A DNA stretch of 34,453 nt from Elusimicrobiota bacterium (GTDB lineage Bacteria > CAYTYR01 > UBA6262), in contig JACRDM010000013.1 in the NCBI GenBank assembly GCA_016218565.1, positions 1 to 34,453 on the forward strand. Reading direction: 5' to 3'. Below the pieces are notes generated by a model, which made no database searches, was not told the DNA's origin, and worked only from the letters and a program-made list of their open reading frames with translations. This document shows positions 1 to 34,453 of this stretch, piece by piece (positions within the stretch are counted from its first letter, which is position 1; each line of letters opens with the position of its first letter). Position numbers and translations under genes: made by a program.

Positions 1-81
1 ACCATAAGCCCCATTTCAAAAAACAGCAATAGCTATATGGTTTTGTACTAAAGAACTGCTGGCAAAGTCGCCCAACCGACC

Positions 82-109
82 CTCAACCGCGTAGGTTGAG
101 AATTGGTTA
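82..109. repeat. REP-like hairpin, copy 1 of a 28-bp direct repeat flanking the RAYT gene
   Basis: CTCAACC-GCGTA-GGTTGAG-AATTGGTTA, a 7-bp perfect stem. Identical to 799..826 and includes the RAYT stop codon (107..109). Confidence 0.9.
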
Positions 110-772
110 ATCTACGAGTAAATGCTTAATATTGGCCAGTTCCCGTTGATATTCTATACGGTCCATAGTGAATTCCTGGTAGGTGTCATGCTTTATGTCA
201 ATTAAATCCTTAAATTCGCAAATATATTTATGGCCAGCGGAACCTATATACTCATGATAAGATGAATGTCCCCAATCTTTTGGATCATCAACAATATGAG
301 CGGTTACCGGGTTTAGATGAATATATCTGGTCAAATGCAATAGCTGGATATCATCTTCAACTAATACATTCTTGAATCTACTTTCCCAGAGCGGTCCTTT
401 ACGACCATGTTTCAAGTTAAAATACCGGGTATAGCTATTCAACAGATTATTCATAAAATTCGAAATGCCTTTCTCCTTTTTCTGTTCCAGCATAAAGTGG
501 ATATGCGTTGGCATTAAGCAATACGCTATTATATTTACCGGCTCTTCACCCTTTGACGCTTCTACGACTATATTTTGCTTTCCTTTTGAACCTTCATTAA
601 ACCTGGCAAAGCTAATGAGCGGTTTTCCCTTTTGATAGAATTTTATACTATCAATCATCCTATCATATTCTTCTTGATGGTTAAAGATCACATATCCGGC
701 AATGCTTTTAGTGAACACATGATAAATACTTCCCTCTGCTAGCTTAATTTTCCTCATCTCTTCTGTTTTCAT
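107..772 (-). CDS. REP-associated tyrosine transposase (RAYT/TnpA-REP, Y1 HUH family)
   Basis: Motifs YHVFTKS, AYCLMPTHIHF (HUH), YFNLKHGRKGPLWESRF, RYIHLNPV (catalytic Tyr) and WGHSSY. Confidence 0.93.
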   Translation of the reverse strand: MKTEEMRKIKLAEGSIYHVFTKSIAGYVIFNHQEEYDRMIDSIKFYQKGKPLISFARFNEGSKGKQNIVVEASKGEEPVNIIAYCLMPTHIHFMLEQKKEKGISNFMNNLLNSYTRYFNLKHGRKGPLWESRFKNVLVEDDIQLLHLTRYIHLNPVTAHIVDDPKDWGHSSYHEYIGSAGHKYICEFKDLIDIKHDTYQEFTMDRIEYQRELANIKHLLVD

Positions 773-798
773 CCTTCCAATATATTTAAACCGCCAAT

Positions 799-826
799 CT
801 CAACCGCGTAGGTTGAGAATTGGTTA
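799..826. repeat. REP-like hairpin, copy 2 of the 28-bp direct repeat
   Basis: Exact match to 82..109. The stem here extends as CCAAT...ATTGG with a one-base bulge. Confidence 0.9.
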
Positions 827-881
827 TTTTGCGGGCCGTTACAGATCAGTAATGAGAAAATTAAAACCTGCGGCGCTGGAT

Positions 882-1586
882 TTACAGCATACCCTTATAA
901 CCAGCCTGATTCTTGAGAGGATAAGCTTTTCCAATTAGCTTTATTCTATTGAACACTTCCCTAAAATCTTTGGTCCGGCAGGTATAATCCGCTATCTCTG
1001 TTAAGCCACTATCTAAAGCATTAAACGCAATGGCATAGCCAGCTGCTTTCGCTGCCGGAATATCGGTAGCTGAATCTCCGACAAATATTGCTTCCCTGGG
1101 TTTTATCCCCGCCTGTTTCAGCAACCTTTTGAATATTTTCCCTTTTTCGCCATGGGCAATATCTATTTTCACCCGGCCGGTTAACCGGCCATTACGCACC
1201 TCTAGTTTATTGCAGATACAATAATCTATCGCTAAATCATTTTTAACCTTAAAAGCTAATAAATCCAACCCGGTTGAGATAATAGCCAGCTTGAAGCCAA
1301 GTTTTTTTAATTTCCTGAGTGTACTTTTTACATTTTTACTGTACGGGATAGCATGCAGATGGCTGGTAATTTCGGCTGCCGACAGACCTTTCCAGCGCTG
1401 AGCATCTAATACACAAAATTTTCTGTAACTTATCTTACCTTTGAGGAATTGTTCCTGGTAGTGGCAAGCGTCCTCATTCCACATTCCCAGCTTCTCATGA
1501 ATTAATTGCCAGGAACTCACGTGTTGGGTCAGGGTACCGTCCATATCAAACACCACTATCTTGTATCTCTTGACTTTTCCTTTCAA
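882..1586 (-). CDS. HAD-IB family phosphatase, phosphoserine phosphatase-like
   Basis: HAD motifs FDMDGT, ISTG, K and GDSATD. Start moved from 1655 to the in-frame TTG at 1586, which lies 7 nt after GGGGAG. Confidence 0.82.
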   Translation of the reverse strand: MKGKVKRYKIVVFDMDGTLTQHVSSWQLIHEKLGMWNEDACHYQEQFLKGKISYRKFCVLDAQRWKGLSAAEITSHLHAIPYSKNVKSTLRKLKKLGFKLAIISTGLDLLAFKVKNDLAIDYCICNKLEVRNGRLTGRVKIDIAHGEKGKIFKRLLKQAGIKPREAIFVGDSATDIPAAKAAGYAIAFNALDSGLTEIADYTCRTKDFREVFNRIKLIGKAYPLKNQAGYKGML

Positions 1587-2643
1587 CGCTTGACTCCCCG
1601 CTGTCTTGTGAACGCTGTCCACTGTTATTTGCCGCCAACTGGCCGCAGGCTGCAAAAATATCTGCGCCCCGTGATTTCCTGATCGTGACCGGCACTTTTC
1701 TACTCTTAAGCCACGCGGCGAACTGCTCCCTGCCGGCTTTTTTTACTGGCTGGTATGGTAATTCCGGCACTGGATTAAACGGTAGTAAGTTTACTTTGCC
1801 TTTCAAGCCATGCGTTATGGCCGCCAGCCGCTGGGCATCGATCAGGGTATCGTTAACACCTTTAAGTAAAATATATTCTAAAGTGATGATCCGGCCGGTA
1901 TGCTGGAAATAATCAGAGCAGGTTTTCAAGACTTCTTTCAGCGGATACTTTTTATTGATCGGCATGATCCTGGCGCGTTGTTTATCAATCGTGGCATGTA
2001 ATGACAGGGAGAGATTCGTCTGCAGGTCAAAATCAATAAGTTTCTTGATGCCGGGTAAATACCCGGCCGTGGAAATGGTAATTCTGCGCGCCGCTATTTC
2101 CGGGCCTTCCTCGCTATTGATGATCCTGATCGCTTTCGTGACATTCTCATAATTCTCCAGCGGTTCCCCCATACCCATAAAGACAATATTAGTTATTTTG
2201 GCTGGTGCTTGTCGTTGCACATACAGGAGTTGATCTATGATCTCCGCAACTGTGAGATTGCGCACATAACTTTTCAGTCCGCTGGCGCACATGCCACAAG
2301 AAAATTTACAGCCCACCTGGGTGGAGACACAAAGCGTCTTCCGCACACCGGCAGGAATAAAGACAGATTCTACCTGATTTCCATCGGCTAATTTGAGAAG
2401 ATACTTACGGGAGCCATCCTGGGAAATAAATTCCCGAGCGTTGGAAAAAGAATTGAGCTTATAATTCCCGGTCAAAACCTGCAATAAAGCTTTGGGCAGG
2501 TTGTCCATCTCCGCAAATTCTCGCCCGCCTTTTTTGTAAATCCAGTGAAATACCTGGCCGGCGCGATACCCTGGCCAACCCAATCTTTTAAAATCCTCTT
2601 TTAATTCCGGCAAAGTATAGTCTTTTATTAACCGCAAATTCAC
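1546..2643 (-). CDS. rlmN: 23S rRNA m2A2503 / tRNA methyltransferase RlmN (radical SAM)
   Basis: CVSTQVGCKFSCGMC (CxxxCxxC), VFMGMGEPL, SLHA and ACGQL. Confidence 0.96.
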   Translation of the reverse strand: MNLRLIKDYTLPELKEDFKRLGWPGYRAGQVFHWIYKKGGREFAEMDNLPKALLQVLTGNYKLNSFSNAREFISQDGSRKYLLKLADGNQVESVFIPAGVRKTLCVSTQVGCKFSCGMCASGLKSYVRNLTVAEIIDQLLYVQRQAPAKITNIVFMGMGEPLENYENVTKAIRIINSEEGPEIAARRITISTAGYLPGIKKLIDFDLQTNLSLSLHATIDKQRARIMPINKKYPLKEVLKTCSDYFQHTGRIITLEYILLKGVNDTLIDAQRLAAITHGLKGKVNLLPFNPVPELPYQPVKKAGREQFAAWLKSRKVPVTIRKSRGADIFAACGQLAANNSGQRSQDSGESSVERKSQEIQDSGV

Positions 2644-2662
2644 TCCCCGGCCCGTATATTCT

Positions 2663-2696
2663 CTCTAGCCCTCTACCACTTACCACTCTAGCACTG
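2663..2696. repeat. CTCTACCA/CTTACCA short tandem array
   Basis: ctctagcc-ctctacca-cttacca-ctctagca-ctg, directly after the rubrerythrin stop codon. Confidence 0.8.
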
Positions 2697-2697
2697 T

Positions 2698-3276
2698 CTA
2701 ATAATTCTCCGCCAGCACCTCATAGTACGCCTGCGGATGCTTGCAAGCCGGGCATTCCTTGGGCGCTTCATTCCCTTTAAATACATAGCCGCAGTTGAGG
2801 CAGTGCCATTTCACGGCTGCTTTCTTTCTAAATACTTCCCCGTTAGCCAAATTATTAATCAAAGCCCTGTACCTGGCTTCGTGAAATTTCTCTACTTTGG
2901 ATATTTGCTCAAAAGCTCGGGTCACTTCTGTAAACCCTTCATCCTTGGCAGCCTTAGCAAAATCCTGATAAATGCTTGTCCATTCCGCATTTTCACCAGC
3001 CGCCGCTGCCGCCAAATTACTCTTCGTATCTTTTATCATGCCAGCCGGATATTTAGCTGTAATTTCCGTATCGCCGCCGGCCAGGAATTTAAAGAATATT
3101 TTAGCATGTTCTTTTTCATTCTCCGCAGTTTCTATAAAAAAATTGGCAATTTGTTCGTAACCTTCTTGGCGCGCGGCGCTGGCAAAATAGGCATACCTGT
3201 TCCTGGCTTGTGATTCACCGGCAAACGCCGCTAACAAGTTCTTCTCTGTCTTAGTACCTTTCAATGAGTTGCCCAT
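2698..3276 (-). CDS. rbr: Rubrerythrin
   Basis: [16 protein letters not shown] and EKFH di-iron ligands, C-terminal CLNC...CPAC rubredoxin-like site. Confidence 0.96.
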
Positions 3277-3342
3277 ATTTATTCTCCTTTTACTGTTATG
3301 GTCTTTATTTAAGACTATATTAGTCCTACAAGTATAGAAATT

Positions 3343-3981
3343 TCACACAATTACCATACTATTAATCAGAGCTTTTAGGTATTGGCTGATCCGCCGGTTG
3401 ATACTCGGAAATTCTCTATTAGCCAGCCAATCGGCACGAAAAACGCTGGAACCAAAGGTAACCGCACTGGCGCCATTGAATACATAGATTTTCAGATTTG
3501 CGGGGGAAACACCGCCGCAAGCCATCAGCTCGATGTTATTGAAAGGGCCCTTAAGCTCTTTGAAATATTCCGGCCCAAAGGTTTTGGCCGGGAAAACCTT
3601 GACCATGGTCGCGCCTGCCTGCCAGGCCTTAAAAATTTCCTGCGGGGTCAAAGCGCCGGGAAACACCGGGATCTTATTAGTGACACAATATTTTACCACC
3701 TCCGGCACCAGCGTCGGCAGCACTATGAAAGTAGCCCCGGCCTTAAGAGCAGAGTGCAGGCTTTCCAGATCAAGTACCGTGCCGGCGCCAATAGTTAAGC
3801 GCCCGGCAGCTTTTTTAACGGCCTGACGGATCAACTGCTCTGCTCCGTCTGTATTCATAGTGATTTCAATGGTCTGCAAACCGGCATCAATCACGGTTTC
3901 CAGCAATGGATTGATCACCTCAAAGTTCACGCCGCGCATAATACCGATGATCGGCTGTTGTTTGAATTTGGCTAAGTTCAT
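3343..3981 (-). CDS. eda: KDPG/KHG aldolase family protein
   Basis: IEIT, IGAGTV, PGALTPQEI, VKVFPA (Schiff-base Lys), ELKGPF and CGGV. Confidence 0.9.
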   Translation of the reverse strand: MNLAKFKQQPIIGIMRGVNFEVINPLLETVIDAGLQTIEITMNTDGAEQLIRQAVKKAAGRLTIGAGTVLDLESLHSALKAGATFIVLPTLVPEVVKYCVTNKIPVFPGALTPQEIFKAWQAGATMVKVFPAKTFGPEYFKELKGPFNNIELMACGGVSPANLKIYVFNGASAVTFGSSVFRADWLANREFPSINRRISQYLKALINSMVIV

Positions 3982-4932
3982 CTATTCCTCGTCTGCGCCG
4001 ACCAGGCTTTCGTAAAATTCCCGGTAGTTTTCCTTTTTATCGCCATTACGCAAGGCCATCGCCGCCCGCGGATGTTCATCCAGGATACCGGTGATCATGT
4101 AGGGAATAATATAGCCCCATTCAATTTTTTCCCGCAGGGGTACAAATTCCTTAGAGATCACATCCAGGATCGGACGAATGTCAAATTTGGGATTTTTCAG
4201 GAAGCTCATGATCAGTTCCAGCGGACAGTTGCCGGCCGCGCGGCCGAGGCCATAAATAGTCGCGTCCACATAATTGGCATCATGGATAATAGCTTCAATA
4301 GTGTTACCAAAAGCCAACTGCTGGTTGTTATGAGCATGTATGCCCACTTCTTTCGTTTTCAGGATGCTCTTAGCCTTCTTGATCAGGAATTCGGTAGTCT
4401 CCTGGTACAAAGCGCCAAAGCTATCCACAATATAAATCACTTGTGCTTTACATTCTTTTTCCAGCTGCTGCAACGCTTCAGTCAGTTCATTATCCAACGC
4501 CCGGGAAATCGCCATAATATTCACCGTCGTTTCATAACCTTTATCCGCAAAATGATTTACCAAATAAATAGCTTTATCAATGTCTTTGACATAGGAAGCC
4601 ACGCGGATCATCGCTACCGGACTGTCTTTGCGCGGCTTAATATCTTCAACATCCACCCGGTCCACATCCACCATTACGGATATTTTAGTCTTTGACTCAA
4701 TTCCATCGATGACTTTCCTGATATCATCATCTTCGCAGAATTTCCATATCCCGTAATCCTTGGCGCTAAAAAGCCTTTTGGAATTCTTATATCCTATCTC
4801 CATATAATCAACCTTAGCTTCGGAAAGGGCTTTATACACTTCACGCACGAAACGGTGATCAAAATTATGGTTATTGATCAACCCCCCATCCCTGATGGTA
4901 CAATCCAATACTTTAATTTTATCTCTGAACAT
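3982..4932 (-). CDS. DRE-TIM metallolyase / HMGL-like aldolase catalytic-domain protein
   Basis: LDCTIRDGG, VDSFG, GIHAHNN and GRAAGN. Start moved to the ATG at 4932 behind GAGGAGGAGGG. Its stop abuts the eda start. Confidence 0.88.
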   Translation of the reverse strand: MFRDKIKVLDCTIRDGGLINNHNFDHRFVREVYKALSEAKVDYMEIGYKNSKRLFSAKDYGIWKFCEDDDIRKVIDGIESKTKISVMVDVDRVDVEDIKPRKDSPVAMIRVASYVKDIDKAIYLVNHFADKGYETTVNIMAISRALDNELTEALQQLEKECKAQVIYIVDSFGALYQETTEFLIKKAKSILKTKEVGIHAHNNQQLAFGNTIEAIIHDANYVDATIYGLGRAAGNCPLELIMSFLKNPKFDIRPILDVISKEFVPLREKIEWGYIIPYMITGILDEHPRAAMALRNGDKKENYREFYESLVGADEE

Positions 4933-4974
4933 CCCTCCTCCTCGTTTATTAGTCTCGTCATTCGGTTGCGGCTT

Positions 4975-5008
4975 CGAGGCCCGATTAAAGCTTTCTTTTC
5001 GGGTTTCG
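4975..5008 (-). promoter_or_regulatory. Stem-loop in the 5' leader of the aldolase operon (candidate cis-regulatory RNA)
   Basis: mRNA strand reads CGA-AA-CCCGA-AAAG-AAAG-CTTT-AA-TCGGG-CC-TCG, with a GAGAC motif on each side. Confidence 0.4.
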
Positions 5009-5034
5009 TCTCCGTACACCGTATACCGAGTTCA

Positions 5035-5062
5035 CTTTACCCCTCTACCACTCTACCACTGT
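5035..5062. repeat. CTCTACCA short tandem array
   Basis: ctttaccc-ctctacca-ctctacca-ctgt. Confidence 0.78.
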
Positions 5063-5141
5063 ATTTAAAAACTAGATAAAAGAATATTATTGAATTAGCC
5101 TATTGTTTTATGCCATAATTAAAAAGACTTTAACCCTAAAA

Positions 5142-5176
5142 ACTAGCGACCAGTCACTAGCGACTAGTTACTAACT
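5142..5176. repeat. ACTAGCG-type heptamer array
   Basis: actagcg-accagtc-actagcg-actagtt-actaact. An inverted partner, ctagtcgct, lies at 5245..5253. Confidence 0.72.
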
Positions 5177-5206
5177 TGAAGTATAGGAATTTCAATCCTA
5201 TACTTG
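5175..5206. repeat. 32-bp dispersed palindrome, copy 1
   Basis: CTTG-AAGTATAGGA-ATTTCAA-TCCTATACTT-G (10-bp stem). Its reverse complement matches 13648..13679 at 31 of 32 positions. Confidence 0.88.
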
Positions 5207-5284
5207 ATTACACGGATTTCCAAAAGATTACACCGATTACAAGCCTAGTCGCTGATAAAAATCTCTGTAATAATCTGGGTAATC
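5206..5284. repeat. GATTACAC / GTAATC inverted short-repeat cluster
   Basis: gattacacggatt and gattacaccgattac, followed by aatctctgtaat and aatctgggtaatc. Confidence 0.7.
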
Positions 5285-5325
5285 AGTTAGCGGAACGAAG
5301 TGGAGCCTAACTTGAGGTGTTTCCC

Positions 5326-6429
5326 ATGATCACTACTAATCCTTTTACTCCGCAATCCGGCTGGGAGCCTAAAATATTCGGCGGACGCGAAGAACAAGTA
5401 CAGCATTTCCTGAAAACCATGGAAGAAGCGGTGCTGAGCCGGTCTAATCACATGGTCATTATCGGACAGTGGGGTATCGGTAAAACCAGCCTGCTTAAAC
5501 AATTTAAGAAAATTTCACAAGAACAGGGTTACTTAGCCAGTTTTTGCCCGATCAGCCAGGCAAAAGAACGTTCCTCAACTACAGCAGCCGTCAATCTTAT
5601 CATGCAGGAAATACTAAACGGATTCCCTAAATCCATCACCGAATCCAAGCCGGCCAAGCAAAAACTACAGTCGCAGGTATTGTTTACGCAATTTTTATTG
5701 GAACTTTGGCCGCAACTTAATACGAGGCTCGCGGTAGTACTGCTGGATGATGTGCAAAACATGGCCACTGTATCCACTGTTATTGACCTCCTCCGCGCGG
5801 TTTTAAGCAAGGAGGAAGTCATTAGTCGGACCAGGTTCTTATTCGTACTGGCCTCTACGACCGAGGGTTGGGAAAATTTTATCAATAAGCATGATCCTAT
5901 CGGTCGTTTTTTCCGGCGGCGCGAAATGATCAACGATTTAACCGCTGCCGAGACACAATCGGTAATTACCAACACCTTGGCCGGTACAGGTGTGTCGTTT
6001 GACCAGGAAATCATCAAAACCATATACCGCTATACGCAAGGACACCCTTATGAACTGCAATTGCTAGCCAGCCATCTTTTTGAAGCCCAATTACAGGGTA
6101 AAGTGACGATGAGTGAATGGCTGCCCGCCTTTAAAAATACCTTGCGTGAACTGGGCAAGGATTATTTCCAGAGTTTGTTCGAGCGAGCAAGCGACCGGGA
6201 AAAAGAAGTGTTGTTAGTACTGGCAGAGTCTAAAGCAGCATTGCCGCAAAGTGAGATTAGAAGGATAATGATCGTGGAAAAGCATGCTAAAAACTTCCCC
6301 GTGGCCAATATAAAAAACTTCCTGTATCGCTTGCATGACAAAGGGCTGGTCAAGCGCCTGGCCAATGGCAATTTCCAGATACTCGACCCGATTTTTGGAG
6401 AATATGTTAAAAGCAATTACGCTGATTAG
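5326..6429 (+). CDS. AAA/STAND-like P-loop ATPase with C-terminal winged helix (archaeal-ATPase/AAA_16-like)
   Basis: NPF..FGGRE N-terminus, Walker A GQWGIGKTS, Walker B VVLLDD, GHPYELQ, and an LYRLHDKGLV wHTH-like tail. ATG at 5326 follows GAGGTG. Confidence 0.85.
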   Translation: MITTNPFTPQSGWEPKIFGGREEQVQHFLKTMEEAVLSRSNHMVIIGQWGIGKTSLLKQFKKISQEQGYLASFCPISQAKERSSTTAAVNLIMQEILNGFPKSITESKPAKQKLQSQVLFTQFLLELWPQLNTRLAVVLLDDVQNMATVSTVIDLLRAVLSKEEVISRTRFLFVLASTTEGWENFINKHDPIGRFFRRREMINDLTAAETQSVITNTLAGTGVSFDQEIIKTIYRYTQGHPYELQLLASHLFEAQLQGKVTMSEWLPAFKNTLRELGKDYFQSLFERASDREKEVLLVLAESKAALPQSEIRRIMIVEKHAKNFPVANIKNFLYRLHDKGLVKRLANGNFQILDPIFGEYVKSNYAD

Positions 6430-6433
6430 AAGA

Positions 6434-6523
6434 ACAGATTTCGCGGATTAGAGCATTTATCCACCTAATCTGTATTTCGAATCCGCGCCTGTCCCCGCAG
6501 TTTTGACCCGTTTATCGGGGTCA
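6434..6523. repeat. Inverted repeats / possible bidirectional terminator between convergent genes
   Basis: acagatt/aatctgt and cgcggatt/aatccgcg pairs (6434..6487), plus a tgaccc/gggtca hairpin (6504..6523). Confidence 0.55.
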
Positions 6524-6539
6524 GCAGGGAATAATCGTT

Positions 6540-7868
6540 TCATCTCACCGCGGGATTATATTTTAAGCTGTTCGGGAGGCATGAACATTCAAAAGCAATA
6601 TTGAATTTGGCTATTTTGCCCTGGTTTTTCAGTTCGAAGAGCCGGGGCACCATTTTATCCCGCAAACTAACCGGATCTATAGTATTAATATAAATCTTGG
6701 TTCCGCCTTCAAAGCCGGCCGGAGTATTCACCCGCCACTTAATCAGGATATGCCAAGGCATGGCAAAATCAGCGTCTAACGGCTTATAATACCACTCTTC
6801 ATTGCAGGGTATACGGGAGCCCATAGCAGCATGGCAACCATGGACAATATCGCTGAAACCTTTTATTTCTTCATCGCTTAATTCCCAGATATTTGAATAC
6901 AGGCTCTTGGAATAGACCGCAATAGTAGGATACCGGTGCCCGAAATCGGCAAAAGCCACGGCATAATCGTTCTCGGCAAAGACCAGGTTCTGATAGCCGG
7001 CATAATTAGCTGCCAGTTCATTGTAAATATTGGGATTGCTCCGCACTAATTCACTTTCTTCCTCAATAGATGTCCCCCATTCATCAATCGCTACTAATTG
7101 TTTATGTAAGTGATCAAAACTGGCGCCAGCGCTGGAAAGCCAGTTTTGGAACACGCTGATATACCTTACATAGCGGTTATTCTGGTGGATCGCCTTAATA
7201 GCCTCAATCGTAAATTTAATATACAAAAAATGCTCTTCCGGGGTAAGTTCGCCGGAGGAACATAGTTGGGAATCATATTCAGCGGTATCAGTATAATGTT
7301 TATTGGCCACGACCAGCTCATGACTGCCGCCGAAAAAGGCATCAGCCATGTCTAGTTTGACTTCCCGGCTAATTTTCTGCGGATCTTTACCTAACAGGGT
7401 TATTTTCATATCAATTATTTTAAAAACATGGTCCTGGCCAGCTTGGGTGGACAGGTAGCTGTTCTTCCAGTTTACCAGCTCCAGCGGCAGGCAAAAAGCA
7501 TAGTTCTTAACCCAATAATCATAGGAGACTATTTCAAATAAATTAGGGATGCGCCGCAATAAGGGAACGGTTTTACTAAGATCCTGGGCCGCGACCTTAT
7601 ATAATATTTTATATTTATCGTTTTCTTTGATCAGCCGTGATTTTTCCGGAGGAGTATTTAAGTAATTAGCCGCGCAGAAATTGCAGTAATCCTCCAGCGT
7701 ATGCCTTTCGATCTTTTTGGCGTTTTTAGGTATTTCATTAGTAATGGGTTTGCCGGCCCGGCCAGGCACGGTCCATACTTCGGTACCGGTGAATGGGTTT
7801 AATTGTTTGATGGTGCCGTCAGGCATTTTGTCGAGGTACTTGCCGGTGATCGGCCGATTATTGGCCAT
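6540..7868 (-). CDS. DUF4921-like protein, GalT/HIT-fold nucleotidyltransferase-like
   Basis: DGTIKQLNPFTGTEVWTVPGR N-terminus, CNFC, and NW..AGASFDHLHKQ (HxHxQ as in GalT). ATG at 7868 follows GAGGAG. Confidence 0.8.
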   Translation of the reverse strand: MANNRPITGKYLDKMPDGTIKQLNPFTGTEVWTVPGRAGKPITNEIPKNAKKIERHTLEDYCNFCAANYLNTPPEKSRLIKENDKYKILYKVAAQDLSKTVPLLRRIPNLFEIVSYDYWVKNYAFCLPLELVNWKNSYLSTQAGQDHVFKIIDMKITLLGKDPQKISREVKLDMADAFFGGSHELVVANKHYTDTAEYDSQLCSSGELTPEEHFLYIKFTIEAIKAIHQNNRYVRYISVFQNWLSSAGASFDHLHKQLVAIDEWGTSIEEESELVRSNPNIYNELAANYAGYQNLVFAENDYAVAFADFGHRYPTIAVYSKSLYSNIWELSDEEIKGFSDIVHGCHAAMGSRIPCNEEWYYKPLDADFAMPWHILIKWRVNTPAGFEGGTKIYINTIDPVSLRDKMVPRLFELKNQGKIAKFNIAFECSCLPNSLKYNPAVR

Positions 7869-7940
7869 ACCTACTCCTCTGGCGTTCAAAATTGGATATA
7901 AACCCGCTCTTCTATTTTAAGAACGAGCCTTCCACAAAAA

Positions 7941-8000
7941 CCCCTCGCTTGTCCCTCTCTAGCGGATAACTCTGGCCAGAAATAAAGAGGGACTGGGTGA
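7941..8000. repeat. Imperfect GC-rich palindrome (REP-like)
   Basis: gtccctct (7951..7958) pairs with agagggac (7986..7993), flanked by cccctc and gggtga. Confidence 0.5.
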
Positions 8001-8048
8001 ACAGCTTTATTTTACTTAAAAGCAACCCATTTTTCAACTAATAATTGC

Positions 8049-8591
8049 TTATTTCTTCTTTTCTACACTGATGATCTTAAATTTAAAAATAAACTCTTTC
8101 TTTACCCCTTTGATCTCTAGCGGGAAATATAAGCCAAACTCCTTACCTAGATATGTTTTGGCGTCATTGGGAAACAATGGTACAATATCCCAGCCGTAAA
8201 CCAGGTCATTAGCCCGGAAAAAGATATTTTGCGCGGGGATGATGGTCTCGGAGATCGACAAGCCAGGGGGCACCATTACCGCAGCTTGTGGAGCAAAACG
8301 GTCAGCAAAGCGAATATTACTAGAAACTATCCGTAAACTCGCGCCACCTGGAGAAATATACGATATTTCATCATAATTCACCTTGATCCCATTCAGAGTC
8401 TTGTTTTTCAATTCAAAATTTATACTTTTGTCATCCACCAAGAAGTTGAGATCTATATCCTCATCACTATAAGTAAGAGTGTCAGCCGGAACAGGCGCTT
8501 GCATTTTGATACCCCACGTAAGCACACTGGGGGCGCAACCTGTTAATAGTATCAAGTAGAAAATGATGGCTAAACTCTTAAGCTTATACAT
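8049..8591 (-). CDS. Hypothetical lipoprotein
   Basis: Basic N-terminus, hydrophobic stretch and lipobox LLTG-C. Mature part looks beta-rich. No family recognised. Confidence 0.75.
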   Translation of the reverse strand: MYKLKSLAIIFYLILLTGCAPSVLTWGIKMQAPVPADTLTYSDEDIDLNFLVDDKSINFELKNKTLNGIKVNYDEISYISPGGASLRIVSSNIRFADRFAPQAAVMVPPGLSISETIIPAQNIFFRANDLVYGWDIVPLFPNDAKTYLGKEFGLYFPLEIKGVKKEFIFKFKIISVEKKK

Positions 8592-8605
8592 ATTTTACCT
8601 TATCC

Positions 8606-8656
8606 CTCTACCACTTTACCACTTACCACTCTATCACTCTACCACTCTACCACTGT
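8606..8656. repeat. CTCTACCA/CTTACCA short tandem array (longest copy)
   Basis: ctctacca-ctttacca-cttacca-ctctatca-ctctacca-ctctacca-ctgt, directly after the LarA-like stop codon. Confidence 0.9.
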
Positions 8657-8657
8657 T

Positions 8658-10043
8658 TTACTTCCCCAGTACGCATAATTTATTCGCCTCATCCACACAC
8701 CATATTTTCCCGTCTTGCCGGGCAGCCCGCTCATTGATCCACTTTTGCGGGTCAGGCTCAGGTATAAAACCGCCTTTGAGCGCTGCAGCATCGGGTAATT
8801 GGGAATAAAGGTATATCTTGATCTTGGAATCTTTGAACAGCTTAATTACCCGGTCAGTCTTCCACATGAACAATTTAAAATTTTTATCCACAAAACTTAT
8901 CCACTCGGACAGGGGCCTATTAAGATACTTCACCAGGGTATCCCAGAACAGTTCCATGGATTCCGGATCCGGGCAGATACCTCGAATATGACCCGGCACT
9001 TCCGGGCGTCCATTACAAGGGGCAATAACCAGGGCTTCGCCTCCTGACTGCAGCGCTCCTTTGATGACCATGTCAAAACCATTCTGCACATAATAAAGGG
9101 TTTCGCTGGCAGGCGGCCCGCCTGGAGATTGGATCAGATATTTTGTTTTGTCCACTGTAAAACCAAGAAATTTATCCACCGCCGCAGTGACATCCTGGCA
9201 GACGAGGTCCGGATCGCCGCAATCGATCCAGAATATTTTATCTTTCTGGCTGACCATATCCAGTCCGAAAGTAATTACTGCTGCTTCCTGGAGTTGGCCG
9301 CCAGCCAGGTCATAGAGGTATTTTTCACTTATCTTGCGGCACTGCTTGTTGTCTTGGGAAAAAGGATTGTTCTGGCGGGATTGATCCTGGTGCCAGGCAT
9401 TCTTGCCAGCCACAGAATCATGATGGCGCAATGCCAGTTTGTGATTAGTCTGGATAGAAGCGTGGGCAGACAAGCCGGGAACAATGTGCTTATCAATACA
9501 GGAATAACCGTTCATATAATGATACTTGGCTTCATGGCCATGCACTCTGATCGGACAGGACAGCCACATTTTATGGATATGAACCGGGGTGCGATAGGTG
9601 GTATCCCCCAGGTAAATGTAGTCTTCCTGGCGCTCACAATAATTAGGGAATATTTGATATTTTAATTTTAGTTCAGCGGCATACTGGTTTATCCAGGCCG
9701 TGATATTCTTGGCATAGATTTCCGGATGGTGAGAGCCGGTAGCGATAAATATAAATACTTCAGCCGGTTGCCCCGCGGCAATCTCGGCCAGAAGACAGGA
9801 AATTATCTGTTCCTGTAACCCGAGCCGCAATTCGTCAGACACCACAAGCCCTACCCTTTGGTCTTTGACCACCGCACGCAGTTTAGGCCGGTTTTTCGGG
9901 GTTTGAAAACTTTGCCGGATGATCTCACCGGGGGTCCCGGGTAGAGCCTGGCTTACCTTGGGTTTGATCAAGGGGCCAGCTAGAAATTGATCCTGGACAT
10001 CCAAACTGATCTTATCTTGGCCGTAAGTTAATTCTATTTTCAC
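8658..10043 (-). CDS. LarA-family (lactate racemase-like, nickel-pincer) 2-hydroxyacid racemase/epimerase homologue
   Basis: MKIELTYG start, VVSDELR, IATGSH, H-x9-K-x15-H (HYMNGYSCIDK...NH) and SPGGPP...TLY. Confidence 0.8.
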   Translation of the reverse strand: MKIELTYGQDKISLDVQDQFLAGPLIKPKVSQALPGTPGEIIRQSFQTPKNRPKLRAVVKDQRVGLVVSDELRLGLQEQIISCLLAEIAAGQPAEVFIFIATGSHHPEIYAKNITAWINQYAAELKLKYQIFPNYCERQEDYIYLGDTTYRTPVHIHKMWLSCPIRVHGHEAKYHYMNGYSCIDKHIVPGLSAHASIQTNHKLALRHHDSVAGKNAWHQDQSRQNNPFSQDNKQCRKISEKYLYDLAGGQLQEAAVITFGLDMVSQKDKIFWIDCGDPDLVCQDVTAAVDKFLGFTVDKTKYLIQSPGGPPASETLYYVQNGFDMVIKGALQSGGEALVIAPCNGRPEVPGHIRGICPDPESMELFWDTLVKYLNRPLSEWISFVDKNFKLFMWKTDRVIKLFKDSKIKIYLYSQLPDAAALKGGFIPEPDPQKWINERAARQDGKIWCVDEANKLCVLGK

Positions 10044-10126
10044 TTCAGTCAGTCCTCCTGTTCTAATATATTATCTCTAGCCGCAAATACGGGTTACGCG
10101 GCTGTTTCTCTATGGGTCTAACAGGG

Positions 10127-10816
10127 TTAGTCTCGCACCTCGTCTGGAAAGTTAGAGATGATCCCTGAGACATCTAATTGCCGGCACATGGCGGCCTGTT
10201 TTTTAGAATTCACAGTCCAGACATAGACTTCCAGGCCGGCAGCCTGGGCCAGGGAAACTTTTTTCTGACTTACTTCTTTGATATTACTAGAAATTGCGCA
10301 GGCTTTCAGTTTCAGAGCCGTTCTTAATACTTTGGGAAATGGCTGCCGGATATGCAGTACCGCTATGGCTATCTGCCGATTCTTGCTCCGCAAATAGGCT
10401 AAAGCCGGCCAGTTGAACGAGCATACTAGTGGTGGATATTTCAGTTTAAATTGTCTCAATAATTTGACCAACGCCTCAACCAGCGGGTGATAATCTTTAT
10501 CGTCATGATACTTCAGTTCTATCATCAATTGCGGACCACCATAACAATTTTTTAAAAGCTCAGCCAGAGTCGGAATGCTTGCTCCCGGTACGGCCTTAAA
10601 TTGCTTCAGTTCAGCCAGAGTGTGAGCCGCAAGCTGGCCATAGCCATTCGTGGTTCTTTCCAGCGTCTGGTCATGAAATACTACTACTTTCCGGTCCTTG
10701 GTTAGTTGTATATCCAGCTCAAATCCGTCCACCCCAAGCTCATGAGCCTTAGCAAACGCCAATATAGTGTTTTCCGGATACTGGCCGGAAAATCCGCGAT
10801 GGGCAAATACTTTCAC
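10127..10816 (-). CDS. Glycerophosphodiester phosphodiesterase (UgpQ/GlpQ family)
   Basis: AHRG, PENT, ELDIQ, HD..LERTTNG, IELK and WTVN. GTG at 10816 follows AGGAGG. Confidence 0.92.
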   Translation of the reverse strand: MKVFAHRGFSGQYPENTILAFAKAHELGVDGFELDIQLTKDRKVVVFHDQTLERTTNGYGQLAAHTLAELKQFKAVPGASIPTLAELLKNCYGGPQLMIELKYHDDKDYHPLVEALVKLLRQFKLKYPPLVCSFNWPALAYLRSKNRQIAIAVLHIRQPFPKVLRTALKLKACAISSNIKEVSQKKVSLAQAAGLEVYVWTVNSKKQAAMCRQLDVSGIISNFPDEVRD

Positions 10817-10908
10817 CCTATTAGACCTCCTTTGTGTCTCTGTGCCTATTACGCCTTTAGGCCTAACCACGAACGACTAATGGCTCTTTCCATCAACTAT
10901 TAACTTTC

Positions 10909-10950
10909 TTCTACCACTTATCACTTTACCACTTACCACTCTATCACTGC
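10909..10950. repeat. CTCTACCA/CTTACCA short tandem array
   Basis: ttctacca-cttatca-ctttacca-cttacca-ctctatca-ctgc, about 10 nt after the glmS stop. Confidence 0.85.
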
Positions 10951-10959
10951 TCTCCGTTT

Positions 10960-12789
10960 TTATTCCACTGTTACTGATTTAGCCAGATTGCGCGGCTGGT
11001 CCACATCGCACCCGCGGCGCTCGGCAATATGATAAGCTAACAACTGCAGCGGGATCACATTAAGCAGCGGCGATAATATTTCCAGGGTTTCCGGCACAAA
11101 AAAGACATAATCAGCTTTCTTCTTAATACTTTCATCCCCTTCAGTCGCCAGAATAATGACGATACCAGCGCGGGCTTTGACTTCTTCAATATTAGACAGT
11201 ATTTTTTCATAGGTTTTGCATTTGGTGGCAATAGCCAGAACCGGCATATTTTCATCGATCAAGGCAATCGGGCCATGTTTCATCTCGCCGGCCGGATAAC
11301 CTTCAGCATGGATATAGGAAATTTCCTTAAGCTTTAAGGCTCCTTCCAGGGCAATCGGGTAATTAACATTGCGTCCCAGGTAGAGAAAATCAGTTTTTTT
11401 GAAAAAGTCCTGGGCAATTTTTATTATCTCTCCAGCAGTGGCCAGGATTTTTTCCACCTGGGAAGGTATATGCATCATTTTTTCAATGATCGTTTGCGCT
11501 TCTTCCTTAGACATAATACCTCGCCTGCGTCCCAGATACAAGAGAATAATATATAGCGCTGTTAATTGCGCGGTAAAAGCCTTGGTGGAAGCAACCCCGA
11601 TCTCTGGTCCAGCATGCGTATAGATCGTACCATCGGCGGCCCGGGTAATGGTACTGCCAACCACGTTGCAGATAGACAAAATTTTACTGCCTTTAGTTTT
11701 GGCTTCACGCAAACCGGCCAAGGTATCAGCTGTTTCGCCTGATTGCGAAATAACGATGACCAGTGTTTGGCAGTCAATGATCGGGTTACGATAGCGAAAT
11801 TCACTGGCCATATCCACCTCACTGGGGATCCGCAGATAATCTTCAAATAAATACTTGCCGACCAGGCCGGCATGGTAACTGGTGCCACAGGCCACGACAA
11901 ATATTTTATTGATGTTCTGGACATAATCAGGTTCCAGTTGCACTTCTTCCAGGAATATTTCACCTTCCTCCGGCATAACCCGTCCGCGAAAAGTATCGAG
12001 AATAACCTGGGGCTGTTCAAATATCTCTTTCAGCATGAAATGCTTGAACCCTGCTTTTTCAGTTTTGATCGGATCCCAAGTAATGACGTTTACCTTTTTC
12101 TTGATTTCCTGGCCTGCTTTATCATAGATAATGATTCCAGCCACGGTCAGTCTGGCAGAATCACCATCATCAAGGTAAATCACTTTCCTGGTATGCTGGA
12201 GGATCGCCGGCGCGTCACTGGCAATAAAATATTCCCCTTCCCCAACACCCAAAATCAAAGGGCTGCCATTACGGGCAGCAACAATGGTAGCCGGGTCTTT
12301 TCTGGAAATAACGCCTAAAGCATAGGAGCCTGCTAATTCTTTTAACGTCTCCCGCAGAGCTTTGTGCAGATCACCCTGATAATGCTTCTCCAGCAAATGC
12401 GCCACTACTTCAGTATCGGTTTCACTCTTAAAGATATGCCCTTCTTTGAGCAATTGTTTTTTCAGCAGATGGTAATTTTCAATAATACCATTATGCACGA
12501 CTACCAGATCCCCGGTGCAGTCAGTATGCGGATGAGCATTTTCTTCACTGGGTTTGCCGTGTGTAGCCCAGCGGGTATGACCAATGCCAACGATCCCGGC
12601 TAACGGGTTTTTCTTGACAGTATCTTCCAAATTGGCAAGCTTGCCGGCACTGCGCCGCAACTTAATCTGACCATCCTGCAACACCGCAATTCCGGCTGAA
12701 TCATAACCGCGGTATTCCAGCCGCTTTAATCCGTCAATAAGTATACTAACCGCATCTTTTTTCCCAATATAGCCAACAATACCGCACAT
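10960..12789 (-). CDS. glmS: Glutamine--fructose-6-phosphate aminotransferase
   Basis: MCGIVG, EYRGYDSAG, HTRWATHG, SQSGET and the PRNLAKSVTVE C-terminus. Confidence 0.98.
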   Translation of the reverse strand: MCGIVGYIGKKDAVSILIDGLKRLEYRGYDSAGIAVLQDGQIKLRRSAGKLANLEDTVKKNPLAGIVGIGHTRWATHGKPSEENAHPHTDCTGDLVVVHNGIIENYHLLKKQLLKEGHIFKSETDTEVVAHLLEKHYQGDLHKALRETLKELAGSYALGVISRKDPATIVAARNGSPLILGVGEGEYFIASDAPAILQHTRKVIYLDDGDSARLTVAGIIIYDKAGQEIKKKVNVITWDPIKTEKAGFKHFMLKEIFEQPQVILDTFRGRVMPEEGEIFLEEVQLEPDYVQNINKIFVVACGTSYHAGLVGKYLFEDYLRIPSEVDMASEFRYRNPIIDCQTLVIVISQSGETADTLAGLREAKTKGSKILSICNVVGSTITRAADGTIYTHAGPEIGVASTKAFTAQLTALYIILLYLGRRRGIMSKEEAQTIIEKMMHIPSQVEKILATAGEIIKIAQDFFKKTDFLYLGRNVNYPIALEGALKLKEISYIHAEGYPAGEMKHGPIALIDENMPVLAIATKCKTYEKILSNIEEVKARAGIVIILATEGDESIKKKADYVFFVPETLEILSPLLNVIPLQLLAYHIAERRGCDVDQPRNLAKSVTVE

Positions 12790-12802
12790 AATTCCTCCAA
12801 AA

Positions 12803-12916
12803 AAATGACAAATTTCAAATTCCTATACTATGAATTACCAATAACCAATGACAAATTGTTATTGGAATTTGGGATTTAAGAGATTTATTTGTCATTTGGA
12901 TTTTGTCATTTGATAT
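12803..12916. repeat. Inverted heptamer array (AAATGAC / GTCATTT type)
   Basis: Left arm aaatgac-aaatttc-aaattcc...caataac-caatgac. Right arm ...tttgtc-atttgga-ttttgtc-atttgat. Confidence 0.8.
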
Positions 12917-13630
12917 TTACTTTATTAAAAGCACCATTTCCTTAACCGCTCTAGCCAACCCCACAAAAACCGCGCGGGAGATAATGCTGTGGCCAATGTT
13001 CAATTCTTGCAGGCCCTTAATACGAGCTACTGGCTGCACATTGCTATAATTCAAACCGTGGCCAGCATTGAGACTTAATCCCAGGTTTAAGGCCAGAGCC
13101 GCGGCTTGCTGCAACTTCTTCAATTCGCCGGCTCGTTGTTTCTTTTCCTGGGCCTGCACATAAACACCAGTATGCAACTCAATCGTATCTGCGCCGACCT
13201 CAGCGCTGGCTTTGACCTGTTGCCGGTCGGCAGCAATAAATAAACTGACCAGGATACCTTTATGATGAAACCGGGTTATGGCTTTTTTCAGCTTGTTCTT
13301 TTCCCGCCAGACATCTAACCCGCCTTCAGTCGTGAGCTCTTTTCTTTTTTCAGGTACCAGGGTGACCATATCCGGATCGATCTTTAAAGCAATACTGATA
13401 ATTTCTGCCGTAGCCGCCATTTCCAGATTTAACTTAGTCTGAATAGACCAGCGTAAATTATAGACATCCGCGTCCTGAATATGCCGGCGGTCTTCGCGCA
13501 AGTGCACTGTAATACCGCACGCGCCGGCTTTTTCAGCTATCTTGGCGGCTTCCAGCAAGCTCGGCTCAACACCCCCCCGCGCCTGCCTGATGGTAGCTAT
13601 ATGATCTATATTGACGCATAAAATAGTCAC
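12917..13630 (-). CDS. pdxJ: Pyridoxine 5'-phosphate synthase
   Basis: [34 protein letters not shown] and NIGH. GTG at 13630 follows GGAG. Confidence 0.96.
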
Positions 13631-13647
13631 TATACGACTCCAAATTC

Positions 13648-13679
13648 CAAGTATAGGATTGAAATTCCGATACTTCAAG
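13648..13679. repeat. 32-bp dispersed palindrome, copy 2
   Basis: CAAGTATAGGATTGAAATTCCGATACTTCAAG, 2 nt after the PLD-gene stop. One mismatch to the reverse complement of 5175..5206. Confidence 0.88.
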
Positions 13680-13681
13680 GC

Positions 13682-14215
13682 TTACTGAATTTGTCTAAAA
13701 TACTTTATCAGCCTTTCGGCTTTCTCTCTATCTTTTAGCAATAATGAAGTCTCATTGTTATATTTCAATCCATTAAACGAATAATTATGACTTCCCGCAA
13801 TAATGGTTTCTTCATCTATGATCAAGACCTTACTGTGTGTTATCCTCTCTGGTTTATCAAATCTTACATCTATGCCGGCAGCCTTTAATTTTTCATATAC
13901 TTTTTGATTCGCCGGTCCTTCTTCTTCCATGTATTCGGGCTTTGGATATTCTAAAACCACATGGACATCAACACCTCTTTTGTGCGCTTCTATAATATCC
14001 TCAAATAACCGGTTAGAATAAGCGTCTTGATAATCATAAAGAATAAATAAGTAAGCGATCAGATAAATTGACTCTTTAGCATTTTGTATCTCTCTATGCG
14101 CTACTTGGAAGTACTCATCATTTAAAATAAGCTCGCTCTGTAATCCTGTTGTGGCGCATCCTGAAAAAGTCGTCCCTATTATCAAAAGTAAAACTAATAC
14201 TATCCATCTTCTCAT
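13682..14215 (-). CDS. Single-HKD phospholipase D / Nuc-like lipoprotein
   Basis: Signal peptide with FSG-C lipobox, HSKVLIID (HxKxxxxD), GSHN and NNE. Confidence 0.88.
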   Translation of the reverse strand: MRRWIVLVLLLIIGTTFSGCATTGLQSELILNDEYFQVAHREIQNAKESIYLIAYLFILYDYQDAYSNRLFEDIIEAHKRGVDVHVVLEYPKPEYMEEEGPANQKVYEKLKAAGIDVRFDKPERITHSKVLIIDEETIIAGSHNYSFNGLKYNNETSLLLKDREKAERLIKYFRQIQ

Positions 14216-14997
14216 TAGACTAAAGCCCGCTCCCTGTAATTCAACACACTCGCCAGCGTAAGCGGATTAGTATCCTCAATATCAACTGAGCTCCAGGCGT
14301 CCATCATATAGCGTTCAACATAATCATACGGTAAAAATCCGTAACCCTTCTGCCCCCATTTATCAGACCAGGAGTTCTTAAATTTAATAACTTTCTTTTT
14401 ATCATCGTAACCTACCGGGCAAATCGCATGGCCGCCCAGGGCGGGTTCATTTTTTTTAGGCATTGGCACAATGCCGGTTTTAGTTTTCATCATCCCTTCA
14501 AAAACTTCAACCCCGATAACGCAAGGCCCCTTACTGGCCAGGCTCAAGCGCAGTTCATTAAGGTTAAGTATGCGCGCGTAAGTCATAACGCAAAACTTTT
14601 TTGCGTTGACTGCCGCGCCTTCTTTTGGTTTATCTTTCTGATGCGGCGCGTATGGCCAAAACTTTTCCTGACAAACTCCTTTACTTTCAAGAATCTGCAT
14701 AGCCGCGCGAATGGTCGTGCCTTCTTCTCGCGGCATACCATCAATTTTTTTACATTCGCTATAAACAAACCGCGGGGAAAGTTCCACTAACTTTTTATAA
14801 TCAAGTAACTCCTGATATTCCTTCATGCCGGAAGCTATGGCAAAGCTAACGCAAGTCCCTTCGTCTCCTTGATCCCTTACCGGCGATAGCTTCGGCGTAT
14901 AATCAATTTTCTTAGGCAGTTTTATAACCGGCAAATACGCCCGCATTAAATAATCCCTGTCGTCAAACTTATCTTTGATACATCCAAATTTACTCAT
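14215..14997 (-). CDS. C1 (papain-like) cysteine peptidase without signal peptide
   Basis: DQGDEGTC (oxyanion Gln and catalytic Cys), GGHAI, KNSW and WG.KGY. Its stop overlaps the PLD start (TAATG). Confidence 0.92.
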   Translation of the reverse strand: MSKFGCIKDKFDDRDYLMRAYLPVIKLPKKIDYTPKLSPVRDQGDEGTCVSFAIASGMKEYQELLDYKKLVELSPRFVYSECKKIDGMPREEGTTIRAAMQILESKGVCQEKFWPYAPHQKDKPKEGAAVNAKKFCVMTYARILNLNELRLSLASKGPCVIGVEVFEGMMKTKTGIVPMPKKNEPALGGHAICPVGYDDKKKVIKFKNSWSDKWGQKGYGFLPYDYVERYMMDAWSSVDIEDTNPLTLASVLNYRERALV

Positions 14998-15232
14998 GCT
15001 CTACCTCCACAGTTATAGTTTTTACTATTTTCTTTTACCAAAGGTCAATATCTGGCTGGCCCGGAAGTTTACCATTATAACGGCGAAACCTGATCTGCTC
15101 TTTTCGCCATACTTTTCTCAAGGTTATTTCTGGTTTAGTTTTTCACTTCTAATTTTCCGCCTAAGGGAAGACCAGGCGAAAGTGTTAAAAGTCCTATAAT
15201 TCGTTTAAATTGTCGCCTTATTTTCAGTATTT

Positions 15233-16120
15233 TCAGTGTCCTAAATAATATTTAACATAAACCCAGAGCAACCAGGCTAACAAAAAGGAAATAAGCTTTA
15301 CATCCAGGTTGCTGATCATGTCCCGACGGTTAAAACTGGGGCGTAGTTGCCAGTGGAAACGCTGGCTGGAGGCGCTGGTATATAAATTAGTAATCTCTTT
15401 TTCCAGAGTATCTATGGCTAAATTAGACAATATTTTTTTATCATGCACCAGTGAAATATCCCCGGTCTCTTCACTGACAACAATGACCGCAGCATCGGTT
15501 TCTTCAGTCAAACCTAACGCGGCGCGGTGCCGGGTACCGACTGATTTAGGCAGGTTAGGGTTCCTGGATAGCGGCAAAATACAGGCCGCGGCCGCAATAC
15601 GGTCAGGCCTGATGATCACCGCCCCGTCGTGCAAAGGCGAGTTCGGGGTAAAGATAGTCCCCAGCAGCTCAGCGGTAACTTCGCTGTTGATCTTGGCTCC
15701 GCTTTCAATATAATTTCTCAGTCCAGTAGCTCTCTCCAGAGCAATGATCGCGCCCATTTTTCTAGCCGCACAGACCTCGATCGCTTTGCCTATTTCTGTG
15801 ACAAACTCCGGCCGCAGGAAAATATTGGCAAAGCGGTTAGCTCCTATCTGGGCCAGGGCGTTGCGCAGCTCTGGCTGAAACACAATGATGGCCGTAATCA
15901 CGCCGATGGTCCAGAAACCGCCCATAATCCAGCGCAGGACCGGTAACTGCAGTATCTGCGCAAAGATCGTGACCATAGAAAGAATGATCAATCCCTTTAA
16001 AACCTGTACGGCCCGAGTATCTCGGATAAGCATGAATAGTTTATAAAATAAAAAGGTCACAATAATTATGTCTACGGTTCCGCTGGCAACATCTTTGATG
16101 ATGAATGGTATTTCCAGCAT
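15233..16120 (-). CDS. cdaA: Diadenylate cyclase CdaA/DacA with an extra C-terminal TM helix
   Basis: Three N-terminal TM segments, FQPELR, LHDGA, GTRHRAA and VSEETG. Confidence 0.94.
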   Translation of the reverse strand: MLEIPFIIKDVASGTVDIIIVTFLFYKLFMLIRDTRAVQVLKGLIILSMVTIFAQILQLPVLRWIMGGFWTIGVITAIIVFQPELRNALAQIGANRFANIFLRPEFVTEIGKAIEVCAARKMGAIIALERATGLRNYIESGAKINSEVTAELLGTIFTPNSPLHDGAVIIRPDRIAAAACILPLSRNPNLPKSVGTRHRAALGLTEETDAAVIVVSEETGDISLVHDKKILSNLAIDTLEKEITNLYTSASSQRFHWQLRPSFNRRDMISNLDVKLISFLLAWLLWVYVKYYLGH

Positions 16121-17280
16121 CAGTCACCCCAATTATTTTTTATAGTGGTAAGGACTTTAAGCATTTCTTTGGTAGCTTTCACATCATGCACCCGCAGTAT
16201 ATTCGCTCCTTGCAGATAACCCCAGGCCGCGGCCGCCAGGCTGCCGTTCAGGCGGCCGGCCAACCCTGTACCTAATATTGTGCCGATCATTGATTTGCGC
16301 GACGCCCCCAGAAGCACCGGCGCTCCGAGCGATCTAAACTCTGACAACTTGCGCAGCAATTCCAGATTATGTTCCAGAGTTTTACCAAAACCTAGGCCCG
16401 GGTCAATAATAAGTTTTTCCCTGGATATTCCCTGATCAACCGCCAGTTGGATTCTTTCTTTCAAGAACTGGAACACTTCACCAACTACATCCTGATAATG
16501 AGGCTTCTTCTGCATCTGCCGCGGCGTTCCCTGCATATGCATTAAGACTACCTTGGCTTTATATTTGACCGCCACTTTGGCCATTTTCCGGTCAAAACGT
16601 AAAGCTGATATATCGTTAATTATTTCTGCGCCATGGTCCAGACAGACACTGGCTACTTCGGATTTATAAGTATCGATCGATAGCGGTATTTTAATTTTGT
16701 TGACGACGGCTTTTAGCGTGGGCAAAACCCGGGCTAATTCTTCCTTAACTGACACCGGCGCGCTGCCGGGACGACTAGATTCTCCTCCGATATCAATAAT
16801 ATCCGCTCCTTCTCGCGTCATTTCCAGAACCCGGGCAATAGCCTGCCTGGAAGCCAAATATTTGCCGCCATCGAAAAAAGAATCAGGAGTAATATTAAGA
16901 ATGCCCATAATCTGTACATTTTTTACCGGCCGGTAATAATTATCAATTATTTCCCTGAGGCCGGGAGCCACTTGTTTAAGGCCAAATGGCTGACCGGTCA
17001 ATTTGCAGAGTAATTTGCGGTACTGGGCCGGCGTCCCGATCAGCAGTACCGGAGCGCGGCCGCGCTGGAGAGACATTACCGCTCGTGAACAGGCGGCTTC
17101 AGCTCCCAGGGAAAGCATTTCCTGTTTCAGGATATTGGCGGCGCGATGATCGAGCTGTTCGATCTTTATTACTAGTAAGTCAGCTTTGTCGGCCATCAGC
17201 TTAATACCATAAGGGTCTACGCCTATTTTGGCCATTTCCTTTTTAATATCCGCGACTGCTAATACTCTCGCTGAAGGCAT
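16120..17280 (-). CDS. folP: Dihydropteroate synthase with N-terminal extension
   Basis: MGILNITPDSF, GGESSRPG, DPGLGFGK, SRKS and RVHDV, preceded by about 115 extra residues (ILKQEMLS...QPFGL). Confidence 0.95.
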   Translation of the reverse strand: MPSARVLAVADIKKEMAKIGVDPYGIKLMADKADLLVIKIEQLDHRAANILKQEMLSLGAEAACSRAVMSLQRGRAPVLLIGTPAQYRKLLCKLTGQPFGLKQVAPGLREIIDNYYRPVKNVQIMGILNITPDSFFDGGKYLASRQAIARVLEMTREGADIIDIGGESSRPGSAPVSVKEELARVLPTLKAVVNKIKIPLSIDTYKSEVASVCLDHGAEIINDISALRFDRKMAKVAVKYKAKVVLMHMQGTPRQMQKKPHYQDVVGEVFQFLKERIQLAVDQGISREKLIIDPGLGFGKTLEHNLELLRKLSEFRSLGAPVLLGASRKSMIGTILGTGLAGRLNGSLAAAAWGYLQGANILRVHDVKATKEMLKVLTTIKNNWGD

Positions 17281-17297
17281 AATACCACCCTGGAAGC

Positions 17298-17364
17298 AAA
17301 TTCGAAATACGAATATCTAAACAAATTTGATATTTGAAATTGTTTAGTATTTAGAGCTTAGTAT
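17298..17364. repeat. Inverted heptamer array (AAATTCG / TTAGTAT type)
   Basis: aaattcg-aaatacg-aatatct...ttgatat-ttgaaat...ttagtat-ttagagc-ttagtat, between folE and folP. Confidence 0.72.
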
Positions 17365-17985
17365 TTATTTGTTAATTAAGGATAGTGCTTCGGCTCTGGT
17401 CCGGGCATCTTTCAAGAAGATCCCCCGCATGGCGCTGGTAATGGTCTTAGAGCCGGGTTTCTTGACTCCCCGCATAGTCAGGCAGAAGTGCTCTGCTTCA
17501 ATGACGACCAGCACACCCTGAGGCCTGACGGCTTTCATGATTGTATCAGCTATTACCATAGACAACCGTTCTTGCAGCTGCGGGCGCCGGGAAACTGTAT
17601 CCACCACCCGGGCGATCTTAGATAACCCGGTTAGTCTCCCTTTTTGCGGCAGATAAGCGACATGGGCCTGGCCGAAAAAAGGCACCAGATGATGTTCACA
17701 CATGGAATATAACGGTATATCACGAACTAATACTATTTCTGAATAGTCTTCCTTTTCATAATATACTTCCAGGTCTTTGGCTGGATCGCGATGTAGTCCG
17801 GCAAAGATCTCCTCATACATATCTGCCACCCGCCGGGGCGTGCCTAGCAAACCTTCGCGCCGCGGATTTTCACCGATCGCTTCCAGGATGGCCCGGACCG
17901 CTTTTTCAATTTTTGGTTTGTTTACCCTATCAGAGATAGAAAACTCTATTTTCTTTTTTCTCAATCTTTTAAAATTCTTAAGCAT
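17365..17985 (-). CDS. folE: GTP cyclohydrolase I
   Basis: [27 protein letters not shown] and HFCLTMRGV. Confidence 0.97.
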
Positions 17986-19865
17986 TAAGCTAGACCCCTA
18001 ACCGGGTTTATCTTTACCTCTTCTTTCGCCGGATTAGCGCCGTTCACCGGCGGTAATTTCTTACCGCTGAGAATAAGCTCTACCTCATCGCCGACCAATA
18101 CTTCTCTTTCGATAAGTTTGGCGGCCAGCAAGTTCAACTTATCAATATTATCTTTTAGCAGTTTCTGGGCCCTGACCAAAGCCTGGTCAATGATCCCTTT
18201 TTCTTCAAAATCGATCATTTCCGCGGTTTTTTCGCTGTAGGCTTTTTCCCGGGCGATGTCTCTTCCCAGGAAAATTTCTTCAGCTGGTTTTTGCAAGGTC
18301 AGCGGCCCGAGTTTCGCGCTCATGCCATATTCTCTGACCATTTTACGGGCTAATTCCGTAGCCTTGGATAGATCATTGTGCGCCCCAGTGGTTACTTCAT
18401 TAAAAATCAGCTCTTCAGCAACCCGGCCGCCCAGCAATACTGAGAGCCGGTCCAAGATCTCTCCCTTCGTGGTTAAATAACGGTCCTCTAAAGGTAACTG
18501 CAGAGTATACCCCAGAGCCGGACCACGAGGAATAATAGACACCTTATGCACCGGATCAGTCCCGGGAATAAGCTTGGCAATAAGGGCATGCCCGCTTTCA
18601 TGATAGGCGATAATCTTCTTTTCGCGATCGCTGATCAAGCGGCTCTTACGCTGCGGACCGGCAATTACGCGGTCAATAGCTTCTTCCAAATCTTCCATTT
18701 CTACTGCTTCTTTTTCTTTGCGCGCCGCTAATAAGGCAGCTTCATTAACTAAGTTGGCTAAATCCGCCCCGACAAATCCGGGAGTGCGCCGGGCAATAAC
18801 ATTCAAATCGGTTTCCTTGGCTAATTTCACGGTGCGGGTATGCACTGCTAATATCTCCTCCCGGCCTTTCAGATCGGGACTGGCCACAGAAATATGACGG
18901 TCAAAACGACCTGGTCGGAGCAGCGCCGGGTCTAACACATCCGGCCGGTTCGTGGCCGCGATCAAGATGACCCCTTCTTTAGTATCAAACCCATCCATCT
19001 CTACCAACAACTGGTTGAGGGTCTGCTCCCGTTCATCATGCCCCCCGCCGATACCAGCGCCGCGGTGACGGCCCACGGCATCTAATTCATCGATGAATAA
19101 CAGGCAGGGAGCGCTGCGCTTGCCCTGTTCGAATAAATCCCGTACCCGGGAAGCGCCAACGCCAACAAACATTTCCACGAACTCGCTGCCGCTGGAGGAA
19201 AAAAACGGTACGCCAGCCTCACCGGCTACGGCTTTAGCTAACAGGGTTTTGCCTGTGCCCGGGGACCCGTATAATAAAACGCCCTTGGGGATCTTTCCAC
19301 CCAGCCGCTGGAACTTTTTAGGGCTTTTTAAAAAAGCAATGATTTCCTGTAATTCTTCTTTCACCTCGTCTATCCCGGCTACATCTTTAAAGGTTATCTT
19401 TTGTTTTCCGGCGCTGGTTTGCAAGCGCGCTTTACTACGGCCAAAAGACATCGCCTGTTTGCCCCCAGCTTGCATCTGTTTCATCATAAACAGCCAGAAA
19501 GCTATTATAAGAATGAACGGGCCAAAAGACCAGATAAAATTATTAAAGTAAACCCACCAGGTCTTTTCCGTTTCACCGCTAAAAGTCACGCCGTGCGCTT
19601 CTAAATCCCTGACCAGGTCAGGATCATTGACTGGAGTGGTACGGAATGCGGATTCTTTTTTCTCTTCATCATAGTATTTACCGGAGAGGCTATTATTCTT
19701 ATTGTCAATGACGACCTTGATCACCCGGTCAATCTTGATCATCTGTTTAAACGCGCTATAGGGCAGATCAGTAACTTGTTGTTTCTTGCCCAATTGTTGT
19801 GATAAGGCGGTAAGCCCGATGATCAATAATACCCAAAAAGATAAGCCCTTCATAAAATTCTTCAA
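17985..19865 (-). CDS. ftsH: ATP-dependent zinc metalloprotease FtsH
   Basis: Two TM segments, [21 protein letters not shown] and HESGH. Confidence 0.98.
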
Positions 19866-19866
19866 T

Positions 19867-21231
19867 TTAAGACACCTCTATTTCTAAGATAGTTTTGGTC
19901 TGCCTGGTAACTTTAACCCGGTTATCAATTCGCCCCAAGGTACACATACTGACCATCCCTTTTTCATCCACAATCATTGGTACCTGATTACGCTCGCCGG
20001 GAGCGATTTTTTGCTCGATAAAATAGTCTTTCAATTTTTTTGTTCCAGCCAGGCCAAATGGCTGGAAACGATCTCCCGGCCGGCGGGTACGCAGGCATAA
20101 TTGCCCGCTAATAGCTGCCGCATCCAGGAAAGTCAGGCGTTTACTTTTGCGGAGCGTGAATCCGGTTGTTTTCTGATAGCTGCGGATAACCACCTGCAAG
20201 CCCAGATCAGGTATCCGGGTCACTCCCGGCGCTGACAAAGCCCACATGGCAGCGCGGTTAGCCTTCTTTATCTGGGCGCCAGTTGAAAAAATGAGTTTAC
20301 TATATTCCCGCCGGCACCACAGGTCATCACCCAGCGGCAACTGTTTAACCGGGCCTGTAGCACCGGCCAAATTCAGGATCTTTTCCACCTGTTCAAAAGG
20401 CAGCGGAGCAATAAGCCTAACCAAGCGGCGCTGTAACCAAACCGGCCGCTGCAAAAACCGCTTAATATTCAAGACCGTTGCTCCGGCTTTTTGTTCCAGA
20501 CATTTTGCTTTTTCCTGCCTAGCCTGCTGCTGTAAAAAATTATCTTCTTCTCTTTCTAAAGCGCTTAGCTGCAGAAGATGTTGATAGATTTGCGGATTAT
20601 AGCGCCTGACTAATTCCGGTAATAATTTAAGCCTGATCCGGTTGCGCAGGTAATTGGTTTTCAGGTTTGAAGAATCGGTCCGGAAAAGCAACTTGTTTTG
20701 TTTGGCAAAGAGCTCAATATCTTTCCGCCAGATGGATAACAAGGGACGTACGATTTTGCCCCGTGCTACCGGCATTCCGGCTAATCCTGTTTTTCCAGCG
20801 CCCCGCAACAAGAACAGCAGGACTGTTTCTACCTGGTCATTGGCATTATGAGCCATGGCGATCTTTTCGGCCTTGATTGCGGCTGCGGTTTTTTCCAAAA
20901 AATCATAGCGCAACAGTCGTGCGGCTTCTTCAATTGACCATCCCTGCTGACGGGCATATTTCCTGACCTCCTGTTTTTGCCGATGGAAGCAAACTTCATA
21001 TTTCCCGGCCAACTGCCGGACAAAAGCTTCATCTTGATCAGATTCCTTACCGCGCAGGGAATGATTGAAATGAGCCACCTGGAGAGTCCAGTGGTATTTT
21101 GGCCTGAGTATCCAGAGCAGATGGAATAATAAAACCGAGTCAACGCCCCCTGATACTGGCACCAGGACCGTCTCACCTGCTTTTAAAAGACCATTCTTTA
21201 TAATCGCTTTTTCCACTTGATTCAGTAGCAT
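19867..21231 (-). CDS. tilS: tRNA(Ile)-lysidine synthetase
   Basis: SGGVDS PP-loop, AARLLRY, AHNANDQVET, RNRIR and the C-terminal RRPGDRF...KKLKD. Start taken at ATG 21231. Confidence 0.96.
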   Translation of the reverse strand: MLLNQVEKAIIKNGLLKAGETVLVPVSGGVDSVLLFHLLWILRPKYHWTLQVAHFNHSLRGKESDQDEAFVRQLAGKYEVCFHRQKQEVRKYARQQGWSIEEAARLLRYDFLEKTAAAIKAEKIAMAHNANDQVETVLLFLLRGAGKTGLAGMPVARGKIVRPLLSIWRKDIELFAKQNKLLFRTDSSNLKTNYLRNRIRLKLLPELVRRYNPQIYQHLLQLSALEREEDNFLQQQARQEKAKCLEQKAGATVLNIKRFLQRPVWLQRRLVRLIAPLPFEQVEKILNLAGATGPVKQLPLGDDLWCRREYSKLIFSTGAQIKKANRAAMWALSAPGVTRIPDLGLQVVIRSYQKTTGFTLRKSKRLTFLDAAAISGQLCLRTRRPGDRFQPFGLAGTKKLKDYFIEQKIAPGERNQVPMIVDEKGMVSMCTLGRIDNRVKVTRQTKTILEIEVS

Positions 21232-21249
21232 AAATCTTATTTTACCACC

Positions 21250-21276
21250 AACTATCAACTATGAACTATCAACTGT
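21250..21276. repeat. AACTATC heptamer array
   Basis: aactatc-aactatg-aactatc-aactgt, between the tRNA and tilS. Confidence 0.8.
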
Positions 21277-21283
21277 ATTTATA

Positions 21284-21356
21284 TAGCTGGGGCGAGAGTT
21301 GAACTCGCGACCAACGGCTTATGAGTCCGCTGCTCTACCAACTGAGCTACCCAGCC
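21284..21356 (-). tRNA. tRNA with CAT anticodon, most likely elongator tRNA-Met
   Basis: 73-nt cloverleaf GGCTGGG-TAGCTCAGTTGGTAGAGC-A-GCGGA-CTCATAA-GCCGT-TGGTC-GCGAG-TTCAACT-CTCGC-CCCAGCT-A. CCA is not encoded. It lacks the three anticodon-stem G-C pairs of initiator tRNA. Confidence 0.93.
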
Positions 21357-21469
21357 TAAGTATAGAGCTTCACAAAATCGTTCAGCTCTTGATTGCCAGA
21401 GATTTAATATAGATTCCGGAGATTATTACCGCCTGAAACAGAATTTTGTAAAGAGCTCCGGATTAAAAT

Positions 21470-21497
21470 AAGGAAGGCAAAAAGGGCCGCCTTCCTT
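21470..21497 (-). terminator. Intrinsic terminator-like hairpin
   Basis: AAGGAAGGC / GCCTTCCTT 9-bp stem followed by ATTTT on the minus strand, about 60 nt past the PilZ stop. Confidence 0.55.
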
Positions 21498-21506
21498 CAG
21501 GTACCT

Positions 21507-21535
21507 ATTTTAGCAAAGTTTTTGCCCTAAGGCAA
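21507..21535 (-). promoter_or_regulatory. Sigma70-type promoter upstream of tRNA-tilS-ftsH
   Basis: TTGCCT, a 17-bp spacer ending in TGC (extended -10), then TAAAAT. Confidence 0.6.
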
Positions 21536-21560
21536 GAGGTTTTTAACCTAAATTTGGGGG

Positions 21561-21944
21561 TTAAACAATTTCACTCTGATTCCTAACCTCAATCATGATG
21601 AAACTGCGCAAGGCAGTGAGGTCATACGGATTCAACTGGCCAAAAGCTAATCCTATCAAATAACACCGCTCCACCGGGTACAAGGCGCACCAGATCACTT
21701 TGACCGTAGAACAGATAAAAATATTCAACAATCCTGGCAGTTTAAAGGTGATGGAAAGCTCTGAACCGTCATTAAAACTGACCGGTGATTTGAGACAGCA
21801 TCCGCCTTCGCTCAGGTTCACAAAAAAACACCTCTCAGAATGCATCAGGCTGTCAGTACTTTTACCGGCGAGTTGTGCTGGTCCTTCATATTTGATACGC
21901 GGGGCACTGCGGCGGTCAGGGCCGGTATATGTCTCGCTGGCCAT
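21561..21944 (-). CDS. Stand-alone PilZ domain protein (c-di-GMP receptor)
   Basis: DRRSAPR (RxxxR) and NLSEGG (D/NxSxxG), plus VIW...GLAF. Confidence 0.9.
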   Translation of the reverse strand: MASETYTGPDRRSAPRIKYEGPAQLAGKSTDSLMHSERCFFVNLSEGGCCLKSPVSFNDGSELSITFKLPGLLNIFICSTVKVIWCALYPVERCYLIGLAFGQLNPYDLTALRSFIMIEVRNQSEIV

Positions 21945-21949
21945 AGGTG

Positions 21950-23191
21950 TTATCTCCTTATCAGCAAGGCCACTACTGTGACCATATTCCTGTAATCAGT
22001 TGCTTTATCATACCCGAAACCAACCATAAAATACAACCAGTTTATTTGCCAACCACCGGTATAATGCCACCGACTGTCTAATTTCTTCACCCGCGTCGGC
22101 TCATAGTAGGTACCGGCCCGCCAGTTTATTTGCAGATCTTGTCTGATACTCCAGAGATAATTACCTCCGATATGCAGGTCATAGACCCCTTTATCCTTGA
22201 ATTCATATTTTTCTATACCAGAAACCAAACCAGAGCCCACCAGGACGGTATTATCCTGCTTACCCAGATAATTAGTATCCAAGCCAATGTTGCTTTCTGG
22301 CGCATATTCATAATTAACTCCGATTCCTAACCTAAGAGGTAAACTTACATTACGGTACCATTTTATTCCAGTATCAGTTTTGGTAGCTGCGGTCGCAAAT
22401 TGCTTTTCTGCAAAATTAAAGGTGTGGTTAGGTTTGAAAACAGCTCCATAGGATAATTTATCACTACTTCTATAAAGCACTCCAAAATCGATAGTCGTGC
22501 CGCTTACTTTCTGCTCATCATCGATAGCAACATCATCAAGATGGATTATATTTGACGGATTGCTAAGGTAATAAACATCCAGCGGATATTTCATACGAAT
22601 ACTTTCTGCTACGCTATAAACATTGATATTAGCTCCCAAAGCCAAGTTACTCGCGACTTGCCATGAAATAGGGATTGAAAACGAGGTTATTTCCATTTTG
22701 AGCTGATATTTTTCCAAAGTAGTAGCTGGTCTCCTGATATTGGTATATCCGCTTATACTGCTATCAGGAGAGACTAAACCACTGAAATTCTGTTCTGCCG
22801 CATAAGGGACGTCATATACCACCCCCAGGGCAATATTAAAACAAGAACTCGCCCGGTGCGTGCGCCCGACCAGACCAGCAAAAAAATAGCTGAGCGGAAA
22901 GCTGTCCTTAGCGCCATTTTGGTCAAAATCAGTTGGCGCATTATTCAGCTCGCTCTTGGCCAGACCGGCATCCAGCGCGGCCGGAGAAAAGATCAACCCT
23001 GCCGGATTGTAATTAACCGCGTTCAGGTCATTCGACTTGGCCAAATAGGCGCCAGCCAGTCCGACAATCCTGTGGTCGCCAATGACATAACCGCCATAAC
23101 CATTGTAATTTTCCAAGGCTGTGCCCTGCCCCACGCCACCCAAGACTAAAACCAGTACAGCCATTCCCCCTGTTTTTAAAGGCTTTCTCAT
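21950..23191 (-). CDS. Outer-membrane beta-barrel, FadL/OmpP1/PorV-like
   Basis: Signal-like N-terminus, GLAGAYLAKSNDLNAVNYNPAGL signature, DFGVLY and PLRLGIG beta-strand patterns. Overlaps the gspD stop (ATGA). Confidence 0.75.
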   Translation of the reverse strand: MRKPLKTGGMAVLVLVLGGVGQGTALENYNGYGGYVIGDHRIVGLAGAYLAKSNDLNAVNYNPAGLIFSPAALDAGLAKSELNNAPTDFDQNGAKDSFPLSYFFAGLVGRTHRASSCFNIALGVVYDVPYAAEQNFSGLVSPDSSISGYTNIRRPATTLEKYQLKMEITSFSIPISWQVASNLALGANINVYSVAESIRMKYPLDVYYLSNPSNIIHLDDVAIDDEQKVSGTTIDFGVLYRSSDKLSYGAVFKPNHTFNFAEKQFATAATKTDTGIKWYRNVSLPLRLGIGVNYEYAPESNIGLDTNYLGKQDNTVLVGSGLVSGIEKYEFKDKGVYDLHIGGNYLWSIRQDLQINWRAGTYYEPTRVKKLDSRWHYTGGWQINWLYFMVGFGYDKATDYRNMVTVVALLIRR

Positions 23192-25344
23192 TTTTTACCT
23201 TCTTTGTCAGTTTGCATCCTGGACTTAGCCTTTTTTATGTATTTTTCCGCTTTTACCGCTAATCTATCCTTAGGATTGATCTCTATCGCTTTTTCCCACT
23301 TATCAATCGCCCCCTGATAATCTTTCTTTTTATAGGCGAGCAATCCTTCCTGATAATATTCTTTGGCCGTTAACCGGTACGGGGTTGTTTTGATACTGAT
23401 CTGGCTCTCCTGCTCTTTAGTCATTTCTTCAGCTTCGGCTGAGGAAGTAACCACATACGGGGTAATAAATACCATTAATTCTGTTTTTTCCTTGGTCATT
23501 CCTTGTTTCTTGAACAACCAACCGAGAATCGGAATATCTCCCAACAAAGGGATTTTGCTGTCAGAAAATGAATCATCGTCTTTGATCAGTCCGCCGATCA
23601 CCACGGTTTGCCCATCTTGAACTACCACTTTTGTTTTGGCTTCACGATCAGCCAGTATAGGCGCATTCAGTTCGGCATTCGTGCCTAAGATCTTTTTGAT
23701 ACTAAGACTCACCTCTAAGGCCACGTCTTTTGCCGTATTTATACGCGGCGTAACCTTTAGCTCTATGGATATATTTTTGTAGTCATAAGTTTTTACGGTT
23801 TGCGTTTGCCCGGCTTCATCCCGGACAAAATGAACTTCTTTCAAAATAGGGACTTCTTCTCCTACTTTGATGGTTGCTTCCTGATTATTACTGGCCAGCA
23901 CATGCGGCGTGGAAAGAATATTCACCTTTTGATCCGTAGCTAACGCCTGCAATAAAGCCGAGAGAGAATTATCACTTTTCAGCACAGAATACTTGAGCCC
24001 GTCACCGATAAAATTACCCACCCCAAAACTTTGCTGCAAGGTCCCGGACATCTCTGGATTGTTCTTTCCCCAACCCTGATTATAGGACCATTCGATACCA
24101 AGTTTATTCTCTTTGGTCAGGCTTACTTCGACTAGCAAAGCTTTTATGAGCACTTGCGCGGTCCGTACATCCAACTGCTCAATAATACGCTGAATCCGAG
24201 GATAATTCTGGTTTGCCGTGGTAATGATCAGGCTATTGGTACGGTCGTCAATAACCACATTAAACCCGCCGTCGATCACAGAACTAGCTCCCGGTTTAAG
24301 CAGATCATTAAGTATTTTAGCAATGTCGGCGGCTTTGGAATTCTGCAGGGAAAATACCTTGGTATTATCATTTGCCATAGCTGTTTCCCGGTCCAATTTA
24401 AGAGCCAGATCCTTGACCACCGCCAGATTATTTTGCGTAGTTATCACGATGAGAGCGTGCAGACGATTATCCGGAATGACCTCCAGGTAATTCACGATAC
24501 GGGGCTTCGCGGTCAATAAGATCGCTTTAATTTTAGCCGCTAACGCGTTTTCCTCGCTATTTTGTAAACTGATAATTTCGATCCTGATCTCATCGCCATA
24601 TATTGACACATCGATATTCTCCAAAACCTTAATGATCTTCTTAATGTTGGAGCCAACATCCGTTAAAATAAGAGAATTAGTTCGTTCATCAACAACCACA
24701 TTGCCGTTGCGCGAAATGAGCGGCTGCAGGTCATTTTTCACTTCATTGGCGACAATATATTTCAAAGGTATGATCTGGGTAACGACCCGGTCATCGCCCA
24801 CTTGTGTTGACTGCGTCGTCCTGATCTCGATGCTCTTCTGGGTCGCTTCGGTTTGGGTCACTACTTTCACTATGTTCCCATAACGGACCATGGTCAATCC
24901 TTTTATCTCCAATATTGACTGCAGCATATCCATGGCTTCGTCCACCGGAATGCGCTTATTACTGATCACCGTCACGTTACCCCGCACATTATCACCCAAA
25001 ATAAAAGTAAGCCCGGTCACATCATTAAAAAACTTCAAGACCAGGCTGATCTCCGTATTCTGAAAATTCAGGGCAATGAGTGGTGATTTTTTTTCTTCCG
25101 TAGGTGATTCGGGAGCAGGTACCGGGGCCGCGGGACTAACCAGTGGCTGGGCCTCTAGCGGCTCCGGCGGTACTAAGTCAACCGCCGCCATTGGCTTTTG
25201 GTCAGGAGTCTGGTCAGCCGTCAGTGGCGCCACCATCAGGTTTAAATCAGGATTGTTTTCTTCTGTCGCTAAGGGCCGGAGCAGAACTAGAACAGCACCA
25301 ATAGCTGCCGTAGTCATTATTGTCATCCTCTTAAATGATCTCAA
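23188..25344 (-). CDS. gspD: Type II secretion secretin GspD with C-terminal TPR
   Basis: LNFQNTEI N0 domain, DERTNSL N-domains, QVLIKALLVEV, KIPLLGDIPILGWLF and FITP, followed by a TPR-like tail. Confidence 0.93.
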   Translation of the reverse strand: MRSFKRMTIMTTAAIGAVLVLLRPLATEENNPDLNLMVAPLTADQTPDQKPMAAVDLVPPEPLEAQPLVSPAAPVPAPESPTEEKKSPLIALNFQNTEISLVLKFFNDVTGLTFILGDNVRGNVTVISNKRIPVDEAMDMLQSILEIKGLTMVRYGNIVKVVTQTEATQKSIEIRTTQSTQVGDDRVVTQIIPLKYIVANEVKNDLQPLISRNGNVVVDERTNSLILTDVGSNIKKIIKVLENIDVSIYGDEIRIEIISLQNSEENALAAKIKAILLTAKPRIVNYLEVIPDNRLHALIVITTQNNLAVVKDLALKLDRETAMANDNTKVFSLQNSKAADIAKILNDLLKPGASSVIDGGFNVVIDDRTNSLIITTANQNYPRIQRIIEQLDVRTAQVLIKALLVEVSLTKENKLGIEWSYNQGWGKNNPEMSGTLQQSFGVGNFIGDGLKYSVLKSDNSLSALLQALATDQKVNILSTPHVLASNNQEATIKVGEEVPILKEVHFVRDEAGQTQTVKTYDYKNISIELKVTPRINTAKDVALEVSLSIKKILGTNAELNAPILADREAKTKVVVQDGQTVVIGGLIKDDDSFSDSKIPLLGDIPILGWLFKKQGMTKEKTELMVFITPYVVTSSAEAEEMTKEQESQISIKTTPYRLTAKEYYQEGLLAYKKKDYQGAIDKWEKAIEINPKDRLAVKAEKYIKKAKSRMQTDKEGKK

Positions 25345-25366
25345 TATTTCCTCCTAGGCATATGGT

Positions 25367-25837
25367 TTACCGTATGGTTCTTATCTTTAACGTTATCTGG
25401 AACTGGCCTTCGTAATCAAGATCCACTATTTGCGCTTTTTCGTCGAGGCTGATAATCTTTGCCCCAGCCAGCTCATCGCCTATTTTATAACTGCCTCCGC
25501 TCCCGTTCCTTTGGTCGGTGATCAAGGCCGCAGTATTAGCACCGTCAAAAACAACGCCGCTCAATAAAAAGTTCTGCGACAGTTCTGTTTTTTTGTTCTC
25601 TAGCCGCCGCTGTTCTTCTATCTTCCGGCGCTCTTCTTCGATCTTTTTCTGTTCCGCCAGCGTTTTCTTTTCCAGATTTTCTTCATTGACCGGTTTAACG
25701 ATATTTACTTTCCAGAGAGGCTTAAATATATTCCTCTGTTCGATTATACCATAAAAGGAGTATGGCTGGCCATAAAGAACAGTGGCCGCGCCGAGAAAAA
25801 TTATAAAAATCAAGACTAAACACCGGTAGGCATACAT
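25367..25837 (-). CDS. GspC/PilP-like protein
   Basis: N-terminal TM, RNIF, a coiled coil and an LSGVV...ALI...YKIGD HR-domain pattern. Lies just before the secretin. Confidence 0.6.
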   Translation of the reverse strand: MYAYRCLVLIFIIFLGAATVLYGQPYSFYGIIEQRNIFKPLWKVNIVKPVNEENLEKKTLAEQKKIEEERRKIEEQRRLENKKTELSQNFLLSGVVFDGANTAALITDQRNGSGGSYKIGDELAGAKIISLDEKAQIVDLDYEGQFQITLKIRTIR

Positions 25838-25846
25838 TCGGTCACC

Positions 25847-26377
25847 CTATTTTTCTATATACATGGTTGAAGCTACAACCTGAATCTTCAGCGGATCCGG
25901 ATTATCCATGCTATTGTTCACCTGCAGACTTTCGATCCGCAGCAGATTGCGCCCGCTAGCCAGTTCGTACAAAAACCTGGTCAAACCGCTAATATCAGCC
26001 TCCATGTTTATCTGCGCTTCTAGCCGTTGGTACCCTTCAGCCTGCTTGACTGGCAAAGGAGTAATACTACTGATCTTCCTGATCCCGGTACCCCGGGCAA
26101 TTTTTTCGATCTTAATGATGAAGCGGGAAGCATATTCATCAATGGCTCCTTGAGCCGGCAGTAGTTTTCTCAGACGGGAGTAATCATTGTCCAAACTTTC
26201 TTTCTGCGCCAGGAGCCCTTTGCTACTGCGCAAAAGCTGTTGTTTTGACCTGAGAGTAGTATCTATCCTCTGAAAGCATTTGAAATACTGATCCACGGCA
26301 AAAACATACAGCATGGCAATCCCTATCAGGACCACGCAGGACCAGAGGATAATTTTTTCCCGTTTTTGCAGGATCAT
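25847..26377 (-). CDS. GspM/PilO-like inner-membrane platform protein
   Basis: REK plus TM, a coiled coil, then LTRFLYEL...LRIESL. Confidence 0.75.
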   Translation of the reverse strand: MILQKREKIILWSCVVLIGIAMLYVFAVDQYFKCFQRIDTTLRSKQQLLRSSKGLLAQKESLDNDYSRLRKLLPAQGAIDEYASRFIIKIEKIARGTGIRKISSITPLPVKQAEGYQRLEAQINMEADISGLTRFLYELASGRNLLRIESLQVNNSMDNPDPLKIQVVASTMYIEK

Positions 26378-27936
26378 TCGGCTAGTGTATCCTTTAATTG
26401 GCAGTCTATTATAAATTCTATCAGGCTTTGATTACCATACTGCGCTGCCCTTGATTCCTTCATGGCTACTTTAGCAAAATAGCGGGTTTGATCAAGTTGC
26501 AAAATAAATTTGGTAACTGTCTCATAAGATCTGGTTTGGCCGCGGATAACCACCTGGCCGTGAGAATCATAGACTAAATGATCGACATATATTTCCGGCG
26601 GCGCCGCCAGGGAAATCTGCCTTAACCCTGCCAGTACTTGAGTACGGTCAGCCAGCCAGCCGCTGTAGAGTTCGTTTTTTTTCTGCAAATACCTGGCTAG
26701 TTCAACCTCATTCTTTGAAGCTGCCAATTCTAGATCGATCTCCTTAATCTGTCTTTTCTTGCTAACCAGGTTCAAGTAACTTGTCCCAGCCATATAAAGC
26801 AAAGACCCTCCGGCTATCACGGTCAAAAAAAGCATCAATTTCTTTTGTTTGGCAACAATCCTGCTGTCAAGTATCTCTGGCGGCAATAGATTTATACCTG
26901 CTAGGACTTTCTCGGTCCCCTGGTCCGCCAGGCCCAAAGCCACTGGAAATGAAGTTTCGTTTTCCAGCCAGGGTTCATCCTGGCTTTCCTGCGCTCCTGG
27001 TTCTGAACCTAAAAAACCTACCGGGATATTCAACTTTTGCTCCAGGAACTCTTTCAAGCCCGGTAGTTTGCTTCCGCCGCCGCTTAACAACAGTCTGGCT
27101 ATCTCCTTTTTTTTGTTTTCCAGACGGAAAGAGTCCAGTGACTGATTGATTTCATGCAGCAGTTTTTCTCCCCAGCTCTTACCTACTTCCCGTAGTTCCG
27201 GTTTATCAAAAACCGGCTCTTCCCTTTTCAACCGCTCACTTTCCTGCGGATCAACCACCAGGACCTTTTGCAGCATCTGGCTCAGAGTTGCCCCGCCGAT
27301 CGGCGCGCTACGGGAAAATTTCAAGGCTCCCCCGCTGATGATATCAATTTCCATAGTATGCGTACCGATCTCGATAATCGCATTTGTTTCCAGGTTATCT
27401 TTAAATAACTGCTTGAACCGGTTATATAATCCAAAAGAACTTAAGCCGATCAGAGCGGCTTTCAGCCCGGCGGCGCCGATTATTTTCAATTGTTCATCGA
27501 TAATATCCCGCCTGACCATAACTACAGCTATGTTACTATAAGTTTTTTCGTCTTCAACTTCCCGGCCTGTGATCTGGCTGGAGATCACTACTTTACCTAA
27601 AGATACCGGGACATGCTTTTCCACTTCAAAAGGAAGCATTTTGTTTATTTCATCTTCGGTGATCGATGGCAGCTTTATGAATTTCACGATCGCGGAATTA
27701 CGATTAATGCTCAGGACTATCCCGGTTTTTATGCCGTATTGCGCTCCGGCAAAGAACTCGTTCAGAAAAGCAACAGTAAAATCCCGGCGTTCCTGCTCAT
27801 TCGGCTGCCTAGCCAGGGGGATCTCTTTCTTAATTGCCTGTAACACGGTCCAGCCCTTAGAAGTTTTCTTCAGCTGAACGATCTTTACTGCCGTCGCGCC
27901 TAGATCTAAACTGGTTACTATCTTAGTCCCAAACAT
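26374..27936 (-). CDS. PilM-PilN fusion (GspL-like)
   Basis: Actin-like motifs LDLGATAVK, IEIG and LSGGGSKLPGL, then INLLP, a TM segment and a PilN-like periplasmic domain. Confidence 0.85.
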   Translation of the reverse strand: MFGTKIVTSLDLGATAVKIVQLKKTSKGWTVLQAIKKEIPLARQPNEQERRDFTVAFLNEFFAGAQYGIKTGIVLSINRNSAIVKFIKLPSITEDEINKMLPFEVEKHVPVSLGKVVISSQITGREVEDEKTYSNIAVVMVRRDIIDEQLKIIGAAGLKAALIGLSSFGLYNRFKQLFKDNLETNAIIEIGTHTMEIDIISGGALKFSRSAPIGGATLSQMLQKVLVVDPQESERLKREEPVFDKPELREVGKSWGEKLLHEINQSLDSFRLENKKKEIARLLLSGGGSKLPGLKEFLEQKLNIPVGFLGSEPGAQESQDEPWLENETSFPVALGLADQGTEKVLAGINLLPPEILDSRIVAKQKKLMLFLTVIAGGSLLYMAGTSYLNLVSKKRQIKEIDLELAASKNEVELARYLQKKNELYSGWLADRTQVLAGLRQISLAAPPEIYVDHLVYDSHGQVVIRGQTRSYETVTKFILQLDQTRYFAKVAMKESRAAQYGNQSLIEFIIDCQLKDTLAE

Positions 27937-28779
27937 TCAGTCCTCTTGCCAGAATTTTATTTCTATCCCATTCTTGGTCGGGTCAAAAGAAAGATATGCT
28001 GTCACCCTATTATAGACCCGGCCATAAGAAGCGGTACAGACTGCCTGGAAATTTTCTGCCTGGTAACAGAGTAATCCCTTGGTCCGATTCAGCGCTGATC
28101 CGTCAATGATCTGGGATAGCGCCTGTTCATTGATGTATTGGTCATCCGCTGTCCCGGTCGTCCGGTCAGGACCCAGTCGATAGGCGAGAATATCCTGGGC
28201 CTGTTTCTCGGGCATACCAGGCAATGCTTTCAACAGTTCCAACGGCGCGGTATTGACATTGATCTTGCCATTACTGTGAATGGTGGCAATAACTTCGACC
28301 TGGGCCACTATCTCCTCATTGATATCCCCGCTTAGCAACAATTCTTTCATGGTTTCCAGTTTCCAGCCAGCCTGACGGGATTGAAAGACAAAGCGCAGAA
28401 TTGCCTCGCTATTAGCTAAGCCAAAATTGGCGAATACTTTTTCTAGTATTTCCCTGGAAGCGCTGTTAAGATTGACCTTTCCTTCTTCATTAGTCAAGAG
28501 TACTGCATATTCCCCGCCGCCAATCTCACCGTTTAAGGAACGAGGATATGTTTCAGGAAAGGTCTCCTCCTTGTGATGACGATCCTTTTCTTCATAAATA
28601 GAACCAATGGCCCGTTCAATACCGCTTCTGGAAATAGCCAGAGTCTGACATTCGCGATAACGGTAATTGCTGATCCTGGCTTGCAGCCGGACAACATAGA
28701 CCAGTCCCCCTATTACCACTTCCAGGATCACTAATATCCATAATACCACTATTAAAGCCACGCCTCGGGTATTTTTCAT
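27937..28779 (-). CDS. gspK: Minor pseudopilin GspK
   Basis: RG|VALIVVLW leader without Glu5, EEGKVNLNSA and GKINVNTA. Confidence 0.9.
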   Translation of the reverse strand: MKNTRGVALIVVLWILVILEVVIGGLVYVVRLQARISNYRYRECQTLAISRSGIERAIGSIYEEKDRHHKEETFPETYPRSLNGEIGGGEYAVLLTNEEGKVNLNSASREILEKVFANFGLANSEAILRFVFQSRQAGWKLETMKELLLSGDINEEIVAQVEVIATIHSNGKINVNTAPLELLKALPGMPEKQAQDILAYRLGPDRTTGTADDQYINEQALSQIIDGSALNRTKGLLCYQAENFQAVCTASYGRVYNRVTAYLSFDPTKNGIEIKFWQED

Positions 28780-28841
28780 AATTTACATACTAACATAAAA
28801 TCCCGGAACAGGCAAGCGCTTTATCATGTCAGGTTGAAAGG

Positions 28842-29453
28842 TTAGTAATGTTTGCCGCTAAAAATAGGAGTGCTGGTCTCTAAACTAAGTTCTTCCGGAT
28901 AATGCTGGTCAGCGCTTTTTACCCGGACGCTTATTTTCACACTTTGCGGCAATTTCCCGCTTATTCCCGAATCCCACTCAGTGGCCCACTGTCCGTCGTC
29001 AAAATAGCTGAAAACAAGCTCAGTTATCAAAGAAGCGACCAGAGTAGTATAAGCTTCCTTTGGCAACCCTTTGATCAGACCTTCCGGCAATTTTTCCTCC
29101 TGGATCAATCCTTCCTGAAGATAGTATTTCACTGCTGTTATGCCGATATTTCTCTCTCCAAAATGCGCACCAGCATGGCTGGTAACAAAGGCCATCTGGG
29201 TCTTGTCTCCTTTCAGTTCCCTGAAAGCGCCGCGCAGGTCAGAGCTGATAATATCAAGCGCGGCCTGGGCATTTTGATATAGCTCAAGCTTGTTGTGCAG
29301 GTTACGGGAATTATTCATCGCGGTCCGGTAGGTAAAATACACCGTACTGATCACGAGCGATAATATTACACTGGCTATGAGCATCTCAACCAGGGTAAAT
29401 CCGTGATCATTTTTTAGCTTGCAGTACTTCAACAAGGATATCCTTTTTTTCAT
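28842..29453 (-). CDS. gspJ: Minor pseudopilin GspJ-like
   Basis: HG|FTLVEM prepilin site and W..EW...LPQSVKI. Exact start is uncertain. Confidence 0.8.
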   Translation of the reverse strand: MKKRISLLKYCKLKNDHGFTLVEMLIASVILSLVISTVYFTYRTAMNNSRNLHNKLELYQNAQAALDIISSDLRGAFRELKGDKTQMAFVTSHAGAHFGERNIGITAVKYYLQEGLIQEEKLPEGLIKGLPKEAYTTLVASLITELVFSYFDDGQWATEWDSGISGKLPQSVKISVRVKSADQHYPEELSLETSTPIFSGKHY

Positions 29454-29769
29454 TATTTTCCGGCCATTGTATTTTCAAACTTATTTTGTCAACGTGTTCA
29501 AAAGCAGGCCGGGCTTCGATCTCCCAGGTAAAATCAGGATCACTATCACCAAAATCTCCACGGCTGGGGCCATAAGCATAAGACCCTGGCTGTATTTGCG
29601 CCAATTTGCTTTCCGCCAGGGTTTTCGCCTTGATCACTTTCAGGGAATGGGAGGTTGTTCTTAAGGCCGCGCTCATGGCTTGGATCAGGACAACCAGCCC
29701 CAATGACAGGATAGCCAGGGCTAGCAGTATCTCGAGCAACATGAAACCATCCTGGTTATTGTTTTTCAT
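29407..29769 (-). CDS. gspI: Minor pseudopilin GspI-like
   Basis: DG|FMLLEIL prepilin site, with size and position typical of GspI. Confidence 0.78.
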   Translation of the reverse strand: MKNNNQDGFMLLEILLALAILSLGLVVLIQAMSAALRTTSHSLKVIKAKTLAESKLAQIQPGSYAYGPSRGDFGDSDPDFTWEIEARPAFEHVDKISLKIQWPENNEKKDILVEVLQAKK

Positions 29770-30268
29770 GATCTAATACCGTCACTTGTCCGGTCAGCCC
29801 GGAAAAAACTATAGTATATACGCGGCCGTTACTATTAGTTAAATAAATACAGGCGCTTTCCCCCAAGCCAGTGGGAGACATGGTGATAGCGGGAGGTTCG
29901 GCCTTTTTGAAAGTAATTCCTTCCGGCAGGTTCTTTTCTTTGAGCAGAGCAGTGTTTATTTTATTGAAGTTTGACAGTCCGGCGCCATTCTCCTGTTTTT
30001 CCAGCCAATAGGTCCCGGCAGAGAGGTCAAAATGCGCGCGATATCGTACTCCTTCGCTGATGGCCGCTTGATACGCATATCGTAGAACCCAGGTAACAGT
30101 CTGGGTAGAGCTTTTGAGTTTAGAATCAATATATATTTTATTGAACCCAGGCATGGCCAGCAATGCCAGAACCATCATTATTGACATTACCAGGACTAAT
30201 TCTATGAGGGTAAAGCCCTTCTTATTCCTTTTGCTTTTCCGTCCAATTGCCAAGATCATCCTCTCCAC
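29756..30268 (-). CDS. gspH: Minor pseudopilin GspH/FimT-like
   Basis: KG|FTLIEL site, directly after gspG. Exact start is uncertain. Confidence 0.8.
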   Translation of the reverse strand: MERMILAIGRKSKRNKKGFTLIELVLVMSIMMVLALLAMPGFNKIYIDSKLKSSTQTVTWVLRYAYQAAISEGVRYRAHFDLSAGTYWLEKQENGAGLSNFNKINTALLKEKNLPEGITFKKAEPPAITMSPTGLGESACIYLTNSNGRVYTIVFSGLTGQVTVLDHEKQ

Positions 30269-30656
30269 CCTCTACTCCATTCAGGCCGAAACTGTACAAG
30301 TCATAATCATTATTATGTTTCCCCGGGGCGTTATAGACATACGCATTCCCCCATGGATCAAGGGGTACATCTTTTTTCAGATACGGACCATTCCATTTTT
30401 TAACATTCCCGGGATTGGCTAACAGGGCTTTCAATCCTTCAGAGGTAGTGGGATAACGGCCGATGTCCAGTTCAAAAGCATCCAGTCCCATTCCCACTGT
30501 TTCTATTTGCAGACGCGCGGCAGAGTTCCTGGCCTGCTCAGTCCGGCCTGTCAACCGCGGCAGTACCACCGTGACCAGAATACTAATGATCACTACGACG
30601 AGCATGATCTCAATTAAAGTAAATCCTCGCTTATTCTTCAGGTATCTCACTTTCAT
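30222..30656 (-). CDS. gspG: Major pseudopilin GspG
   Basis: RG|FTLIEI, YPTTSEGL, WNGPYL, DPWG and DDLGNW. Start is at 30656 or 30650. Confidence 0.95.
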   Translation of the reverse strand: MKVRYLKNKRGFTLIEIMLVVVIISILVTVVLPRLTGRTEQARNSAARLQIETVGMGLDAFELDIGRYPTTSEGLKALLANPGNVKKWNGPYLKKDVPLDPWGNAYVYNAPGKHNNDYDLYSFGLNGVEGGEDDLGNWTEKQKE

Positions 30657-30711
30657 CTCCTGTCTTATAATACTATCGTTAGTCTCTATCCTTACCAACA
30701 ACCAGCGACTG

Positions 30712-31917
30712 TTATTTTATCGCTCCGCTGATCTCAAAGATCGGCAGCAGCATGGCCAGGACAATAAAACCGACTAACAATCCCATCAGCATGATCACCA
30801 CCGGCTCCAGCAGCCCGGTCGCAGTCTTGAGCATATTTTCAACCTTCATTTCATACGTATCAGCCACTCGCTGCAAAGATTGTTCTAAACTGCCGACTTC
30901 CTGTCCGGCCGCGATCAGGTCGCTTACTACCGGCGGGAAGATGAGACTTCTGGATAAAGGCTCAACCAAGCCTTTGCCTGATTTGATCTCAGTATAAAGA
31001 CGGTCTATCTCCACGCTGACTAAGGCGTTCCCCACTGCCTTTTTAGCTATTTCCAGGGCGCTGATCATGGGTATGCCATTGGTAAGCAAAACCCCCAAGG
31101 TGCGGGTAAATCTCACCACCATCTCATATCTAATAATCTTACCGACAATAAAGACATTCAGCTTCAGCTTATCAAACCAAAGATTTCCTAGCGGGGTCTG
31201 GCTATATCTTTTAAACCATACAGTGAGAAGAACGGCGCCTGGTACGTATATGAACCACCAGTGAATGAAAAAATTGCTGAGTCCCATCAATACGCGGGTA
31301 GGCAGCGGCAAAGCGCTTCCCACATCCTGGAAAAGCAGGCTGAATTTGGGAATGACCAGTAGTAACAGAAACAGAATGGTCCCCACGCCAATACACAGCA
31401 TAGCCAGGGGATAGGCCATAGCTGTTTTTATTCTATTGATCAGCGCCTGATCCTTTTCCTGGTAATTGGCTATACGCTCAAGACTGGCATCCAGCATACC
31501 ACCTGATTCCCCGGCTTTGATCAGACCGATATATAAAGAATCAAAGACCTCAGGATACTGGCTTAAAGCCGTGGAAAGGGACTGGCCTTTTTGAAGCTGG
31601 CCCTTGATCTCCCCGATCACCATCCTTAACTGGTTATTTTCAGTCTGCTTATAGGAAAGCTCCAGGGATTTAACCAGGGAAAGCCCGCCTTTCAAGGCCT
31701 CTGCTAACTGCCGGTGAAAGATCACCAGATCAGCCCTATTTATTTTTGTTTTCAGATATCCCCGACTATCTGTTTTTCTTTTTTCTGCGGTAATACTGAG
31801 CGGGAAAAAACCTTTTTCCTGCAGGTACCTGGCAACAGCTTTCTTGTTGTCAGCTTCCAGGACATCATTGATCACTGACCCGTCATTGGTTTTCGCCTTG
31901 AACTTATATAATCCCAT
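30712..31917 (-). CDS. gspF: Type II secretion platform protein GspF
   Basis: AGESGGML, AMAYP, LEP and LPIF motifs in a duplicated GspF/PilC domain layout. Confidence 0.93.
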   Translation of the reverse strand: MGLYKFKAKTNDGSVINDVLEADNKKAVARYLQEKGFFPLSITAEKRKTDSRGYLKTKINRADLVIFHRQLAEALKGGLSLVKSLELSYKQTENNQLRMVIGEIKGQLQKGQSLSTALSQYPEVFDSLYIGLIKAGESGGMLDASLERIANYQEKDQALINRIKTAMAYPLAMLCIGVGTILFLLLLVIPKFSLLFQDVGSALPLPTRVLMGLSNFFIHWWFIYVPGAVLLTVWFKRYSQTPLGNLWFDKLKLNVFIVGKIIRYEMVVRFTRTLGVLLTNGIPMISALEIAKKAVGNALVSVEIDRLYTEIKSGKGLVEPLSRSLIFPPVVSDLIAAGQEVGSLEQSLQRVADTYEMKVENMLKTATGLLEPVVIMLMGLLVGFIVLAMLLPIFEISGAIK

Positions 31918-33624
31918 TTACGTTACCCTGATCACTTCCTCGACACTGGTTATACCATGTATTACTTTATTGAATCCGTCTACGGCCAAAGTTCTCATGC
32001 CCCGGTTTTTAGCTTTCTGCTTGATCACACTGACTGGTTCTTTTTCTACGATCAATCTCCGTATCTCATCATCAATAATTAGTAATTCGTAAATACCGGT
32101 CCGGCCCTTATAGCCCCTATAATTGCATTCCTGGCATCCAGCCGGAGAAGCTTTATATATTTCCTGATAGCGGATATCTTCTGGTTTTAATCCCAGTTCA
32201 CTGACCAGTTCATCTTCCAGGGTATGTTTCACCCGGCATTTAAGACAAAGTTTGCGGACCAGTCTTTGCGCCAAAGCCGCTTCCACTGAAGAGGAAACCA
32301 GGTAAGGAGGTATGCCCATATCGATCAGACGGGTAATAGCCCCGCAAGCATCATTGGTATGCAGGGTACTGAACACTAAATGCCCGGTTAAAGAGGCCCT
32401 GATCGCGATCTCTGCTGTTTCCGGATCACGAACCTCGCCGACCATGATAATGTTCGGATCCTGGCGCAAAATCGATCTTAGCCCCTCAGCAAAGGTCAAG
32501 CCGATCTTGGGTTTGACCTGTATCTGGTTGATGCCTTTCAGCTGGTATTCCACCGGATCCTCAACAGTTACTATCATCTTATCCGTGGTATTAATACGGC
32601 TGAGACCAGCATATAAAGTAGTAGTTTTACCACTGCCGGTAGGGCCGGTAACTAATATAATACCATGCGGCAGTTTGATCAATTTTTCTATCGCTTTCAG
32701 GTCGTCTCCTTCCACTCCCAACTGTTCCAGTCCCAGCAGGACCCGGTGCCTGGGCAATATCCGCAGATCTATGCTTTCGCCCCAAATAGTCGGTATAGTG
32801 GAAACACGGACATCTATCTCTTCCCCTTCCAGGCTCAGCCTGATGCGGCCATCCTGCGGCAAACGTTTCTCGGCAATATTCAATTCAGCCATTATTTTAA
32901 TGCGCGAAACTATCGTGGCCTCGAACTGCTTGATCGAATCCGGCGCCGGTATCTCATGCAAGACACCGTCGATACGATAGCGTATGCGCAAGTCCTGTTC
33001 AAAAGGTTCTATATGTATATCAGTGGCTCGGTTCTTATAAGCATCGGTAATAATTTGGTTCACGAACTTTATGATCGAAACCTCATCACCCCTGGCCTCT
33101 TTTTCAAAATCCTTAAGTTCCTTCACTTTATATTCAGCGGCGCGCCCATGCACCTGGGTTTCAATGATCTCTTCCATAGTGGCCGCGCCTATGCCATAGT
33201 ATTCATGGATAGCTGCTACAATCTCTTCTTCAGCGGCCAGCATTATCCTGATATTGCCATTGATCAACAACCTTATTTCATCCTGTAAATGGATATTGAA
33301 AGGATCAGGCATAGCAATGACCAGTGTCCCGTCCTCTTCGCGCAGCGGCAGGATTCTATGCCGGTAAGCGTAATTAGCCGGAATCTTCTTCACCATGTCT
33401 GGATCAATATTTTCCTTGTTCAACCTTATATAAGGGATATTGAGGACACTGGAAAGCGCACTGAAAAGCTGGTCTTTTTTAACGTAATTCAGCCGGAGCA
33501 GAACCTGATCAAGCCTTTCAGCAGTCTCCTTTTTTATCTCGCTGGCATAAAGCCACTGCTCCTGGTCGATAATTTTATCAGCTAACAGGACCTTCTTTAA
33601 ATTTTCTTCCCAAACAGTTACCAT
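31918..33624 (-). CDS. gspE: Type II secretion ATPase GspE
   Basis: DIHIEP, PQDGR, GPTGSGKT, EDPVE, LRQDP, GH...STLH and the CxxC...CxxC zinc module. Confidence 0.95.
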   Translation of the reverse strand: MVTVWEENLKKVLLADKIIDQEQWLYASEIKKETAERLDQVLLRLNYVKKDQLFSALSSVLNIPYIRLNKENIDPDMVKKIPANYAYRHRILPLREEDGTLVIAMPDPFNIHLQDEIRLLINGNIRIMLAAEEEIVAAIHEYYGIGAATMEEIIETQVHGRAAEYKVKELKDFEKEARGDEVSIIKFVNQIITDAYKNRATDIHIEPFEQDLRIRYRIDGVLHEIPAPDSIKQFEATIVSRIKIMAELNIAEKRLPQDGRIRLSLEGEEIDVRVSTIPTIWGESIDLRILPRHRVLLGLEQLGVEGDDLKAIEKLIKLPHGIILVTGPTGSGKTTTLYAGLSRINTTDKMIVTVEDPVEYQLKGINQIQVKPKIGLTFAEGLRSILRQDPNIIMVGEVRDPETAEIAIRASLTGHLVFSTLHTNDACGAITRLIDMGIPPYLVSSSVEAALAQRLVRKLCLKCRVKHTLEDELVSELGLKPEDIRYQEIYKASPAGCQECNYRGYKGRTGIYELLIIDDEIRRLIVEKEPVSVIKQKAKNRGMRTLAVDGFNKVIHGITSVEEVIRVT

Positions 33625-33664
33625 GGACCAGCTCCTTCTTAGTGACGTTGATTAAAGTATTGAT

Positions 33665-34315
33665 TTATAATAACAACTTCTGTTCTAACTTGTCTCTTAA
33701 AAATATATCTTGCCCCTTGCGTTTTGCAATACTGGCTGCCGACTGGTTAATTCCCAGTATTTTACCTATCTCGGTCACTCTTTTATGTAGATACTGACTG
33801 CCGATATAAGCCAGCACGCTCCTTGCTTCTCTTACCCCTTTAGAACGCGTGCTTAATATTTCATCTTTTTTTAATCCGTAATAGCCGTTTAAACGTTCTA
33901 ATACATCTTCTATTCCTTTTATTTTACCAGTGGCTTTCTCTTCCTGCTCTACTTTTTCTAAAACCTGATCGACAAAATCGCCGCGGCCTAATATGCGTTC
34001 ATCATAATTTTCTCGCTCTTTAGGTTTCCTTCTCAATACTTCCTCTAGACCTCCCGCACTGCGGATGAGTCCACCTCCGCGATAATCTTCCTTTAAATTC
34101 AATCCAGCATTAACAAAATCTACATAAAGTTCAATAGCTTCCTTTTTCTCCGCACCGAAGAAGCTTAAGACCTTTTCAGTCTCAATAATTTTATATTCTC
34201 CCCTGTTTTTAATCAATTCCTTATGTCCAGTCCAGGGGTACTCGTTTAGTTTAGCAGCTTCGATTATTCCAGCTCGCACCGGATTAAGATGAATATATCT
34301 GATTAAAGGCAGTAA
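33665..34315 (-). pseudogene. 3' part of a second RAYT-type transposase gene with C-terminal HTH, interrupted by an IS
   Basis: LIRYIHLNPVRAG, YPWTGH, GGGLIRSAGG and ERILG. The HUH-containing N-terminus is replaced by unrelated sequence beyond 34315. Confidence 0.82.
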
Positions 34316-34453
34316 GGGCTTGCGACAAAATAACTGTAGCAACTTAGTCTGAAATATTGTATAATTATGGCATGGATTTTGAAACCACAATTCACAAAAA
34401 GTTTCGTTTTCTTGCTGGGCGTCTCGATGAGCATACACGCCGCATCTGGGCCG
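34316..34453 (+). mobile_element. Left end of an ISAzo13-family-like insertion sequence (truncated by the window edge)
   Basis: Starts GGGCTTGCGACAAAATAA just after TAA and contains TATAAT at 34360..34365. Family and boundary are inferred from the peptide and from the RAYT breakpoint. Confidence 0.7.
34372..34453 (+). CDS. ISAzo13-family DDE transposase, N-terminal fragment
   Basis: Hand translation MDFETTIHKKFRFLAGRLDEHTRRIWA resembles the I..RF..L...LDER.RRLWA start I recall for this family. It is absent from the ORF track. Confidence 0.75.
   Translation, partial: MDFETTIHKKFRFLAGRLDEHTRRIWA

Follow-up and report, generated by a model that had tools for sequence, protein, structure and literature searches.

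Why should short tandem arrays built on one and the same unit recur at gene junctions, each with the same strand in the mRNA and most of them directly behind a stop codon? The question was raised by a contig of 34,453 nt from a groundwater Elusimicrobiota bacterium (JACRDM010000013.1, assembly GCA_016218565.1), the whole of which is referred to below as the window. The original prediction, made from this DNA alone, had taken four such arrays to be either scars or targets of a dedicated repeat-depositing mechanism or binding tracks for an RNA-binding or (anti)termination factor, and thus a candidate for an undescribed system.

Four arrays in the window

The genes that adjoin the arrays in the window are all encoded on the minus strand, which makes the purine-rich strand the sense strand. 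Read on this strand, the arrays (Table 1) are built of AGTGGTAG(AG)/AGTGGTA units, and the observations behind the original prediction held: four arrays with common 8/7-nt units exist, the mRNA strand is the purine-rich strand in 4/4, all four start with ACAG or GCAG, as do the runs at 1598-1625 and 21248-21276, and three of them (arrays 1, 3 and 4) begin 1, 3 and 11 nt, respectively, 3' of a stop codon. In the window, TRF reported period-8 repeats of 3.5 and 6.2 copies and a period-7 repeat of 4.0 copies. Array 1, with the sense sequence ACAGTGCTAG AGTGGTA AGTGGTAG AGGGCTAG AGAG, is short and degenerate; it was not listed by TRF at score 30, and a regular expression recovers 2 clean units. 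Array 2 (sense sequence ACAGTGGTAGAGTGGTAGAGGGGTAAAGTG) has no preceding stop codon and lies about 100 nt upstream of the HMGL-like ATG (4932), a start set from the alignments of relatives, which begin at residue 30. Located in a divergent spacer, this array breaks the after-stop rule. Array 3 occupies the entire spacer from the LarA-like stop to the RBS/ATG (8591) of a lipoprotein-like gene, and its final unit is mutated to GAGGGATAAGG.

Table 1. Array-related features of the window
Feature	Position	Strand	Description
Array 1	2661..2697	-	Degenerate AGTGGTA/AGTGGTAG run between the rubrerythrin and RlmN-like genes (upstream of RlmN-like); rubrerythrin stop at 2698-2700
Array 2	5033..5062	-	3.5 octamer units; divergent spacer
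Array 3	8598..8656	-	7 units; LarA-like stop at 8658-8660
Array 4	10910..10948	-	5 units (AGTGATAG/AGTGGTA); GlmS stop at 10960-10962
Heptamer run ACAGTGG ACAGCGT TCACAAG ACAGCGG	1598..1625	-	RlmN-HAD junction; lies within the RlmN-like ORF, in its 3' tail
ACAGTTGATAG heptamer array	21248..21276	-	8 nt after tRNA-Met (21284-21356); overlaps the start region of the next ORF
Dispersed hairpin element	4933..5027	-	Directly downstream of array 2
Remainder of the 143-nt GlmS-GDPD spacer	10817..10909	-	Short runs of other families and a cassette remnant
Two-arm heptamer hairpin, for comparison	12790..12916	-	AAATGAC arm 12887-12912, GTCATTT arm 12803-12820; fills the PdxJ-GlmS spacer

The RNA of array 3 is unstructured (MFE -0.2 kcal/mol, z +0.67), and RNA of the family to which the arrays belong, designated here the GTGRTA or TGGTAGAG family, is C-free, folds into nothing and contains stop codons in all three frames. 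Distal units of the family easily mutate into Shine-Dalgarno-like GAGG. The neighbours of the arrays are unrelated housekeeping genes, namely those for rubrerythrin, RlmN, GlmS, GDPD and a LarA-like protein. Intrinsic terminators are not enriched (12 terminator-like sites in the search versus 13.8 expected, none of them on the arrays), and an Rfam search returned tRNA-Met as the sole match, the arrays matching no Rfam family.

Two of the spacers contain further elements. The hairpin element next to array 2 consists of GGTRTAC heptamers (5012-5027), a CCCGAAAAG...TCGGG hairpin (4980-5003) and a CCGNAAC arm that is degenerate. A four-helix-bundle cassette on contig C88 has similar flanks, and BLAST located copies of the element on contigs C135, C48, C83, C3, C30, C38 and C46. 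In the GlmS-GDPD spacer, array 4 is accompanied by short runs of TAATAGTTGATGG (10890-10902) and AGTCGTTCGTGGTT (10865-10878), and by what is left of a cassette arm of the AGGCACA type (10829-10847), joined to a cassette-type RBS/start, GGAGGTCTAATAGG-GTG (10814-10830). An AGGCACA run with GGAGGTCTAATAGG-GTG likewise forms the 3' end of the C43 and C123 cassettes and of 13 AGGCACA-type elements.

Genome-wide placement of short-period arrays

The 1.75-Mb genome contains approximately 250 period-7/8 arrays, about 40 times as many as shuffled sequence. There are 194 arrays of period 7, each counted array having at least 2.8 copies, versus 2, 7 and 4 in three dinucleotide shuffles, and 52 of period 8 versus 7, 4 and 4, so that the arrays are commoner than composition predicts. 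Genes were called crudely, by a greedy choice of the longest ORFs, and all genomes are draft MAGs; by this caller about 90% of the genome is coding, and 180 of 301 period-6-9 arrays are intergenic. The latter are distributed over co-oriented (151), convergent (13) and divergent (4) spacers and contig ends (12), with about 20 expected in divergent spacers from spacer length. Of the 172 arrays in co-oriented spacers, 88 begin no more than 12 nt 3' of a stop codon, compared with 44 expected, and 71 of these 88 5'-placed arrays are purine-rich. Dozens of unrelated unit families are placed alike. Furthermore, many period-7/8 arrays form inverted pairs, that is, hairpins: an inverted partner is present for 70 of 120 period-7 arrays, and among the paired elements 32/35 5' arms are purine-rich and 32/37 3' arms pyrimidine-rich.

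The GTGRTA family comprises 28 arrays genome-wide, each with 2-6 clean units. On the G-rich strand a stop codon is found just upstream of 15/28 arrays, on the C-rich strand of 1/28, and at random intergenic positions in 11.4% of 5000 draws (ORFs of at least 80 codons, range -9..+15 nt upstream). The CAG start is real for the GTGRTA family only and is not general across array families: a C precedes the first unit in 13/28 family arrays versus 1/59 inner units, and when all families are taken together, the share of junctions with a CAG in the 12 nt that follow the stop is 16% for the 88 with arrays versus 17% for the 633 without.

The pattern GTGGTARAGTGGTA was found in 5/6 genomes of the genus and in 0/3 other genomes of the phylum, with no hits for the reversed control. 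At junctions that are not orthologous, both here and in 4/5 congeners, the AGTGGTA-type unit reappears together with its 5' flank (stop, AAC, AG), TAA-AAC-AGTGG being found at other junctions in the congeners G004 and G005 too. In addition, the composite order array / GTTGATAG / CGTTCGTRG recurs on contig C97 (78-nt alignment, 72% identity, E 1e-5). None of the 11 GTGRTA-family arrays in co-oriented spacers has a reverse-complement partner within 150 nt, and the single two-armed TGGTAGAG element seen is on contig C86 and is repeated at the end of C41. The four window arrays belong to one genus-specific family, with the unit AGTGGTAR carrying 0 or 1 extra purine (7-8 nt), and the TGGTAGAG family is shown to be a one-armed form. 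Like the heptamer, or short-period, repeat class (STRR or long SSR), the arrays of this genome have tandem units of about 7 nt (6-9), occupy many dispersed loci, prefer non-coding positions between aligned ORFs, are rare between divergent ORFs and tend to have the G-rich strand as the coding strand soon after a stop. The AGTGGTAR family is part of a larger population of short-period tandem repeats that colonises inter-gene spacers in this lineage.

Orthologous junctions and the origin of the arrays

We compared the junctions with those of five congeners (G001-G005) and an outgroup (G006); sister species are kin, and cross-species counts are therefore not independent. After the rubrerythrin stop, G001 and G005 have GTGRTA-type arrays and G002 and G003 AGTTGATAG-type arrays, and the RlmN-HAD junction bears arrays in G001-G003 too. 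The LarA junction contains five different unit types across six species; the five congeners all differ from array 3, and they have two-armed hairpins versus one arm in this genome. The two-arm hairpin between PdxJ and GlmS is also present in G003, and the spacer of G002, G004 and G005 is 51-58 nt long with other units. The GlmS-GDPD junction is compact, the spacer being absent, in G002, G004, G005, the outgroup G006 and a relative's contig in run X3. In G001, the nearest relative, it holds a full four-helix-bundle (PF05635) cassette; G003 has a remnant of the 5' arm, and this genome has a decayed remnant together with the TGGTAGAG array. The comparison of orthologous junctions proposed in the original prediction revealed compact, cargo-bearing and decayed states of a single site. 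Arrays 1, 3 and 4 are skipped or replaced in the contigs of relatives, and where relatives have a compact junction, 70-140 nt were gained in one step. Given filled and compact orthologous junctions, the array DNA was inserted. The arrays are shown to be non-coding DNA of the STRR/heptamer-repeat class that was inserted and turns over fast. Of the dedicated depositing mechanism, the insertion of DNA is borne out, but no mobilising enzyme was identified.

The absence of a four-helix-bundle gene holds for the window, which has no PF05635 match, but not for the genome, which has four such genes on other contigs, nor for the array-4 junction, which carries one in G001. The genes lie inside inverted arrays in 4/4 cases in this genome, in 17/20 cases in congeners and in 21/24 across the genus, and they accompany high array density in this genus only. 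However, TGGTAGAG-type arms flank 0/24 of the PF05635 genes examined. None of the four window arrays has two inverted arms or a gene between arms, and remnants of known cassette sequence occur at the array-4 spacer only; the points at which the TGGTAGAG family may be linked to the cassettes are shared behaviour and this one spacer. No reverse transcriptase was found in the genome (91% complete). Five Y1 transposase genes are flanked by hairpins other than the arrays, including the RAYT-like gene of the window (107-772), which is flanked by a different hairpin, CTCAACCGCGTAGGTTGAG, present in 5 copies. An RNase III gene is present in the genome.

We consider it probable that the arrays are inserted STRR/heptamer-class elements that are co-transcribed, polarised by shared descent and selection, and devoid of a dedicated sequence-specific function. 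The full form of such an element, shown for other families, opens with a purine-rich 5' arm that starts at the stop codon. A loop follows, which may carry a promoter-less four-helix-bundle (PF05635) gene, then a pyrimidine-rich 3' arm complementary to the first, and last the RBS from which the next gene is translated. The TGGTAGAG array would be co-transcribed with its operon. Its polarity may stem from the common descent of the copies together with their flank (stop, AAC, AG), as well as from purifying selection, the survivors being those that end the upstream ORF at once and spare downstream translation. Spread would proceed via element copying or recombination, followed by in-place slippage and homogenisation. 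We saw no sign of a sequence-specific binding track or of a dedicated sequence-specific function in the arrays.

A related but unlikely scenario is that the TGGTAGAG arrays are solo 5' arms, remaining from decayed two-armed hairpin cassettes (with or without the four-helix-bundle gene) that lost the 3' arm, with the polarity inherited from the purine-first order of the cassette. The strongly polarised arms of the paired elements, the two-armed TGGTAGAG element on C86 and the two-armed state of the LarA junction in congeners are all consistent with such decay, as are the AGGCACA-arm remnant and cassette-type RBS end retained in the array-4 spacer and the GlmS-GDPD series from full cassette in G001 to 5'-arm-only remnant in G003. 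However, no family array in a co-oriented spacer retains a partner, such arms are missing from all 24 PF05635 genes, and the remnant next to the TGGTAGAG run of array 4 belongs to another family and is distinct from that run. Moreover, loss of the 5' arm should leave pyrimidine-rich single arms near starts, and only 7/19 are pyrimidine-rich.

It is likewise unlikely, in our view, that the arrays are footprints of a novel mobile system built around an Avd-like PF05635 gene. Its promoter-less cassette would insert exactly between a stop and the next start, bringing a purine arm rich in stops at one end and an RBS with a start codon at the other; the 7-8-nt tandem arms would be written at insertion or repair, and one-armed TGGTAGAG runs would be left behind or seeded. 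If true, this system would constitute a new class of bacterial mobile element and would explain STRR/heptamer repeats and ORF-bearing rRNA intervening sequences together.

It is improbable that the arrays serve as multivalent binding tracks on mRNA (AGUGGUAGAG-repeat RNA) or ssDNA, read in units of 7-8 nt by a cold-shock-domain or four-helix-bundle protein whose binding would adjust termination, the stability of the mRNA or re-initiation on the cistron that follows. The unstructured, C-free arrays would be fully accessible as RNA, their strand bias is strict, and they are positioned between stop codon and RBS; the excerpted text of MacGregor 2015 (PMC4679880) notes that heptamer repeats are bound by Bacillus CspB, with one protein on each heptamer, and partial accounts of PF05635 proteins liken them to the nucleic-acid-binding Avd of diversity-generating retroelements. 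However, the unit is not conserved between orthologous junctions, differing between sister species at the LarA junction, dozens of unrelated families are placed alike, and the flanking genes are unrelated housekeeping genes. These observations speak against recognition of the arrays by a single sequence-specific factor, whether RNA-binding or (anti)terminating, as do the lack of an Rfam match and of any terminator-like site on the arrays.

Phase variation, in which copy number would switch the downstream gene, as short tandem repeats upstream of starts can do in host-adapted pathogens (excerpts of MacGregor 2015, PMC4679880, and general knowledge), is very improbable at housekeeping rather than surface or restriction genes and for arrays between stop and RBS rather than in promoters or reading frames, and the available part of Rehm 2015 (PMC4692102) is likewise negative for the Xanthomonas/Nostoc repeats. 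Independent replication slippage at each junction, with likeness by chance or mutational unit preference, would account for tandem units with point variants and for the AGTGGTA, AGTGATA and AGTTGATA families, which differ by one or two bases as fits in-place change, but the doubt that the original prediction cast on it is borne out: it is very unlikely to yield one 7-8-mer common to 28 arrays in 1.75 Mb with no reversed counterpart, a common non-repeat flank at non-orthologous junctions, the composite repeated on C97 and gains of 70-140 nt at once.

The genus offers clean natural experiments, with one junction compact, cassette-filled, one-armed or overlaid by a second repeat family, and with this series, comparative genomics and simple reporter assays can directly address where elements insert, how they are oriented and how they decay. 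For annotation, the arrays call for caution: stops, Shine-Dalgarno sites and even starts can come from them, and they can reach into coding regions.

Relation to known repeats

Bacterial heptamer repeats have, to our knowledge, been known since 1990 without an agreed origin or function. The STRR heptamers of heterocystous cyanobacteria, reportedly described by Mazel et al. in 1990, are said to be dispersed and intergenic, of several unit types and co-transcribed with their neighbours; judged by this description only, the present arrays are alike as dispersed intergenic tandem heptamers and differ in units and phylum. REP/BIME elements, which RAYT (Y1) transposases mobilise, are imperfect palindromes some 35 nt long. 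They too are dispersed, oriented, transcribed intergenic repeats, often just after operon stop codons, but identity with them was rejected, given that the arrays are tandem, form no hairpin (array 3 RNA) and differ from the hairpin that flanks the RAYT-like gene of the window.

TAACTGA direct repeats of marine Beggiatoaceae and some Cyanobacteria and Bacteroidetes (MacGregor 2015, PMC4679880) share, as far as the excerpted text goes, the intergenic heptamer arrays of 2-6 units, some of which overlap upstream stop codons. Forward TAACTGA and the present arrays both contain stops in every frame, which limits any overlap with an ORF to its extreme end. In that text TAACTGA is one dominant unit, oriented mostly toward starts in 5' leaders, whereas here there are many units and the GTGRTA family lies mainly after stops. 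ORF-bearing intervening sequences with an S23p/PF05635 gene are known from the 23S rRNA of Coxiella burnetii (Warrier et al. 2016, PMC4990558, in the part available). As with the cassettes found here between inverted arms, a small four-helix-bundle gene lies within a long stem in a transcribed region; unlike the intervening sequences so described, the four arrays have neither partner arm nor gene, and the insertion sites in the genus are mRNA junctions rather than rRNA helices.

The closest counterparts are the GGGNATC heptamers of Xanthomonas and Nostoc (Rehm 2015, PLoS One, PMC4692102), which, in the excerpts of that paper, are oriented, lie at most 50 bp after stops and between aligned ORFs, and are rare between divergent ones. 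Oriented heptamer arrays after stops had therefore already been described, and the claim of an undescribed system is not supported. According to the same excerpts, both sets comprise tandem 7-nt units at hundreds of dispersed, non-coding sites between aligned ORFs with ordinary metabolic neighbours, with the G-rich strand as the coding strand within 50 bp after a stop (some overlapping it) and as the non-coding strand just before starts. The present arrays differ in unit, in mixing periods 7 and 8, in lineage and in the many unit families within one genome; their units have GG runs only, and the G-quadruplex reading would probably not transfer to them. The link to four-helix-bundle cassettes found here is not mentioned in the excerpted part of that work. 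Within what these excerpts cover, the arrays belong to a known, still unexplained heptamer-repeat class, with an oriented geometry as in Xanthomonas (Rehm 2015, PMC4692102).

Arrays in the window and the genome-wide repeat population

The four short-repeat arrays of the window lie among ordinary genes, encoding rubrerythrin, RlmN-like protein, KDPG aldolase, LarA-like protein, GDPD, GlmS and PdxJ. Because the genes adjoining the arrays are all on the minus strand, the mRNA corresponds to the purine-rich strand, as stated in the original prediction. The predicted ACAG or GCAG start was recovered in all four arrays as well as in two further arrays named there, and three of the four indeed begin close to a stop codon, array 2 being the exception. 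The latter is located in a divergent spacer, ~100 nt 5' of the real HMGL-like start, which was set by relatives, the alignments beginning at residue 30 of the longest ORF.

Coordinates and gene context of the four short-repeat arrays
Array	Coordinates	Sense strand	Units	Position
1	2661-2697	minus	ACAGTGCTAG AGTGGTA AGTGGTAG AGGGCTAG AGAG	1 nt past rubrerythrin stop
2	5033-5062	minus	3.5 octamers	no stop codon precedes
3	8598-8656	minus	7 units	from 3 nt past LarA-like stop to RBS of next gene
4	10910-10948	minus	5 units	11 nt past GlmS stop

Arrays 2-4 were listed by TRF, which missed the short and degenerate array 1. The RNAs of array 3 (MFE -0.2 kcal/mol, z +0.67) and array 1 (z +0.82) are nearly unstructured. 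An Rfam scan returned tRNA-Met only, leaving the arrays without a match, and terminator-like and promoter-like sites showed no excess, with the arrays carrying none. At the RlmN-HAD junction, where arrays are also found in the congeners G001-G003, the RlmN frame has no stop through the heptamer run at 1598-1625, and the ORF thus crosses the run, extending 11 nt into the next gene. The divergent spacer 5' of an nSTAND-type NTPase gene (5046-5339) consists of ACTAGCG arrays, GATTACAC arrays and a conserved piece, agttagcggaacgaagtggagcctaac, in a patchwork, the conserved piece recurring on contigs C92 and C98; its summed contig depth in the groundwater metagenome run X1 was 919, compared to 5-30 elsewhere, which indicates a multi-copy element.

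In the whole genome (1.75 Mb, 152 contigs, 44% G+C; the window is contig C49), TRF identified 943 tandem-repeat loci. Among arrays with at least 2.8 copies, 194 had period 7, 52 period 8, 29 period 9 and 26 period 6, and every other period was represented by at most 11. Three dinucleotide-preserving shuffles yielded 2, 7 and 4 arrays of period 7, and 7, 4 and 4 of period 8. Thus, the excess over composition, the lack of which had been named as grounds for abandoning the prediction, is real, but it is not special to the unit of arrays 1-4: there are dozens of unit families, headed by ATAGCGT (39 arrays), GATAGTT (15) and AAATATC (14). With a crude ORF caller, under which 90% of the genome counts as coding, 180 of the 301 arrays of period 6-9 were intergenic, located in co-oriented (151), convergent (13) or divergent (4) spacers or at contig ends (12); ~20 would be expected in divergent spacers from their length. 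Of the 172 arrays in co-oriented spacers, 88 begin no more than 12 nt past a stop codon, compared to 44 expected for arrays placed uniformly inside their own spacers.

One-armed and two-armed families

The TGGTAGAG family, with AGTGGTAR-type units of 7-8 nt, was defined by AGTGRTA cores chained at a spacing of 7-9 nt and comprises 28 arrays in the genome. The strand and stop-distance bias proposed for it extends genome-wide: stop codons of ORFs of at least 80 codons are found at -9 to +15 nt upstream of 15/28 arrays on the G-rich strand and of 1/28 on the C-rich strand, the baseline being 11.4% of random intergenic positions. By gene calls, the gene upstream of regex matches to the family shares their strand in 26 cases and has the opposite one in 4. 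The first core is preceded by C in 13/28 arrays, compared to 1/59 inner cores, and by AC in 8/28; the CAG start is thus real for this family. A general CAG start rule covering all families was rejected, with CAG occurring within 12 nt past the stop in 16% of the 88 junctions that have an array and 17% of the 633 that lack one; for AACAG, the values were 7% and 2%. Judging by eye, GAGTGG has often mutated to GAGGGG or GAGGGA in the distal units just 5' of the next start, giving a Shine-Dalgarno-like core (arrays 1-3, loci on C34 and C109, and the stretch L144). The array start CAGTGGTAGAG (8645-8656) is similar to the consensus of the tRNA D-arm, and 3 of 25 tRNAs found (on C49, C123 and C144) carry CAGTTGGTAGAG; the likeness is probably coincidental.

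Unlike the heptamer families, the TGGTAGAG family is one-armed, with a partner arm in 0/11 arrays in co-oriented spacers; two further regex matches with partners are of other unit types and fall outside this count. A single two-armed element of the family, on C86, recurs at the C41 end. For the other families, a frequent layout is an inverted pair: stop codon, (ATAGCGN)n, short loop, (NCGCTAT)n, RBS and start. At least five reverse-complement 6-mers are shared with the surroundings by 87/172 arrays, compared to 24/172 in a random-flank control, and by 70/120 arrays of period 7. In paired elements, the post-stop arm is purine-rich in 32/35 cases and the pre-start arm pyrimidine-rich in 32/37. 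An element consisting of a purine arm, a loop and a pyrimidine arm is its own reverse complement, so the handedness of two-armed elements is built in and does not reflect orientation relative to genes. Since stop codons are T-purine-purine, the purine-first arm has stop-rich units, and in several ORFs the stop codon is supplied by the first unit of the array.

In several cassettes, that is, PF05635 (four-helix-bundle) genes between inverted repeat arms, the 3' arm lies by eye within the signal-peptide coding region of a downstream outer-membrane-type gene (L122, L123, L124, L127 and L136; G002, G003 and G005) and would accordingly be translated. A REP-like palindromic element at 6486-6530 begins with the 11-mer CCTGTCCCCGC, which occurs 35 times in the genome; in G004, this element sits inside a heptamer hairpin at the LarA junction (L083).

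Orthologous junctions and four-helix-bundle genes

The phylum sample comprised 9 species genomes, including five congeners (G001-G005), a sister-genus outgroup (G006) and two genomes of another family (G007, G008); metagenome evidence came from Logan contigs of three groundwater runs. The 80 loci retrieved with a GlmS query (~60% identity, Acidobacteriota and others, none close) were left out of the comparisons. The GTGGTARAGTGGTA pattern matched 18 times in this genome, 21 in G004, 11 in G005, 3 in G003 and once in G001; it was not found in G002, G006 or the two genomes of the other family, and its reversed control gave 0 in all genomes searched. Other junctions of G004 and G005 again show the order stop, AAC, AGTGG. 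In these two genomes, a few short runs are in frame within large coding regions. On contig C8 of G004 (L146, L147), TGGTAGAG-type runs of 2-4 units are apparently in frame, with SGKVV-like repeats on translation; the frames are open along the entire stretch examined.

An array follows the LarA-like stop in every species, with the unit AGCTCNT in G001 and G005, GTCAAAG in G002, TTAYGAG in G003 and TGAGTTT in G004, all two-armed, as opposed to the single TGGTAGAG arm in this genome. At the rubrerythrin stop, units are GTGRTA-type in this genome, G001 and G005, and AGTTGATAG in G002 and G003; all these arrays begin TAA/TAG-(A)ACAGT, so the CAG edge predates the present units. About half of the 16 junctions compared hold an array in one species or more, and at none of the 16 is one unit kept across all array-bearing species.

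GDPD actually begins with the GTG at 10814-10816, and the GlmS-GDPD spacer containing array 4 is therefore 143 nt long. The distance from the GlmS stop to the GDPD start is 2 nt in G002, G004 and G005, the outgroup G006 is compact too, and in a run X3 contig of a relative, 10815 and 10960 are joined across 4 intervening letters. In G001, AGGCACA-type arrays (~230 nt) follow GlmS, and then come a PF05635 gene (split across the ends of C193 and C188), TTGTGCC-type arrays, an RBS and GDPD; in G003, only the first ~45 nt of the AGGCACA-type 5' arm are left, fused to the RBS. In this genome, AGGCACAGAGACACAAAGG is fused to GGAGGTCTAATAGG-GTG, an end identical to that of the cassettes on C43 and C123, and upstream of this remnant are runs of three other families, array 4 among them. 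Given the five-protein tree, (G006,(G001,(G000,(G002,(G004,(G003,G005)))))), where G000 is this genome, the junction cassette must have been gained at least twice or else precisely lost several times. The comparison of orthologous junctions suggested with the prediction thus revealed presence, absence, swapped units and inserted PF05635 cargo, the last at GlmS-GDPD in G001. One translation-start module, GAGGTCTAAC-NGG-GTG-AA, is conserved in front of at least 20 genes (for example, at 10814-10830 and on C6, C10, C29, C34, C41 and C105), is present on both sides of divergent gene pairs, and has AGGCACA/TTGTGCC arrays directly upstream at 13/77 core sites.

There are 4 PF05635 matches in this genome and 3-7 per genome in the five congeners; none were found in G006-G008. 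All 4 genes of this genome lie between inverted arrays. Among 20 congener genes, judged by inspection and shared reverse-complement 7-mers with four further listed matches left out, 17 have both arms, 1 a 3' array only and 2, an orthologous pair in a different gene context, none. Sampled array density per 100 kb is 6-32 in the genus (14 in this genome) and 2-4 in G006-G008, a single contrast among kin that carries no statistical weight. PF05635 genes accompany dense arrays in the genus; TGGTAGAG arms were found at 0 of the 24 PF05635 genes examined. Some of these genes (C43:14444-14758, G001:C16 and G005:C60) contain an in-frame stop (TAA, TAG or TGA) and are therefore decaying copies. No published link between PF05635 and heptamer repeats was found in the full-text literature searched, which did not cover subscription journals and closed supplements.

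Nature and polarity of the arrays

The arrays are repeat elements that have been inserted, turn over fast and fill gene junctions. Their polarity would be best accounted for by shared descent of the copies combined with selection on operon tolerance. As to avoidance of Rho, its gene is present in the genome, as is one for RNase III, and single arms are C-poor in the sense strand (C <5% in 25/62; G <5% in 4/62); however, among paired 5' arms there is no bias of G over C (17 vs 17), so that Rho avoidance was rejected as the cause of polarity and is at best a partial contributor. The proposed binding track for a sequence-specific factor is disfavored by the turnover of the units. Independent slippage, already doubted in the original prediction, is argued against by the shared flanks, by sites that are compact in some genomes and filled in others, and by a composite that recurs on C97.

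No mobilizing enzyme is evident. Reverse-transcriptase-based repeat writing was dismissed, with no PF00078 match in the 91% complete genome, as was RAYT mobilization of the arrays, the Y1 transposase genes being flanked by other hairpins. One such IS200-like, RAYT-like gene (ORF 107-772, minus strand) lies in the window between identical CTCAACCGCGTAGGTTGAG hairpins at 82-100 and 799-817, of which the genome has 5 copies; each of the four remaining Y1 transposase genes, located on other contigs, has different flanking hairpins.

The arrays belong to a described heptamer class, and the notion of an undescribed system is accordingly not supported: the GGGNATC repeats reported by Rehm et al. 2015 (PMC4692102) have a geometry matching that of the arrays, and, as reported by MacGregor 2015 (PMC4679880), repeats give stops in all frames and overlap stop codons.
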